NCBI GenBank assembly: GCA_964594835.1
Contig: CAZQNA010000005.1
Coordinates: 1-64,000 of the forward strand
DNA from: an uncultured Nitrososphaerota archaeon
GTDB lineage: Archaea > Korarchaeota > Korarchaeia > Korarchaeales > Korarchaeaceae
Direction: 5' to 3'
Length of the DNA: 64,000 nucleotides
A program made the translations under genes and the position numbers. The first letter of the stretch is position 1. Each line of letters opens with the position of its first letter. A model generated the notes under the pieces. It searched no databases. It was not told the DNA's origin and worked only from the letters and a program-made list of their open reading frames with translations. Shown in pieces: positions 1 to 64,000 of the stretch.

Positions 1-1788
1 TACGCCGACGTCGGCGCCGACGTGTTCATAGCCCTCGGTATGGTGGCGGCCTACGCCGCGGGAGGGCTCCCCCTGGCCTTCTCCCTCGCCGCCGTGGCCT
101 ACGTCCTCACCGGGCTGGTGTACGCGGAGCTGTCCTCCACCTACCCCTACGCCGGCGGCGCTCAGGTCTACGCCGCCAGGGGCCTCGGGGACCTGGCCGG
201 GTTCGTCGCGGGGTGGGCCCTCCTGCTCAGCTACACCGTCGACATAGCCCTCTTCTCCATGGCATCCGCAGGCTACCTCTCCTACTTCTTCCCCCAGATG
301 GTCTCGCTCTCCCTCACCGTCCTGGGCGTTGACGTGAGCGGATTCGCGGCCTGCTCAATAGTCATGATAGTCCTCCTCGTATGCCTCAACGTCCTAGGCA
401 TAAGGGAGTCCTCTCGCCTTAACGAGATCATGGTTTCACTCGGCCTCGCCGTTCAGGGCCTCCTCCTGGCGATAGGCCTGGCCTGCCTGAGGCCCGAGGT
501 CCTCAGGGAGAACCTCCGGGAGATGGGGTACCCGGGGGCGAGGGAGGAGGTTGCCTACGTCCCGGGCGTCAGCGTCAGGGATCAGAACTTCATCTACGGC
601 ACGACCCTCGCCATGAGCTCCTTCATAGGCGTCGAGTCCATAGCGCAGGCGGCGGAGGAGATCAAGAGGCCCTACAAGTGGATCCCCCTGGCGACGAAGC
701 TCTCGGTCCTGGCGGTCCTGGTGTTCGCGCTCGGCCTCTCCCTGGTGGGGGTGGGGACCGTCGGGTGGAGGCCCCTGGCAGAGAACGCGGAGAGGCCCCT
801 CACCGTCCTCGCGGAGTCCCTTCCCCTGATTGGTGGAGTCGCCCCGGCCTTGGTGGCGGCCACAGGCTTCGTGGTGAACCTGGTATCGGCGAACACGGGC
901 ATAATCGGGGTCTCCAGGGTGGTCTACTCCATGGGGAGGTTTCGGCTGATGCCCTCGTGGTTCAAGGCCATCCACCCGAGGTTCAGGACTCCGGTTCGCA
1001 CGATAGTGATCTTCGGGTCCCTCGGGGCCGCCCTGACCCTACTGGGGAGCCTTGAGAGGATCGCCGACGTCTACGCCTTCGGAGCCCTGGCCTCCTACGT
1101 CCTCGTGAACGCGTCCATGGTCCGCCTCAGGGAGATAGACAGGGACGCCTACCGCCCCTGGAGGGCCCCGGGATCCCTGGAGGTGAGGGGGAGGGAGGTG
1201 CCGCTGGTTGGCGTCCTCGGGGCCCTGGCCACCGGGGTGATGTTCGCGCTGGTGGCCGCCCTCCACCCCGTTGGGCGGTCGCTCGGCACGGCCTGGTTCC
1301 TGGCCGGCCTGGCGGTCTTCGCGGCCTACCGAACCGCCGTCGGCCTCCCGGTCACGGGGAGGATCAGCGGGGAGATGTCAAGGCCCGCCAACTACCTCAT
1401 GGACGCCCTGGTGCTGGTCAGGCCGCACGACGACCCTGAGAGGGTGGCCAGGGCGATCGACGAGGGGCTGAGGGGCAGGTTCAGGGTCCACCTCCTCAGC
1501 GTCCTGAACCCATCGGGGATGACCCCCGAGGACCTGTCTCGGGAGGCAGAGGGGGCCCTGGCGGCGCTGCAGGAGGCCGCCAGGATCCTGAGGTCCCGTG
1601 GGGTGAGGGCGTCGGCGACGGTCGCGTTCGGGGATCCGGTAGAGGTCTCCACCGCCGAGGGGTCGAGCGACCGGTACGACCTGGTCGTGGTCCTCACGTC
1701 CAGGAGGGCCATGAAGTCTAAAGAGAGGGGCCTGGCCAGGGTCGTGTCCGCGAGGATACCCGGGAAGGTGTTGATACTCCGGAGGTGA
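1..1788 (+). CDS. APC-family amino acid permease with C-terminal USP-like domain (5' partial)
   Basis: Frame open from base 1 (YADVGADVFIALG); YAELSSTYPYAGG and GVESIAQAAEE motifs; many TM segments; soluble C-terminal domain of USP type. Confidence 0.85.
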   Translation, partial: YADVGADVFIALGMVAAYAAGGLPLAFSLAAVAYVLTGLVYAELSSTYPYAGGAQVYAARGLGDLAGFVAGWALLLSYTVDIALFSMASAGYLSYFFPQMVSLSLTVLGVDVSGFAACSIVMIVLLVCLNVLGIRESSRLNEIMVSLGLAVQGLLLAIGLACLRPEVLRENLREMGYPGAREEVAYVPGVSVRDQNFIYGTTLAMSSFIGVESIAQAAEEIKRPYKWIPLATKLSVLAVLVFALGLSLVGVGTVGWRPLAENAERPLTVLAESLPLIGGVAPALVAATGFVVNLVSANTGIIGVSRVVYSMGRFRLMPSWFKAIHPRFRTPVRTIVIFGSLGAALTLLGSLERIADVYAFGALASYVLVNASMVRLREIDRDAYRPWRAPGSLEVRGREVPLVGVLGALATGVMFALVAALHPVGRSLGTAWFLAGLAVFAAYRTAVGLPVTGRISGEMSRPANYLMDALVLVRPHDDPERVARAIDEGLRGRFRVHLLSVLNPSGMTPEDLSREAEGALAALQEAARILRSRGVRASATVAFGDPVEVSTAEGSSDRYDLVVVLTSRRAMKSKERGLARVVSARIPGKVLILRR

Positions 1789-2054
1789 TCGCCTTGCTGG
1801 TGATAATCAACCTCTACGTTGAGGCCAAGCACCTGGAGTCTCTGGTCGAGGAGCTGAAGCGCATGCCGGAGGTGGTCGACCTGTTCGAGGTCACCGGCGA
1901 CCAGGACCTCGTGCTCATCGTGGAGGCGGAGTCCATAGAGCACTTCAGGAGCGTCCTCGTCAAGAGGATACTCAAGAGGCAGGGGATCAACGGCTCCAAC
2001 AGCCTGGTCGTGCTCCACACCCACAAGAGGATGGGGAGGCTGCTGGAGGAGTGA
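1785..2054 (+). CDS. Stand-alone Lrp/AsnC ligand-binding (RAM) domain protein
   Basis: 89 aa; EVTGDQDL motif typical of the AsnC C-terminal domain; no HTH; GTGA overlap with the permease stop. Confidence 0.8.
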   Translation: MIALLVIINLYVEAKHLESLVEELKRMPEVVDLFEVTGDQDLVLIVEAESIEHFRSVLVKRILKRQGINGSNSLVVLHTHKRMGRLLEE

Positions 2055-2497
2055 GCGAGTCCGTCAGACGAGTCCTAGTGCTGTTGGACGAGCCGGTCAC
2101 CGCCGAGTGTCTCCTGGGCCTGCTCGCCGGGAGGCTGGGCCTGCGGTCTGCGGAGGTCACCCTCCTCCACGTGGTTACCGTCCCCAGAACGAGTCCCCTC
2201 GAAGCCTCCGCCCTCAGGGGGCCATCCCGCGAGGCGCTCGGGTGGCTGGACTCCCTGGTCCACAGCCTCTCGGAGCAGGGCCTGCGCGCGAGGGCGAGGG
2301 TGGCCATCTCCAGGGACGTCGAGACGGCCCTGGTCGAGTCGGCCGAGGGGCAGGACGCTGTGGTGATACCCACCGGGTCGATGGGGTCCGGCCTGCTCAG
2401 GGCGCTGCGTGGGTGTCCCTCGGAGAGGCTTGCCGAGAAGGTCAGGATCCCCGTGATCCTAGTGAGCAGAGACCTCATGACGTGTCCGAACCCCTAG
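2051..2497 (+). CDS. Universal stress protein family
   Basis: VTLLHVV N-terminal strand and SERLAEKVRIPVILV C-terminal USP motif; GTGA overlap. Confidence 0.7.
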   Translation: MSESVRRVLVLLDEPVTAECLLGLLAGRLGLRSAEVTLLHVVTVPRTSPLEASALRGPSREALGWLDSLVHSLSEQGLRARARVAISRDVETALVESAEGQDAVVIPTGSMGSGLLRALRGCPSERLAEKVRIPVILVSRDLMTCPNP

Positions 2498-3623
2498 ACA
2501 GGTGATCCTCCGCCAGCCTCACGATCCTGGCGTAGCCCCTGACGGCCTCCCTGAGGTCCGACACCCTCACCCTCTCGTTCGGCCTGTGAGCTAGGGCCTC
2601 GTCTCCCGGCCCGTAGCCAACGGTGAGGATCCCGGCCTCTCCCGCCGTGTATGAGCCGTCCGTCCCGAACCTCCACGTGATCATCTCCGCACCGAGTTCT
2701 CTGGCCGCCAGCCTGGCGAACTGGCTCGGCTCGTACCAGGCAGGGAAGTACGCTCTCACCCTGGCCTCCATTCCCGTGTAGCACCTCACGACCTTCTCGA
2801 CCACCGAGGCCTCCAGCCCGGGAGCGAGCGACCTCAGCCTCTCCAGGACGGACTCGAGGGTCTCTCCGGGGACCATCCTGTAGTCCAGCAGGGCCTCGCA
2901 TAGGTCGGGGATGACCGGGATGACCCCCGGAGAGCAGGTCACGTTGACGGGGGCCACTGTGGCCCTGCCGAGCGCATCGTGCTCGGGGAGACTGTGAGAT
3001 GCCTCCCTGAGCCTCAGCAGGGCGTCCAGCATCCTGTAGAGGGCGCTGTCCCCCAGCTCGGGCATGCTCGAGTGAGAGGTCCTTCCGACCGCCGTGAGCC
3101 TGACCTCGACCCTCCCCCTGTGGCCCACGGCCACGTTGAGCCTCGTGGCCTCGCCCAGGACCACGAGGTCGGGTCTCACACCGGACTCCTCCAGGAACAC
3201 CCTGATGCCGAAGCCCTCCTGGTCCTCCTCGTGGACCACGAACGCCAGGTAGACGTCGGCCTCCGGCGGGTCGAGCAGCCTGGCGGAGTGCACCATGGAG
3301 GCTATCGCGCCCTTCATGTCCACCGATCCCCTCCCGCAGAGCCACCCGTCGACGACCTCTCCGGAGTAGGGCTCCACCCTCCACTCCTCAGGTCTTCCGG
3401 GAGGCACGGTGTCCATGTGGCCCTCCAGGACAACCACCGGACCGTTCCCCGTTCCTCGGATGAGCCCGCCGACGTTTCCAGCGGAGTCCACCCACGTCTC
3501 GTCGAACCCCAGGGAGTTCATCTCATCCCTGATGAGTCCGGCGACCTCACCCTCCTCACCCGAGAGGCTTGGCGTCTGAATGAGCCTTGAGCAGAACTCT
3601 GTGACGTCACCTTCCGAGCTCAG
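2475..3623 (-). CDS. M20 family metallopeptidase/amidohydrolase (YgeY/ArgE-like)
   Basis: GHMDTV, GRGSVDMKG, HEE and AHRPNE motifs. The conserved N-terminus (LIQTPSLSGEEGEVA) lies upstream of the ORF-track ATG at 3521; probable CTG start at 3623. Confidence 0.85.
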   Translation of the reverse strand: MSSEGDVTEFCSRLIQTPSLSGEEGEVAGLIRDEMNSLGFDETWVDSAGNVGGLIRGTGNGPVVVLEGHMDTVPPGRPEEWRVEPYSGEVVDGWLCGRGSVDMKGAIASMVHSARLLDPPEADVYLAFVVHEEDQEGFGIRVFLEESGVRPDLVVLGEATRLNVAVGHRGRVEVRLTAVGRTSHSSMPELGDSALYRMLDALLRLREASHSLPEHDALGRATVAPVNVTCSPGVIPVIPDLCEALLDYRMVPGETLESVLERLRSLAPGLEASVVEKVVRCYTGMEARVRAYFPAWYEPSQFARLAARELGAEMITWRFGTDGSYTAGEAGILTVGYGPGDEALAHRPNERVRVSDLREAVRGYARIVRLAEDHLSRGSDTS

Positions 3624-3656
3624 GGGCCCTCCACCCTCGATGGGCGAAGGGGGACA

Positions 3657-3666
3657 GGTTTTTAAC
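3657..3666. promoter_or_regulatory. TATA-like box between the divergent M20 hydrolase and carbamate kinase genes
   Basis: GGTTTTTAAC is the only AT-rich patch in the short divergent intergenic region. Confidence 0.5.
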
Positions 3667-3709
3667 CCTCCCGGGGGACGCGGCCTCCGCGTGTCAGGGG
3701 TGAGGACGC

Positions 3710-4675
3710 TTGACCGACATGGGAGGGAGGATACTCGTTGCCCTGGGCGGCAACGCCATCAAGCAGGCCCACGAGAAGGGGACCTATGAGGAGCAGCTCC
3801 GGAACGTCGAGAAGACCGCGGCCCAGCTGGCCAAGCTCGTGCAGAGGGGGTACCACCTGGCGATAACCCATGGGAACGGACCCCAGGTGGGCGCACTCCT
3901 CATTCAGCAGGAGGAGGGTCAGAGGCTCGGCATACCGCCTCAGCCCATGGACGTCTGCGGGGCGATGACCCAGGGCCAGATCGGGTACATGCTCCAGCAG
4001 GCCCTGATGAACGAGTTCAGGAAGATGGGCATCGACAAGCTGGTGGCCACGGTCGTCACCAGGGTCCTCGTGAGAAAGGACGATCCAGACTTCCAGGATC
4101 CGTCGAAGCCCGTCGGTCCGTTCTATGACGAGGAGACCGCCAAGAGGCTCGCTGAGGAGAGGGGTTGGGTCATCAAGAAGGTGAAGCCCAACGCGGACAG
4201 GCCCTACAGGAGGGTGGTCCCGTCCCCGGATCCCATCAGGCCGCTGGAGGCAGACGCGATCAAGGGCCTCTACGACAGCGGTATCGTGGTGATCGCCAGC
4301 GGGGGCGGGGGAATACCGGTGATCGAGGAGGACGGGAGGATCAAGGGGGTCGAGGCCGTCATCGACAAGGACCTGGCCGGCGAGAGGCTGGCCGAGGTGC
4401 TGGGGGTGGACATCTTCATGATCCTCACCGACGTGGAGAAGGTCAAGCTGAACTACGGGAAGCCGGACGAGAGGGACATCGACAGGATGACCGTCTCCGA
4501 GGCCAAGAGGTACTTTGAGGAGGGCCACTTCCTGCCCGGCAGCATGGGTCCGAAGGTCAAGGCCTGCATAAGGTTCATCGAGGAGGCCGGCGGGAAGGCT
4601 GCGATAATCACCCACCTCGAGAAGGCCCTCGACGCGCTCGAGGGGAAGACCGGGACCTGGATAGTCCCGGGCTGA
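3710..4675 (+). CDS. arcC: Carbamate kinase
   Basis: [35 protein letters not shown] and GSMGPK motifs. Confidence 0.95.
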
Positions 4676-4821
4676 ACCCTCCCCCCACTATTTGTCCAGA
4701 GGGCCAGCCTCTGCTCTTTTCAAGCTCTAACCTCCAGGGAGCACGATCTGCCCGGGAGAGTGACGACGGTTAGGCGCCTCCCTCACTTCGGCGTCAATGC
4801 GGCCGACCTGATTTAAGCGGT

Positions 4822-4843
4822 CGCCGCAACTCGAGTTGCGGCG
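4822..4843. repeat. Perfect 22-bp palindrome
   Basis: CGCCGCAACTC|GAGTTGCGGCG, just downstream of TTTAAG (4812-4817). Confidence 0.9.
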
Positions 4844-4939
4844 GGGGGTGGCGGCTGAAGGACCACATCGCAGTCCCAGGCCGCCTCAAGTTCCCCTTCC
4901 CGTCGCGGGTGGGTTCTCCTTACCCGGTCCCATCGCCGG

Positions 4940-5602
4940 TCAACCCCGCGAGGTAGGGGAGTTGGCACGCGAGGCGCCGGGGGGTGCGAGGGCGGCGAGC
5001 CTCGCCAGCAGGTGGCAGTCTGTCCCTCTGAGCACCTTGCTGACGTTCCCTCTGGTTACCCCAAACTCTCTGGCCACCTCGCTTATCTTTTTACCGAGCC
5101 AGGCGTGGTGATAGCAGTATGCGAGCCTTCTCTCGGACATGCTCGCCAGAAGACTGGCCGCCAGAGATATCACACCCGCCAGCTGGACGTCGGGGGGGCC
5201 GGCCGACGCGTCCACCCTGAGGTCGACGATCGATCTCCTACCCACCCCCCTGGTCAGCTTGAGGTGCTCGAGCGCCTCGCGAGCTCTCCAGAACGCTGGC
5301 CCGTCGCACTCGTCTGCGATCTCTCCGAGCACGTGTACCTCTCCAGCTCCCACCCCGACTCGGAACTCGACCTGGGGAGACAGCACCTTCAGTGCGTGGA
5401 TGAAGAACGTTGGAGGTCGCCACCAGCTCACCAGGAACTCCACGCTGTCTCCAGCCGTGAGGGCCGGTCGAGCCAAGCACTCCGCCGGGAACCTGCTGTG
5501 GGAACTCTCCAGCAACCCCCTTATCACTTCATAGAGTCTCACTTTATCTCGAACGTTCATCTCCCTCGATCTGGACAGATCTACCACGACCACCACAGGC
5601 AT
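4940..5602 (-). CDS. SatD-family protein (cyclase-like palm domain plus C-terminal HTH)
   Basis: VVDLSRSR, TAGDSVE, RVGVGAGE and DGPAFWRAREAL motifs; HTH ISEVAREFGVTRGNVSKVL. Confidence 0.75.
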   Translation of the reverse strand: MPVVVVVDLSRSREMNVRDKVRLYEVIRGLLESSHSRFPAECLARPALTAGDSVEFLVSWWRPPTFFIHALKVLSPQVEFRVGVGAGEVHVLGEIADECDGPAFWRAREALEHLKLTRGVGRRSIVDLRVDASAGPPDVQLAGVISLAASLLASMSERRLAYCYHHAWLGKKISEVAREFGVTRGNVSKVLRGTDCHLLARLAALAPPGASRANSPTSRG

Positions 5603-6082
5603 TTATCCCACCACGAGAGATATCAGCAGCCAACTTTCGATGATCCCCGCAAGTAGGCTCGAAAAAGTTCCGATGATGTACCAGTCAGCGCACACCCTCT
5701 CCTCAACTCTGGAGAATCGGAAGATGGCCTTTCCGGCCACCAACAGGCCCAAGGCGTTTATCGCGTCCTCCAGCGGGATATCCTCAATTTTCGCCATCAA
5801 AAACATCGAGAAGATGAGGCTCCTTTCGAGGTAACCGATCACTCTCCCTCCAGCCGGGAGGCCCATGCACTTCTCCCTCACCTCTTCGCTCTCAAGGATG
5901 AGTGAGAGCGCCGAGATGAGAGCGGAGGGAAGCGTCAGCGTGGAGACCCACGCCAAAAACAGCCCCACCGCAGACTGCAGATTCAAGTGAGTGTGGACCA
6001 CGTGACTTCCAGTAGATAGGATTACCGAGACCCCAATCACCCCAGTGATGAGTTCGAGGAGGATCCGCCAGCTCTTCGGCAT
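5603..6082 (-). CDS. DUF3307-like membrane protein
   Basis: GGRVIGYLERSLIF, AGKAIFRF and YIIGTFSS motifs; several TM helices; abuts the SatD-like gene. Confidence 0.7.
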   Translation of the reverse strand: MPKSWRILLELITGVIGVSVILSTGSHVVHTHLNLQSAVGLFLAWVSTLTLPSALISALSLILESEEVREKCMGLPAGGRVIGYLERSLIFSMFLMAKIEDIPLEDAINALGLLVAGKAIFRFSRVEERVCADWYIIGTFSSLLAGIIESWLLISLVVG

Positions 6083-6122
6083 CTAGATCTCTGAGGCTCC
6101 GAGTTTTTTAGGTTTACTGATT

Positions 6123-6149
6123 CGGTAAACAACCGGGCATTGTTTACCG
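6123..6149. promoter_or_regulatory. Inverted repeat, putative operator
   Basis: CGGTAAACAA-N7-TTGTTTACCG, about 40-70 bp upstream of the 6082 start. Confidence 0.55.
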
Positions 6150-6358
6150 TTTTGTTCAACTGAATGAGCCTCGCTCCTACGGTGGTCGGCGTCGGTCTCT
6201 ATCCAGTCAGTTGACCCTAAAGGAGTAATTGGCCCTAGATGGCTCTCCTTCACCCTGAATAGTCGGGGTGAGTGTTTCACTCAGATTCCACGTACCCCGG
6301 TAGGGGAGAGCGGAAGGGGTTCCCTTTTTTCCTACCACCTGGGGGCTCTGTCTCTAAG

Positions 6359-7291
6359 TTGAGGGCCGCGGTAATTCAAGCTGGCAGGGTGAGGTTCGTT
6401 CCCGACTACCCGGACCCAATTCCGGCGCCGGGAGAGGTCTTGGTGAGTGTCAGGCTGGCTGGAATATGCGGAACGGACTTGGAGGTCCTCAGGGGGTACA
6501 AGGGATTCTCCGGGGTACCCGGCCACGAGTTCGTCGGGGTGGCGGAGTCTGGGAGGTTTAAGGGGAGGAGGGTAGTGGGAGAGATAAACGTCGGCTGCGG
6601 CGAGTGCGAGTTCTGCAAGGCCGGGGTCAAGGAGCATTGCCTCCACAGGCAGGTGATCGGGCTCACGAGGGACGGTGCAATGACCGAACTCCTTTCCATT
6701 CCAGAGGAGAACCTGCATCCAGTCCCAGAGGAGGTTCCAGATGAGGCGGCTGTCTTCACAGAGCCCCTCGCCGCCGCGCTGAGGGTCCTTGAGTCGGCTC
6801 ACGTGAAGCCGAGCCATGCAGTCGTCGTACTGGGGGCGGGGAGACTGGGCCAGCTCGTGGCTAGAGTCCTGGCCCTGACGGGCTGCAGGCTCACGGTCGT
6901 CGACGGGAACGGTTGGAAGCTCGACCTCCTCGGCGGGCTGGGGGCCGAGCTGCGGAGCAGCACGGAGGGGATGGAGAACGCGGCCGACGTGGTCGTCGAG
7001 TGCACGGGCAGCCCGAGGGGACTGAGGGAGGCCCTGCGCCTGGTCAGGCCCATGGGAACCGTCGTGTTGAAGTCCACAACCGCTGAAGGGGCCCAGCTGG
7101 ATTCCTCCCTCGTGGTGAAGGAGGTCAGGGTAGTGGGGAGCAGGTGCGGACCGTTCGAGCCGGCGCTGGAGCTACTCAGGCGCGGGCTGGCGAGGGTGGA
7201 CGACCTGATCTCAGCGATCTACCCGCTGGAGAGAGTTGAGGAGGCCTTCGAGGCGGCTCGCAGGTCGATGAAGGTCCTGCTCAGGGTGTGA
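6359..7291 (+). CDS. Zinc-dependent medium-chain alcohol dehydrogenase
   Basis: GICGTD, GHEFVG, structural Zn CGECEFC..C and GAGRLG; likely TTG start at 6359. Confidence 0.9.
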   Translation: MRAAVIQAGRVRFVPDYPDPIPAPGEVLVSVRLAGICGTDLEVLRGYKGFSGVPGHEFVGVAESGRFKGRRVVGEINVGCGECEFCKAGVKEHCLHRQVIGLTRDGAMTELLSIPEENLHPVPEEVPDEAAVFTEPLAAALRVLESAHVKPSHAVVVLGAGRLGQLVARVLALTGCRLTVVDGNGWKLDLLGGLGAELRSSTEGMENAADVVVECTGSPRGLREALRLVRPMGTVVLKSTTAEGAQLDSSLVVKEVRVVGSRCGPFEPALELLRRGLARVDDLISAIYPLERVEEAFEAARRSMKVLLRV

Positions 7292-7314
7292 CTCGGCATC
7301 GCCCGCCCCGGACC

Positions 7315-8184
7315 TCACCTCTCCAGGGACTTGAAGACCTTTGAGTAGTCCATGTCTCCCAATCCAAGCCTTCTCGCCCGCAGGAAGGTCTGCTGGACCT
7401 CGGACATTATCGGGAGCTCCCTCAGAAGGTCGGCTGCGGTCTGTAGGACGTACCTCATGTCCTTCTCCGCCAGCCTGAGGGCGAACCTCACGGGGGCCGA
7501 CTCGTCGAGCATCCTCCTCCAGTAGTATCTGGCAACCTTCCCCACGGGATGCTCTCCCATGACCTCCAGCGCCTCTCCAGGGTCAACCCCCATCGCCCTG
7601 GCCAGAGAGAGGCCCTCGGCCATCACCCCGACCATGGAGATCAGGACCGCGTTGATGGTGAGCTTGTAAGCCGTCCCCATCCCCGTCGGCCCCACGAGCC
7701 TGTGAGTCCCGAGGGCGTCCAGGACGGGGCCTGCCCTGCGGTATGCCTCCTCAGATCCCCCGACCATTATGGACAGCCCCCCCTCCCTCGCCTGCGTGGT
7801 GCTGCCTAAGACCGGGGCGTCCATCAGCTCCAGCCCCCTGTCCCTCGCCGCCTCGGCCAGCTCTCTGACGAACCTGGGGTAGAGGGTGCTCATCTCGATG
7901 ATCACGGTCCCGGGCCTGGCCCCGGCAATGGCACCGTCCGCCGACAGGAGGGTTCGCCTCACGGCCCCCTCGTCGCTGACCATGTCCACGACCACGTCTA
8001 CCCTGGAGGCCAGCTCCCTCGGGCTCCTGACGACCTCAGCCCCCCTCTCGGCCAGCGGAAGGGCCTTCTCGGCCGTGCGGTTGTAGACGACCAGGGGAAA
8101 CCCCTCGTCGAGCAGCCTCTCGGCCATCCGGAACCCCATGTTGCCCAGACCGATCAGCCCGACCTTCGTAGACTCGCAGCCCAC
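7315..8184 (-). CDS. 3-hydroxyisobutyrate dehydrogenase-family NAD(P)-dependent oxidoreductase
   Basis: GLIGLGNMG, DAPVLG, catalytic K in YKLTIN, and F.LRLAEKD. Confidence 0.9.
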   Translation of the reverse strand: MGCESTKVGLIGLGNMGFRMAERLLDEGFPLVVYNRTAEKALPLAERGAEVVRSPRELASRVDVVVDMVSDEGAVRRTLLSADGAIAGARPGTVIIEMSTLYPRFVRELAEAARDRGLELMDAPVLGSTTQAREGGLSIMVGGSEEAYRRAGPVLDALGTHRLVGPTGMGTAYKLTINAVLISMVGVMAEGLSLARAMGVDPGEALEVMGEHPVGKVARYYWRRMLDESAPVRFALRLAEKDMRYVLQTAADLLRELPIMSEVQQTFLRARRLGLGDMDYSKVFKSLER

Positions 8185-8270
8185 GGGTCGGAGGACTCGA
8201 GGGGGCGAGATAAATGCGCTCCCCAGATGGAAGGCTGGAGAAGGGAAGGCTGGAGTGGGGGGAGGGCGGG

Positions 8271-9611
8271 TCAGCGCCCCGCAACCTCCCCTATCGTCTC
8301 CTCCAGGATGTCGAGGCCCACGTCGACCTCTTCCTCCGTGATTATCAGCGGAGGGGCAAGTCTGAGGCTGGACTTGCCGGCTCCCAGAAGTAGCAGGCCC
8401 TTCTTGAAGGCCTCCTGCACGATCTTCCCCCTCTCCTTGACGGCGGGCTCCTTGGTGCGCCTGTCCTTCACGAACTCGACGCCCACCATCAGGCCGATCC
8501 CCCTAACGTCTCCTATGATCTCGTGCCTCTCCTGCATATCCCTCAGCCTCTTGATCATGTGCTCCCCCACCCTCCTGGCGTTCTCGAGCAGCCCCTCCCT
8601 CTCGATGATGTCGATGACGGTAAGGGCCACGCTGGCCAGCACCGGGTTCCCGCCCAACGTGTTCTCGTGGGCCCCAGGTCCCCACTCCAGTATCTCAGAC
8701 CTGGCGACGCAGGCGCCGAACGGGAAGCCGGCGGCTATGGCCTTGGAGATCAGCACGACATCAGGGTCAACGCCGAAGTGCTCTATCGCCCACCACCTCC
8801 CGGTCCTGCCCATGCCGGCCTGGACCTCGTCGTCCATGAGGACTATGCCGTGCTCGTCGGCTATCCTCCTGAGCTTCCTGACCCACTCCGCGGGCGGCAC
8901 GATGTACCCGCCAGCCCCCTGGACGGGCTCGAAGAGTATCCCAGCAACCTCGTCCGGCGGGGCCACGTGCCCGAGGATCTCGTTCTCTAGGTAGTCGAGA
9001 CATGCGAGTCCGCACTCCGGGTATCCCTCCCTGTGGCCCAGCGGGCACCTGTAGCAGTAGGGATAGGGGGCGTGCACAACGCCGGGCATCATGGGCTGGA
9101 ACCTCCTCCTGGCGGCAGGTGAGGTTGTAGTGAAGGCCAGGGAGCCCATGGTCCTCCCGTGGAAGCCGTTGATGAACCCGACGAAGTAGTACCTCTGGGT
9201 GTAGTACCTCGCGGCCTTGATCCCGCACTCAACGGCCTCGGTCCCGCTGTTCGTGAAGAACACCCTCTTCTTGAAGTCCCCCGGCGTGATCTCCGTGAGC
9301 TTCTTCGCCAGGTGAATCTGCGGGATTGTGTAGAAGTCGCAGCTGTTCACGAAGATGAGCCGGTCAACCTCCCTCTTCACAGTCTCGACGACCCTCGGGT
9401 GCCTGTGTCCCACGTTGGTGACTGCTATGCCCGATCCGAAATCCAAGTACTCGTTCCCGTCCGGATCCCTCACCCACACACCCCCGGCCTCGTATCCCAC
9501 GAGGGGGGCGGTCCTGGTGAGGGCGGGAGAGAGGTACTGGTGATCCATCTCAATGAGTTCCCTTGCCTTGGGTCCCGGGGGCTCAACCACGATCTTCGGC
9601 TTGCGAACCAT
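8271..9611 (-). CDS. Class III PLP aminotransferase (4-aminobutyrate/acetylornithine family)
   Basis: NSGTEAVE, FHGRTMG, DEVQAGMGRTG and SKAIAAG; ATG at 9611 after a GAGGTGA SD. Confidence 0.92.
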   Translation of the reverse strand: MVRKPKIVVEPPGPKARELIEMDHQYLSPALTRTAPLVGYEAGGVWVRDPDGNEYLDFGSGIAVTNVGHRHPRVVETVKREVDRLIFVNSCDFYTIPQIHLAKKLTEITPGDFKKRVFFTNSGTEAVECGIKAARYYTQRYYFVGFINGFHGRTMGSLAFTTTSPAARRRFQPMMPGVVHAPYPYCYRCPLGHREGYPECGLACLDYLENEILGHVAPPDEVAGILFEPVQGAGGYIVPPAEWVRKLRRIADEHGIVLMDDEVQAGMGRTGRWWAIEHFGVDPDVVLISKAIAAGFPFGACVARSEILEWGPGAHENTLGGNPVLASVALTVIDIIEREGLLENARRVGEHMIKRLRDMQERHEIIGDVRGIGLMVGVEFVKDRRTKEPAVKERGKIVQEAFKKGLLLLGAGKSSLRLAPPLIITEEEVDVGLDILEETIGEVAGR

Positions 9612-9712
9612 GCGATCACCTCTGGCGTGGGGTCCAGGATGCCCGGTCCTGGTGCTCAATAACTTTACCTCGGAGAGAGGCCGTCGTCCGAGCCGCCTTC
9701 TCCCTAGGGGGA

Positions 9713-10366
9713 TCAGTCTGGCTGCTTAACGGCCGCAAGGCAGTGAAAGCCCATCTCCAGGTCCAAACCAGGACTTGGCTCCTCAAACACGTAGGGGCCA
9801 TCGCCCGGCGGTCTGGATATCGTTGAACTCCACCCGACTGGTTTCAGGCCTGACTCCCTAACGAGGCGAATCAACTCACTTGACGAGAAGAATCTGGCGG
9901 CCCTGTAGAAGGGATGGCCGCTCTCCTTCTTGCTCAGGTAGAACTTGCCCCAGGGACTCTCCTTGAGGACCAGGCCCAGCACGAGCCCCCCTCCGGGCTT
10001 GAGGACCCTGCTTGCCTCTCTGAGGGCTCTCTTGGGATCGTCGAGGAAGCATATGGTGACCACCATCACCACGGCCCCGACGATCGAGTCCCCGAGCGGC
10101 AGGCTCTCGGCCCTCGCCCTGATCACTTCTACCCCCCTGCGCCTGGCCAGCCTCAGGGGGGCGAGGGCCGGGTCGATCCCCACGTCGATCTCCAGTCCCT
10201 CGGCGAACCTCCCAGAGCCCACTCCTACCTCAACCCACGGTCTGGGGAACCCTTTCAGCATCCTCCGAACGCAGGCGAGTTCCGACTCAAAGAGCGGCAC
10301 GTTCTCCGGTCTGTCATACCATGCGTCGTACCTGCGGCCCAGCCTTTCAAAGATCCTGTAGCTCAG
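9713..10366 (-). CDS. Class I SAM-dependent methyltransferase
   Basis: YDAWY, EVGVGSGRF and RVLKPGG; start uncertain (CTG 10366 or TTG 10384). Confidence 0.85.
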   Translation of the reverse strand: MSYRIFERLGRRYDAWYDRPENVPLFESELACVRRMLKGFPRPWVEVGVGSGRFAEGLEIDVGIDPALAPLRLARRRGVEVIRARAESLPLGDSIVGAVVMVVTICFLDDPKRALREASRVLKPGGGLVLGLVLKESPWGKFYLSKKESGHPFYRAARFFSSSELIRLVRESGLKPVGWSSTISRPPGDGPYVFEEPSPGLDLEMGFHCLAAVKQPD

Positions 10367-10437
10367 GCCGACCCCCCGGCCCAAGACTTGACGCACCCTT
10401 TTAACGTTCCCCGACGCCCCCGCCCGGTGATCGACCC

Positions 10438-11781
10438 GTGAGAGACCTCGACTACCTCTTCAACCCGAGGTCGGTGGCCGTCGTGGGCGCGTCAAGAACC
10501 CCCGGGAAGCTGGGGTATGAGATACTGAAGAACATCATCGAGGCGGGCTTTCAAGGAGAGGTCTACCCGGTGAACCCGAAGGCCGACGAGATAATGGGGC
10601 TGAAGTGTTACCACTCCGTCTCCGAGGTTCCGGGCCCCGTTGACCTGGCCGTGGTAGTCATCCCCGCCAGGTTCGTGCCCGACGCGGTGGAGGAGGCGGT
10701 CGAGAATGGGGTAAGGGGGTTCGTCGTGATCTCGGGCGGGTTCAGGGAGGTAGGCGGCGAGGGGGTCGAGCTGGAGGAGAGGCTCGTTCGGGCGGTGAGG
10801 GAGGGCGGGGCCAGACTCATCGGGCCGAACTGCCAGGGCGTCAACAACCCGCACGTCGGCCTCTGCGCCACCTGGCCGCTCTCCACCAGGAGGGGGCCCG
10901 TGGCAGTGGTCTCTCAGAGCGGGACCGTCGCGGCCTTCATGGCCACCGGCCTCGAGGGAGAAGGCATAGGCATGAGCAAGTTCGCCGCCCTGGGCAACAA
11001 GGCCGACGTGGACGAGGTGGACATGCTGGAGTACCTCGCGGACGACCCGGACACCCGCGTCGTGGCCCTCTACCTGGAGGGGACTTCGAGGGGCAGGGAG
11101 CTGATGGAGGCCCTCAGGAGGTGCGCCTCCAGGAAGCCAGTCGTGGTGATCAAGGCTGGCAGGACTAAGGCCGGCGCCGAGGCCGTGGCGTCGCACACGG
11201 GGACGCTCGCCGGCTCAGCAGAGGTGTACGACGCCGTGTTCAGGCAGACCGGCGCCATCTCTGTCGCGACGCTGGAGGAGTTCTTCGACGCCTCGAAGGC
11301 GCTCGCCTCCTTCAGGCCGCCTAGGGGGCCCAGGGTAATGGTGATAACCAGCTCCGGGGGATCGGGGATACTCGCAGCCGACGCCGTGGAGTCGAGAGGA
11401 ATGAGGCTGGCCAGGCTGCCCGAGGAAATCCTGGAGAGGCTCAGGGAGGAGCTTCCCGATTTCTGCGTCATAAGGAACCCGCTTGATCTGACGGGAAGCG
11501 CGTACGCTGAACTCTACGACAGGGCCATGGAGCTGACCAGGGACTGCGAAGAGATCGACGCCTACGTGGTGATATTCGGGGACCCGATTCCAGGGGCCTT
11601 CGAAGTCATTCAGAGGCACGTGAGAGAGACGGACAAGCCGATACTCACGGCCTACCTGGGCGGAGGGGAGGTGGAGGCCGAGGAGAGGAGGAAGTTCTAC
11701 GAGGCCGGCGTCCCGATCTACCCGACTCCAGAGAGGGCCGTGGGCGCCCTTTACGCCCTGTGGAGGGCCAGGAGTTTGTAA
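10438..11781 (+). CDS. acdA: ADP-forming acyl-CoA synthetase, alpha subunit
   Basis: VVGAS, YPVNP, GPNC, SQSG, ASHTG (phospho-His) and NPLDL. Confidence 0.92.
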   Translation: MRDLDYLFNPRSVAVVGASRTPGKLGYEILKNIIEAGFQGEVYPVNPKADEIMGLKCYHSVSEVPGPVDLAVVVIPARFVPDAVEEAVENGVRGFVVISGGFREVGGEGVELEERLVRAVREGGARLIGPNCQGVNNPHVGLCATWPLSTRRGPVAVVSQSGTVAAFMATGLEGEGIGMSKFAALGNKADVDEVDMLEYLADDPDTRVVALYLEGTSRGRELMEALRRCASRKPVVVIKAGRTKAGAEAVASHTGTLAGSAEVYDAVFRQTGAISVATLEEFFDASKALASFRPPRGPRVMVITSSGGSGILAADAVESRGMRLARLPEEILERLREELPDFCVIRNPLDLTGSAYAELYDRAMELTRDCEEIDAYVVIFGDPIPGAFEVIQRHVRETDKPILTAYLGGGEVEAEERRKFYEAGVPIYPTPERAVGALYALWRARSL

Positions 11782-11868
11782 TCCGGCCGCCTGAATGGCC
11801 TGGCAGGGGCCGCCGGTGGCGGGGCCACTATTTTTTACAGTCAGGTCTCGGGCCCGTCTGGGTCCACG

Positions 11869-13836
11869 TTGAGGATCGAAGAGGACGCCCCCGGGAAGAG
11901 AGTGCTCCTCATGGGGAACCACGCGGTCGCCAGGGGGGCCATAGAGGCCGGAGTGCAGCTTGTGTCTGGCTATCCCGGCACGCCCTCCTCGGAGGTGATT
12001 GAGGCCCTCAGCCAGGCGGACATAGACGCTCACGTCGAGTGGGCGACCAACGAGAAGGTCGCGTTTGACGTGGCCGTCGGCGGCGCGATCGTCGGCGCGA
12101 GGTCCATGGCCACGATGAAGAACGCGGGCCTGAACTGGATAATGGACATGCTGATGACCGTCGTCTACGGCGGGGTCAGGGGAGGGCTCGTGGTATACGT
12201 CGCCGACGACCCCGGAGCCCACTACTCGTCCAACGAGCAGGACACAAGGATGGTCGCCATGTACGCCAAGATTCCCTGCTTGGAGCCGGCGAACCAGCAG
12301 GAGGCCAAGGACCTCACCAAGATGTCCTTTGACCTCTCAGAGAGGCTCGAGCTTCCCGTGATGGTCCGCTCGCTGACCAGGATCAGCCACTCGAGCGGGG
12401 ACGTCACGCTCGGCGAGATAAGGAGGGAGAGGAACAGGCTCGCCTTCGACAGGCACTGGAAGATGCCCTACAGGTGGAACGTCTACGGCCCTCCTGGACC
12501 GGTGGCCAAGCACAAGTGGCTGTTCGAGCAGCTCCCAAGGGCAAGAGAGGCCGTTGAGGAGATAGGAGAGCCCTTCAACGTGCTGGAGCTTAGAGACTCT
12601 GAGTTCGGGGTGGTCGCCTGCGGGATAGCCTACGGCTACGTGAGGGAGGCCATCGAGCGCCTGGGCATCGAGGTCAACCTCCTAAAGCTCGCCACTCCCT
12701 TCCCGCTGCCGGAGTCCAAGGTCAGGAGGCTGATCGAGAACTCCAAGAAGATCCTCGTCGTCGAGGAGAACGAGCCGGTGGTCGAGCTCCAGCTGAGGGA
12801 CCTCGCTCAGAGGATGCACGCGGACGTCGAGATCTACGGGAGGCACGAGAACTCACTGATAGAGCCGTACGACGAACTCTCACACAACAGGGTCACGGCG
12901 GCGATCGCGAAGCTGGCGGGGGTGGAGTTCAAGCCCCTCAAGCCGGCTGGAGAGGCCCTGAAGGACCTCGTCGCCCCCAGGTCCTCGATGCTCTGCGCCG
13001 GGTGCCCGCACCTCGGGACCTACTGGGGCCTCAAGCTCGCCCTGGCTAGGAAGGGAGGAAAGGTCCCAATAGTGAACGGGGACATAGGGTGCTACGAGCA
13101 GGGAGGATACGGCATAGTGGCCAAGAGGGTGGAGCCCAGCTTCTCCGAGGAGTCCAGGAAGTACCTGGCCGAGGCTCCCTACGAGATGATAGACACCAAC
13201 TACATCATGGGCGGCGGGTTCGGCACCTCGATCGGCGAGTACCAGGCCGGGTACGGGGACGGGAAGATAGTGGGCCTCGCCGGGGACTCCACGTTCTTCC
13301 ACGCCGACCTCCCTGCCGTGGTGGAGGCCGTGATGAACAAGGCCAAGGTGCTCCTCCTGGTGATGGACAACAGGTGGACCGCCATGACCGGCCACCAGCC
13401 GAGCCCCACCACGGGCATTACCGCCAGACGGCAGCCTACGAATAGGCTGGACATCGAGGAGGTTGCCAGGTCTATGGGCGTCCGCTTCATCAGGAGGGCA
13501 GACCCGTGGGATCTCAAGGCCATCCAGCAGGCGATAGAGGAGGCCCTCGACTACCTGTCCAGCCCTGAGGCCGACGGCCCCGCGCTGGTGATCGCGGACA
13601 AGGTGTGCACTCTGCAGGCCATGAGGCTGAAGGAGTACAGGCCCACGAAGACCTACGTCGTCATCCCAGACAAGTGCATCGGCTGCAAGCTCTGCGTGCA
13701 GTTTGGCTGTCCGGCGAACGCGTTCGATGTGGACACTAACAAGGCCTTCATCGACCAAGTGCTGTGCGTCGGCTGCGGCATGTGCGCCCAATTGTGCCCG
13801 ACCGACGCAATAGTTCCGAAGGAGGAGGGCTCTTGA
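11869..13836 (+). CDS. iorA: Indolepyruvate:ferredoxin oxidoreductase alpha subunit
   Basis: GYPGTPSSE, NEKVA, SSNEQD, LCAGCPH, GDSTFFH and a C-terminal 2x[4Fe-4S] domain. Confidence 0.92.
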   Translation: MRIEEDAPGKRVLLMGNHAVARGAIEAGVQLVSGYPGTPSSEVIEALSQADIDAHVEWATNEKVAFDVAVGGAIVGARSMATMKNAGLNWIMDMLMTVVYGGVRGGLVVYVADDPGAHYSSNEQDTRMVAMYAKIPCLEPANQQEAKDLTKMSFDLSERLELPVMVRSLTRISHSSGDVTLGEIRRERNRLAFDRHWKMPYRWNVYGPPGPVAKHKWLFEQLPRAREAVEEIGEPFNVLELRDSEFGVVACGIAYGYVREAIERLGIEVNLLKLATPFPLPESKVRRLIENSKKILVVEENEPVVELQLRDLAQRMHADVEIYGRHENSLIEPYDELSHNRVTAAIAKLAGVEFKPLKPAGEALKDLVAPRSSMLCAGCPHLGTYWGLKLALARKGGKVPIVNGDIGCYEQGGYGIVAKRVEPSFSEESRKYLAEAPYEMIDTNYIMGGGFGTSIGEYQAGYGDGKIVGLAGDSTFFHADLPAVVEAVMNKAKVLLLVMDNRWTAMTGHQPSPTTGITARRQPTNRLDIEEVARSMGVRFIRRADPWDLKAIQQAIEEALDYLSSPEADGPALVIADKVCTLQAMRLKEYRPTKTYVVIPDKCIGCKLCVQFGCPANAFDVDTNKAFIDQVLCVGCGMCAQLCPTDAIVPKEEGS

Positions 13837-13848
13837 GGGGGTGATCTC

Positions 13849-14469
13849 ATGGGAGAGAGAGTGGGGGCGGGAAAAGACGTCTTTCAGATGCTGGTTGCCG
13901 GCGTCGGCGGTCAGGGTTCCGTCTTGATATCCCACGTGATCGCCGACGCGGCCATCAGGTCGGGCTACCGGGTGAGGGTCGGCGAGAAGTTCGGCGCAGC
14001 CATGAGGGGAGGCGCCGTCTCCAGCCACATCAGGATGTTCAGGGAGGGCGACCTGGCCCCGCTGATCCCCGAGGGGGAGGCGGACGCCGTGATGGCGCTG
14101 GAGCCGCTGGAGGGGCTCAGGGTGTCGGCGACCTACCTGAGGCCGGGAGGGGTCGTCGTCATGAACGTCGTCCCCGTGTACCCCATGGACGTCAACGCTG
14201 GCTGGGCCAGGTACCCCGACGTCGACGCCATAGTGGAGGGCCTGAGGGGGATGGGGGCCAAGGTTCACACCCTCAACGCCACGGAACTCGCCATTCAGGC
14301 CGGAACGGCCAAGGCCATGAACTCCGTCGTACTAGGCGCCTTCAATGCGACCGGCGTCCTCCCGATCGACAGGGAGGTGCTGCTGGAGGCTCTCATGGAG
14401 GGGGTCCCGAGCGGGACTCAGGAGGTCAACAGGAGGGCGTTCGAGCTCGGAGAGTCAGCCGTTCGGTGA
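13849..14469 (+). CDS. iorB: Indolepyruvate:ferredoxin oxidoreductase beta subunit
   Basis: GVGGQG, RGGAVSSHIR and NRRAFELG; follows iorA. Confidence 0.9.
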   Translation: MGERVGAGKDVFQMLVAGVGGQGSVLISHVIADAAIRSGYRVRVGEKFGAAMRGGAVSSHIRMFREGDLAPLIPEGEADAVMALEPLEGLRVSATYLRPGGVVVMNVVPVYPMDVNAGWARYPDVDAIVEGLRGMGAKVHTLNATELAIQAGTAKAMNSVVLGAFNATGVLPIDREVLLEALMEGVPSGTQEVNRRAFELGESAVR

Positions 14470-14531
14470 CCCCCCACGCCACCTTTCTTTCCACCGTCCC
14501 CGAGGTTCGAGGATAATCCCAGCTGGATCCG

Positions 14532-15005
14532 TCAGCAGCCGACGAGGGTCCTCTTCAGCTCATCCACCCCCTGTCCGGTGTTGGCGCTCACCAGGATGAC
14601 TCCCTCCGCGCCTAGTTCGGAGGCGATCCTCCTGATCTCCTCCCGGTCCACCCTCATCCCCAGGTCCATCTTGTTTCCCACGAGGATGATCTTAGCTCCG
14701 CCCGCGCCGGACACGGCCGCCCACTCCCTCAGCGAGTAGAGGGTGCTGGGCCGGCTCACGTCGAACACGAGGAGGACCAGGTTCGCCCCCCTCCCCATGC
14801 CCTCCACGATCGGCCTGAACCGATCCTGGCCGGCGAAGTCGAAGACGACGAGCTTCACGTTCCCCTCCCTCACGGTGAAGAACTCGATGCCGATGGTCAT
14901 CCTCGTGTCCTCCGTGTACTTCCCGGCCAGCCTCTTTGCCAGGGTGGTCTTCCCTACGCCGCTGTTCCCGGCCAGGACCACCTTCTTCCTCACGACTTCC
15001 GTCAT
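14532..15005 (-). CDS. Ras-superfamily (Rab-like) small GTPase
   Basis: G1 GNSGVGKT, G2 TIGIEF, G3 DFAGQDRF, G4 NKMD, G5 SAN. Confidence 0.9.
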   Translation of the reverse strand: MTEVVRKKVVLAGNSGVGKTTLAKRLAGKYTEDTRMTIGIEFFTVREGNVKLVVFDFAGQDRFRPIVEGMGRGANLVLLVFDVSRPSTLYSLREWAAVSGAGGAKIILVGNKMDLGMRVDREEIRRIASELGAEGVILVSANTGQGVDELKRTLVGC

Positions 15006-15006
15006 C

Positions 15007-16074
15007 TCATTCCCTCCTACTCGCCCTCAAGAACACTACACCCCTTCCCTTGATCAGAACCCTCACGCTGTAGCCCGCCAACCTCAGAGAGGTCTGGAGT
15101 TCCTCCATCCTGGGCGGGAGGCGCCCCCCCAGGAGGGCGTACAGGATACCTATAACCCGTGAGTCCCCCTCCCAGACCGACTGGAGGAGGAACACCGGGG
15201 CCTCCTCCGCGAGGATGCCGTCGAGGGATCTCAGCAGAGTGTCCAGGCTTTCCTCCGTCCACTGGGAGACGTCTATCATCAGCGCTGCGTCTGCCTGTCC
15301 CTCGACGATCCCCGAGGCCGATCGAATGGCCTCCCCGAAAGCGTCCAGTTCTGACTCCACGAACCTCAGCCTCTTGACCTCGGGGGGCCTCATGGTCGAG
15401 ACGACCAGGCGGGCCAGTCTAAGGTCTCCAGGCGGGACGCCGGCCACGATCTTTGCTCCGATGAGCTTGAGGGCGTCTGAGGCTATGATGCCTAGCCCAG
15501 ACCAGGGGAGGAGGACCGTCGCAGGTATCAGGCCCACGTCAGCCCACCTCCTTATGAGGGGGGCGTTGGTGATCCCCAATCCCAGGAGGGCCACGGCTGA
15601 CTGGAATCGGGCAATGGGATTGTCGTACATGGCCAGAATAGCCAATCTCCTCGTTGTCCTGTTTACCCTGGGCCTCACCCCGGAGATCAGGAGGTCGGGG
15701 AGCTGCTCGAATGCCGGTCGGAGAGACCTGACTATCTTGTCGACCCACTCGATGGTCTCAGGGGGCGGGACCAGCTCGAAGAGCCTGCTGATCCTCCCGC
15801 CGGATATCCTGAGGTACCCCCCTCTGGCCATTCCCTCCACTATGGACTCCATCAGGTCGGGGGAGGCGGAGACCTCCCTGAGCCTGGACAGGCTCACTCC
15901 CTCCATTCTCCTTGTCAACCCGGCCGCGTAGAGGGCCCGGTAACACTCGTAGCCGATGGATTTGATCAGGCTCTCGTGCCCGGCGGCCATGTCGTTCGGG
16001 CCGATGCCGGCGTACCCCAGGGCTCGCGCCTCGATGAGCTCAGGGGCGGAACCGGTTATGAGGGACCCGTACAG
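15007..16074 (-). CDS. Degenerate methyltransferase-fold protein with N-terminal winged helix (paralog 2)
   Basis: Shares LAMYDNP, LLPWSGLG, D..QW and LQ motifs with 16076-17095; the CTG at 16074 aligns residue-for-residue with the paralog start. Confidence 0.6.
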   Translation of the reverse strand: MYGSLITGSAPELIEARALGYAGIGPNDMAAGHESLIKSIGYECYRALYAAGLTRRMEGVSLSRLREVSASPDLMESIVEGMARGGYLRISGGRISRLFELVPPPETIEWVDKIVRSLRPAFEQLPDLLISGVRPRVNRTTRRLAILAMYDNPIARFQSAVALLGLGITNAPLIRRWADVGLIPATVLLPWSGLGIIASDALKLIGAKIVAGVPPGDLRLARLVVSTMRPPEVKRLRFVESELDAFGEAIRSASGIVEGQADAALMIDVSQWTEESLDTLLRSLDGILAEEAPVFLLQSVWEGDSRVIGILYALLGGRLPPRMEELQTSLRLAGYSVRVLIKGRGVVFLRASRRE

Positions 16075-16075
16075 C

Positions 16076-17095
16076 TCACCTCACCCCCGTGGCCACCTCA
16101 ATGGCTGCCGCGCTCCCAGTCCTCGATACGCTCCTCCACCTGAGCCTAGCCCTCTCGAGAGCCCTCTCTAGTTCCTCCCAGCTTGGGGGGAGGTTGGCGC
16201 CGAGCAGCTTACCCAATATAACCATTGGGAGGCTCTCCCTCGACCTGAGGGTCTGGAGGATGAAAACCCTCCCCCCAGACCTCACCCCAGCCACGGCCGA
16301 CCTGACCGTCGTCAGGGGGGCGTTGGCCCACTGGACGGCGTCGAGCAGCAAGGCGGCCGCCGGGGACTCCCCCACCTCTTGGGCCCTGATGCACTCCAGA
16401 CCGGCCCTGTCGGGCTCTGCGGAAAACAGCCTGAGAGAGGACCCCTCGTAGACGCCCCTCGTCCTCAGGGCCAGTCTGACGAGCCTCTCCAATCCCGGGG
16501 GGGCGGCGGCCATCATTCTCACCCCTGGGAGGGCGGACCTCAGGGACCAGACGTACTCCCCCAGGCCAGACCACGGGAGCAAGAGCGAGTCCACCCGTCC
16601 CTCGAGCCTAAAACCCTCCACCGCAAGGCCAACTTCCAGCGCGGTCAGCGGATTGTCGTACATGGCCAGAACGTGGGCTGGGTCGAGGGGGAACCTCTTT
16701 CCGGCTCTGACCACCTCCGCCAGGGAGTCGAACCTCTCCTCGACGAGGGTCAGCGCCCTGGCCAGCCATGGCACCGTGGGGGAGATCCTCTCGGGCTCCG
16801 CCTCGAAGGAGAGGATCTCGTGGTAGGACCTAAGCACCCCCGCGTCTGTGAGCAGGTCGAGGATCGAGTCCATGAGTTCCGGGTCGCGGACGGACCTCCT
16901 TATCCTCCTCCGGAAGTTCCCCTCGATCTCCTTCAGGAGGCCCGAGTCGGATATGGCGGCGTAAGTCCAGTAGACCACGTAATCCCTGAGCTCCTCGGCG
17001 GCCCTCCTCAGGTCGGCCTGGCTTAGCCCGGCTCTGCGCAGCGCGGAGGAGTAGGTCCCCCTCCCAAAGAGCCCCCGGGTGTAGAGGGCGTACAA
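16076..17095 (-). CDS. Degenerate methyltransferase-fold protein with N-terminal winged helix (paralog 1)
   Basis: LLPWSGLG at the motif-I position, LLDAVQW and VRSGGRVFILQ resemble class I MTase strands. Confidence 0.6.
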   Translation of the reverse strand: MYALYTRGLFGRGTYSSALRRAGLSQADLRRAAEELRDYVVYWTYAAISDSGLLKEIEGNFRRRIRRSVRDPELMDSILDLLTDAGVLRSYHEILSFEAEPERISPTVPWLARALTLVEERFDSLAEVVRAGKRFPLDPAHVLAMYDNPLTALEVGLAVEGFRLEGRVDSLLLPWSGLGEYVWSLRSALPGVRMMAAAPPGLERLVRLALRTRGVYEGSSLRLFSAEPDRAGLECIRAQEVGESPAAALLLDAVQWANAPLTTVRSAVAGVRSGGRVFILQTLRSRESLPMVILGKLLGANLPPSWEELERALERARLRWRSVSRTGSAAAIEVATGVR

Positions 17096-17109
17096 CGGGA
17101 CAACCCCCG

Positions 17110-17448
17110 CTAGGTCGCGGGTCGGGCCTTCCTCCTCACGACGCCGAGCTCCTCGAGGAGCATCAGGACGTCGATGTCCTCTGAGCTGGGCCTCACCCTG
17201 CCGGAGAGGAGGGCCCTGACCCTCTCCATGTCCACCCAGGAGGGCGCCAGCGGAGCCCTCTCCGGAACCAGCTCGAAGCCTACCCTCGCGAAGACGGACT
17301 CCGCGACGTCGACCTCTCGGACCATTCCCCCGCTCACCCAGATGACGAGGTCGTGGTCCTCGCCGCAGGGCAGGAAGAACCTACCGTCGGGGTGATCGGG
17401 GGGTATCTCGTGCATCCTCCCACACTTGGGGCACCTGACCCTGCGCAC
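17110..17448 (-). CDS. Small zinc-finger protein (CPKC...CGEDH)
   Basis: GTG start at 17448 after a GGGGG SD; CxxC plus CxxxH; first gene of the GTPase operon. Confidence 0.65.
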   Translation of the reverse strand: MRRVRCPKCGRMHEIPPDHPDGRFFLPCGEDHDLVIWVSGGMVREVDVAESVFARVGFELVPERAPLAPSWVDMERVRALLSGRVRPSSEDIDVLMLLEELGVVRRKARPAT

Positions 17449-17524
17449 GCCGGAACCCCCCGCACGGCCTCGGTCGGTCCTGACGGTGCTACATAATAAC
17501 GTCTCAGCGGCACCCGGGCGGGCG

Positions 17525-18064
17525 ATGCGAGAGGTGATCGCAGCCGTCGGGTCCGAGAACCCGGTGAAGGTCGAGGCCGCCAGGAGGGCGTTCTCGAGGG
17601 CATTCGGGTCAGTCAGGGTCGTGGCAGTTCGGGTGGACTCCGGGGTCCCGCTGCAGCCGATCAACGAGGAGGGGCTGGAGGGAGCAGTCAACCGGGCACG
17701 CAGGAGCCTGGCCCTCGTCGAGGGGGCGGAGTTCGGCGTCGGCATAGAGGGCGCCCTGGTCGAGCTCTATGGGCGGGAATTCTGCACGGGATTCGTGGTC
17801 GTCGTCCGTAGAGATGGCAGGATGGGAGTGGGGACGAGCGGCTGGTTTCAATGTCCCCAGTACGTCGTCAGGGGGATGCTGAAGGGCGAGGAACTTGGGG
17901 ACCTGATGGACGAGGTCGTGGGGAGGGTCGGCGTGAAGAGGGAGGAGGGCGCGATAGGCATCTTCACGCGCGGGTTGGTGACGAGGACCGACCTGTACGA
18001 GCACGGGATATACATGGCCCTCGCTCCGTTCCTGGGGGAGGGCCTGTGGGGAGAGAGAACCTGA
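17525..18064 (+). CDS. yjjX: Inosine/xanthosine triphosphatase (DUF84)
   Basis: GSENPVKV, SGVPLQP, GAVNRA, GIEGA and GAIGIFT. Confidence 0.92.
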   Translation: MREVIAAVGSENPVKVEAARRAFSRAFGSVRVVAVRVDSGVPLQPINEEGLEGAVNRARRSLALVEGAEFGVGIEGALVELYGREFCTGFVVVVRRDGRMGVGTSGWFQCPQYVVRGMLKGEELGDLMDEVVGRVGVKREEGAIGIFTRGLVTRTDLYEHGIYMALAPFLGEGLWGERT

Positions 18065-18067
18065 CCC

Positions 18068-18589
18068 TCAGGGGCCTGCGGGCGCCTCAAGGGTCTCGCT
18101 GACGACGAGGTGCCTGAGAGAAGATCCCCTCCTCACGTCTGCCCTGAGGTCCAGGGAGACGTCCCCCGGCCTGACTATCAGGAAGTCGACGGTCAGCCCG
18201 TCGAGTCCGGGGGAGCCTATGCCCGAGAGGTCGAAGTAGTAGGATCCCCTTGACTCATTCACGTTTAGATGTCCGTTCAGGGGTCTCATGGTCGAGAGGG
18301 CCAGCCAGCTGAGGTTTCCGGTGAGGTTCAGCCGGAGGCCCTCGACGAGGGACCCCTTCCCCGCCCTAACAACTATAGTTAACCTGCAGAGGTCCCCTTT
18401 CTCCCGCCTCATCCACAGCTCCACGGCCTCGCCTGTCTGGTAGGTCAGCCTGACCGCGCTTCCCCCTCTCACCCTCAGCCTCTCCTCTGTCGCGACGGCG
18501 GGGACCTCCTCCTTCGTCTTCGCAGAGTAGGCGACCGTGACAGCCAGCCCCACAACGAGCAGGAGGTAGGCCAGCTGGTATCGGTCCAT
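18068..18589 (-). CDS. Hypothetical membrane-anchored protein
   Basis: N-terminal TM helix followed by a beta-rich domain; ATG at 18589. Confidence 0.55.
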   Translation of the reverse strand: MDRYQLAYLLLVVGLAVTVAYSAKTKEEVPAVATEERLRVRGGSAVRLTYQTGEAVELWMRREKGDLCRLTIVVRAGKGSLVEGLRLNLTGNLSWLALSTMRPLNGHLNVNESRGSYYFDLSGIGSPGLDGLTVDFLIVRPGDVSLDLRADVRRGSSLRHLVVSETLEAPAGP

Positions 18590-18752
18590 CTTAGAGTTTA
18601 GGAAGGAGAGTGTGTTATTAACGCATGGGTCCCTCGGGCCGGCGGGGTCTCCCGGGGGCGACCGCCTGTCCGTTTCAACAAAAGTCTTAATTAGGATCGA
18701 CAGTTCGCCCGTTGGGGGCAACGACCCCTACGACCCCCAGTGGGGGATAGTA

Positions 18753-20579
18753 ATGGAGACGAAGACCCTAGTTGGTGTTTTCATCGTCCTCCTGATAGTG
18801 GTAGGAGGACTGGCCTATTTTGCCGGGAAGAAGGCTGCGCCTCCCGTCACCACCACCGCGCCTCCCGCGACGACCACAGCGCCGCCGACGACCACAGCGC
18901 CGCCGATGGAGGTGAAGAACCCTGACAAGCTCATAGTGGCCACCATCGGGGAGCCGGAGACCCTTGATCCGGCGTGGGCGTACGACACCGCAAGCGGCGA
19001 GATCATCTTCAACATCTACGAGACCCTGCTCTTCTTCGACAGGGATAAGGTAGACCAGTTCATCCCGGTGATAGCGGAGCAGGTTCCGTCGGTCGAGAAC
19101 GGTCTGATCAAGGACAACGGCATGACCATAGTCTTCCCGATCAGGTCGGGCATCAAGTTCCACTCCGGCAGGGAGCTCACCCCTGAGGATGTCGAGTACT
19201 CCATCGAGCGCGTTCTCGTCATGGACAGGGACGGCGGCCCGTCCTGGATGCTCCTCGACCCGCTTCTTGGCGTTGAGACCACCAGGGACGACGAGGGCAA
19301 TCTGGTGGTCACCTGGGAGCAGATCGATCACGCTGTCGAGGTGGATGGCAACAACGTAGTCCTTCACCTGACCAAGCCTTACCCGATAACGGTACTCTTC
19401 CAGATCCTGTCCCAGACCTGGAGCAGCATAGTGGATAAGCAGTGTGCCATCGAGCACGGAGCCTGGCCCGGGACCGCGGAGACCTGGCAGGACTACAACA
19501 ACCCTGAGGTGCCTCCGCTCCAGGAGGCCGACTGCGGCTCCGGTCCGTTCATGCTGGACAGGTGGGAGCACGGCAAGCAGGTCGTCCTGAAGAGGTTCGA
19601 TGACTACTGGAGGGGGCCCGCCAACTTCACTGAGTTCATCGTCATGAAGGTCGACGAGTGGGCGACTAGGAAGCTCATGTTCCTCAAGGGAGACGTCGAC
19701 ATGGCATACGTGCCCAGGCAGCACATGCAGGAGATCGAGGGGGCTGAGGGCATAAGGGTCGTCAAGAACTTGCCCGCCGTGTCCAACGCGGCCGTGTTCT
19801 TCACCTTCGAGGTCGACCCGAACAGCCCCTACATAGGGAGTGGACAGCTGGACGGCAACGGCATCCCGCCCGACTTCTTCTCGGACGTGAACCTGAGGAA
19901 GGCGTTCGCCCACTCCTTCGACTTTGACAAGTACATCGAGGAGGCCTGGTTTGGCGAGGCGGTGAGGACGCCCGGCCCAATCCCGCAGGGCCTGCTGGGC
20001 TACGATCCCAACCTGCCCATGTACGAGTTCGACCTGACCAAGGCCGAGCAGTACTTCAAGCAGGCTTGGAACGGACAGGTCTGGGAGAAGGGCTTCTACT
20101 TTGAGCTGCTCTACAACGTGGGCAATGTCCAGAGGAAGACCGCCGCTGAAATGATCAAGGAGAACGTGGAGAGCCTCAACCCGAAGTTCAAGATCTACGT
20201 CAGGGGCGTCGAGTGGCCAGAGTACCTCAAGGCCATGGTTAGGAAGCAGCTGCCCATGTTCATCATAGGCTGGCTCGCCGACTACCCTGACCCGTACAAC
20301 TTCGTCTTCCCATACATGCACTCCTCCGGAACCTTCGCCGCCTGGCAGGGCTACAGCAACCCGCACGTCGACGAGCTCGTTGAGGAGCTGATCACGACCT
20401 CGGACCAGAACAGGAGGATCGAGATCTGCAGGGAGCTGACCCAGATCTACTACGACGAGGTGCCCAGCTTCATCATTTACCAGCCTCTCGCCAGGCACTA
20501 CGAGAGGACCTGGGTCCACGGCTGGTACTACAACCCGATCTATCCGGGCGTCTACGCCTACCCGCTCTGGAAGGGCTGA
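18753..20579 (+). CDS. dppA: Peptide ABC transporter substrate-binding protein
   Basis: N-terminal anchor, Thr/Pro linker, PETLDPA, YETL, GSGPF and GWLADYPDP. Confidence 0.93.
   Translation: METKTLVGVFIVLLIVVGGLAYFAGKKAAPPVTTTAPPATTTAPPTTTAPPMEVKNPDKLIVATIGEPETLDPAWAYDTASGEIIFNIYETLLFFDRDKVDQFIPVIAEQVPSVENGLIKDNGMTIVFPIRSGIKFHSGRELTPEDVEYSIERVLVMDRDGGPSWMLLDPLLGVETTRDDEGNLVVTWEQIDHAVEVDGNNVVLHLTKPYPITVLFQILSQTWSSIVDKQCAIEHGAWPGTAETWQDYNNPEVPPLQEADCGSGPFMLDRWEHGKQVVLKRFDDYWRGPANFTEFIVMKVDEWATRKLMFLKGDVDMAYVPRQHMQEIEGAEGIRVVKNLPAVSNAAVFFTFEVDPNSPYIGSGQLDGNGIPPDFFSDVNLRKAFAHSFDFDKYIEEAWFGEAVRTPGPIPQGLLGYDPNLPMYEFDLTKAEQYFKQAWNGQVWEKGFYFELLYNVGNVQRKTAAEMIKENVESLNPKFKIYVRGVEWPEYLKAMVRKQLPMFIIGWLADYPDPYNFVFPYMHSSGTFAAWQGYSNPHVDELVEELITTSDQNRRIEICRELTQIYYDEVPSFIIYQPLARHYERTWVHGWYYNPIYPGVYAYPLWKG
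18869..18906 (+). repeat. 18-bp tandem repeat encoding TTTAPP linker
   Basis: GACGACCACAGCGCCGCC x2. Confidence 0.85.
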
Positions 20580-20580
20580 C

Positions 20581-20607
20581 CCTTCCACCCACCCCCCATC
20601 TTTTTTG
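20581..20607 (+). terminator. Putative archaeal T-tract terminator
   Basis: C-rich run followed by CTTTTTT directly after the dppA stop. Confidence 0.5.
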
Positions 20608-20771
20608 AGCCCTCGACATAGCCTGAAAGTACCCCGGTGGATGCGCCGCCCATTCACACTCGGGCCGGCGGCGCTTCCGGCCGGCGGACGGGCGGAGCTA
20701 ACTTTTGGGAACACTTTTTTACCATACCTGGGCCGGTGTCCTGCCTCGGGAGATCCGTCGGGTGAACCCGG

Positions 20772-21812
20772 ATGGGAGGTATGAGAACCTACATTATTAG
20801 GCGGCTCCTCTTGATAATCCCAACGCTACTTGGGGTTTCAATACTCGTGTTCTCCGTATCGATGGTGTTCTCGCCTGAGGAGAGGGCCGCGCTGTACGTC
20901 GGGGAAGGAGGGTTCAAGGCGGCCGCCAGGATCCAGGCGATAATAAAGAAGTACGGGCTAGACCGTCCGGTCTACGTCCAGTACTACAACTGGCTGAAGA
21001 ACGTTCTACAGGGGAATCTGGGCTGGTCCAAGTCCCTGAACATCCCCGTCGCCAGGGCCTTCACGGAGCTGTGGCCGGCATCGGTAGAGATAGCGATCTA
21101 CGCCGCCCCCCTCATCGTGATTACGGGCATCGTGCTGGGCAGGATCTCGGCCGTCCATAGGGACCGCTGGCCCGATCACCTGTCGCGGATATTCGCCATC
21201 GTGGGGTGGTCGCTCCCCACATTCTGGTCGGCCATAGTACTCCTCGCCGTATTCTACGGGGCTCTTGGGTGGTTTCCGCCCGGGAGGTTGAGCCCCGAGG
21301 CTCAGAGCATAGTCCACTCGGCCGAGTGGGTGAGCTACACCGGCCTCTACACCATAGACGCCATCCTCAACCGGAACCTCTTCGTCCTAGTCGATGCCCT
21401 CAGGCACCTCTTCCTCCCGGTGCTCAACTTGGTGATCGTGGGGAACGCGGGGATCATGCGGGTGATGAGGTCCAGCCTGCTGGAGGAGCTGCACAAGGAG
21501 TACGTGATGGCGGCCAGGACCAAGGGGGTGCCCGAGAAAGTTGTCATCAACAAGCACGCCATGAGGAACGCCATGATACCTGTGGTCACGATGGCTGGCG
21601 TCCTAGTCGCCGGCTTCCTCACGGGGCTCGTGATAACGGAGACGGTCTTCGAGTTTAAGGGCCTGGGCTACTGGGCCGCCCACGCCGCCACGCAGCTCGA
21701 CTTCCCGGCGGTCCTGGCCTTCGCCCTATTCTCGGGGATAGTATTCGTGGTCTCCAACCTGCTCGTCGACATCCTCTACGCCTACCTTGACCCGAGGATA
21801 AGGCTGGGGTGA
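20772..21812 (+). CDS. dppB: Peptide ABC transporter permease
   Basis: YIIRRLL, GLDRP, EYVMAARTKG (EAA loop) and LDPRIR. Confidence 0.93.
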   Translation: MGGMRTYIIRRLLLIIPTLLGVSILVFSVSMVFSPEERAALYVGEGGFKAAARIQAIIKKYGLDRPVYVQYYNWLKNVLQGNLGWSKSLNIPVARAFTELWPASVEIAIYAAPLIVITGIVLGRISAVHRDRWPDHLSRIFAIVGWSLPTFWSAIVLLAVFYGALGWFPPGRLSPEAQSIVHSAEWVSYTGLYTIDAILNRNLFVLVDALRHLFLPVLNLVIVGNAGIMRVMRSSLLEELHKEYVMAARTKGVPEKVVINKHAMRNAMIPVVTMAGVLVAGFLTGLVITETVFEFKGLGYWAAHAATQLDFPAVLAFALFSGIVFVVSNLLVDILYAYLDPRIRLG

Positions 21813-21817
21813 TCTGA

Positions 21818-22768
21818 GTGGCGGAGAAGATGAGAGGAGAGAAGGAAGAGCTCGCAAAGGTCCCCCTGAGGGAGAGGGCCTGGTTTAAGGAACTCATGTT
21901 CACCCTTAGGAGGATAAGAGAAAGCCCCCTCTCCCTCGCGGGGCTCGCCATCGTGGCGTTCTTTGCGGTCATAGCCATGTTCGCGCCCCTGATAGCCCCG
22001 CCCCAGCCGGGCAGGGACCCGTACGTCATGCCCCGTCACGGCTACCTGGCCACCCCCAAGCCCCCCAGCGACGAGTTCCCCTTCGGGACCGCCGAGGGGC
22101 AGTACGACATGTTCTACGGGTGTATCTGGGGTACGAGGACTGCATTCAAGGTCGGGCTCTTAGTCGTGGGCGGAGCTCTGGCCATCGGGGTCACGCTGGG
22201 AGCTCTCTCGGGCTACTTCGGTGGGATACTGGACGAGATAATCATGAGGATCACAGACATAATGTACGCCTTCCCCGGGCTCATCCTTGCCATGGCCTTC
22301 GTCACGGCCTTCGGCGTGGGCCTTGACAACGTCATCAAGGCGCTCATCCTCGTGGGGTGGCCCACCTACGCCCGGCTCACCAGGGCGGGAGTCCTCCAGG
22401 TGAGGCAGGAGGACTATGTCGAGGCGGCCAGGGCGATAGGCGCGTCGAACGCCAGGATACTGCTGAAGCACGTCCTGCCCAACAGCATCTACCCGGTCGT
22501 CATCGTCTCCACGCTGGACATAGGGTCGATGGTCCTCACCGCGGCCGCCCTGAGCTTCCTCGGCCTTGGCGCCCCAATTGGGTACGCGGACTGGGGTCAG
22601 CTGATAGCCATGTCCAGGAACTGGATCCTGGGAGAGGCCGGCAACCCGTTCGCCTACTGGCACACCTACACGATCCCGGGCGTGTTCATCTTCACGTTTG
22701 TCCTCGGCTGGAACCTGCTCGGCGACGCCTTCCGAGACATCCTCGATCCGACCCTCAGGAGGAGGTGA
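21818..22768 (+). CDS. dppC: Peptide ABC transporter permease
   Basis: YVEAARAIGA, LSFLGLG and GDAFRDILDP. Confidence 0.93.
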   Translation: MAEKMRGEKEELAKVPLRERAWFKELMFTLRRIRESPLSLAGLAIVAFFAVIAMFAPLIAPPQPGRDPYVMPRHGYLATPKPPSDEFPFGTAEGQYDMFYGCIWGTRTAFKVGLLVVGGALAIGVTLGALSGYFGGILDEIIMRITDIMYAFPGLILAMAFVTAFGVGLDNVIKALILVGWPTYARLTRAGVLQVRQEDYVEAARAIGASNARILLKHVLPNSIYPVVIVSTLDIGSMVLTAAALSFLGLGAPIGYADWGQLIAMSRNWILGEAGNPFAYWHTYTIPGVFIFTFVLGWNLLGDAFRDILDPTLRRR

Positions 22769-22770
22769 GA

Positions 22771-24027
22771 ATGCCGGATCAAGTATCGAGTCCCGATCCT
22801 GCCGCCCTTGAGGCAGTGGAGGGGAGGCCCGAGCTCACCACACCAGGCGAGCAGAGGGCCGTCCTGATGGAGGTCAGGGACCTCAAGGTCAGGTTCTACA
22901 CTTACGAGGGGGTCGTCAAGGCGATAGACGGCGTCGACCTGGACGTAATGGACGGCGAGACCCTCGGCATAGTGGGGGAGACGGGGAGCGGAAAGTCGGT
23001 CACAACCTACGCGATGATGAACCTCATCCCTCCGCCGGGCAGGATAGTGGCGGGCAGGGTCATCTACTACAAGGACGGCAGGCCCCTCGTCCTGACGGAG
23101 ATGGGTGAGGAGGACCTAAGGAGGCTCAGGGGGGCTGATATATCCAGGATCTTCCAGGAGCCCAAGGCGGCCCTGAACCCGGTATTCAAGGTGGGTGACC
23201 AGGTGGCGGAGGCCATCCTGATCCACAGGATGGGCGAGATGATCGAGAGGGCCATCGGGACGCTGGAGGAGGAGGCAGAGGCGGGAGGGCTGAGGGGGGC
23301 CCTTGCCAGGGCCAAGCTGGCCGTGATGAGGGCGGCCCAGGCCAACCCGTTGGGGTTGGCGCTGAGGGTCCTCCTGAGGATACCCCTGCTGAGGAGGCTC
23401 TACTGGTCTCCGGTGAGCGCAGAGGCCAGGAAGGAGGTCGTGAAGCTCCTGGGCCTCATGGGCATCCCCGACCCCGACAGGGTCTACGACATGTACCCGC
23501 ACGAGCTGAGCGGCGGGATGCAGCAGAGGATAGTGATAGCCACGGCCCTCTCCTGCAACCCCAGGATGCTCATAGCGGACGAGCCGACTACGAACCTGGA
23601 CGTCACGGTCGAGGCCCAGATACTCGAGCTCATGAAGGAGCTGAAGAAGGAGTTCGGCTCCACCCTCGTCTACATCACCCACGACATGGGGGTCATAGCG
23701 GAGGTCTCCGACAGGGTCGCCGTGATGTACGCCGGCAACATATGCGAGGTCGCTGACGTGTTCACCCTCTTCAGGGAGCCCCTGCATCCCTACACGAGGG
23801 GGCTGCTGGAGGCTATCCCCATGCCCGGGAGGGAGCTGAAGGCCATTCCGGGCACCGTCCCCAACCTGATCAACCCGCCGACGGGATGCAGGTTCCACCC
23901 GAGGTGCGCCCAAGCGATGCCCAAGTGCAGGGAGCACAAGCCCAAGCTCGTCGAGGTGAAGCCGGGCCACAGGGTGGCCTGCTTCCTCTACAGCGACGAG
24001 GTGGCGGACGAGGGGGGTGAGGAGTGA
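22771..24027 (+). CDS. dppD: Peptide ABC transporter ATPase with helical insertion
   Basis: [23 protein letters not shown] and GCRFHPRC; true start is the ATG at 22771 after GGAGGTGA. Confidence 0.93.
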
Positions 24028-25124
24028 TGATAGCCAGGGAGTACGCGGACAGCTGGCTGGAGAAGACCGAGGGATCCCTGCTCAGGACCCTTGGGCTCAA
24101 GAAGCACTTCCCGGTCCTTGGAGGGATCCTGAAGAGACCAGTCGCGTGGGTCAGGGCCGTGGACGGCGTGGACATCTGGATAAAGAGGGGCGAGACCCTC
24201 GGGCTGGTGGGAGAGTCCGGCTGCGGCAAGACCACGCTTGGCAGGACGATAATCAGGCTCCTGGATCCGACCGACGGCCACATCTTCTACGACACCCCCG
24301 AGGACGTCATAAGGAGGATAATCGAGGCGGAGGAGCGTGGGGACAGGGACGAGCTGAAGAGGCTGAGGGAGCAGCACGACCTGGCCGCGATGAGGGGCAA
24401 GAGGCTGAAGGTGTACAGGAGAAAGATGCAGATAGTGTTCCAGAATCCCCTGACGGCCCTCAACCCCAGGATGATGGTCAAGGACATCGTCGCAGAGCCT
24501 CTGGTGGTCCAGGGCATAGCGAGGGGAGAGGCGGCCGTGCAGCGCGTCTTGGAGGCTCTCGAGGCGGTGGGCCTGGGGAAGGAGCACCTGAGGAGGTACC
24601 CGCACGAGTTCAGCGGGGGTCAGAGGCAGAGGATAGCGATAGCGAGGGCCCTCGTCCTCAGGCCAGAGTTCCTCGTCCTTGACGAGCCCACCTCAGCCGT
24701 GGATGTCTCTGTGAGGGCCAGGCTCCTGAAGCTTCTGAAGGAGCTTCAGCAGAGGTACGGCCTCACCTACCTCTTCATAAGCCACGACCTGTCTCAGGTT
24801 CAGGTGATAAGCGACAGGGTCGCCGTCATGTACCTCGGCAAGATAGTCGAGCTGGCCGACACCCAGAGGATATTCGAGAGGCCCCTCCACCCCTACACCC
24901 AGGCGCTCTTCTCCGCCAAGCCGGTCCCAGACCCGATCCTCGCCAGGGAGAAGAAGAGGATAGTCCTCAAGGGAGACGTGCCGAGCCCAGTGAATCCGCC
25001 GCCCGGCTGCAGGTTCCACCCGCGCTGCCCCAAGAGGTTCGAGCCCTGCGACAGGGAGGAGCCCCCCCTGGTGGAGATCGAGCCCGACCACTGGGTCGCG
25101 TGTCACCTGTACCCGACCGGCTGA
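24024..25124 (+). CDS. dppF: Peptide ABC transporter ATPase
   Basis: [22 protein letters not shown] and GCRFHPRC. Confidence 0.93.
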
Positions 25125-25188
25125 CGGGGTCCCACCCAAACTCTTTATTGACGCAGGGGGAGCTGGCAGGGGCTGAGAGGGGGTTTAG

Positions 25189-25758
25189 ATGGCCCGAGAG
25201 AAGGGTGGCAGGACCAGGCGGCTGATGGCCCTGGCCTTCATAGGGATAATGGCCTTCGGGTCCCTCGCCTACGGCCTGATCCTGCTCACCGGGGAGAGCT
25301 ATCCTGTCCCTCCCAGCGACGTCACCATCCAGCAGATCAGGTACACCTTCGACTGCCCCGGCAGGGCCGTGATAAACAGCGCCATGACTCTTGCGACGAC
25401 GCCCGAGGGTTTTCCGCTGGAGGGGGGCGAGGGGGTTCAGTTCCTAGCCGAGTACAGGTACCCGAGGGTGATGGTTATCATAGCCTTCATGAAGTTCGAC
25501 AGCAACGCCCGTGCCAGGCAGGTGGGCGAGCAGATCGCGGACTACGCCGCCAACTTCACCGCGAACTACACGAGGTGGGAGTGCGACGTAGGCGGCGACG
25601 AGGGTCACGCCAGATTCGAGTACCGCGGTCTTACCTGGGAGATGTGGTACTCGGGAGAATGGGTGATTGAGCTGATAGTGGGGGAGTCCGGGGGGGTGGG
25701 GAGGCGCATCGCGGAGGACATGAAGGCGTGCATAGCCGAGGTGTCCGCGAGGCCCTGA
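25189..25758 (+). CDS. Hypothetical membrane-anchored protein
   Basis: Basic N-terminus, TM helix and an alpha/beta domain; codon usage typical of the window. Confidence 0.6.
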   Translation: MAREKGGRTRRLMALAFIGIMAFGSLAYGLILLTGESYPVPPSDVTIQQIRYTFDCPGRAVINSAMTLATTPEGFPLEGGEGVQFLAEYRYPRVMVIIAFMKFDSNARARQVGEQIADYAANFTANYTRWECDVGGDEGHARFEYRGLTWEMWYSGEWVIELIVGESGGVGRRIAEDMKACIAEVSARP

Positions 25759-26034
25759 GCCGACCACGGTCGGAGGGCCGTTACAGTCCTCCTGTGAGCC
25801 TGACCGAGCCCCCTGATAGAACTATTTCGGGGAGGACTCTTCTCGAAGTTTACCCGCCCGCTTGAACCCTCGTGCCCCCTCCTCCGCTGGACTGAAACGA
25901 TCGGGTCGTCCGCTTGGTCTAATTAATTGGGTTAGGCTGACGACCTGGGGAAATAGCCTTTTTATTTGTGATCTTCAACAGTCATCATCAGCCCAGCCCG
26001 AAAGGCGGGGTGACATCCCCGGCCTAGAGGGGGT

Positions 26035-28755
26035 ATGCAGATGTGGGGTAGAAAGAGAGTAGGTATAACCGCACTTGCCATCGCCCTCACCGTGCTCCTG
26101 ATCCCGCTCGGGTTCATCTCTGCGCAGCCTCAGCAGAAGGGGCCTTTCCTCAACCAGGTCATAGTGGAGACGAGGGCCACTGGTGAGGTCGCGGTCGGCG
26201 ACGTCGCGGTCGGGGCTCTCGACGCGTACTTCAAGTCTCTCTCCTTGAACGTCTATGCTGGTCTCCCAGAGAGCTACAAGCAGAATCTTAAGCTTGTGCC
26301 CAACGCAGGAACCTACTACGACATAGACATCAACCCTGTCCACGATCCTGACAGCCCCTATCTAGTCACGGTCGAGGGCAAGCAGTACTTCAACCCGTTC
26401 GCCATTAGAAAGGTCAGGTTTGCCCTAAACTACATTGTAAACAGAAAGTATTTTGCCGATGAGATCTTGCAAGGCGGAGGTCTGCCGATGTTCTCGGCCA
26501 TTAAGGCCGTCAGCCCACTGAACAAATACTTCGAGGACGTTTACAGGGAACTCGGCCTCACACCAGAGGGTAACGAGCAGCTGGGCCTTCAGATGATTGA
26601 TGAGGCCCTCACTAAGGCTTCCGAGGAGCTCGGCGGGCGGCTCAAGAAGGTCCCGGACCCGAGGGCCCCTGCCGGATACTGGTGGACCTTCGACGGCGAG
26701 CCGGTCACGGTCAAGTTCTACATAAGAATTGAGGACGAGAGGCATGAGATGGGACTCTACCTTGCGGATCAGATTGAGAAGGCTGGAATCAAGGTCGACA
26801 GGATCGAGGCCAATTTCAGGAAGTGCGTCTGGACCGTATACCTCACCGACCCGAAGGACTACGAGTGGAACCTCTACACCGCCGGCTGGGGCGCCGGCAC
26901 TTACATAGCCTACGCCTCCGAGGAGTCCGCCTCTACCCAGTTTTACGCTCCGTGGTACGGCTGGATGCCAGGCATCCAAGTTGAGGGCTGGTGGCAGTAC
27001 GAGAACGAGACAATCGACGAGCTGTCAAAGGACATAATTCTCGGCAAGGTCGCCTCTAGGGACGAGTACTGGGAGAAGATGAAGCTGCTGGTCAAGATGG
27101 GGATTCAGGAGTCAGTAAGGGTCTTCACCGTCCAGAGCATCGAGTACTTCCCAGTTAACAAGAGGAGGACTACTCAGATCGGCTACGATGTGGTCACTGG
27201 ACTCTGGTCCTACTGGCCTTGGAGGACCGCCGACACCCAAGACCACACCTGGAGGATAGCCGTTGAGGCACAGCAGGCCCAGATGTTCACGAGCGTCTTT
27301 AACCCCGTTGAGGGGTTCGACGACGTCTACTCGATGTCTATCTACAGGGCCACGGTGGACCCGGGGGTGACCGGCCACCCGGCCGAGGGAGTGCCTATCG
27401 GCGTTAGGGTTAGTTGGGATCTTGAGACCGACTACGAGATAACTCCGGAGGGCGAGAGGGTCGGCAAGATCCCGGTGCCTGACACCGCGGTGATCTACGA
27501 CTCCAAGGAGGACAAGTGGGTTCCCGTCGGTCCGGGCAAGACCGCCGCCGCGAAGGTGACCTTCCACCTGAAGCTCGGAAACTGGCACCACGGGATCCCG
27601 ATGGACCTAAACGACATCAGGTACGCCGTCGCATTCGACTACGAGTGGTCCTCTGAGGACGAGCCCGGAGATCCGTTCTACAGAGACTACATTGAGAGCG
27701 ACATCGCGCCGGTGCTCGAGTCCATCAAGGGATTCGAGTTCATTGAGCCTGACACCGTTGTCGTCTACCACGACTACATTCACGTGGCCTCCGACGCGCT
27801 GACCGCCACCTACTATGTCCCGTGGGCGGCCCTGCCGTGGGAACTCATGGAAGCGGCCAGTTACGTCGTGGCCTACGGCGGACCGGTCAGCGGCAACCCC
27901 TACGACTGGGAGCAGACTGAGGGCAAGGAGTGGCTCGATCTCATAGCCCCGTCCCACGTCGAGGACGTCAAGGCTATGGTAGAGCAGCTGAGGATGGAGG
28001 GTCACGTCCCAGGCTCCGTAGTCGGAGTTACCTCCCTCGCAGCGGTCGAGAGGTACAACTCCGACCTCAAGTGGATCAAGCAGTACGGCGTCGCCTGGAT
28101 ATCCAACGGCCCGTTCATGCTGATCGAGTACGACCCGCAGGCAATGTACATGAAGCTGGTGGCCTTTAGGGACCCGACCTATCCGTTCGCCAAGGACTAT
28201 TGGTATTCCCAGTTCATTGTCGTCAGAGAGAGGGTCGAGTCCATCAGCGCCCCTGCCACGGTGACGGCCGGTGAGCCCTTCGACGTCACAATAAGCATAA
28301 CCGAGATCGGCGAGTTCCCAGAGACCTACGAGAAGCCAGCCGAGGAGGCCTACGTCCTAGTGAGGCTCAAGGATCCGACCGGCACCTCGATATTCGAGGG
28401 GACCGCCTCGCTCGTGACTCCGGGGACCTTCAAGATAACGGTACCGGGCAGCGTCACGGAGGGCAAGCCTGAGGGCTCTTACACGATCGAAGTCACCGCG
28501 TCCAAGACGGCGCAGGCCGCCGGTGAGGTCTCCACCCAGGAGATCATAGTCACCGCGCCCGCTCCGCCTCCGACCACGGCCGCTCCCACGACTCCGCCTC
28601 CGACCACGGCCGCTCCCACGACTCCGCCTCCGACCACGCCAGCGCCCACCGCCGCTCCCGCAGGGCCTAGCATGACCCTCATAATTGGCATCGTTGTCGT
28701 GATAGTGATCGTGGTGGCCGCCCTCCTCCTCATGAGGAAGAAGGGAGGCGAGTGA
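26035..28755 (+). CDS. oppA: Large archaeal oligopeptide-binding protein with Pro/Thr linker and C-terminal membrane anchor
   Basis: Signal peptide, FNPFAIRKVRFALN, ISNGPF, PT repeats and a C-terminal TM followed by RKK. Confidence 0.88.
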   Translation: MQMWGRKRVGITALAIALTVLLIPLGFISAQPQQKGPFLNQVIVETRATGEVAVGDVAVGALDAYFKSLSLNVYAGLPESYKQNLKLVPNAGTYYDIDINPVHDPDSPYLVTVEGKQYFNPFAIRKVRFALNYIVNRKYFADEILQGGGLPMFSAIKAVSPLNKYFEDVYRELGLTPEGNEQLGLQMIDEALTKASEELGGRLKKVPDPRAPAGYWWTFDGEPVTVKFYIRIEDERHEMGLYLADQIEKAGIKVDRIEANFRKCVWTVYLTDPKDYEWNLYTAGWGAGTYIAYASEESASTQFYAPWYGWMPGIQVEGWWQYENETIDELSKDIILGKVASRDEYWEKMKLLVKMGIQESVRVFTVQSIEYFPVNKRRTTQIGYDVVTGLWSYWPWRTADTQDHTWRIAVEAQQAQMFTSVFNPVEGFDDVYSMSIYRATVDPGVTGHPAEGVPIGVRVSWDLETDYEITPEGERVGKIPVPDTAVIYDSKEDKWVPVGPGKTAAAKVTFHLKLGNWHHGIPMDLNDIRYAVAFDYEWSSEDEPGDPFYRDYIESDIAPVLESIKGFEFIEPDTVVVYHDYIHVASDALTATYYVPWAALPWELMEAASYVVAYGGPVSGNPYDWEQTEGKEWLDLIAPSHVEDVKAMVEQLRMEGHVPGSVVGVTSLAAVERYNSDLKWIKQYGVAWISNGPFMLIEYDPQAMYMKLVAFRDPTYPFAKDYWYSQFIVVRERVESISAPATVTAGEPFDVTISITEIGEFPETYEKPAEEAYVLVRLKDPTGTSIFEGTASLVTPGTFKITVPGSVTEGKPEGSYTIEVTASKTAQAAGEVSTQEIIVTAPAPPPTTAAPTTPPPTTAAPTTPPPTTPAPTAAPAGPSMTLIIGIVVVIVIVVAALLLMRKKGGE
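28562..28638 (+). repeat. 30-bp tandem repeat (about 2.6 copies) encoding PPPTTAAPTT
   Basis: CTCCGCCTCCGACCACGGCCGCTCCCACGA x2 plus a partial copy. Confidence 0.92.
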
Positions 28756-28948
28756 CCTCCCCCACCCCATTTTTCTACCGTTCTCAGCGCCTAAAAGATC
28801 CCAATTCTACATTTCCGTCGTAGATTTCCGTGGATTGGTTTTGAGAGTTCATTTCTGTTGAGTTTCATGCCCTTCCGTGGCCCGCGCCTCCTTATGGTTT
28901 AATAATCATCTGGATAGCCGCCACCCTGATCGGCTGAGGTGGTGCTGG

Positions 28949-30016
28949 GTGGGCTTTGGCCGGTACGTGGTGGTTAGGATCGTTAACGCCCTCATAGTCC
29001 TTATCATAGCAGTCTTCTTGGTGTCATTGATCTTCAACACGCAAGCTGAGCAGGAGCTGAAGGCGCTCATAGATCAGCAGCTCGCGTCCCAGATGGCGAG
29101 CCCGGAACTGCAGAAGGTCTTCGCTCAGAACGAGACCTACAGGAAGGTCTGGTACGAGTCTCACAAGAGGCAGCTCTATGAGCTGTACGGGCTGGACAAG
29201 CCCCTCATGGAGAGGGTAGTGTCGAGGGCTCTCCAACAGCTGAAGCTCGACATGGGAAAGTCCACGGCCATGAGATCGGTCACAGGTTCACGAGACGTCT
29301 CCAGGATAATTCTGGAGGCCCTGCCGAGAACGATACTCCTCTTCACTACGTCTACGATAATAATCACGATTATAGGTCTCATTCTCGGTCTTAAGGCGGC
29401 CCAGAGGGCTGGCAGCCTGCTTGACAAAGCCCTCTCCGTGTTCGCCCTGGTGACCTACAGCTTCCCCATGTGGTGGACCGGGATGCTCTTCATCATTCTC
29501 TTCTCCTACTACCTCGGTCTGTTCCCGTCGGGCGGGATGATGTCCATTCCGCCGCCGGAGGGCACGGTGAAGAAGTTGGCGGATCTCCTCTATCACATGA
29601 TCCTCCCCGTCTCGACGGCCGTCCTCGTCGGGTTCGGCGGCTGGGCGTACACCGCCAGGAGCGTTGTCCTCAGCCAGTTTCAGGAGGACTACGTGATGGC
29701 CGCGAGGGCTAAGGGGGTCCCCGAGAGGAAGGTTCTCTACAAGCATGTCCTGAGGGCGTCGGCGCCGCCGATCCTGACCATGATGATCTTCGGACTCCTG
29801 GGGTCGCTGGGTGGGGCGATGATATCGGAGATAGTGTTCAACTGGCCAGGGATGGGGCGGCTCTACTGGACCGCCTTGGTGGAGCACGATGTCCCCGTGC
29901 TCCTGGGGAACACCACTTTCAGCATATTCCTCTACTTGGCGGCCGTCGTGATAATGGACCTGATCTACGGGTTCTTGGATCCAAGGGTGAAGGTCGGAGC
30001 CCAGACTGTCGTCTGA
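28949..30016 (+). CDS. oppB: Oligopeptide ABC permease
   Basis: GLDKP, DYVMAARAKG and LDPRVK; GTG at 28949 after GAGGTGG. Confidence 0.92.
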   Translation: MGFGRYVVVRIVNALIVLIIAVFLVSLIFNTQAEQELKALIDQQLASQMASPELQKVFAQNETYRKVWYESHKRQLYELYGLDKPLMERVVSRALQQLKLDMGKSTAMRSVTGSRDVSRIILEALPRTILLFTTSTIIITIIGLILGLKAAQRAGSLLDKALSVFALVTYSFPMWWTGMLFIILFSYYLGLFPSGGMMSIPPPEGTVKKLADLLYHMILPVSTAVLVGFGGWAYTARSVVLSQFQEDYVMAARAKGVPERKVLYKHVLRASAPPILTMMIFGLLGSLGGAMISEIVFNWPGMGRLYWTALVEHDVPVLLGNTTFSIFLYLAAVVIMDLIYGFLDPRVKVGAQTVV

Positions 30017-30022
30017 GGGTGA

Positions 30023-31465
30023 ATGGAGATGCGTTGGAAGGATCTGATAGCCAGTCTATCTGACTTCTGGTTCGAGTTCAGGAGGGAGAAGTCGGGTCTA
30101 GTCGGGATGGGTCTCCTGATACTCTTCATACTAATGGCCATATTTGCCCCATTCATAGCCGATCCCGAGACGAGCAGGCACTGGAGAGACGTGACCTACT
30201 GGCAGGATCTGCCTAGGTCGGTCCCGCCCACTTGGGTCAACGTCTTTTCGGGGACAAAGCTAGCGCCGCATGAGATCTTGGCCCCACATGACAAGTCAGA
30301 GAGGGCCATGGGGAGCATTAGGGAGATATCCTTTACATTCACCTATAATTATGATTATGATAGACCACCAACAGATATAATGGTGTTAATATCTATTAAC
30401 TCAACGAATCCCACCAAGCCCCCAACGGTAGTAATATCTGTTGAGAGGCCCGATGGGGTCAAGATCGACCTCGTCAGCTCGAAGCTCTCCGGTGCGGCCA
30501 CGGCAGAGGGGGGGCGCCTGAGGCTCCTAGTGACCACCTTCTCGAGCGCCAGGGCGAATGTCGTGACCTTCGCTCGACAGTACGAGAGTCCGGAGAACCT
30601 TGAACTCGTTCACTATGAGCTGCTGGATCCGCTGGTCCCACTCTTTGCGAAGGCTCAGCCCGGAATGATGGTGGAGGACAAGGCAGAGCCGCTCAGGGGT
30701 ATCTACACCATAAAGGTCGTCTTCTACACGTTTAACCCGGAGGATCGGGTCAACGACGTCTCCATTATAATGGCCGGGAGGACGTACGGCCTCCTGGGCA
30801 CCGACGCGCTCAGGAGGGACCTCTTCGCCGGCCTGGTGTGGGGGACGAGGGTCTCTCTCGTGGTGGGCATCGTGTCCTCCGTGCTCACCACGATGGTGGG
30901 CGTCCTGTACGGGGTGGCCAGCGCTTACTTCGGGGGCTGGGCCGACGAGATCCTGCAGAGGATCGCCGAGATAGTAGCGTCTATCCCGGTCCTCCCGCTC
31001 CTGATCATAATCTTCGCCTTCTACAAGCCCTCCATCTGGCCGGTGATCGTGCTGATGGCCCTGATGTCGTGGCCCGGGACCAATAAGGTCGTCAGGAGCA
31101 TGGGGCTCCAGCTCAAGGAGATGCCCTACGTCGAGGCGGCCAGGGCCCTCGGGGCCGGAGGGAGGTGGATCATAGTCAGGCACATGATGCCCCAGATACT
31201 GCCGTACGTCTTCGCGTCTATAGCGCTGGGCGTGCCGGGCTACGTCCTGCTGGAGGCTGGCCTGTCTTTCCTGGGGCTGGGAGACGTCACCAGGGTGACC
31301 TGGGGTCAGATACTCCACGACGCCCAGGGCGCGGCCGCCACCATCAAGGGCATGTGGTGGTGGGTGGTCCCGCCGGGCCTGGCGATAGCGCTCATGGGCC
31401 TCTCGTTCGCCCTGCTGGGGTCGGCCCTCAACAAGATACTGAGCCCGAAGATGAGGACGTTGTGA
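30023..31465 (+). CDS. oppC: Oligopeptide ABC permease with large extracellular loop
   Basis: LLGTDALRRD, YVEAARALGA, LSFLGLG and WWWVVPPG. Confidence 0.92.
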   Translation: MEMRWKDLIASLSDFWFEFRREKSGLVGMGLLILFILMAIFAPFIADPETSRHWRDVTYWQDLPRSVPPTWVNVFSGTKLAPHEILAPHDKSERAMGSIREISFTFTYNYDYDRPPTDIMVLISINSTNPTKPPTVVISVERPDGVKIDLVSSKLSGAATAEGGRLRLLVTTFSSARANVVTFARQYESPENLELVHYELLDPLVPLFAKAQPGMMVEDKAEPLRGIYTIKVVFYTFNPEDRVNDVSIIMAGRTYGLLGTDALRRDLFAGLVWGTRVSLVVGIVSSVLTTMVGVLYGVASAYFGGWADEILQRIAEIVASIPVLPLLIIIFAFYKPSIWPVIVLMALMSWPGTNKVVRSMGLQLKEMPYVEAARALGAGGRWIIVRHMMPQILPYVFASIALGVPGYVLLEAGLSFLGLGDVTRVTWGQILHDAQGAAATIKGMWWWVVPPGLAIALMGLSFALLGSALNKILSPKMRTL

Positions 31466-31466
31466 G

Positions 31467-32438
31467 GTGTCCAGCATGCCCGTGTTGGAGGTCAGAAACC
31501 TGAAGGCATACTACCTGACCAGCAGGGGCCCGGTCAAGGCCGTGGACAACGTCTCCTTCAACCTGGAGAGGGGGGAGTCGATGGGCCTGGCCGGGGAGTC
31601 CGGCTGCGGAAAGAGCACCCTCGGCTTCGCCCTGATAAATCTCCTCCCGCCGCCGGGGAAGATCGTCGACGGGAGCATCAGGGTTGACGGGATAGAGGTC
31701 GTGGGAAAGCCGGATGAGGAGCTCAGGAGGGAGATACGCTGGAAGAAGATCTCGATGATATTCCAGGGGGCCATGAACGCCCTGAACCCGGTCCTCACGA
31801 TAGGGGATCAGCTGGCTGAGCCCCTGATATACCACCAGGGGATCTCCAAGGAGGAGGCCATAGACCGGGTCAAGGAGCACCTCGAGCTGGTAGGCCTGGA
31901 CCCCGACATCTACAGGAGGTACCCGCACGAGCTCAGCGGCGGCATGAAGCAGAGGGCGGTCATAGCAATGGCCCTCCTGGAACACCCCGACGTGATCATA
32001 GCGGACGAGCCGACCACGGCGCTGGATGTCATAGTGCAGGCCCAGATCCTCAACCTCCTCAAGTCTCTGAAGAAGAAGCTGAACCTGTCGATCATATTCA
32101 TCTCCCACGACCTGGCCGTCATCTCGGAGATCGCGGACAGGCTGGCCATAATGTACGCCGGGGAGATAGTCGAGATAGGTCCCTCGGAGAGCCTGTACCT
32201 GAACCCGAGGCACCCCTACACGCAGAAGCTGCTTGGAGCCATTCCGAGGCTCAAGAAGAAGGTTGAGAGGCTCGAGTTCATCCCGGGCGCCCCACCGAAC
32301 CTAATCAGCCCACCCAAAGGCTGCAGGTTCCACCCGCGCTGCCCGTACAGGTTCGAGCCCTGCGACAGGGAGGAGCCCCCGCTCGTGGAGGTGGAGCCGG
32401 GCCACTACGTGCGGTGCCACCTGTTCGCCAAGAGGTGA
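31467..32438 (+). CDS. oppD: Oligopeptide ABC ATPase
   Basis: GESGCGKS, LSGGMKQR and IADEPTT. Confidence 0.93.
   Translation: MSSMPVLEVRNLKAYYLTSRGPVKAVDNVSFNLERGESMGLAGESGCGKSTLGFALINLLPPPGKIVDGSIRVDGIEVVGKPDEELRREIRWKKISMIFQGAMNALNPVLTIGDQLAEPLIYHQGISKEEAIDRVKEHLELVGLDPDIYRRYPHELSGGMKQRAVIAMALLEHPDVIIADEPTTALDVIVQAQILNLLKSLKKKLNLSIIFISHDLAVISEIADRLAIMYAGEIVEIGPSESLYLNPRHPYTQKLLGAIPRLKKKVERLEFIPGAPPNLISPPKGCRFHPRCPYRFEPCDREEPPLVEVEPGHYVRCHLFAKR
32319..32406 (+). repeat. 88-bp exact direct repeat, copy A (copy B at 33327-33414; near copy at about 25005-25095)
   Basis: Identical DNA encoding [29 protein letters not shown]. Confidence 0.9.
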
Positions 32439-32444
32439 TCGCCG

Positions 32445-33446
32445 ATGGCCGAGGTCGTGGTGAGGGTAGAGAACCTGAAGAAGTACTTCCCGCTCAGGAG
32501 ATCCGTAGTCGAGTTCTTCAAGGGGCTCCCCCCGAGGAGCGTCAAGGCCGTGGACGACGTTTCCTTCGAGATACACAAGGGCGAGGTCTTCGCCCTCGCC
32601 GGAGAGTCCGGCTGCGGGAAGACGACCACAGGGAGGCTGATAGTGAAGCTCCTGGAGCCCACCTCCGGCAGGATCTACTTCAACGGGACAGACATCACGA
32701 GCCTGAGCAGGGAGGAGGAGAAGGAGTACAGGAGGAAGGTTCAGATAATATTCCAGGACCCGTACGGCTCGCTCAACCCGAGGTTCAGGGTCTACAACAT
32801 ACTCGAGGAGCCGCTCGTCCTGCAGGGGATAGGGGACACGAAGGCGGAGAGGGAGGAGCTGATAATAAGGGCCCTCGAGAGCGTGAGGATGGTCCCGCCG
32901 GAGGAGTTCCTCGGCAGGTTCCCCCACCAGCTCTCCGGCGGCCAGAGGCAGAGGGTCGCCATAGCCCGGGCGCTCATACTCAACCCGGAGTTCATCGTGG
33001 CCGACGAGCCGGTGTCGATGCTCGACCTCTCCATAAGGGCCGAGATCCTGAACCTAATGGAGGACGTCAAGAGGAGGTTCGGCCTGACCTACCTGTACAT
33101 CACGCACGACCTGTCCACGGCCCGCTACTTCTCGGACAGGATCGCCATAATGTACCTCGGCAAGATAGTAGAGCTGGCGGACTCCGATACGATCGTCGAG
33201 AACCCGCTGCACCCCTACACCAAGGCTCTCATAGCGGCCGTCCCAGAGCCGGAGCCCAGCATGAAGGACGTAATCAAGGAGATCCCGATCAAGGGCGAGG
33301 TCCCGAGCGCAGCGAACATCCCGCCCGGCTGCAGGTTCCACCCGCGCTGCCCGTACAGGTTCGAGCCCTGCGACAGGGAGGAGCCCCCGCTCGTGGAGGT
33401 GGAGCCGGGCCACTGGGTCGCGTGCCACCTCTACGCCAAGAGGTGA
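32445..33446 (+). CDS. oppF: Oligopeptide ABC ATPase
   Basis: [16 protein letters not shown] and ADEPVSMLD. Confidence 0.93.
   Translation: MAEVVVRVENLKKYFPLRRSVVEFFKGLPPRSVKAVDDVSFEIHKGEVFALAGESGCGKTTTGRLIVKLLEPTSGRIYFNGTDITSLSREEEKEYRRKVQIIFQDPYGSLNPRFRVYNILEEPLVLQGIGDTKAEREELIIRALESVRMVPPEEFLGRFPHQLSGGQRQRVAIARALILNPEFIVADEPVSMLDLSIRAEILNLMEDVKRRFGLTYLYITHDLSTARYFSDRIAIMYLGKIVELADSDTIVENPLHPYTKALIAAVPEPEPSMKDVIKEIPIKGEVPSAANIPPGCRFHPRCPYRFEPCDREEPPLVEVEPGHWVACHLYAKR
33327..33414 (+). repeat. 88-bp exact direct repeat, copy B
   Basis: Identical to 32319-32406. Confidence 0.9.
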
Positions 33447-33728
33447 GTGGGGGGCTTGAGCGACCTCGCAGCCCCCTTTTCCTCCCCCCTCAGTCGGGCG
33501 CTCTCGGAACCGCCGCCCATCGAGGCGCTGGCCCCAAAGGCCCTCAGACTCACCCTCCTGGGCCTCGTCTTCCTTTCAATCGCCCTCGCCCTGTCCTTTG
33601 CGATGGTGATGGACTGGAAGACCCCCGACCTGCCGAGCGTCATGCTGGCGTTCGTGGCCGCCATAGCCGGCACGGTATTGAGCTACCTCGGGCTGTACAC
33701 CATGTTCGCGCGGCCCAGGCGCGCGTGA
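33447..33728 (+). CDS. Small two-TM membrane protein
   Basis: Two hydrophobic helices; directly follows oppF. Confidence 0.55.
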   Translation: MGGLSDLAAPFSSPLSRALSEPPPIEALAPKALRLTLLGLVFLSIALALSFAMVMDWKTPDLPSVMLAFVAAIAGTVLSYLGLYTMFARPRRA

Positions 33729-33745
33729 CGGGCCCCTCGTCGATA

Positions 33746-34564
33746 TCAGAGGGCTTCCTCCTTCTTCTCCCTGGCCCGAACTATCCTCTCCGTGACCTTT
33801 GATGGAAGCGCCACATCCTCGGCCCTCATCTCCGTCGGCCTCAGGACCACCAGGCCCTTCCCATCCTCCACGGTCACCTCGTACATCCTCAGGTCGTGGG
33901 CCGTCTGCCTCATCTTCTCCACCATGACGTACCTCCTGAGGAGGCCGCCCCTGACGAACCGGCGGAACCTGATGATCCCGTCTGCCACGTGCTCTATGCC
34001 CCAGCCGAAGGCCTCGGAGGTAGTGACGGCATACTGGCTGACCGCTAGGACCGTGAAGTCCCACCTGGAGAGGACCTTCTTCACGTAGTAGCTGTACTTC
34101 CTCGCCATGGCCGGCTTGTCGAGCCAGAAGGCGCTCATGCTGTCTATCACAAGCCTCCCCCGCCCGTAACCCAGGGTCTTCTTGGCCTTCAGAACGATCT
34201 CCACTAGGTCTTCAGGGTTGAGGGAGCGCAGGGACCACTGATCGCTCGCCCTGCCGAGCAGGGCGTCTATCACGACGGCCCTTCCCTCCTCCACGGCCCC
34301 CCTCAGGTCCATGCCGAACTGCTCAGCTTGGCTGAGTATCGACTCCCTGCTCTCCTCCGTTGTGACGTACACGACCCTGTCTCCCTCCTTCACCCCCTCC
34401 CAGGCGAAGTGGAGGCAAAAGATCGTCTTCCCAGTTCCGGGCTCCCCGGTTACGGCCACCAAGAACCCCCTCGGGATCCCCCCGCGGAGCATCGCGTCGA
34501 TGCCCGGCACGCCCGTCCGCAGCCTCTCTACGGCCACCGCGGCTCTAGCGCCGGTGACCATCAT
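33746..34564 (-). CDS. Archaeal KaiC-like RecA-superfamily ATPase (single domain)
   Basis: TGVPGID, GEPGTGKT, TTEES, IDSMSAFWLDKP, EHVADGII and EKMRQT. Confidence 0.9.
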   Translation of the reverse strand: MMVTGARAAVAVERLRTGVPGIDAMLRGGIPRGFLVAVTGEPGTGKTIFCLHFAWEGVKEGDRVVYVTTEESRESILSQAEQFGMDLRGAVEEGRAVVIDALLGRASDQWSLRSLNPEDLVEIVLKAKKTLGYGRGRLVIDSMSAFWLDKPAMARKYSYYVKKVLSRWDFTVLAVSQYAVTTSEAFGWGIEHVADGIIRFRRFVRGGLLRRYVMVEKMRQTAHDLRMYEVTVEDGKGLVVLRPTEMRAEDVALPSKVTERIVRAREKKEEAL

Positions 34565-34606
34565 AAAGGGCGCGCTTTATTGTTTCGCGCCCGCCGGTCT
34601 CTGAGA

Positions 34607-35044
34607 ATGAGGAGGCTCAGTCTCGAGGAGGCCGGGAGGTTTCACGGCCACCTGGGGCCGTACCTGGCCCTCGGATACCTCGCGGGCGAGATGGCCGTCG
34701 AGGAACTCGAGCCCCAGTCGGAGTTGGACCTGTTCGCCTCCGTTAGGCTCCCCCTGAAGAGGCCAGAGACGTGCTTCGTGGACGGGGTCCAGTGCTCGAC
34801 CCGCTGCACGCTCGGCAAGCTCAACATAGAGGTGATCGAATTGCAGACCGGGATCTCCGCGAGGTTCCTGAACGTCAAGACCGGTCGGGAGCTGGAGGTG
34901 AGGGTGAGGGGAGAGGTTCTCCAGGCCCTCGGGTCCATGGAGGGACGGCTGGAGGATGCGGTGAAATGGCTCCTCTCCCGCCCTCGGGAGGCGATCTTCC
35001 AGGCGTCCGTCCGCGATGCGGGGGGAGGAACCGGGCCGGGCTAG
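34607..35044 (+). CDS. FmdE-family protein
   Basis: FHGHLGPYLALG and CFVDGVQCSTRCTLGK; ATG at 34607. Confidence 0.85.
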   Translation: MRRLSLEEAGRFHGHLGPYLALGYLAGEMAVEELEPQSELDLFASVRLPLKRPETCFVDGVQCSTRCTLGKLNIEVIELQTGISARFLNVKTGRELEVRVRGEVLQALGSMEGRLEDAVKWLLSRPREAIFQASVRDAGGGTGPG

Positions 35045-35589
35045 ACCCGGTCTGCCCCGGACGAGAGGCGGTCTATGGTCAGGAGGATCCCCAGCGCGGT
35101 CTTCAGGTCCCTGATCTCACCGTCGAGGACCATCCTGACGGCCTCATCGAGGGGGATCCTGACGACCTGGATGAACTCGTCCTCCTCCACCTCCTGCTTC
35201 GACTCCCCCAGCTCGGTCGCCAGGAATATGGCCAGCCTCTCGCTCCCGTACCCCGGCACCGGGTATCCCTCGAAGAGCTTGGTCAACCTTCCCGCCACGA
35301 GCCCGGTCTCCTCCCGCAGCTCCCTGAGGGCGCACTCCTCAAGGCTCTCTCCACCCTCCCGGGTTCCGGCCGGGATCTCCAGCAGCTCCTCACCGACGGC
35401 GTACCTCCACTGCCTTACCAGGTACACGGAGTCTCCCCGAACTGGGACCACGGCGGCCGCCCCCGGGTGCTCGACGAGGGGCCTCTCCCGCCGACCTCGC
35501 CGGGTATCGATCAGGACCCTCCTGACCCGGATGGGCCACATGGAGAAGTCCGCCGGGGGGCTGGCCGTCCCCGACCCTGGGTCTGTCAT
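35041..35589 (-). CDS. NUDIX hydrolase (ADP-ribose pyrophosphatase-like)
   Basis: Nudix box AGTREGGESLEECALRELREETG; RQWRY. Confidence 0.9.
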   Translation of the reverse strand: MTDPGSGTASPPADFSMWPIRVRRVLIDTRRGRRERPLVEHPGAAAVVPVRGDSVYLVRQWRYAVGEELLEIPAGTREGGESLEECALRELREETGLVAGRLTKLFEGYPVPGYGSERLAIFLATELGESKQEVEEDEFIQVVRIPLDEAVRMVLDGEIRDLKTALGILLTIDRLSSGADRV

Positions 35590-36959
35590 CTCGACATGAC
35601 CCCCCTCACGATCCTCAGGGCCTCCCTGAGCATCTCCTCCGCCTCCTCGGCCCCCTTGGCCTCAGCCGTCACCCTGATCAGGGGCTGAGTGTTTGACGCC
35701 CTTATCAGGACCCACGAGTCTCCGAACCACGCCTTCACCCCGTCGAGCCAGCTCAACCTGTCGGCCCTGCCGGCGAGCTCCGCCGCCGCTGCCTCCACTA
35801 CCTCGGCCTTCCTCTCGTCAGGGCAATCGACCGCCGCCGAGACCATGCTGTAGGACGGGAGGGAATCCACCAGCCTCGAGAGGGGCCCTACCCTGTCAAC
35901 GACCTCGGCCATCCTCAGGGCGGCGAACGTGGCGTCGTCCATGCAGCCGAGCTCCGGAAAGTACAGGTGACCGCTCCTCTCTCCCCCTAGCACCGCGCCA
36001 ACCTCCTCCATCTTGGCCTTCACGAAGGCGCTGCCGACCCTGACCTCCACGGGGATGCCGCCCAGCCTCGACACGACCTCCCTGACGACCGAAGACGAGG
36101 AGACGTCGAAGACGACGGCCCCGCCCGGGTGGTCCCCCAGGTAGAGCATGCTGAGGATAGCCAGCGCCTGATCCCCGGTCAGGATCCTGCCCGCGTCGTC
36201 CACGTACGCCGACCTGTCACCATCCCCGTCGAACGCCACGCCGAAGTCGAACCCCCCCTCGACGACCTCCTCGACCAGCTGGCCGAGGTGCTCGGGAAGT
36301 GGCTCAGGCGGGTGCGACGGGAACCTCCCGTCGATCTCCCCGTTGAGCGTCTTCACCGCGCAACCGACGGCCCTCAGCGCCTCCGGAGCCGTGAGGGAGG
36401 CAACGCCGTTGGACGCGTCGACGACCACGGACCTCCTCCGATCCAGGGAAGCAAGCCCCGTCACCTCGGCCAGGTAATCCTCCAAGACATCGACCTCCCT
36501 CCTCGCGCCAGCCCCCCGAGATCCAGGCTGGGTCCACCCGGCGCCGAGAGCTAGCTCCTCGATGCGCTCGAGTCCGAAGCCACGAGATATGGGCCTCGCG
36601 CCCGGCCCCACCAGCTTGAACCCGTTCCACTCGGGTGGGTTGTGGCTCGCGGTCACCATGACCCCGCCCCGCGCGTCCAGCCGCCTTACGGCCCAGTAGA
36701 GGACCGGCGTCGGCGTCAGTCCAGCGTCGAGGACGTCCAGGCCCGAGTCCAGCAGGCCCCTCACGACCTCCGCCGACAGGGAGGGGGAGGAGAGCCTCCC
36801 GTCCCGGGCGACGACCACGTCTCCCGACCCCAGGTATCCCCCCAGGGCGAGCCCCAGCCTGTAGGCCCCGCCCTCGTCGAGGTCCCTCCCGTAGACCCCC
36901 CTGACGTCGTACTCGCGGAAGCAGGTCCTCGAGAGGAGCCCCCCGGCCTCACCTCCCAT
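35586..36959 (-). CDS. Phosphomannomutase/phosphoglucomutase
   Basis: YDVRG, TASHNP, FDGDGDR, GERSGH and RASNTQP. Confidence 0.93.
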   Translation of the reverse strand: MGGEAGGLLSRTCFREYDVRGVYGRDLDEGGAYRLGLALGGYLGSGDVVVARDGRLSSPSLSAEVVRGLLDSGLDVLDAGLTPTPVLYWAVRRLDARGGVMVTASHNPPEWNGFKLVGPGARPISRGFGLERIEELALGAGWTQPGSRGAGARREVDVLEDYLAEVTGLASLDRRRSVVVDASNGVASLTAPEALRAVGCAVKTLNGEIDGRFPSHPPEPLPEHLGQLVEEVVEGGFDFGVAFDGDGDRSAYVDDAGRILTGDQALAILSMLYLGDHPGGAVVFDVSSSSVVREVVSRLGGIPVEVRVGSAFVKAKMEEVGAVLGGERSGHLYFPELGCMDDATFAALRMAEVVDRVGPLSRLVDSLPSYSMVSAAVDCPDERKAEVVEAAAAELAGRADRLSWLDGVKAWFGDSWVLIRASNTQPLIRVTAEAKGAEEAEEMLREALRIVRGVMSR

Positions 36960-37722
36960 ACCGCCTCTGCCTCCTCTGGAAGTCCCTGATGGCCCTCAGG
37001 AAGTCGACCTTCCTAAGCGCGGGGAGGTAGGCCTCCATGAAGTAGAGCTCGGAGTAGGCGGAGTGCCAGAGGAGGAAGTTGCTGATCCTCTCCTCGCCCG
37101 AGGTCCTGATGATCAGGTCGGGGTCCGGGATGTCAGGGAGGTAGAGGAACCTCTTGAACGTCTCCTCGTCGATTTCGTCGGGGTTCAGCCGGCCCTCCCT
37201 GGCCCTCCTCGCTATCTCCCTCACGGCGTCGATGATCTCCGCCCTGCCCCCGTAGGCCAGGGCCACGTTGACGGTCCTCTCTCCAAAGTCCCTCGTGGCC
37301 TCCTCCAGTCTCTCGGCGGCCTCGCGGAGTTCTCGGGGGAGGAGGTCCAGCCTGCCGATGAACCTGACCCTGACCCCCCTCCTCCTGAGGTCTTCCAGCT
37401 CCCTCGAGAGCCTCTCTATCTCGTCTCCGATCACCCCGAGGATGGCCCTGACCTGCTCCGGAGGCCTCGAGAAGTTCTCCGTGGAGAACGCGAAGAGGGT
37501 GACGTGCTTGACCCCCACCTCGTCGCACCACTCCAGTATCTCCCTAACCTTGGCCGCCCCGAGCCTGTACCCGTCCTCCACCCTTAGCCCGGCCGCCCTG
37601 GCGAACCTCCGGTTTCCGTCCAGGATTATCCCTATGTGCTCAGGGACGGAGCCCTCCCTGACCTTCCGGGAGAGGTACCTCTCGTAAACTGGTATCTGGA
37701 CCCTTCCCAGCAGGGAGTACAC
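36949..37722 (-). CDS. uppS: cis-prenyltransferase (polyprenyl diphosphate synthase)
   Basis: DGNRR, FSTENF, YGGR and RTSGEERISNF. Confidence 0.95.
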   Translation of the reverse strand: MYSLLGRVQIPVYERYLSRKVREGSVPEHIGIILDGNRRFARAAGLRVEDGYRLGAAKVREILEWCDEVGVKHVTLFAFSTENFSRPPEQVRAILGVIGDEIERLSRELEDLRRRGVRVRFIGRLDLLPRELREAAERLEEATRDFGERTVNVALAYGGRAEIIDAVREIARRAREGRLNPDEIDEETFKRFLYLPDIPDPDLIIRTSGEERISNFLLWHSAYSELYFMEAYLPALRKVDFLRAIRDFQRRQRRYGR

Positions 37723-37790
37723 CAGGTCGCCCAGCCTGACCGCCAGCGACCTCTCCCTGCCAGCCGCCGTGGGGCCTCACCCCCGATGGC

Positions 37791-38723
37791 CTACAGCCTC
37801 CCAAGCACCTCCTCGAGCTGCTCTCCAGGTACCTCAAACTCCACCATGGTCACGCCGTCCCCAGAGTACGATCCGGAGGAGGTCAGGTTGACGCCTTGAA
37901 GCGAGGTCAGGTTCGACGCGGCGAGCCTGAGAGCGTCGGGATCCAGCTCGGACATGCCCTCGGCCACCGCCGACACGCGCAGGAAGAACCTGTCTCCGCC
38001 CTCCTCCACTCCCAGGGCTATTACGACCTTCCTGGCCCCGAGCCTCAGGGAGGATCCGCTCCCCACCACGACCTTCAGGGTCCTGAGGCCGGACGAGGCC
38101 AGCGCGAAGGCCTTCTTGACCCCCTCGTCTCCGAACATCCTCTCGTCCTCGGGCAGCGCCAGGAGAGACTCTAGGGCCGCCTTCGCCCTCTTGGGCTGGC
38201 CCCACACCAAGATCATCAGCTCATCCCTGAACGCGGCGAGAGAGGCGTAATCCCTGTCCCTCCTGCCGTCGGGTGTCCGGCCAACCGCGAAGAAGACCGT
38301 GAAGCCCGAGTCCCTGTACCTAAGCGTGCCGCTCACAGCCATCGCCTTGTAGAGGCGGACGGCGCTCCGGTTCTCGAGGATGTAGACGGCCGCCCTGGTC
38401 GGGATTGGAGAGTCGCAGTCCGCGAGGCAGCCGTCAGGTGGCAGGACGAGTACCCTCACGTCTTTCGGTGAGAGCGAGGCGCTCCTGACCCCCAGCAGTT
38501 GGATGGTGGATCCTCCGAGGTGCTCGGCGAGCCTGGGCACTTCGGCCCACTCCCCGAGGCAGAGAGCGGTGGTCGGGTCCCAGCTGGTCGGCACGACGTC
38601 CATCCAGGGTTGTGGCTTGAACTCGAACTCCACGGTCCGCCCGCGCCTGAGCCTGGGGTAGATCAGCGCTGCGGAGGCGACGGCAACCGCGATCAGGGCC
38701 AGGGCCGCGACTCTCCTCGGCAT
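37791..38723 (-). CDS. Hypothetical membrane-anchored/secreted protein
   Basis: N-terminal hydrophobic helix after the ATG at 38723; no recognised motif. Confidence 0.55.
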   Translation of the reverse strand: MPRRVAALALIAVAVASAALIYPRLRRGRTVEFEFKPQPWMDVVPTSWDPTTALCLGEWAEVPRLAEHLGGSTIQLLGVRSASLSPKDVRVLVLPPDGCLADCDSPIPTRAAVYILENRSAVRLYKAMAVSGTLRYRDSGFTVFFAVGRTPDGRRDRDYASLAAFRDELMILVWGQPKRAKAALESLLALPEDERMFGDEGVKKAFALASSGLRTLKVVVGSGSSLRLGARKVVIALGVEEGGDRFFLRVSAVAEGMSELDPDALRLAASNLTSLQGVNLTSSGSYSGDGVTMVEFEVPGEQLEEVLGRL

Positions 38724-38845
38724 GCTCAGGCGAGAGCCGCCTCGGGGATTATTTAAGGAAGATTTTGCGTTCTCCGTGCGCCGCTTTGGGGTCATTCTTT
38801 TCGTTCAAAGTATTTATCCCGGGCACGCGAGGTCCCCCGAGAAGC

Positions 38846-41506
38846 ATGGGACGCCCCTGGCACGCCATGGCGGTCGAGGAGGTACTGCGGGAACTGAAGA
38901 CCTCGAGGGTGGGCTTGTCCTCCGAGGAGGCCAGGAGGAGGCTTGAGGAGTTCGGCCCCAACGAGCTCGAGGAGGCGAGGAGGCGAGGACCACTCGGGGT
39001 CTTCGTTGATCAGTTCAAGAGCGTCCTGGTGGCCCTCCTGATCTTTGCGGCGGCCTTCAGCCTCCTGATTCGGGAGCATGTCGACGCCGCCGCCATAACG
39101 GCGATACTGGTGGTGAACGCGGTCCTGGGGACCGTCCAGGAGTACCGCGCCGAGCGGGCCCTCGAGGCCCTGAAGAGGCTCGCGGCGCCCAAGGCGACGG
39201 TCATCAGGGACGGGGTTCGAGTTAAGGTCTCCTCCCGGGAGGTCGTCCCTGGAGACATCATAGTCCTCCACGCCGGGGACAGGGTTCCGGCGGACGCGAG
39301 GCTACTGGAGAGCTTCAACCTGAGGGTCGACGAGTCAGTACTCACCGGAGAATCGGTCCCGGTCGAGAAGCTCGCTGACATCGCGCTGGATGAGGAGACG
39401 CCCCTTCCGGAGAGGAGGAACATGGTCTACTCTTCGACGGTGATCTCCTACGGTCGGGGAACGGCCGTCGTAGTCGGGACGGGGATGAGCACGGAGATCG
39501 GGAGGATAGCGGCCCTGGTCCAGGTGGAGGAGAAGGAGGAGACTCCCCTCCAGAGGAGGCTAGACAGCTTTGGAAAGAAGCTCGGGGTGTTCATACTCCT
39601 CCTGACGGCCCTCGTCACGTTTGAGGGGATATACGAGCTTGGGGGACTTCAGAGCCTCTCCGTACTGGAGGAGGTTGTGCTGACCGGGATAAGCCTGGCG
39701 GTCTCGGCCGTACCGGAGGGCCTCCCCGCGGTGGTGACGGTAGCCCTGGCCATTGGCGTCCAGAGGATGGCCTCGAGGAACGCCATAGTCAGGAGGCTGG
39801 CCGCCGTGGAGACCCTGGGGAGCGCCACGGTCATCGCGACCGACAAGACGGGGACGATAACGATGAACGAGATGACCGTCAGGGAGGTCTGGGCTGCGGG
39901 CAGGTTGATGGAGGCGGGCGCGCTGGCCCCGGACGGCGAGTCCTCCACGGTGAACCTATCCTCCCCAGTCGACGCGCTGGTGAAGGGAGCCGTGCTCTGC
40001 AGCGACGCCGACCTGGAGGAGAGGGGAGGCGAGGTCATCCGGGTGGGGGATCCCACCGAGCTGGCCCTGCTCTCGCTCGCCCTCGAGTCCGGAATCGACC
40101 ACAGGGAGCTCAAGAGATCCCATCCGAGGATAGCGGAGGTTCCGTTCGACTCGGCCAGGAAGAGGATGACGACCTTCCACCTGATGGGGGACGAGGTTAT
40201 CGCCTTCATGAAGGGGGCGCCTGAGGTCGTCCTCTCTCTCTGCGACCAGGTCCTCTGGGAGGGGGGAGAGCTGGTCGAGCTGGACGACGCCCTGAGGTCC
40301 GAGGTAGCGAGGGTCACGAGGGAGATGGCGGCGAGGGCCCTCAGGGTCCTGGCGGTCGCCTACAAGAGGGTTCCGGGCGGCGAGGAGCTGGGGCCTCAGC
40401 AGGAGTCCGGGATGGTCCTCGTGGGGCTCGTGGGGATGATGGACCCACCGAGGCCGGAGGTCCCGGGGGCCGTGGAGAGGGCCAGGAGGGCCGGCATAAG
40501 GATAGTCATGGTGACCGGCGACCACGCCCTCACGGCCTCGGCTGTCGCCAGGGAGGTGGGGATGGACGACTCTGGGAGGGTCGTCACCGGATGGGAGCTC
40601 GACTCCATGACGGACGAGGAGCTCAGGGAGATTGTCGGGGAGGTCTCGGTTTTCGCCAGGGTTAGTCCCGAGCACAAGCTCAGGATTCTGAAGGCACTGA
40701 AGGAAGGCGGAAACATCGTGGCCATGACGGGGGACGGCGTGAACGACGCCCCCGCCGTCAAGAGGGCGGACATAGGGGTGGCCATGGGGATAAGGGGGTC
40801 TGACGTGACGAGGGAGGCCGCGGACATGGTCCTCACGGACGACAACTTTGCGACGATCGTCAACGCGATTGAGGAGGGCAGGAGGATCTACGAGAACATA
40901 AGGAAGTTCATCAGGCTCCTGCTCTCGGCCAACTGGGACGAGATAATGGTAGTCTCGGCGGCCGCCCTCCTGGACCTGCCCCTCCCGTTCCTCCCCCTCC
41001 AGATCCTCTGGCTCAACCTGCTGACCGACGGCCTCCCGGCCATGGCCCTCGGCCTGGACCCGCCGGATGAGGACGTGATGGAGAGGCCGCCGAGGAATCC
41101 AAACGAGGAGATCTATCACGGGATGCTCTGGTACATAGTGGTGGCCGCGATCGTTGCGGCCTTCGCCTCCCTCGTCCCCTTCTGGCTGGAGCTCAGGGTC
41201 ACGGGGGACGTCGCCCGGGCGAGGACCCTCGCGTTCACCATAGCCGTGACCTTCGAGCTGCTCCTGGCCCTGAACTGCAGGTCACCGAGGAGGTACGTGT
41301 ACTCCTCCTGGTCGGCCCTCACGGCAAACAAGGCCCTTCTGCTCGCGGTCGCGACATCCTTCCTCCTCCAGCTCGCCGTGATATACGTGCCTCCGCTTCG
41401 CCTGATCTTCAAGACGGCCCCCCTCAACCTGCGCGACTGGGGACTCGTGCTGGTCGGCGCCTCCGGTGGGGCCCTGCTGTACCCGGGCCTTCTGGAGAGG
41501 GAGTGA
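38846..41506 (+). CDS. Cation-transporting P-type ATPase (type II, Ca2+/PacL-like)
   Basis: TGES, PEGLP, DKTGT, KGAPE, TGD and GDGVNDAP. Confidence 0.93.
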   Translation: MGRPWHAMAVEEVLRELKTSRVGLSSEEARRRLEEFGPNELEEARRRGPLGVFVDQFKSVLVALLIFAAAFSLLIREHVDAAAITAILVVNAVLGTVQEYRAERALEALKRLAAPKATVIRDGVRVKVSSREVVPGDIIVLHAGDRVPADARLLESFNLRVDESVLTGESVPVEKLADIALDEETPLPERRNMVYSSTVISYGRGTAVVVGTGMSTEIGRIAALVQVEEKEETPLQRRLDSFGKKLGVFILLLTALVTFEGIYELGGLQSLSVLEEVVLTGISLAVSAVPEGLPAVVTVALAIGVQRMASRNAIVRRLAAVETLGSATVIATDKTGTITMNEMTVREVWAAGRLMEAGALAPDGESSTVNLSSPVDALVKGAVLCSDADLEERGGEVIRVGDPTELALLSLALESGIDHRELKRSHPRIAEVPFDSARKRMTTFHLMGDEVIAFMKGAPEVVLSLCDQVLWEGGELVELDDALRSEVARVTREMAARALRVLAVAYKRVPGGEELGPQQESGMVLVGLVGMMDPPRPEVPGAVERARRAGIRIVMVTGDHALTASAVAREVGMDDSGRVVTGWELDSMTDEELREIVGEVSVFARVSPEHKLRILKALKEGGNIVAMTGDGVNDAPAVKRADIGVAMGIRGSDVTREAADMVLTDDNFATIVNAIEEGRRIYENIRKFIRLLLSANWDEIMVVSAAALLDLPLPFLPLQILWLNLLTDGLPAMALGLDPPDEDVMERPPRNPNEEIYHGMLWYIVVAAIVAAFASLVPFWLELRVTGDVARARTLAFTIAVTFELLLALNCRSPRRYVYSSWSALTANKALLLAVATSFLLQLAVIYVPPLRLIFKTAPLNLRDWGLVLVGASGGALLYPGLLERE

Positions 41507-41515
41507 CCGCGGGAC

Positions 41516-42424
41516 ATGGTCGGGGAGTGCTACTACCTGGCGGTCGGCCACCTGACGATTGACGACCTGGGCGGGGAGACGAGGCTCGGCGGGGCGTCCG
41601 CGTACGGCTCGGCCCTCGCGGCCGGGCTGGGACTCTCCGCCTGCGTGGTCTCCGTCGTGGGGTCGGACTTCCCAGCTGAGGCGCTCGACGCCCTCAGGGG
41701 ATTCGGGGTGGACCTGTCCGGAGTCAGGGTCTCCGCCGGACCTAGCACAAGGTTCAGGGTCGTGCCGGGGCCCGACAGGGTTGTCTCCTCCCTACTCTCA
41801 AGGGCCCCTCCCCTCGGGGCCAACGACGTCTCTCACCTCAGGGCAAGGATCGCCCACGTCGGCCCCGTCGCGGGAGAGGTCCCGAGGGAGGTGGTGCTGA
41901 GGCTCGCCGCAGGCTGCGACATCCTGCTGATCGATCTTCAGGGCTTTCTGAGGGAGTTCGATCCGCTGGGGCGGGTTAGGCTGAGCGCGCGTGGTATGAG
42001 AGCCCTGGAGGGGGTGAGGGGAGTAGTCCACGCGAATGCCGAAGAGGCGGCAGAGGCCACGGGCTCCGGAGATCCGGTCGTGGCCGCGGAGGAGCTCTCG
42101 AGAGGGTTTGGGGTGGCGGCCGTCACGCTGGGTGGAGGGGGGGCCGTGGTGTCCGGAGGCCGGACCACGCTGGTGGCCAGACCTCCCGGCGTCGAGGCGG
42201 TGGACGACGTCGGCGCGGGAGACGTGTTCACGGCCGCCTTGGGGATAGCTGTGTCCCGGGGCGCTGGCCTCAGGGAGGCGGCCAGATTCGCGGTTGCGGC
42301 GGCCTCAGCCTCGACAACGCTCGTGGGACCGCGTCCAATTCCCGTTAATATCATAAGTGAGCTAGAGACCGCCGTTTCAATAGAGGTCTTCAGACGGGGG
42401 TCCGGGTCCGGCCTTCACGGCTAG
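41516..42424 (+). CDS. PfkB-family carbohydrate kinase
   Basis: GGASAY and the anion-hole motif DDVGAGDVF. Confidence 0.85.
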   Translation: MVGECYYLAVGHLTIDDLGGETRLGGASAYGSALAAGLGLSACVVSVVGSDFPAEALDALRGFGVDLSGVRVSAGPSTRFRVVPGPDRVVSSLLSRAPPLGANDVSHLRARIAHVGPVAGEVPREVVLRLAAGCDILLIDLQGFLREFDPLGRVRLSARGMRALEGVRGVVHANAEEAAEATGSGDPVVAAEELSRGFGVAAVTLGGGGAVVSGGRTTLVARPPGVEAVDDVGAGDVFTAALGIAVSRGAGLREAARFAVAAASASTTLVGPRPIPVNIISELETAVSIEVFRRGSGSGLHG

Positions 42425-42994
42425 GACGTCCAGCTGGCCGACCCACCTCCCCCTCACCCCAACGACGCGCATACCGAGCGCCCTGAGTTCATTCAACAGG
42501 CTATCCACTGTCAAGAACTCTGAGTGGAGGCCAATCAGCCTCTCCATCTTCCTGAGGACCCTGGCAGAGAGCCTGGAGCCGTCGAAGTCGTATATCCCGA
42601 GGACCCCCCCGACCCGCAGCACCCTGGAGGCCTCCCTCAGGGCGTCCGTCTGCCGAGGTATGTGGTGGAGCGAGTCGAAGAATATCACGAAGTCCGCCAC
42701 CCCGTCCCTGAGCGGGAGCCTCCTGGCGTCGGCCCTCAGCACGGACACGTTCGGCCTCGAGGCGAGCCTCCTCCTGGCCGACGAGGTCATGTCCCTGTCT
42801 ATGTCCACCAGTATCAGGTGGCCCACCCTGTCTGCGATGAGCTCGGCCGACAGCCCGTACCCGGCGCCGACGTCTACCCCGACGGCGCCTGGGCCGACCA
42901 TCCCTATCAGCTCTGCGATGGGCCTGTAGACCCCCCTCAGGCCGAGGGAGTAGATGAGCCTGTAGGCGAGGGGGGTCCCCCGCCTCCCTCCCAT
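42377..42994 (-). CDS. Class I SAM-dependent methyltransferase
   Basis: VDVGAGYG, DARRLP, SLHH and RVLRVGG; ATG at 42994. Confidence 0.85.
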   Translation of the reverse strand: MGGRRGTPLAYRLIYSLGLRGVYRPIAELIGMVGPGAVGVDVGAGYGLSAELIADRVGHLILVDIDRDMTSSARRRLASRPNVSVLRADARRLPLRDGVADFVIFFDSLHHIPRQTDALREASRVLRVGGVLGIYDFDGSRLSARVLRKMERLIGLHSEFLTVDSLLNELRALGMRVVGVRGRWVGQLDVLAVKAGPGPPSEDLY

Positions 42995-43051
42995 TAGTCT
43001 CGATCCGGCCGCCGGGCAAATTACTTTAACCGTACCCTGCCGTTCAGCGCC

Positions 43052-43741
43052 GTGCGAGACCTCAAGAGCCTGGTGATCCGAAAGGCAGTGCACGCGGTGA
43101 TGGCGCTGAGCCTGGCGGCCCCGGCCGTGATCCTCCCCAGGCTGCCGGAGTATCTCTTCCTCCTCCACAGGCCCTCTCCGGCCGAGGTCTATGGGCTGCT
43201 GATGATGGCGGCCGCTTGGGTCAACGCCCTGAGGGTCAAGGGTCCCGCGGTGGAGGTCAAGCCTGAGGAGCTGGAGCGGATGCTCCAGAGGACGCCAGTC
43301 GGCCAGAGGGTGGAGGCGGCCGTGAAGTGGCTCGACGCGACCATCCGTCGGCTGGAGAGGGAGTACGAGAGGAGGGCTGGCTGGGTCGGCCTGATGTACG
43401 GGGTCGTGGGAGTCGGGGTCTCCTACTTCCTCTTCGGCTGGAACTTCCTGTGGGGCGTCGTGGCCCTCGCCACGACTGACGTCGCCTCTGCGGTCGTCGG
43501 GGCCTTCGCAGGGAGTCGGAGGATGCCCTTCGCCTCCACGTCCACTGTCGAGGGGACGGTCGCCGGATTCCTGGCCATCCTGCCGGTTGCCCTGGCCTTC
43601 AGGGACCCGGCCAGCGCGGTCATCCTGTCGGCGGCGGCAGCGCTCTCGGAGGCCTACGGGGTCGAGGACAACCTCGAGGTGCCCTTCGTGGTGTCTGGCC
43701 TGGCCTGGCTCATGCCCCGCCTGGGGATAGGAGTTCCCTGA
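43052..43741 (+). CDS. Dolichol/phytol kinase (CTP-dependent polyprenol kinase)-like membrane protein
   Basis: RKAVH, D..SAVVG, STVEGT and EDNLEVP motifs. Confidence 0.7.
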   Translation: MRDLKSLVIRKAVHAVMALSLAAPAVILPRLPEYLFLLHRPSPAEVYGLLMMAAAWVNALRVKGPAVEVKPEELERMLQRTPVGQRVEAAVKWLDATIRRLEREYERRAGWVGLMYGVVGVGVSYFLFGWNFLWGVVALATTDVASAVVGAFAGSRRMPFASTSTVEGTVAGFLAILPVALAFRDPASAVILSAAAALSEAYGVEDNLEVPFVVSGLAWLMPRLGIGVP

Positions 43742-44885
43742 TGAACCTCTTGAGTGCGGCGACGTCCTCTAGGTGCACGAACTCGAGGGGGGCGTGGATG
43801 TTGTTGTCCACCCTTATGGCCCCGATGGCCACCGTGGGCACCCCCTTGCTGGCGAACAGGTAGCCGTCGTTGCCTCCCAGCTCTGCGGCAAGCTCCCGCC
43901 TGCCCATCGCCCTCTCCATCGCGTCGAGGGCCTCCCTGACGAACGGGTGGTCCGGAGGGGTCACCCAGCCCGTGTTGACCTCTCCCACAAGCTCCATGGA
44001 CACCTCGAGCCCCAGCCTCGCCGCCGCGTCTGTCAGGAAGGACCTCAGCTCCTCCAGCGCCTCGTCCGGATCCTCTCCAGGGACGATCCTCATGTCGAAC
44101 CCCAGCCTCGCCTCGCTGGGCACGGCGTTGTGCTTCTCCCCGGCCCTCAGCATCGTCACGGTGAACCTCCCCCAAACCCTCCCCACGGGGGACCCCGGGG
44201 GGCTTGGGAACTTTGATAGCCTCGCGGCCCTCCGCCTGGAGAAGTCCTCAAGCTCCTGGATGAGCCTCACCAACCCGTAGATCGGATTCCTCGTCTTGTG
44301 GGGGTAGCCCGCGTGGCCCCCCACGCCCCTGACCACGATCCAGCCGTCGGCCACTCCGCTGGCCCCCACGCTGAGGTGCTCTATCGCCGCGTCGAGGATC
44401 ACGGCAGCGTCGCCCGTTATGCCGGCCCCCTCGACGACCTCCCTTATCCCCGTCCCCCCGACCTCCTCGTCGCCCACCACTATGGCCAGGGGGTTGTACC
44501 TCAGTTCGCCAGCGCCGCCCTCGGCTATCTCCTTAAGGGCCCCCAGGGTGGCCGCAATGGCGGACTTGTCGTCGGCCGCCCCCCTCCCGTACATCCGGCC
44601 GTCCACGACGACCGGCTCGAACGGGTCAATCTCCCTGTCGCCCAGCCTCCATGGTCCCCGGGCCGGGACGACGTCGTAGTGGCTCACGAGCGCCAGGTCC
44701 CTGTCCGCGCCCGCGTCCAGCCTCGCCACGACGTTCGGCACCTCCTCTCCCACTATCTGGACGCTTAGGCCTATCTCTCTGAAGTACCCTGCCACAAGCT
44801 CGGCCGCCTCCCTGTAGTTCCTCCGCTGGGTGGCGTCCGTGTTCAGGGAGACAAGGCGGCCCAGGACCTCGACCTCCCACTCCAA
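43710..44885 (-). CDS. M20 family peptidase (DapE/ArgE-like)
   Basis: SHYDVVP, GRGAADDK, DEE and IHAPLE. Confidence 0.9.
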   Translation of the reverse strand: MEWEVEVLGRLVSLNTDATQRRNYREAAELVAGYFREIGLSVQIVGEEVPNVVARLDAGADRDLALVSHYDVVPARGPWRLGDREIDPFEPVVVDGRMYGRGAADDKSAIAATLGALKEIAEGGAGELRYNPLAIVVGDEEVGGTGIREVVEGAGITGDAAVILDAAIEHLSVGASGVADGWIVVRGVGGHAGYPHKTRNPIYGLVRLIQELEDFSRRRAARLSKFPSPPGSPVGRVWGRFTVTMLRAGEKHNAVPSEARLGFDMRIVPGEDPDEALEELRSFLTDAAARLGLEVSMELVGEVNTGWVTPPDHPFVREALDAMERAMGRRELAAELGGNDGYLFASKGVPTVAIGAIRVDNNIHAPLEFVHLEDVAALKRFIRELLSPGGA

Positions 44886-44947
44886 CCGGGTCCACCCGGA
44901 CGGGGTGCTGGTGATCAGGTTAATAGACTGACGAGGCGGGAGGCGGG

Positions 44948-46165
44948 ATGCCCGCTCGGGTTGCGCTTGTGGGGGCGGGGGTGACGTCGAGGGTCGTGGC
45001 GCTCTCTCTCGCGAGGGACGACCTCGCCCCCTGGGTGGGGGAGCTGCTGATAGCGGACCTGAATGAGGACGCCGCCAGGATGGTGGCCGAGCGGGCTCAG
45101 GCCCTGACTGCCTCGAAGTCAGTGTTTTGGGCGAGGATCGACGCCAGGGACGTGGATCAGGCCGTCGGATTGATCAGGGGGTACGACGTCCTGATCAACG
45201 GCGCGATCTTCAAGGTGATCCCCCACCTCACCAGGGCCGCCCTTGAGGCGGGAGTGAACTACGTTGACTTCGGCTCAGACAGGGAGACCCTCCAGTGGCA
45301 GCTCTCCCTGGGAGAGGACTTCAGGCGCGCCGGCGCCGCGGCCCTGCCAGGGATGGGGGGCTCTCCGGGCCTGATAAACGTCCTGGCCAGGTTGGCGGTC
45401 GATCAACTGGAGGAGGTACGGGAGATACGCATGAGAGAGGGGTGGACAGACAGAGTGGACTACGAAGGCCTCGGTATCCCCCTCCCCGTGCCCTACTCCC
45501 TCGAGACCATCCTCGACGAGTTCGTCTACGGGGGGGAGGTCTGGACGCCCGAGGGGGTGAGGCCCACCCCGCCGCTCGGGGGCCGCGAGGTCTTCGAGTT
45601 CCCCCAGCCCGTGGGGAGGCAGCCCTGCTACTACGTCGACCACCCCGAGACCTGGAGCCTAGGGGAGACTTTCAGAGACCGTGGGCTCAGGCTGGTCGAC
45701 TACAAGCTCTCCTTCCCCGACGACCTCCTGGAGAAGTACCGCCTCCTCGTGGGGCTCGGATTCGCCTCGGAGGACCCATTGGACCTCGAGGGGTGCAGGA
45801 GGTCGCCCCTGGAGATTCTGAAGCGCCTGGTCGCCAGGACGATGGAGGGCAAGTCGTGGGCGCCAGACGACGTGGACGTGATGGTCGTGGTCGCCGAGGG
45901 GACGAGGTCCGGGGGAACTCCCTCGTCGGCCGTCGTCACGGCGGAGGCCAGATCTTGGAGGGACCCGCCCGCGTCTTCGCACGGCGTGATGGTGGCCGCC
46001 CCAGCGGTTACCGCAGCCAGGATGCTGTTCGAGGGGGAGATCTCGCCGGGAGTCCACCTCCCGGAGAGGGTCCTGGACCCCGAGCCGTTCCTGCGGGAGG
46101 TGGCGAGGTTCGGCGTGTCTATCGGGCTGGAGGTGACGGTCGGCCGGGCCTCGCCGTCGGGATGA
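44948..46165 (+). CDS. Saccharopine dehydrogenase-family oxidoreductase
   Basis: N-terminal Rossmann-like region, NYVD, GMGGSPGL, YSLETILDE and HPET. Confidence 0.8.
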   Translation: MPARVALVGAGVTSRVVALSLARDDLAPWVGELLIADLNEDAARMVAERAQALTASKSVFWARIDARDVDQAVGLIRGYDVLINGAIFKVIPHLTRAALEAGVNYVDFGSDRETLQWQLSLGEDFRRAGAAALPGMGGSPGLINVLARLAVDQLEEVREIRMREGWTDRVDYEGLGIPLPVPYSLETILDEFVYGGEVWTPEGVRPTPPLGGREVFEFPQPVGRQPCYYVDHPETWSLGETFRDRGLRLVDYKLSFPDDLLEKYRLLVGLGFASEDPLDLEGCRRSPLEILKRLVARTMEGKSWAPDDVDVMVVVAEGTRSGGTPSSAVVTAEARSWRDPPASSHGVMVAAPAVTAARMLFEGEISPGVHLPERVLDPEPFLREVARFGVSIGLEVTVGRASPSG

Positions 46166-46223
46166 GGGGGAGGTCGTCCCGGACCGAAAAATCATTTTAC
46201 CTTTGAGGGCTGGAGAGGGCCCC

Positions 46224-46961
46224 GTGCCCACGGAGAGGCTGTACTACCGGGATCAGTACTTGAAGGAGTTCACCGCGAGGGTGACCTCGGTCGAGGAGCT
46301 TCCCGAGGGAAGGCTCGGCGTGGTCCTGGACAGGACGGCCTTCTACCCGGAGGGGGGAGGCCAGCTGGCCGACACGGGTGTCTTGGAGGGCCCCTCCGGG
46401 AGGCTAAGGGTGGTCTGGGCCGAGGACCGGGGAGGGGAGGTACTCCACATCGGGGAGCCCGATGGCTCAATGGCCCCCGGCGACGAGGTCCGCGGCGCCA
46501 TCGACTGGGAGAGGAGGCACGCCATAATGAGGACTCACACGGCTGCCCACGTGCTGATGCACGCCGTGGACAGGCTGTTCGGACGAACGGAGCTGGCCGG
46601 AAGTGGCCTCAGCGTTGGAACGGGCCGCCTGGACTTCTCGGTGAGGATAACCAGGGATCAGCTGCCCTCCATAGAGGAGGAGGCCAACAGGATCGTGGAG
46701 GGGGACTATGAGGTCAGGGCGGTCGTGCTCCCGAGGGAGGAGGCGGAGTCTCTGCTCGCAAAGTACGGGGCGAGCCTCGGACCGGCCCAGGAGGGTATGG
46801 AGGAGGTCAGGGTCGTGGAGATCGTTGGGGTCGGGGCCGACCCCTGTGGGGGGACCCACGTGGCCCGGACGGGGGAGATAGGAGGGATCAAGATCCTGAA
46901 GAGGAAGAGCAAGGGGAAGGGTGTCGTGAGGCTGGAGTACGCAGTGTCCGGCTTCTATTGA
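46224..46961 (+). CDS. alaXM: Alanyl-tRNA editing protein AlaX-M
   Basis: FYPEGGGQ, HTAAH and CGGTH zinc motifs. Confidence 0.92.
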   Translation: MPTERLYYRDQYLKEFTARVTSVEELPEGRLGVVLDRTAFYPEGGGQLADTGVLEGPSGRLRVVWAEDRGGEVLHIGEPDGSMAPGDEVRGAIDWERRHAIMRTHTAAHVLMHAVDRLFGRTELAGSGLSVGTGRLDFSVRITRDQLPSIEEEANRIVEGDYEVRAVVLPREEAESLLAKYGASLGPAQEGMEEVRVVEIVGVGADPCGGTHVARTGEIGGIKILKRKSKGKGVVRLEYAVSGFY

Positions 46962-46980
46962 AGCTCGAGGTGTTCTCCCG

Positions 46981-47814
46981 GTGGTCTCGGTCAGGGGGGT
47001 CGCGCCGGTCCTCGCCGTCCTGGCGCTCTCGCTCAGCGCGGCGCCGGCCTGGGGAGAGCCGTCTGGCTGCAGGGTCACGCTCTACGAGGACGGGTGGGCC
47101 CTGGTTACCGTGACCTGGAACTCGGAGGGGCTGGTGAGCGCGGTCCCCCTGCTCCCCGGCGCCAGGTCGATCCTCGTCACCGACGAGGGCGGCGGGCTGC
47201 CCGAGTACAACGTCACCGACGGGACGCTCATCGTCTTGGAGTCTCCGGGCTCGATCAACGTGACCTACGAGACGCAGGGGATCACATCCAAGGAGGGAGA
47301 CGTCTGGACGGCGAACCTCTCGGTTGAGCTCGGGACCTGCGAGGTGATCATGCCCAGGGGATCGATACTGGTCGGGATGTCGGAGCTGCCCGCCGCAGTC
47401 ACTTCGGTGGACAACAGGACGGTGGTGTTCATGGAGACTCCCTGCTGGGTCTCCTACGTCATGGCGACGAGGTCGCGGGGCCCGCAGGCGGGGAGGGGCT
47501 CGAGCCTCTGGCCCGCGGCGGCAGCCGGGCTGGCCCTCGCCGCGGCGATCCTGGCGCTCTCGCTCAGGACTCGCCGGAGGGAGACCAGAGAGAGGCCCCC
47601 GCTCTCGTACGACGACATTGCGCTGCTCAGGAAGCTCGATCAGATGGGGGGAGAGGCCTACCTCTCTGAGCTCAGGGCGGCCCTGGAGATGCCGAAGACC
47701 ACCGTGTGGAGGAGGGCCAGGAGGCTGAGCGAGGGCGGCCTCGTGGAGATGGTGAAGACCTCGAGGGGGAGCCTCCTCAGGATCACCGAGGAGGGCAGGA
47801 GGGTGATCTCCTGA
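46981..47814 (+). CDS. Membrane-anchored protein with extracellular beta domain and cytoplasmic winged-helix domain
   Basis: Signal peptide, beta-rich domain, TM (WPAAAAGLALAAAILAL) and wHTH LSELRAALEMPKTTVWRRARRL. Confidence 0.8.
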   Translation: MVSVRGVAPVLAVLALSLSAAPAWGEPSGCRVTLYEDGWALVTVTWNSEGLVSAVPLLPGARSILVTDEGGGLPEYNVTDGTLIVLESPGSINVTYETQGITSKEGDVWTANLSVELGTCEVIMPRGSILVGMSELPAAVTSVDNRTVVFMETPCWVSYVMATRSRGPQAGRGSSLWPAAAAGLALAAAILALSLRTRRRETRERPPLSYDDIALLRKLDQMGGEAYLSELRAALEMPKTTVWRRARRLSEGGLVEMVKTSRGSLLRITEEGRRVIS

Positions 47815-50171
47815 CGGCGGGCGTCAGGCTCGCGAGGGTCAGGCTGAGGAACTTCAAGTCGTTTCGGTCCGCCACCATAGAGTTCCCTTCCGACCTGACC
47901 GCGATAACCGGGCCCAACGGGTCCGGCAAGTCGAACGTCATGGAGGCCGTCATGTTCGCCATGGGGGCCAGGGGGAGCTGGCTCAGGTCGCAGGGGCTCA
48001 GGGGGCTGATCAGGAAGGGGGCGTCGAGCTGCTCCGTGGAGCTGACCCTCAGACACGAGGGCGGGGCGCTCAGGCTGGAGAGGAGGATAACTCGATCCGG
48101 CGGGACGTACAGGCTCAACGGCAGGGTGGCCTCGGCCAACGAGGTCAGGGACGCGCTTGCGGAGCTCGGCCTGAGGGCGGACGGACACAACTTCGTCAGC
48201 CAGGGGGAGGTCACGGCGGTGATAGAGGCCACCCCGAGGGAGAGGGCCGCGCTGATACTCGAGATAAGCGGGGTCGAGGAGTTTGAGAGGAGGAGAGAGG
48301 AGACCCTGAGGGAGCTCGAGAGGGTCGAAGAGCGCATCAAGGTGCTGAGGGCGCTTCAGAGAGACAGGCTGGAGAGGCTGGAGTTCCTGAAGAGGAGGGC
48401 CGAGGCGTACCATCAGAGGAGGGAGCTGGAGGAGAGGCTGGCCTCCCTGGAGAAGGCCGTCATTCTCAGGAGACTCGAGTCGGCCGAGAGGGCGCTGAGT
48501 GAGCTTCAGCCCCCAGAGGCACCTCCCATATCGGAGGACGAGATAGAGGAGCTGAGGAGGGAGGTCAGCAGGGCCGAGGCGGAGCTAAGAAGGCTGGAGG
48601 AGTCGGAGGATCTGAGGAGGGCCAGGGAGGCGGCGAACATCAAGGCCCGCCTGTCCACCCTCCGAGAGAGGCTGAGGTCGCTCGAGTCTGAGATAGAGGG
48701 TGTGAGGTCCCTCCTCTCTACCATGGGCGCCTCCCCCCCGCCGAGGTTCGTGACGGAGCACCCGGACTACGTGGGGATCGTCGCGGAGCTGGTCCGACCC
48801 CTGGAGGGGTACGAGATGGCCTTCAGGGCGGTCGCCGGGGCGAGGGTCGGAGACGTCGTGGTAAGGACCCTGGAGTCCGGGATAGAGATCGTGAAGTCCC
48901 TCAGGAACTCTCGCCTGAACAGGAGGATCAGAGTACTCCCCCTAGACGTCCTCAGGCCCCCGAGGCGGGTGGACCCCCCGGAGTACTCGATCGGCCTCCT
49001 CAGAGACTACGTCTCCGCCGAGCCCGGCATGGAGGGCCTCGTCGGGGCGATCGTGGGGAACGCCGTCCTCGTCGAGGACCTGGACGCGGTCCCCAAGGCC
49101 GACGTGGGGAGGTACCGGTTCGTCAGCCTGCGGGGTGAGATAATCGAGAGGGATGGCAGCCTCCTCTCCTCCCCCCCGTCTCCGTCCCAGGAGAGGAGGC
49201 TCAGGAGGAGGCTCGAGGGGCTCCTGCAGGAGAGGGACGGTGTGAGGGGGAGGATTGAGGAGCTGGAGGCCAGGGCGCGGGATCTTCCGCCGCCAGAGCG
49301 CGCGCAGGAGGTGGAGGAGGCGCTGAGGGAGGTGAGGACCAGGATAGACGAGCTCAGGAGGGAGCTAGAGGGGGCGATGAGCTCGAGGCTCGCCTACGAG
49401 CGGAGGATGCGCGCGGCCGCCGAGGAGAGGGGGAGGCTCACGCAGAGGATTGAGGAGCTTAGGGAGAGGCTCAGAGAGCTTGAGGGAGTGGAGCCCGCCC
49501 CGTCCGACGACCCAGAGTCGGAGTTCGCCGCGGCCTCGGCGAGGCTCAGGGCCATCCCGCTGGTCGGCCCCGACGTGCTGGAGGAGCTTGAGAGGGAGGA
49601 GGCGAAGGCTCGAGACCTGGAGCAGACGCTGGCCGACCTCGAGGATGCCAGAGCCTCCATCGAGAGGGCGCTGGAGGAGATAGCCAGGGAGAGGGAGAGG
49701 GTGCTGAGGGAGACCGTCGAGAGGGTGTCGAGGGCCTTCAACGAGGCCGTCGGGGAGATGTTCGGGGGGCACGGGGAGGTCTGGCTGTCTGGAGAGTGGC
49801 CGAGGCTCGAGCTGGAGGTCAGGGTGAACATCCCTGACAAGGGCGAGGTCCCGATGGAGGCCCTCTCTGGTGGAGAGAAGTCGCTGGCCGCCCTGGCGCT
49901 GATATACGCCCTCCAGAGCGTCAGGCCGAGCCCCCTCTACTTCTTCGACGAGGCCGACATGATGCTCGACGGCAGGAACTGCAAGAGGTACGCGGCCCTG
50001 CTGAGGAGGATGGTGAGCAGGGGATCCCAGGTGATCATAATCTCCCTCAAGAAGGACACCCTGGAGGAGGCGGACGCCATACTGGGCGTGAGAATGGTTG
50101 ACGGTGAGTCGAGGGTCGTGGGCGTGAGGCTCGATGAGTTCGATCGCGTCCGAGATAGTGCGAAGGGTTGA
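47811..50171 (+). CDS. smc: SMC chromosome ATPase with short arms (about 786 aa)
   Basis: LRNFKSF, GPNGSGKSN, hinge (VGIVAELV..VVV..RIRVLPLD..RFVSLRGE), LSGGEKS and YFFDEAD; probable CTG start overlapping the upstream TGA. Confidence 0.9.
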   Translation: MTAGVRLARVRLRNFKSFRSATIEFPSDLTAITGPNGSGKSNVMEAVMFAMGARGSWLRSQGLRGLIRKGASSCSVELTLRHEGGALRLERRITRSGGTYRLNGRVASANEVRDALAELGLRADGHNFVSQGEVTAVIEATPRERAALILEISGVEEFERRREETLRELERVEERIKVLRALQRDRLERLEFLKRRAEAYHQRRELEERLASLEKAVILRRLESAERALSELQPPEAPPISEDEIEELRREVSRAEAELRRLEESEDLRRAREAANIKARLSTLRERLRSLESEIEGVRSLLSTMGASPPPRFVTEHPDYVGIVAELVRPLEGYEMAFRAVAGARVGDVVVRTLESGIEIVKSLRNSRLNRRIRVLPLDVLRPPRRVDPPEYSIGLLRDYVSAEPGMEGLVGAIVGNAVLVEDLDAVPKADVGRYRFVSLRGEIIERDGSLLSSPPSPSQERRLRRRLEGLLQERDGVRGRIEELEARARDLPPPERAQEVEEALREVRTRIDELRRELEGAMSSRLAYERRMRAAAEERGRLTQRIEELRERLRELEGVEPAPSDDPESEFAAASARLRAIPLVGPDVLEELEREEAKARDLEQTLADLEDARASIERALEEIARERERVLRETVERVSRAFNEAVGEMFGGHGEVWLSGEWPRLELEVRVNIPDKGEVPMEALSGGEKSLAALALIYALQSVRPSPLYFFDEADMMLDGRNCKRYAALLRRMVSRGSQVIIISLKKDTLEEADAILGVRMVDGESRVVGVRLDEFDRVRDSAKG

Positions 50172-50712
50172 GCGCGTCCTGACGGAGTTCCGCCGGAGCA
50201 GGGACATGTCTTGGGCCGCCAGGACCCTCCACTCCCTCGCGGTGGAGCTCAGGAGACTTGCAGACTCCCTGGTGAGGATAGGGGAGGTCGAGGACCGCCC
50301 CGCGCCTCCCAGGTCTAGGCAGGCCAGGCGGGGGCCCCCAGCCCCGCTGCCCGAGCCCCTCCTCGGGAGGGTGCCGGCGCGTCGGCCGAGGCCGTCAGAC
50401 CTCTCCTCCGCCCTGGAGTGGGCGAGGAACCTCGGTAGGAGGGCGGATGACGGCCTCTCCAGGATAATCTCGGCGGCGGTCAGCCTGGCCGAGCACCTCG
50501 ACAGGGTTAGGGCGAGGCTGAGGGAGATCCTCGCCGGCTCGGGTGTTAGAGAGGTGCCGTTCAGGGAGCTCGCCAGGGACAGGTCCGAGGCCGCGGAGGC
50601 GATGGTCTCCCTCCTCCACATGGAGGCCGAGGGGGAGGTGGAGCTGGAGCAGGAGACACTTTTTGGGGAGATCCTGATCCGGGTGAGGCGGGTTGACCGA
50701 CCAGGACCCTGA
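50134..50712 (+). CDS. scpA: Kleisin ScpA-like protein (short)
   Basis: C-terminal LLHMEAEGEVELEQETLFGEILI matches the kleisin winged-helix tail; lies between smc and scpB. Confidence 0.75.
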   Translation: MSSIASEIVRRVERVLTEFRRSRDMSWAARTLHSLAVELRRLADSLVRIGEVEDRPAPPRSRQARRGPPAPLPEPLLGRVPARRPRPSDLSSALEWARNLGRRADDGLSRIISAAVSLAEHLDRVRARLREILAGSGVREVPFRELARDRSEAAEAMVSLLHMEAEGEVELEQETLFGEILIRVRRVDRPGP

Positions 50713-51157
50713 GCTGGTGATTGAGGCCGCCCTCTTCATGGCCGGGAGGCCGCTGTCGGACGAGGAGCTGGCGAGGCTGGCCGGCGTCTCGACTGAGGAG
50801 GTCCGCGAACTGATATCCAGGATCGAGAGGTTCCACCGGGGGAGGTCCATCTCGATAGAGAGGAGGCCCAGCGGCTGGTACATGACCGTCAGGCCTGAGT
50901 ACCAAGAGGTCGTCGGGAGGCTGGCCCCGAGGCCGGAGCTCACCAGGGGGGAGCTCAGGACCCTGGCGGTCCTCTTGGAGAGGGGTGGGATGTTCCTGAC
51001 AGAGCTCGCCCGGATCAGGGGTTCCTCAGCCTACAGGCACGTGAAGAGGCTGAGGAGGGAGGGGCTGGTCGGCGTGAGGAAGAAGGACGGTAAGACTTAC
51101 GCCTGGGCGACCAGGCTGGCCAGGAACTTCTTCGACGTCCCGCCCAGTCATCGATAA
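50693..51157 (+). CDS. scpB: Segregation and condensation protein B
   Basis: IEAALFMAGRPLS, ELTRGELRTLA and LARIRGSSAYRHV; tandem wHTH. Confidence 0.9.
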   Translation: MTDQDPELVIEAALFMAGRPLSDEELARLAGVSTEEVRELISRIERFHRGRSISIERRPSGWYMTVRPEYQEVVGRLAPRPELTRGELRTLAVLLERGGMFLTELARIRGSSAYRHVKRLRREGLVGVRKKDGKTYAWATRLARNFFDVPPSHR

Positions 51158-51193
51158 AAATAGGCGGCGGTAAAGCTCCTGAGGTGCTCGCCC

Positions 51194-53083
51194 CTGTCGA
51201 GTGGCGAGTCGAGCAGGGAATACGTGGTCAAGGAGCTTCAGAGGAGGGGGATCTCGGGCGAGGTCGCCCAGAACATATTTGAGAACCTTCAGATGGCTGG
51301 CATCCTCGACGCCATGGGGCTACTCCTCCTCATGACCGCGAGGGGGGACGGCATCCTCCAGAGGCTCGAGGACCTGGGCAGCCCGCAGGTCGAGGAGCTG
51401 AAGCCCAGGCTCGCGGGCATCGTTGAGAAGGTCGACGAGCTGGTAAGGGAGATGGCCTCGGACCCGGACGTCGCCTCGAGGCCCGGCCCCATCTCGCGGG
51501 CCCTGGGGAGGGCCTTCGGCAAGGGAGGGGTCGCCAGGAGGTACTCCCCCAGGATAGAGTCCCTGATGGACTCGCTAGAGGCCGTGCTCTGGGCGATAGA
51601 GGAGGAGGCCAGGAAGGTCCTCTCGAGGAAGCTGGAGAATCTTGAGTTAGACGCAAGGGAGCTCCTCTCGGCCGCAGAGAAGGGGGGGTTCTCGGAGATA
51701 GCCTCGAGGCTCAGAGAGAGCCTCGAGAAGGTGCAGGAACTCCTGAACTCTCCGCTGAAATCCTCTTCCGACCTGGAGGCAGCGCTGATAGAGACCCAGA
51801 GGGTCGACTCGGAGGTCAAGGAGATCAGGGAGGTTCTGGCCAAGTCCAAGGAGACGAGGGCGGCCCTGGCAGCCGAGCTCTCCAGGATCAGGGGTCAGAT
51901 CGAGTCTATCCACGTCAAGGCGTCCAGGATAAGGGAGACGGGCATAGACCCCATCTACATAGAGGAGTCCCTGAGGTGGGTCGAGGCCAGGATAGCCAGG
52001 ATAGAGAACAGGTGCCCTCCGGAGGACCTGGAGTGCATGGAGACCGCGCTGGTAGACCTCAGGACCCTCGAGCAGAGGGCGCTGAAGCCCCTCCTGGAGG
52101 AGATGGAGAAGCTCGAGAGGCTCAGCTCCCAGTTCGAGAACACGTTCGCCCTGATCCCGGACGCCGAGAGGGCCGCGGAGATGCTGGACAGGGAGTTCAA
52201 CACGAACGCGTTCACCGCCCTGATAGGGTCCCTGGCCGTGAGGCTCTCCTCCATCAGGGCGGGCACCGAGGTTAGAGACTCCGAGGACATAGAGAAGATC
52301 GCGGAGGAGATTTCCAGGCTCAGAGAGACCCTGGAGCTCTTGATATTCATAAAGAGGGCTGAGGAGAGGGCAGGACCCATCTCCCAGCAGCTGAGGCTCG
52401 TCACGGACGGTGACGCCGTGCTCGCGACCATCCGGGCCGCCCTCCAGGTCCCCACGATGTCGCCCGAGGAGAAGGCCCGCCAGGCCCTCGCCCCGCTGAA
52501 GGAGGTTCGGAGGAAGCTCTCCGAGTACCTCGAGGCCACCGCCGATGCCGAGAGGTTCTACCCCTACTGGAAGGAGTACGTCCTCACCCACCTCTCCGAG
52601 GCCGGGACAGCGAGGATGGAGGATCTCGTGAAGATCCCGGAGAGGTGGAGGCTCTGGGTGGCCAAGAGGCTGGAGGAGGAGGGCCTTGTTAGGCTCGAGG
52701 GTGGGGTCATCAGGCCCACCGGGCGGAGGCCGGAGCCCGCCCAGCCTCCAGAGGTCCCGGAGAGGGCGCCACCACCCCCCAAGCCCCCCGTTGAGGAGGA
52801 GCCCGTCGCCGGGCCCCCCAAGCCCGCCCCGCCGCCACCCCAGCCTGCCGCACCTCCCGCCCAGAGGGCGGAGAGACCGGCCCTACAGCCGGCCCCTCGG
52901 CCCGTTGAGGTGGCCGAGATCGCCAAGGGTCTGTCCGACCTGCTCCACCTCCTCGAGGAGAGGGTGGGCGGGCCCATCAACTCGGGACCCGCGGCCGAGC
53001 TGATGAGGCTGATCTCGAGCGGCGAGGCGGACCCGGAGGAGCTATCCGATCTGCTCAGGAGGGCGGCCAGCAGGATACCATGA
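51194..53083 (+). CDS. Long coiled-coil protein with C-terminal winged-helix-like domain and Pro-rich linker
   Basis: E/L/R-rich helical body; YWKEYVL...RLEEEGLVRLEGG; Pro-rich linker; probable CTG start at 51194 after GAGGTG. Confidence 0.75.
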   Translation: MSSGESSREYVVKELQRRGISGEVAQNIFENLQMAGILDAMGLLLLMTARGDGILQRLEDLGSPQVEELKPRLAGIVEKVDELVREMASDPDVASRPGPISRALGRAFGKGGVARRYSPRIESLMDSLEAVLWAIEEEARKVLSRKLENLELDARELLSAAEKGGFSEIASRLRESLEKVQELLNSPLKSSSDLEAALIETQRVDSEVKEIREVLAKSKETRAALAAELSRIRGQIESIHVKASRIRETGIDPIYIEESLRWVEARIARIENRCPPEDLECMETALVDLRTLEQRALKPLLEEMEKLERLSSQFENTFALIPDAERAAEMLDREFNTNAFTALIGSLAVRLSSIRAGTEVRDSEDIEKIAEEISRLRETLELLIFIKRAEERAGPISQQLRLVTDGDAVLATIRAALQVPTMSPEEKARQALAPLKEVRRKLSEYLEATADAERFYPYWKEYVLTHLSEAGTARMEDLVKIPERWRLWVAKRLEEEGLVRLEGGVIRPTGRRPEPAQPPEVPERAPPPPKPPVEEEPVAGPPKPAPPPPQPAAPPAQRAERPALQPAPRPVEVAEIAKGLSDLLHLLEERVGGPINSGPAAELMRLISSGEADPEELSDLLRRAASRIP

Positions 53084-53143
53084 GCGAGTGCCGGGGATCG
53101 TTAATATTATTCCCCCCGCCGGCCGAGCGGAAGAGGTGGCCCA

Positions 53144-54340
53144 ATGCGCTGGTTCGGGATAGGACTCGGCGGTGCGGGAGGGGCCATAATCGACAGGACC
53201 TACGACACGTTCGCTGGGGAGGCCCCCTCGGCGATGGTGGACGCCGTCGTCTTCAACACCTCCGTCTCCGACCAGGCGAAGCTCCAGGTCCTGAGGGACA
53301 GGTTCTACCTCTTTGGGAGGTTCGGGGGCGCGGGGGTGGGCGCGCGGTGGAAGGACTCCATGATGGCCATGCTGGAGCCTGAGAGCAGGGAGCTGTTCGT
53401 CCGCGCGGTCACCGAGAGGGGGATCACGGACTCGACCGCCGTGGTGCTCTCCGCGGCCCTGGGCGGGGGCACCGGGAGCGGGTCCATGCCGGTCGTGGCC
53501 GACTACGTCAGGGAGATCCTGGGCAGCGAGGGCCCCCCGACTCAGCCGGTGGTGTCCGTGGGTGTGCTCCCCTTCAAGTTCCCCAAGGAGAGCATGAGGT
53601 TCGCCTACAACTCCGTGATAGCGATGGCGAACATGCTGGGGAGGGTCGACTCACTGATACTCCTGGACAACGAGGTGGCCAGGGAGATCGTGCTGAGGGA
53701 CGAGCCTGGACTGAGCGACGAGCAGGTGCTCGACAGGATAAACTCGCTCGTGGGTCGGTGCATGATCGCCATGTCCGCCGCCGACGTGGAGCCCCTCAGG
53801 GGGGGCTACAAGACCACGTTCGACTCCCAGGACCTCAAGTCGATACTCAGGTTCTTCGAGGCCTCCCTCACGGTCCCGTGCTACATGAAGGCCAGGGTAG
53901 AGTCGGTGGGGGGTAGCCTGGAGTTCCTGACGGAGGCCGCTCTCAGGGAGGGCTGCCTGGCGGAGGTCAGGCCGAAGACGGCCCTCAAGGCGGCCCTGGT
54001 CGTCAGGGGGCCGGAGGAGTACCTCAACGTCGACGCGGTTTTCGAGGCCAAGAGGCTCCTGAGCGAGAAGATAGCCGGCGTGGACGTTAGAGAGGGGCTG
54101 GCGGTCGCCCCAGGGTCTAGACACTTTGAGATAGCCATCCTCCTTGTGGAGCCCGAGCTGGTCAGGCTCCCGTCCCTCCTCAAGGAGGCGAGGCTGTACT
54201 ACGAGGTCCACGAGGAGGAACTCACCAAGATGGAGGACACGCCTAGGGAGGAGTTCGAGTCCTACGTTCAGGCCGTGGAGAGGCACCTACTGACCGCGGC
54301 GGAGGCGAGGGAGGAGGCGGGCGCCGCCCCCTCGGCTTAA
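53144..54340 (+). CDS. FtsZ/tubulin-superfamily GTPase (CetZ/tubulin-like, not canonical FtsZ)
   Basis: GLGGAGG, signature GGGTGSG, AYNSV...LLDNE and T7-like FDSQDL. Confidence 0.9.
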   Translation: MRWFGIGLGGAGGAIIDRTYDTFAGEAPSAMVDAVVFNTSVSDQAKLQVLRDRFYLFGRFGGAGVGARWKDSMMAMLEPESRELFVRAVTERGITDSTAVVLSAALGGGTGSGSMPVVADYVREILGSEGPPTQPVVSVGVLPFKFPKESMRFAYNSVIAMANMLGRVDSLILLDNEVAREIVLRDEPGLSDEQVLDRINSLVGRCMIAMSAADVEPLRGGYKTTFDSQDLKSILRFFEASLTVPCYMKARVESVGGSLEFLTEAALREGCLAEVRPKTALKAALVVRGPEEYLNVDAVFEAKRLLSEKIAGVDVREGLAVAPGSRHFEIAILLVEPELVRLPSLLKEARLYYEVHEEELTKMEDTPREEFESYVQAVERHLLTAAEAREEAGAAPSA

Positions 54341-54381
54341 CAATTTTTAACGGAATGCGCGGCCGGCCGCGCGGGATAACC

Positions 54382-55833
54382 GTGGGGCGCCTGGACCCCT
54401 TCTTCTACCCGGATTCGGTGGCCGTGATAGGCGCATCTCGCGAGCCGGGCTCGGTGGGACACGAGCTCCTCAGGGTGATGGTGGAGAACCAGAAGAGCGG
54501 CCTCTACAGGGGGAGACTCTACGCCGTGAACCCGAAGGCGAAGGAGCCCATCCTCGGAGTGCCGACCTACCCGAGCGTCTCTGACCTGCCGGAGCCGGTC
54601 GACCTGGGCGTGATAGTGGTCCCCGCCAGGGTAGTGCCGGCCGTTGTGGACGAGTGCGGGAGGAAGGGGATCAAACACGTGATAGTGATATCCGGGGGGT
54701 TCGCCGAGGTCGGCGGAGAGGGAGTCGAGCTCCAGGAGAAGCTCGTGGAGGTCGCCAGGAGGCACGGGATCCGGATAGTCGGCCCCAACTGCGTCGGGGT
54801 CGTGTGCCCCGAGACCGGCGTGGACACGATGTTCCTCCCCTACAAGAAGGAGCTGGGAGGCAGGGGTCTGCTCTCCCTCCCGAGGCCCGGCCCAGGGAAC
54901 ATATCCCTTCTCACTCAGTCCGGCGCGTTTGGCGTGGCCTGCGTGGACTACATGGCGGGCGAGGGCCTGGGGCTGGCGAAGTTCGTCAGCTACGGCAACA
55001 AGGCGGACATAGACGAGGTGGAGCTCATGGAGTACCTGGCAGACGACCCCAAGACCAGGGTGATCGTGATATACGCCGAGTCGATCGAGGAGGGGAGGAG
55101 GTTCATCGAGGCCGCCAGGAGGACCGTCCCGAAGAAGCCCGTCGTGGTCCTCAAGGCCGGCAGAACTCGGGCGGGCGCCAGGGCGGCCAGCTCCCACACG
55201 GCCGCGCTGGCCGGGGCCGACGAGGTGTACTCGGCCGCCTTCAGGCAGGCCGGCGTCGTGAGGGTCTACGAGGTCGAGGAGCTCTTCGACGTGACGAAGG
55301 CCCTCTCCATGCAGCCCCCTGCCAGGGGGCCCAGGATAGCGGTCCTCACGGATGGAGGAGGGGCCGGGGTCATGACGGCCGACGAGCTCGAGAGCAAGGG
55401 GGCCGTGGTGGTTCAGCTCTCAGAGGAGACGCAGTCCAGGCTCAGGGAGCTGATGGACAGGGGCGTGATCCCCCCCATCTCCGCCGTCGCCAACCCTGTG
55501 GACGTCACGGGCAGCGCGACAGACGACGCCTTCGTCGAGTCCCTCAGGATCCTCCTGGACGCACCCGAGGTCGATGGGGTGATAGTGCTCCCCCTCCACC
55601 ACGTGCCGGGGCTGACCTCTGACCTCCCGGAGAGGATCGCCGCCGAGGCCAGGGGCAGGGGGGACAAGCCGGTCCTGGTGGTGGACATCGGGCAGGGGGA
55701 GTACGGGATCGCCTACAGGGAGAGGTTCGACGAGCTGGGCATCCCGGCCTACCCCACCCCCGAGAGGGCCGCGAGGGCGATGGTGGGCCTCATCAAGTAC
55801 GGAGAGGCCCTGAAGAGGATGGGCGCCCTCTGA
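54382..55833 (+). CDS. acdA: ADP-forming acyl-CoA synthetase, alpha subunit (second paralog)
   Basis: IGAS, GPNC, TQSG, SSHTAA and NPVDV. Confidence 0.92.
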   Translation: MGRLDPFFYPDSVAVIGASREPGSVGHELLRVMVENQKSGLYRGRLYAVNPKAKEPILGVPTYPSVSDLPEPVDLGVIVVPARVVPAVVDECGRKGIKHVIVISGGFAEVGGEGVELQEKLVEVARRHGIRIVGPNCVGVVCPETGVDTMFLPYKKELGGRGLLSLPRPGPGNISLLTQSGAFGVACVDYMAGEGLGLAKFVSYGNKADIDEVELMEYLADDPKTRVIVIYAESIEEGRRFIEAARRTVPKKPVVVLKAGRTRAGARAASSHTAALAGADEVYSAAFRQAGVVRVYEVEELFDVTKALSMQPPARGPRIAVLTDGGGAGVMTADELESKGAVVVQLSEETQSRLRELMDRGVIPPISAVANPVDVTGSATDDAFVESLRILLDAPEVDGVIVLPLHHVPGLTSDLPERIAAEARGRGDKPVLVVDIGQGEYGIAYRERFDELGIPAYPTPERAARAMVGLIKYGEALKRMGAL

Positions 55834-55841
55834 GAGCCCTC

Positions 55842-56150
55842 TTACTCCTCTCCTTCACCTCTGTCTGGCTCTCTCGCCTCCTCGAGCCTGACGGGCCGCA
55901 CTTGCTCCTCTCTCCTCCCCGGGCGGAGCGCGAAGTACAGGCCGGCCGCAAGCTTGACTAGGCCAGCCAGGGTGCCCACTATCAGGCCGACTATGATGGA
56001 CAGGGCGATCAGGGCGAGAATGAGGGCGGCTAGAAGGGGAAGGTACCTCAGCAGGGTCAGAAAGATCAGCACGGATAGGAGCAGCACGAGGACCGCGATC
56101 CCCGATATGATGAGGGCGTCTCTGGCCTCCACCCCCGAGACACCTTCCAT
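55842..56150 (-). CDS. Small membrane protein
   Basis: Very hydrophobic core; co-directional with the AIM24-family gene. Confidence 0.65.
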   Translation of the reverse strand: MEGVSGVEARDALIISGIAVLVLLLSVLIFLTLLRYLPLLAALILALIALSIIVGLIVGTLAGLVKLAAGLYFALRPGRREEQVRPVRLEEAREPDRGEGEE

Positions 56151-56164
56151 CGTGGTGGCCGGGG

Positions 56165-56875
56165 TCAGTCCCCCCCGAGGGCTATCTGGAACCCACCCCC
56201 TCCCCTGGAGATGTACTTGCCCAGCTCGGCCGCCAGGGCCTGGATGTTCATGGACTGAAGTATCACCTTACCCGGACCCCTCAGCGTCGCCAGGAACAGG
56301 CCCTCCCCCGCGAACAGGATCGACCTTATGCCGCCGACCCTCTCGATGTCGTAGTCCACGCTGGCGTCGAAGGCCACCAGCTGCCCGGTGTCGACCTTGA
56401 GCACCTGGCCCGGCTTGAGGTCGTACTCCAGGAAGTCCCCCGCCGCGTGCACGAAGACCGTGCCGACCCCGCTGACCTTCTCCATGATGAGGCCCTCTCC
56501 GCCGAAGAGCGCCGCCCCGAGCCGCCTCGCGATTCCCGGCTGAACGGTGACGCCGTCCGTGGCGGCCAGGAACCCGCCCCTCTGGACGTAGTACTCTGTG
56601 GTCCCGTCCAGCTTCAGGGCCGTTATCTTGCCCGGCACCGTGCCGGAGAAGGCGACCACTCCAGGACCTCCCTCCGCCGTGAACTCAGTGAGGAAGAAGC
56701 TCTCCCCAGCTATCTTCCTCATTATCCCCTTGATGAAGCCTCCCCTGACCGTGGCCCTCAGCCGAACGTTCCCGGACATGTGGTTCAGGGCGCCCGCCTC
56801 GGCGTAGATCGTCTCGCCGGGCTCCAGCTCCACCAGAACCATCTGGAGGTTATCCCCAACTATCTTGTACCTCAT
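56165..56875 (-). CDS. AIM24/TIGR00266-family protein
   Basis: AEAGA, GESFF, LFGGEGL, VDTG and GPGKVILQS. Confidence 0.88.
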   Translation of the reverse strand: MRYKIVGDNLQMVLVELEPGETIYAEAGALNHMSGNVRLRATVRGGFIKGIMRKIAGESFFLTEFTAEGGPGVVAFSGTVPGKITALKLDGTTEYYVQRGGFLAATDGVTVQPGIARRLGAALFGGEGLIMEKVSGVGTVFVHAAGDFLEYDLKPGQVLKVDTGQLVAFDASVDYDIERVGGIRSILFAGEGLFLATLRGPGKVILQSMNIQALAAELGKYISRGGGGFQIALGGD

Positions 56876-56932
56876 GGCACCACCTTATAGCACGTCCCGG
56901 CGATCCGTTTTATCCTCTGCCCCTTCGTCGGA

Positions 56933-57262
56933 TCACTCGAGCTCTATCTTGTCCTCCTCGATCCCCCACTCGTTCACGAGTATGTCCTTCACCTTCCTCC
57001 TGTGATCACCCTGGAGGAGTATGTACCCCTCCTTGTAGGTCCCGCCGCAGGCGAGCTTGCTCTTGAGGTCCTTCAGAAGACGCTTCATCATGTCCTTCGG
57101 CAGGTCGAGCCCCTCGATTATGGTGACGAACTTGTGCCTCCTGCGCTCCGCCTTGATCCTGACGATCTGCTGCTCCTTCTCGATCTCCTCCCAGGCAAGA
57201 AGGTCGATCGGGAGTCCGGTGATAGGGTCTCTGAGCCTCTCCCCCTCGATACTCTCTTCCAT
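56933..57262 (-). CDS. sui1: Translation initiation factor aIF1 (SUI1)
   Basis: VTIIEG, LKSKLACGGT and LQGDHR. Confidence 0.93.
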   Translation of the reverse strand: MEESIEGERLRDPITGLPIDLLAWEEIEKEQQIVRIKAERRRHKFVTIIEGLDLPKDMMKRLLKDLKSKLACGGTYKEGYILLQGDHRRKVKDILVNEWGIEEDKIELE

Positions 57263-57376
57263 GACCACTTTCTGGCTGTGCCCACCCGGGCAGAGAATAA
57301 TAAGCTTGACTCACGGACCGACCGCTTGAGCTTTCTCTCCCGCCCCTCGACCCTCGTCCGAGCGCCTGGCGGGCGC

Positions 57377-58099
57377 TCACCTCCCTCCCGCGCGCCGAAT
57401 CTCCCTCAGGATGGGCATCTCCCTGAGGGCCTCATCGGGAAGGAGACCCCACCTCACTCTGAGCGGCTTCGGCCTCCTGGGCGCCCGTATCACCCTGGTC
57501 GGGGTGACGATGACGTCCACGGGCACGTCGTGGTCCGACGCGGGCACGCGGTCCACGACCTGCAGGTCGTGGACCGTCGTCACCACGGGGGTGTCCTCGC
57601 CCACGGCCCCGACCTCACCAAGCACGGCGAACTCCAGGTCCGAGTAGCCGTGGCCCTTCCCCAGCCTCCAGCCCTCTGGGCTGACGGCCACAGATCCCAC
57701 GACCTTCAGGTCGACTCGGATCTCCCAGGGGCTGACGGGCCTCCCGAACCTGAAGGCGCCCCGTATCGTGGCCGCCCTCCTGACCTCCGCGGGCGGTATC
57801 CTCCGAGGGTCGAGGAGGAGGAGCCCCCTCCTGAGCCTGGGGGTGGCCATTATCACGACCTTGCCGTCGGAGAGGGCCATTCGGCGCACCGGGGCCTGAG
57901 GAGAGTCTGGATTGCAGAACACCACCTCGGCGCGCCGGTACTCGGGGAGGCGCCTGAGATTCTCCGCGGCCCTCTCGGCACCCCTGAAGTTCGGGATCCT
58001 CCCCCTGATCGGCCTCGGGAACCTGGCGACCTCCCTCTCCTCGAGCGTCCTCCACACCCACTCTCTCAGGGCGGCCTTCTCCTCCCGCGCCTCGCTCAG
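57377..58099 (-). CDS. 5-formyltetrahydrofolate cyclo-ligase-like protein (MTHFSD-like)
   Basis: GRIPNF, NPDSPQ, TPRL, GKGHGYSDLE and HDVPVD; probable CTG start at 58099. Confidence 0.88.
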   Translation of the reverse strand: MSEAREEKAALREWVWRTLEEREVARFPRPIRGRIPNFRGAERAAENLRRLPEYRRAEVVFCNPDSPQAPVRRMALSDGKVVIMATPRLRRGLLLLDPRRIPPAEVRRAATIRGAFRFGRPVSPWEIRVDLKVVGSVAVSPEGWRLGKGHGYSDLEFAVLGEVGAVGEDTPVVTTVHDLQVVDRVPASDHDVPVDVIVTPTRVIRAPRRPKPLRVRWGLLPDEALREMPILREIRRAGGR

Positions 58100-58677
58100 T
58101 CGAACCAGCCCCCCGAGGGGACGTCGAATTCCCTCAGCTCTTCCGCGAGCCACCCGAACCCCTCGCGGAGTATCGACCGGAGCCAGTCCACGCCCTTTGA
58201 GAGCTCGTCGGCCTCCCTCATGCAGGCCGCTCCGATCTCCCCGGCCCTGCGATACCCGAGGGAGGCGTACCTGGCCCCCTGAGCCGCCGTGGCGAGCAGA
58301 TCGGCGACCCTGGCGACGAGCGCCTCTAGACCCTCTCCCGACTCGAACTCGCCTAGCATGTCGGCGACCTCACCCGGGACGCCGAGGAGAGAGGCGGCCT
58401 CCCCCTCCATCCGCGAGCACCTGCCCTTCGTCCAGGGGGGCAGGTCGCCGGTCACGGCCTCCCCGAGGTCGTGCACGACCGCGATGGCGGCCGCCCTCTC
58501 GGGGCTGACCCGAACCCCGAGGGCGCGGGCCTCGGCCGCGATGGCGAGCGCGATGACGGAGGCCTCAAACGAGTGGGCAGCCACGGTCTCTCCCATCGCG
58601 TGAGGAACGGCAGACTGGGACCACCCGGTCCTGACCAGCGACTTCAGGGCTCCGACCGCCTCCAGTAGCCTCCTCAT
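58096..58677 (-). CDS. HD-domain phosphohydrolase (YfbR-like)
   Basis: LKSLVRTGW, ETVAAHS, HDLGEAVTGD and ADLL. Confidence 0.88.
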   Translation of the reverse strand: MRRLLEAVGALKSLVRTGWSQSAVPHAMGETVAAHSFEASVIALAIAAEARALGVRVSPERAAAIAVVHDLGEAVTGDLPPWTKGRCSRMEGEAASLLGVPGEVADMLGEFESGEGLEALVARVADLLATAAQGARYASLGYRRAGEIGAACMREADELSKGVDWLRSILREGFGWLAEELREFDVPSGGWFD

Positions 58678-58730
58678 CCCGACCCACCGCCGCCCCTGAA
58701 ATTTAAACGGAGATCGGGCGCGGCGGGCGA

Positions 58731-59306
58731 GTGCGGAGTCCGTCGCGGCCCGTCCACATCACCCTCCACCCGCTCGTCGATCCGATTACGAGGCTGGCTC
58801 CGCCCTCCTGGCTGGTGGATTTCCTGGCCAGGAACATCCCGAGGGCCCTTGATTTCACCGAGGTCTCTGTGGGAACGTCTCTAGTAGCTCCAGAGTCGGC
58901 CTACGATGGCCACAGACGTCAGTACGTGTCCAGCCGCGTGCTCGACTTCCTGAGGAGGAGGGCGAGGGTCGGGGAGCCCTACGGAAAGGCGCTGGGGATC
59001 ATGCCATCGGACGCCTACGATGGATCCCTGAACTTCGTCTTCGGTCAGGCCGAGCTGGGCGGAACCTACGCCGTGATCTACCTGGGTCGCCTGTCCTCAG
59101 GGGCCGACTCCAGGCTACTCGCCATCAGGTCCCTGAAGGAGGCGGTACACGAGCTGGGACACACCGTTGGGCTCCCCCACTGCGACGATCCGACGTGCGT
59201 CATGAGCTTCAGCAACTCGCTCTCGGACGTGGACAGGAAGGGCTGGAGGCTCTGCCCGAGGTGCTTGAGGGCCGCGTCCGAGTGGGCGTCCGCGATCAGG
59301 GGGTGA
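58731..59306 (+). CDS. amzA: Archaemetzincin zinc metalloprotease
   Basis: LNFVFG and HELGHTVGLPHC...CVMSFS...LCPRC. Confidence 0.92.
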   Translation: MRSPSRPVHITLHPLVDPITRLAPPSWLVDFLARNIPRALDFTEVSVGTSLVAPESAYDGHRRQYVSSRVLDFLRRRARVGEPYGKALGIMPSDAYDGSLNFVFGQAELGGTYAVIYLGRLSSGADSRLLAIRSLKEAVHELGHTVGLPHCDDPTCVMSFSNSLSDVDRKGWRLCPRCLRAASEWASAIRG

Positions 59307-59581
59307 GGGAGGTGGGGAGCCTGAGGGAGGCTGTGGAGCGTCTCTCCGGAGACTACTCCCTCCCGCTCACCGAGGCCGTCAGGAGGGTCCTGTCGGCCCT
59401 CTCCCGCGGGGACTCCCGGCTGGAGGTGGTCATCGAGGCTCCGGGCCTGAGGGTCAGGCTGAGGCCCGCTGGGAGCAGGAGGGTCGGGTCGATAGAGATC
59501 CCCAGGACGGTAGTAGAGGCCGAGGGCGACCTGGGGGACCTGGAGGTCGTCAGGAGGTCCCTGATGCTCGGCGGCGGCTGA
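59303..59581 (+). CDS. Small protein ending in GGG (DUF1952-like)
   Basis: GTGA overlap with the amzA stop; RVGSIEIP..EAEGD..LMLGGG*. Confidence 0.55.
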   Translation: MREVGSLREAVERLSGDYSLPLTEAVRRVLSALSRGDSRLEVVIEAPGLRVRLRPAGSRRVGSIEIPRTVVEAEGDLGDLEVVRRSLMLGGG

Positions 59582-60968
59582 CCCCCCTGAGGAGCGCCCT
59601 GACCTCCGGCATGACGTCGTCCCTGAGCCACTCCCACATTATCTCCCGCCTGAGGGACCTGTGGGTCGGGTAAGACCCGGGCTCGAGCCTCATCGCCTCG
59701 AGCGCCCTCTCGACCCCGCCCCCCGAGGAGGCCACCCTCAGGAGGACCTCGATCCTCGGGGAGTCAACAAGCAGGACGCCGGACTCCCTGGCCTCCTCCA
59801 GGGCCTCGTCATCGAGGTCTTCCATCCTCCCCACGAAGAAGAGCGCGGGGGTGACCTTCAGCCCGGTCGCGTACGAGAGGTCCTCCGCCCTCGAGCCCAG
59901 GATGGCCACCTTCTCCGGCCTCGGCGGGGCGACCGTGCACTCGACCAGCAGGACCCCCTCCCCGGCGACGGCCACCACGTCGGGCGAGTCGGAGGGCATG
60001 TACCCGAGCCAGACTGGGTCGAACCCCAGGACGTAGAGCAGGGAGAACACCGCGAACTCGAAGTTCCTCCCGTCCATGCCGTCCGCCTGCCTGAGCCAAG
60101 TCCTCAGCCTCCTGAGACCCCTGTCGAAGTGGCTGTAGACGGCCATCCGGGGCCCCGAGAGTATCCTCCTCGGGATCAGCGGCGCCTCGTCCACGGGCGT
60201 CCCGTCGAGGGTCAGGACCGCCGACCCGCCGAGGGAGCCGGCGAGCTCGACCGTGGCCTTGGACCTCACCAGAGAGCCCACCCTCGCCGTCTCCCTCAAC
60301 TCTATCCCTTCCCTCGCCTCCTCGGCAGCCTCCCCCCTCAGCGCCGGGAGGAGGGATATCCTGTCGGAGAGCTCCTCGTGGTGGATGACCGTGACGACGG
60401 CCCCCCTCCCGTGTAGCTTGACGTCGGATATCCCGGCGAATATGGGCAGGAGAAACCTGAAGTAGCCCCTCCCCGGCGTCCAGGCCGGGACCCCCTCGGG
60501 CAGGGTAACCTCCTGCCTCACAAGCGAGTCGAGGTCTTCGTAGGCCCTCCCCTCCAGGACGAGGGGTCCGACCTCCTCCGGGGGCCTCGCCGAGGTCGAG
60601 ATCTCTCCGACGGCCAGGGGAAAGGGAAACGCCCACACCTCAGCCTCCAGCCAGGGGGGCCTCCGAGACGCGCTCGCGTCCATGGGCCTGAGGCCCACCC
60701 TGGCGCCCGCCACGCTCATCACCCCGGAGGCCGCGGACTCCATCAGCCCCTCCAACACCCCGGGGCCCGTGACCTCCTTGATCAGGACCAGGGACTCCCC
60801 CAGCCTGACCTTCTCCCTCCTCCTAGCCTTCTTGGAGGGCAGCGGGAGGGCCCTGCCGGTGATCAGCTCTAGGGACGACCCCCTCCTCGAGGCGAGCAGC
60901 CTGACGTCGAGGGCCAGGTAGGTCTCCTCCAGGCTGTCCATCAGCGAGTGGAGGTCACTCCAGTTCAA
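59550..60968 (-). CDS. Hypothetical protein with C-terminal PD-(D/E)xK restriction-endonuclease-like domain
   Basis: FEFAVFSLLYVLGF..SPDVVAV..LLVECT; TTG start at 60968 overlapping the udg 3' end. Confidence 0.6.
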   Translation of the reverse strand: MNWSDLHSLMDSLEETYLALDVRLLASRRGSSLELITGRALPLPSKKARRREKVRLGESLVLIKEVTGPGVLEGLMESAASGVMSVAGARVGLRPMDASASRRPPWLEAEVWAFPFPLAVGEISTSARPPEEVGPLVLEGRAYEDLDSLVRQEVTLPEGVPAWTPGRGYFRFLLPIFAGISDVKLHGRGAVVTVIHHEELSDRISLLPALRGEAAEEAREGIELRETARVGSLVRSKATVELAGSLGGSAVLTLDGTPVDEAPLIPRRILSGPRMAVYSHFDRGLRRLRTWLRQADGMDGRNFEFAVFSLLYVLGFDPVWLGYMPSDSPDVVAVAGEGVLLVECTVAPPRPEKVAILGSRAEDLSYATGLKVTPALFFVGRMEDLDDEALEEARESGVLLVDSPRIEVLLRVASSGGGVERALEAMRLEPGSYPTHRSLRREIMWEWLRDDVMPEVRALLRGVSRRRASGTS

Positions 60969-61566
60969 GCGCTCCCTCAAGTCCCATTCCCCGCGACAAA
61001 CGGGAGGCAAGCTTCACGTCCTCCTCCAGGAGGGGCCTCAGCCTGGGGTTGTAGAGGCAGGCCGCGGGGTGGACCGTGGGCACCACCGTGACCTCGAGAC
61101 CCAGGATCTCGACTCGTCGGGGCCTACCCCTGGTCGCCATGATGGACCTGAACGGGAGCCCCGCCCAAGAGAACACCAGGGACGTGCTGTGCCTCCCCAG
61201 GGTCAGGATGACCCTCGGGGATATAACCCTAACCTGAGCCTCCAGGTAGGGGGAGCAGGCCCGCACCTCCTCGGGCCTGGGGTCTCGATTGTTCGGCGGC
61301 CTGCACTTCACCACGTTGGTGATGAAGACGTCTTCCCTCGCGAGTCCCGCCCGAGAGAGGGTCTCGTCCAGGATCTTCCCGGCCTGTCCCACGAAGGGCC
61401 TGCCGAGCTCGTCCTCCATCCTCCCGGGGGCCTCTCCTATCAGCATCAGCCTGGCCCTGGGATTCCCTTCCCCGGGAACTGGATTCTTCCTGAGCCGGTG
61501 GAGGTCGCAGAGCCTGCAAGCCGCTATCCTCTCGGCGATCTCCTCCAGGGTCTGGGGATCCCCCAT
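60955..61566 (-). CDS. udg: Uracil-DNA glycosylase, family 4
   Basis: C..C Fe-S motif, GEAPG..ED..GRPFVG, NVVKCRPPNNR and HPAA. Confidence 0.93.
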   Translation of the reverse strand: MGDPQTLEEIAERIAACRLCDLHRLRKNPVPGEGNPRARLMLIGEAPGRMEDELGRPFVGQAGKILDETLSRAGLAREDVFITNVVKCRPPNNRDPRPEEVRACSPYLEAQVRVISPRVILTLGRHSTSLVFSWAGLPFRSIMATRGRPRRVEILGLEVTVVPTVHPAACLYNPRLRPLLEEDVKLASRLSRGMGLEGALELE

Positions 61567-61680
61567 TCGCTTTCAGGACTCTCCCTCGCGGTAGCCAGCT
61601 TAATATCGTACCTGGTGGAGAGAGGCCCGATCGATTCGATCGCCCAAACGCTGTCGCCGAGGTACAGGGGAGGTCCGCAC

Positions 61681-62469
61681 TTGAGGGTTGCCACGCTCAG
61701 GGACATCAGGCGCGCGCTCGACGACGTTCGCATCGTCGTGGAGGTGGTCGACGCCCGCGCCCCCGACGTCACGAGGCACGTCAGGCTCGAGGAGATGACT
61801 TCGCAGGCGGGAAAGAGGCTTCTGGTCGTGTTGAACAAGTCGGACCTCGTGCCGGAAGAAGTCCTCTGGGGCTGGGTGGACGCGCTGAGGGCCGAGGGGC
61901 TCAGGGTGCTCCCCGCGAGCGCCGCGAAGAGGTTGGGCACGCTGAGGCTGAGGAGGGAGTTGGCCCGTCTCGCCCCCGAGAGGCCCTCTCGGGTGCTCGT
62001 CGTGGGCTTTCCCAAGGTGGGGAAGAGCTCGATCATCAACGTGCTCAAGGGGAGGAGATCGGCCAGCGTGAGCGCCGTCCCCGGAAGTTCAGGATACACG
62101 AGGCACTTTCAGCTCTTTAGGATAGGGGGCGGGCTCTACCTAGTGGACTCCCCCGGGGTACTCCCCCCGGAGGGGACCCCCCTGGAGATGGTGCTGAGGG
62201 GCGCCAAGCCCGAGGCCCTTCGGAATCCCGTGGAGGCCGCCGCTGCCCTCCTCGCGGACGTGATGGAGAGGATCCCCGGAGAGGTGTCCAGGGTCTACGG
62301 GGTGAGGGAGGGTGATCCGGCGGAGGTCCTCGCGGAGATAGCCAGGAGGAGGAACCTGGTGTTCTCAAGTACCGGGGAGCCCAACCTGACGGAGGCCGCC
62401 AGGCAGGTGGTCAGGGACTACCACCTCCAGAGGATCAGGTACTACCGGGCGCCTCCAACATCGTCGTGA
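61681..62469 (+). CDS. Circularly permuted ribosome-biogenesis GTPase (RbgA/YlqF family)
   Basis: VDAR, NKSDL (G4) before GFPKVGKSS (G1) and DSPG (G3); TTG start at 61681 after GGAGG. Confidence 0.9.
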   Translation: MRVATLRDIRRALDDVRIVVEVVDARAPDVTRHVRLEEMTSQAGKRLLVVLNKSDLVPEEVLWGWVDALRAEGLRVLPASAAKRLGTLRLRRELARLAPERPSRVLVVGFPKVGKSSIINVLKGRRSASVSAVPGSSGYTRHFQLFRIGGGLYLVDSPGVLPPEGTPLEMVLRGAKPEALRNPVEAAAALLADVMERIPGEVSRVYGVREGDPAEVLAEIARRRNLVFSSTGEPNLTEAARQVVRDYHLQRIRYYRAPPTSS

Positions 62470-62636
62470 TTCGTCGACTGAAGGGGCGCCTCCGCCCTAG
62501 GCTCTGACCTTTGAACGTGACTCGAAGATGCTGAACCGGAGCGACACCTCGTGTAAAATGGGCCGAAGGGCTCCAGAGCGGAGGAAACGCATGCTAACTT
62601 AAAAGCAGAAAGCAGGGAAGGAGAAGCGCGTATAGA

Positions 62637-63026
62637 ATGTGGAGGCTCGTCTCCACTTCGAAATTCCGAAAGAGGCTCAGCAAACTTGACCCTTCGGTGA
62701 TCAGGGATATTTTGAGGAATATTGAGGAGTCTGGGTTGGAGCGTGACCCCCAGGTTGGGAAGAGGCTGAAGGGCTCCTTTCCGGTAGACACCCCGATGGG
62801 CCGAGTTGAGGTTCCAGTCTGGGAGCTGAAGGTTGGTCCCAGAAGGGCCTACAGGATATTTTACATGTTTAGCGAGCGCGATAACACCATCTACCTGTTG
62901 GACATCCGACACAGGAAGAGGGGGTTCAAGGGAATGAGATTCAGGGTTCCCTCAGCCCTCTTCGGGCTTCTTGAGTTTCTCCGCCTCCTCTTCCGTCAGC
63001 TTTCCCTCTTTGACCAACTCGTCTAG
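62637..63026 (+). CDS. RelE/ParE-family toxin
   Basis: FRKRLSKLD, GKRLKG, ELKVG..YRIFY and LLDIRHRK; TATA-like CTTAAAAG at about 62598-62605. Confidence 0.75.
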   Translation: MWRLVSTSKFRKRLSKLDPSVIRDILRNIEESGLERDPQVGKRLKGSFPVDTPMGRVEVPVWELKVGPRRAYRIFYMFSERDNTIYLLDIRHRKRGFKGMRFRVPSALFGLLEFLRLLFRQLSLFDQLV

Positions 63027-63176
63027 AAGCTCGTTGAAACTCACCGTCCTGCCCATTATAACGTCCATTATAGCTTCCTTGATGGATTCCACATCTTCTG
63101 GGGTCAGCTCGTCCGCCTCTGGATTGCCCTCGTAGCTTACCGTGATGTTGGGCTTCACCTTGGCCTTGGTGGGCAT
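62952..63176 (-). CDS. Small acidic putative antitoxin
   Basis: 74 aa; ELTPEDVESIKEAIMDVIMGRTVSFNELLDEL resembles the toxin-binding tail of archaeal RelB-type antitoxins; own TATA-like box at about 63203-63210. Confidence 0.55.
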   Translation of the reverse strand: MPTKAKVKPNITVSYEGNPEADELTPEDVESIKEAIMDVIMGRTVSFNELLDELVKEGKLTEEEAEKLKKPEEG

Positions 63177-63252
63177 TGTCCAACAGTTAGTCGGTCTCCA
63201 AGAATTTAAGCGTGGACTCCCGACATCCTGAGAGCCAAGCTCGACGGACGCA

Positions 63253-64000
63253 TCACTTCTCATCTGAAAGGACCCTTAGTTGCTCCCTGTACATCTCAAC
63301 GATCTCCTTCTCGGTGGTCGCGTCCTGAGGCGACTTGTCGTCCCTCCACCTACCGGTGAACCTCGGGAACCTGATGGCCAGACCCGCGTCCGCCTTCACC
63401 TTGCCCCAGGCGCACGTGTGCACCGGGCTCAGCGTGATCTCGTCTCCTATGACCTCCAGGACCTTGGCCGGGACGAACCAGACGTCGGCCTCTATGTTGC
63501 TGACCACGCTGGGGTGCCTGTGATCGATCACGTACTCCCTGAAGATCTCCGGGAGCTGGGCGAGCTGCTCGTCCGTGAAGCCCGTGCCCATCTTGCAGAC
63601 CGTCTTGAAGGCGTCGGTCTCCGGGTCATACACCGCGAGGAGCAGGGCGCCGTACGTCCCCGCCCTCTTGCCCCTGCCCCAGAACGCCCCCACCGCCACC
63701 AGGTCGACGGGCTCTATCATCTTGCTGACGTAGCTTCTCTTGTACTTCACCCAGCTCCAGCCCCTGACGCCCGCCTGGTACCTCGAGGACGGGTCCTTGA
63801 TCATCAGGCCCTCGGTGCCCCTCTCGACGGCCAGCTCGAGCCTCTTCTCAAGCTCGTCCGCGGTCCACTCCCTGATCCACCCCTCGGCCAGCCTCACGCG
63901 GTCGCTCTCCTCTATCACGTGCTCCAGGAGCTTCCTCCTCTCCTCCAGCGGCCTGTCGATCAGCTCCTCCCCGTTCAGGTAGAGGAGATCGAAGAGGAAC
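63253..64000 (-). CDS. lig: ATP-dependent DNA ligase (5' part outside window)
   Basis: FDLLY, EGLMIK, WVKYK, GTGF and IRFPRF..WRDDK. Confidence 0.95.
   Translation of the reverse strand, partial: FLFDLLYLNGEELIDRPLEERRKLLEHVIEESDRVRLAEGWIREWTADELEKRLELAVERGTEGLMIKDPSSRYQAGVRGWSWVKYKRSYVSKMIEPVDLVAVGAFWGRGKRAGTYGALLLAVYDPETDAFKTVCKMGTGFTDEQLAQLPEIFREYVIDHRHPSVVSNIEADVWFVPAKVLEVIGDEITLSPVHTCAWGKVKADAGLAIRFPRFTGRWRDDKSPQDATTEKEIVEMYREQLRVLSDEK

Follow-up and report, generated by a model that had tools for sequence, protein, structure and literature searches.

Gene organization of the locus

The window analyzed here (the whole 64,000-nucleotide stretch of korarchaeial DNA) contains, between positions 46981 and 54340, six co-directional genes on the + strand, which a first-pass annotation, made from the sequence alone, had taken for a module coupling condensin and a tether to membrane or DNA with a tubulin-like filament. 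All six genes are present with the coordinates that it listed, and its gene identifications hold. The first four form the chain of overlaps that had been described: memHTH (46981-47814; 277 aa), which codes for a membrane-anchored winged-helix protein; smc (47811-50171), which codes for a short-armed protein of about 786 aa from a probable CTG start at 47811; a scpA-like kleisin gene (50134-50712; 192 aa); and scpB (50693-51157; 154 aa). The overlap between memHTH and smc is of 109 nt by canonical open reading frames and of 4 nt with the CTG start of smc, and it is followed by overlaps of 38 nt (smc/scpA) and 20 nt (scpA/scpB). Short gaps then separate scpB from the CC gene (51194-53083), which begins 66 nt downstream (36 nt from its CTG start), and CC from the gene of a tubulin-superfamily GTPase, Tub (53144-54340; 398 aa), which lies 60 nt further on.

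Each of the last two genes is preceded by an AT-rich, TATA-like box on the + strand: ATAAAAATA (51154-51162), which overlaps the scpB stop codon upstream of CC, and TTAATATTATT (53100-53110), located 34-44 nt before the ATG of Tub and followed by an AGGTG Shine-Dalgarno-like motif. Both patches are kept in relatives from the same genus; the first is identical in the genomes G001 and G004 and similar in G003, and the second is kept in G001, G004 and G003 and has AT-rich counterparts resembling it in G011 and G014. The caveat that CC and Tub could have their own promoters, already raised in the first-pass annotation, is upheld by this conserved box before each gene. A TATA-like box is also conserved before the downstream gene, which codes for an ADP-forming acetyl-CoA synthetase (ACS). 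Where smc-scpAB adjoins CC-Tub, read-through transcription could also take place, because the genes are co-directional and the gaps between them are short. Neither centromere-like repeats or iterons nor any intergenic repeat family were found in the intergenic DNA, all the repeats detected being located within coding, coiled-coil-type sequence.

The condensin genes and memHTH

The product of memHTH contains two hydrophobic stretches (residues 1-25 and 174-197), and its layout comprises an N-terminal signal or anchor, an outer domain of roughly 150 aa, a transmembrane helix (174-197) and a cytoplasmic winged helix (208-272), a region in which the HTH matches are weak (HTH_27, E 5.5e-4, below cut-off). 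This protein is a member of a multi-paralog Korarchaeial family, and its gene adjoins smc only in genus g1, to which the window belongs. The longest canonical open reading frame of smc (47706-50171) opens with a GTG at 47706; the start is probably the CTG at 47811, which overlaps the stop codon of memHTH, and through this CTG/TGA overlap both genes appear, from their sequence, to be translationally coupled.

The smc product matches SMC_N (1.3e-52), SMC_hinge (2e-18) and TIGR02169 (2.3e-122), and is the only match in the genome with both halves of the SMC_N head above the family cut-off. The scpB product matches SMC_ScpB (PF04079, 2e-24) and TIGR00281 (1.8e-14). The scpA-like product has a weak Rad21_Rec8 match (E 0.02), and a profile made from five orthologs finds in the PDB the C-terminus of Rad21 (E 0.005) and the C-domains of archaeal ScpA proteins (E 0.04); its position between smc and scpB fits a ScpA kleisin. 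In common with the prokaryotic SMC-ScpA-ScpB condensin, the set has an SMC with head and hinge, a kleisin-like gene in the middle, ScpB and the conserved order of genes, although the SMC protein has only about 780 aa, a trait common to the Korarchaeial orthologs (open frames of 758-814 aa across Korarchaeia), and ScpA is barely recognizable by sequence. Identification of this SMC as mad3 (3.1e-62) or as LmuB, to which strong PADLOC matches point, was rejected; because it has a hinge, ScpAB neighbours and class-wide orthologs, these matches are read as generic SMC/ABC-head likeness.

A divergent CetZ-like GTPase

Tub contains a Tubulin domain (PF00091, 2.4e-15) and is the third tubulin-superfamily paralog of the genome, in which it is outscored by two FtsZ genes located on contig 9 (162.6 and 151.5 bits vs 59.8). 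The GGGTGSG signature is found at residues 107-113 (G107-G113 being invariant in 16 aligned sequences), and the acidic residues of the T7 loop are D227 and D230. CetZ proteins, which among the archaeal branches of the tubulin superfamily are understood least, are the closest to Tub by both sequence and structure, namely CetZ1 and CetZ2 from Haloferax volcanii (4B46 and 4B45) and CetZ from Methanosaeta thermophila (3ZID). The best PDB sequence matches are 4b46, 3zid and 4b45, and the same three entries take ranks 1-4 in the structural comparison of the predicted model, which has a pLDDT of 93.5 (E 9.5e-25 to 5.8e-22; FtsZ structures appear from rank 5). CetZ1 (4b46) matches the model with an E of 9.5e-25 and a TM-score of 0.91 on target, and CetZ2 (4b45) with a TM-score of 0.90.

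Tub shares with CetZ the GGGTGSG signature, the acidic T7 residues and a weak match to CetZ_C, which in the window protein scores 16.4 bits, under the cut-off of 21.6. Of the 16 aligned members, 12 match CetZ_C at E <= 0.01, FtsZ_C is absent from the families matched, and two Tub orthologs from genus g5 carry a precomputed PF21011 assignment. In a midpoint-rooted tree of 24 rows, built without named reference sequences, the Korarchaeial Tub clade (100/100) falls outside the FtsZ clade (100/100) and alongside CetZ_C-positive sequences. On a stem of length 1.46, it joins two tubulin-like sequences of G032 (95/97), one of which comes from the CetZ_C-positive alignment set, and the branching within the clade follows genera. 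Tub differs from CetZ in an identity of only 21-24%, in forming a long-stem clade confined to Korarchaeia, in an extra C-terminal helix pair that is conserved in Tub and in the usual presence of a dedicated partner gene upstream. Judged by its sequence and predicted structure, Tub is a divergent CetZ-like GTPase. A search of 5.8e9 proteins recovered 13 Tub proteins, with source names that read 'Candidatus Korarchaeota archaeon' and agree with the taxon given for the window, and 13 loci were found among 185,579 species genomes, with an alignment narrower than the 16-row Tub set. In the available text of a survey of CetZ proteins (PMC9856176), the neighbourhoods described consist of pilus, cofactor and sugar-epimerase genes, and the terms 'Korarch' and 'SMC' have 0 occurrences.

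An all-helical partner with a winged helix

The CC protein has 619 aa if it starts at the GTG at 51224, and 629 aa if it starts at a CTG in the same frame (51194); this CTG is kept in all four same-genus genomes compared, and the longer form fits the length of about 629 aa originally proposed. CC matches no Pfam or NCBIfam family, and a phmmer search of the PDB gave nothing below E 0.068. Its AlphaFold model (pLDDT 84.3) has 0 Foldseek matches in the PDB at E <= 0.001, and a protein-atlas comparison returned one unnamed match, of 0.82, under the level that counts. In this model, antiparallel helix bundles are followed by a winged helix (52556-52738; residues 445-505 in the 619-aa numbering), a Pro-rich linker predicted to be disordered (52727-52897; residues about 502-558, with 43% Pro over a 60-aa stretch) and three C-terminal helices. 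The linker is confined to genera g1 and g4. No membrane anchor was detected in CC, which has no hydrophobic window of 19 residues.

In a wide comparison with the PDB, the matches of the helical parts fall in the generic range and the winged helix alone is informative; VIA-align relates it to the winged helices of MarR, IclR, Z-alpha and Sso10a, with Z values of 8.5-9.5 and an rmsd of 1.4-2.2 A across 56-61 residues. In the family alignments W449, P472 and W475 of this domain are invariant and R476 is nearly so. Since the winged helix is nearly charge-neutral (11 K+R vs 10 D+E) and no centromere-like array was found in the intergenic DNA, a link to DNA is unsupported. At E <= 1e-3, a search of 1.84e9 proteins yields 14 representatives of the CC family; those with source names are all labelled Korarchaeota, Thermoproteota or Methanodesulfokora, and in the databases searched the family is seen only in Korarchaeia.

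In its size and its all-helical, antiparallel-bundle architecture CC resembles EzrA, a spectrin-like FtsZ regulator from Firmicutes (4UXV/4UY3), and the genome of each also codes for a tubulin-family polymer on which it could act. VIA-align gives Z values of 9.5 to 4uxv_A (317 residues) and 9.6 to 4uy3_A, although such values are common for helical proteins and the rmsd is of 20 A and 11 A, respectively. Unlike EzrA, CC lacks a membrane anchor and contains a winged helix and a Pro-rich tail, and no sequence similarity between both proteins was detected.

In plasmids and phages, type III partition is carried out by the TubZ-TubR(-TubY) systems. As in TubZ-TubR, the tubulin-superfamily GTPase of the CC-Tub pair is encoded just downstream of a winged-helix protein, a layout that recalls tubR-tubZ and that, by analogy, makes an adaptor-plus-filament logic plausible for CC-Tub. 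The gene of a winged-helix protein directly upstream of that of the GTPase could also suggest that CC-Tub is a domesticated TubZ/TubR-type partition cassette, of plasmid or virus origin, which became integrated in the chromosome. This origin is highly improbable, however, because in structure Tub comes closer to CetZ than to TubZ (4ei7_B ranks 11 against the Tub model, with a TM-score of 0.68, and is outranked by the CetZ structures) and the Tub clade follows genera. CC, of about 620 aa and mostly made of helical bundles, also differs from the small TubR dimer. There is no PHROG match for Tub and one of 16 bits for CC, PADLOC gives no match for Tub and matches of 14 bits at most for CC, and no iteron array was found nearby, the pair being located in a chromosomal context of housekeeping flanks with even G+C content.

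Conservation of the CC-Tub pair

Gene order was compared in the 16 genomes of the class that have a Tub ortholog, which are related to each other and not independent. Of the 14 genomes that allow a judgement, 10 have CC directly upstream of Tub (G000, G001, G003, G004, G008, G011, G005, G009, G012 and G015), one has a single orphan gene between the two (G007) and three have them unlinked (G014, G017 and G049); G002 and G018, in which the locus is cut by contig ends, were left out of the 14. The pair is kept across four genera, despite a divergence that reaches 35% identity for Tub and about 20% for CC, and in g2 a 4-bp overlap, TTGA, joins the stop codon of CC to the start codon of Tub. Beyond the pair, the locus is flanked by unrelated housekeeping genes, which vary from genus to genus. 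The orphan gene of G007 codes for 464 aa and has neither a Pfam family nor a relative in the other 39 genomes of the class; on these grounds it is taken as a lineage-specific insertion.

To our knowledge, dedicated partner proteins for CetZ are not known, and none was found in the papers searched. The role of adaptor to the tubulin that the first-pass annotation had assigned to CC is favoured by the pairing in four genera and by the 4-bp overlap of g2, and receives weak support from the predicted complex between CC(1-505) and Tub, which scores 0.59 vs 0.00 for the best of three controls. Among 80 solved complexes 58 reach the mark, as do 2 of 110 mismatched pairs; passes at 0.60 or under account for only 7 of the 80 solved complexes and for both passing mismatches. 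According to the calibration of the tool, a pass in this band tends to be wrong unless there was a good prior. The runs share at least 92% of the contacts, with a pLDDT of at least 82 for the partner; the prediction supplied no interface.

Alternatively, descent could by itself explain why CC lies beside Tub. Tub would then act alone, as a CetZ-like protein of cell shape or of the cytoskeleton, and CC would be independent of it, with a structural role or one in binding nucleic acids. The ACS gene downstream, which adjoins Tub in 11 of the 16 genomes (g1, g4 and g2), is kept beside it about as well as CC, indicating that a gene without an evident functional link to Tub also stays adjacent. Likewise, CC paralogs are found far from tubulin genes (one additional copy in g2, two additional ones in g5 and those of g3), indicating that the CC family is not strictly tied to Tub. 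To this are added the three genomes in which both genes are unlinked, the separate TATA-like boxes in g1 and g5 and a complex score in the weak band. Nevertheless, common descent does not readily account for the start/stop overlap in g2, for an adjacency that outlasts such divergence of both proteins or for the controls at 0.00. In the CC tree, moreover, the CCs encoded upstream of Tub and the unlinked g5 orthologs group apart from the unlinked paralogs, although the deep split has a support of only 80/91. On balance, proximity by descent alone seems unlikely.

Relationship with condensin

The genes scpB and smc adjoin CC in six of the 16 Tub-carrying genomes, all of them from the closely related genera g1 and g4 (the window, G001-G004 and, without memHTH, G007). 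In Methanodesulfokora (g5), condensin is linked to the pair in 0 of 4 genomes, scpB and smc being on contigs other than those of CC and Tub. Genus g2 keeps the CC-Tub pair despite having no detectable ScpB (0 of 5 genomes) or orthologous SMC (0 of 5), an SMC hinge being found in one of the five. The coupling of condensin with the tubulin that had been claimed for this locus is, therefore, poorly supported, with linkage in two genera, smc-scpAB unlinked from the tubulin and coiled-coil genes in g5, ScpB and this SMC undetected in g2, and memHTH beside smc in g1 only.

A single six-gene system for chromosome segregation, with condensin, a tether to membrane or DNA and a tubulin-like filament working together, would agree with the co-direction and tight spacing of the genes in the window and five further genomes, with the winged-helix fold of CC and with the apparent translational coupling of memHTH and smc. 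We consider it quite unlikely, given the restricted linkage, the persistence of CC-Tub in g2, the conserved TATA-like boxes between scpB, CC and Tub and the failure to find centromere-like repeats. A narrower version would be that in g1 and g4, its sister genus, a chromosomal CetZ-like filament was recruited beside condensin together with its winged-helix adaptor, as a tubulin-based DNA-partition apparatus where the adaptor would bridge the nucleoid or condensin to the filament. Co-direction, short gaps and the winged helix of CC agree with this version, which we regard as very unlikely; if true, it would show for the first time that chromosome segregation is driven by a tubulin in an archaeon.

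Proposed model and implications

The explanation that we favour, and which is probably correct, is that two separable units have been juxtaposed in one Korarchaeial lineage, a CetZ-like filament with a dedicated adaptor and a condensin operon whose proximity is secondary. The first unit would be an ordinary Korarchaeial smc-scpA-scpB operon, with a short-armed SMC, that in g1 seems tightly coupled to the upstream memHTH gene. The second would be the Korarchaeia-specific CC-Tub pair, each gene probably having its own promoter here. Because it keeps the nucleotide-binding signature and the acidic T7 residues, Tub most likely forms GTP-dependent filaments. CC, which is predicted to be elongated, soluble and all-helical, with a single winged-helix domain, most likely binds these filaments, acting as their own adaptor or bundler, and connects them to a second target, which could be DNA or another protein, by way of the winged helix or of the C-terminal tail. 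The proximity of condensin would then be a local, derived arrangement and not a conserved functional coupling.

The CC-Tub pairing appears to be previously undescribed in the literature searched, although these Korarchaeial proteins may figure among the 'non-canonical' sequences of PMC9856176 (Table S1) and PMC9723716 (Supplementary Fig. 3). Its analysis removes the attractive but weakly founded claim of a 'spindle-like' archaeal system of condensin and tubulin, relates the Tub clade to CetZ by structure, and identifies a candidate partner gene for this clade, usually located directly upstream, so that CC-Tub becomes a concrete and testable two-protein system.

Gene content of the interval

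The window lies on contig 5 of a 1.82 Mb genome in 24 contigs, and near-identical database proteins carry the source label 'Candidatus Korarchaeota archaeon'. The six co-directional genes described at 46981-54340 are all present as ORFs. The first codes for memHTH, a membrane-anchored winged-helix protein of 277 aa with hydrophobic stretches at residues 1-25 and 174-197 and weak, sub-threshold HTH matches at residues 208-272. The second gene is an SMC (SMC_N, 1.3e-52; hinge, 2e-18; TIGR02169, 2.3e-122), and the fourth encodes ScpB (2e-24). The third shows a weak kleisin likeness (Rad21_Rec8, E 0.02), and a search of the PDB with a profile of five orthologs matched C-terminal domains of Rad21 and ScpA (E 0.005-0.04); its location, flanked by smc and scpB, favours identification as ScpA. 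The fifth protein, CC (619-629 aa), has no family match in Pfam or NCBIfam, and the sixth, Tub (398 aa), contains a tubulin/FtsZ GTPase domain (2.4e-15). Since two FtsZ genes scoring above it are found elsewhere in the same genome, Tub is an extra paralog.

The SMC (47811-50171) has about 780 aa, and open frames of 758-814 aa are found in all full-length Korarchaeial orthologs detected; the usual length, that of the TIGR02169 model, is about 1170 aa, which implies that the coiled-coil arms would be about half as long as usual. The memHTH family has several copies in most Korarchaeial genomes (in the window's genome a paralog of 42% identity lies at G000:C6:25102-25962), and its HTH resembles Csa3/CARF-associated HTH domains (PADLOC).

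Linkage of the condensin genes to the CC-Tub pair

The synteny sample comprised 40 genomes of the Korarchaeial class, including the window's. At E <= 1e-15, a Tub ortholog was found in 16 of them: five from the window's genus (g1), one from the closely related g4, four from g5 (Methanodesulfokora), five from g2 and one of the 21 from g3. CC lies directly upstream of Tub in 10 genomes, is separated from it by one gene in G007 (g4) and is unlinked in G014, G017 and G049; in G002 and G018 the region is cut by contig ends. The remaining neighbours vary from genus to genus: in g2, where CC and Tub overlap by 4 bp, the pair is flanked by genes for an aminotransferase and SSB, and in g5 by a sugar nucleotidyltransferase and an IF-2B-like gene.

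The first-pass annotation had joined condensin, a membrane or DNA tether and a tubulin-like filament into one chromosome segregation module, a proposal that the distribution of these genes supports poorly. Contiguous smc-scpA-scpB-CC-Tub is limited to g1 (G000, G001, G003 and G004, with G002 broken by contig ends in a consistent manner) and g4, where memHTH is absent from the arrangement; an smc-adjacent memHTH copy occurs in g1 only. The smc-scpA-scpB order is retained in g3, g5 and g6, and in all four g5 genomes scpB and smc lie on contigs other than those of CC or Tub. Neither ScpB (protein and Pfam-model searches) nor the Korarchaeial SMC ortholog was found in any of the five g2 genomes (G005, G009, G012, G015 and G018; completeness 71-93%), while the CC-Tub pair persists; an SMC hinge was detected in one of the five, at a contig end. 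The absence of ScpB and SMC from g2 is thus likely and points to a possible loss of condensin across the whole genus.

The gene inserted between CC and Tub in G007 (L035:7714-9108) encodes an orphan of 464 aa with no Pfam family and no relative among the other 39 class genomes. The sole g3 Tub ortholog (L074, G049:C106, 2676 bp; 36% identity) follows an unrelated 225-aa gene; this 2.7 kb contig may have strayed into the bin, or it may show a different gene arrangement.

A CetZ-like GTPase

The best PDB sequence matches of Tub are 4b46, 3zid and 4b45. A structure model built from 16 sequences (pLDDT 93.5) matched best CetZ1 (E 9.5e-25, TM 0.91 on target) and CetZ2 (7.9e-24, 0.90) of Haloferax volcanii, at 24% identity, followed by Methanosaeta CetZ, with FtsZ from rank 5 down. 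Pfam CetZ_C is matched at E <= 0.01 by 12 of the 16 aligned members, the window's own protein scoring 16.4 bits against a cut-off of 21.6. In a 24-row tree (no named references, arbitrary root), the proteins from Korarchaeia make up a clade with 100/100 support and a long stem (1.46), which groups with CetZ_C-positive sequences of other archaea and falls outside a 100/100 FtsZ clade containing both FtsZ genes of the window's genome.

The GGGTGSG signature is invariant in the aligned sequences and the T7 loop of the window's protein carries D227 and D230, so that filament-dependent GTP hydrolysis is plausible. The three aligned g2 orthologs (L040, L041 and L042) have Ser at both equivalent positions, and may bind GTP and not hydrolyze it.

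Gene neighbourhoods of cetZ have been surveyed in Euryarchaeota (PMC9856176), and descriptions exist of CetZ-like groups (PMC9871819) and of the families FtsZl1 and FtsZl2, whose partners are different ones (PMC2875224); 'Korarch' does not occur in the available parts of the first two articles, nor 'SMC' in that of the first.

The CC protein and its predicted complex with Tub

The CC model (19 sequences; pLDDT 84.3, pTM 0.55) consists of long antiparallel helices through residue ~460, a winged helix (~445-505), a low-confidence Pro-rich stretch (502-558) and three C-terminal helices. Foldseek returned zero matches at E <= 0.001. With VIA-align, residues 445-505 resemble the winged helices of MarR, IclR, Z-alpha and Sso10a (Z 8.5-9.5, rmsd 1.4-2.2 Å, 56-61 residues), and the helical body resembles three-helix bundles and, loosely, EzrA (Z 9.5, 317 residues, rmsd 20 Å), a Z of a size that the tool itself states to be common among helical proteins. 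A HMMER search of 1.84 billion representatives yielded 14 relatives at E <= 0.001 (238-634 aa), those with a named source being all 'hypothetical protein' of Korarchaeota, Thermoproteota or Methanodesulfokora (one also 'uncharacterized protein YukE'). W449, P472 and W475 are invariant in the alignment, and R476 nearly so. Neither this family nor its pairing with Tub was found described among the papers searched.

In the CC tree, the g1 and g4 copies, the g5 copies and the Tub-adjacent g2 copies each stand apart from unlinked paralogs, with a deep split supported at only 80/91; the g5 group unites Tub-adjacent copies and their unlinked 474-aa orthologs, and the second g2 copy joins g3 proteins (95/92). 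In the g3 genome G013 (a single contig of 1,590,757 bp), five FtsZ-family paralogs stand in tandem, with a CC-family paralog some 4 kb off on the opposite strand (loci L049, G013:C1:900592-906158, and L050); the arrangement also occurs in G019, is suggested by coordinates in G010 and G006, and was not seen in G024 or G020.

The proposed role of CC as an adaptor binding Tub is weakly supported by complex prediction, in which CC(1-505) (10-row alignment) and Tub (8-row alignment) scored 0.59 versus 0.00 for the best of three controls, with contact agreement between runs of at least 92% and partner pLDDT of at least 82. The calibration mark is reached by 58/80 solved complexes and 2/110 mismatched pairs; with a score of 0.60 or less it is reached by only 7 of the 80 solved complexes and by both mismatched pairs that passed. 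The adjacency of CC and Tub is also not to be over-read, since the genomes are kin, CC paralogs occur at a distance from any tubulin gene, and the gene for the alpha subunit of ADP-forming acetyl-CoA synthetase (54355-55833, 14 nt after Tub, with its own conserved AT-rich box) similarly adjoins Tub in 11/16 genomes (g1, g4 and g2).

Candidate promoters and start codons

AT-rich boxes at 51154-51162 (ATAAAAATA) and 53100-53110 (TTAATATTATT) are conserved in same-genus genomes, and boxes like these also stand ahead of Tub in g5. This supports the caveat of the first-pass annotation that each of the two genes has a promoter of its own in this genome.

Both smc (47811-47825) and CC (51194-51226) probably start at non-canonical CTG codons, judging from sequence comparison (the window, L032, L033 and L034). 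In smc, a CTG overlaps the memHTH stop (CTGA) in 4/4 g1 genomes compared, preceded by a GGAGGGTGAT-like motif, and neither G001 nor G004 offers an ATG, GTG or TTG from an in-frame stop to the conserved N-terminus. In CC, an in-frame CTG lies 10 codons ahead of the window's GTG in 4/4 g1 genomes and follows a conserved Shine-Dalgarno-like motif, AGGTG; the codon aligned to that GTG reads GTG, GTC, GTC and ATA across them.

Significance of the interval

The interval is most likely a lineage-specific juxtaposition, in which a standard condensin operon stands beside a Korarchaeia-specific CetZ-like/adaptor pair. The CC-Tub pair is a more interesting object than a condensin-plus-tubulin module, with shape, positioning or DNA handling as its candidate roles.
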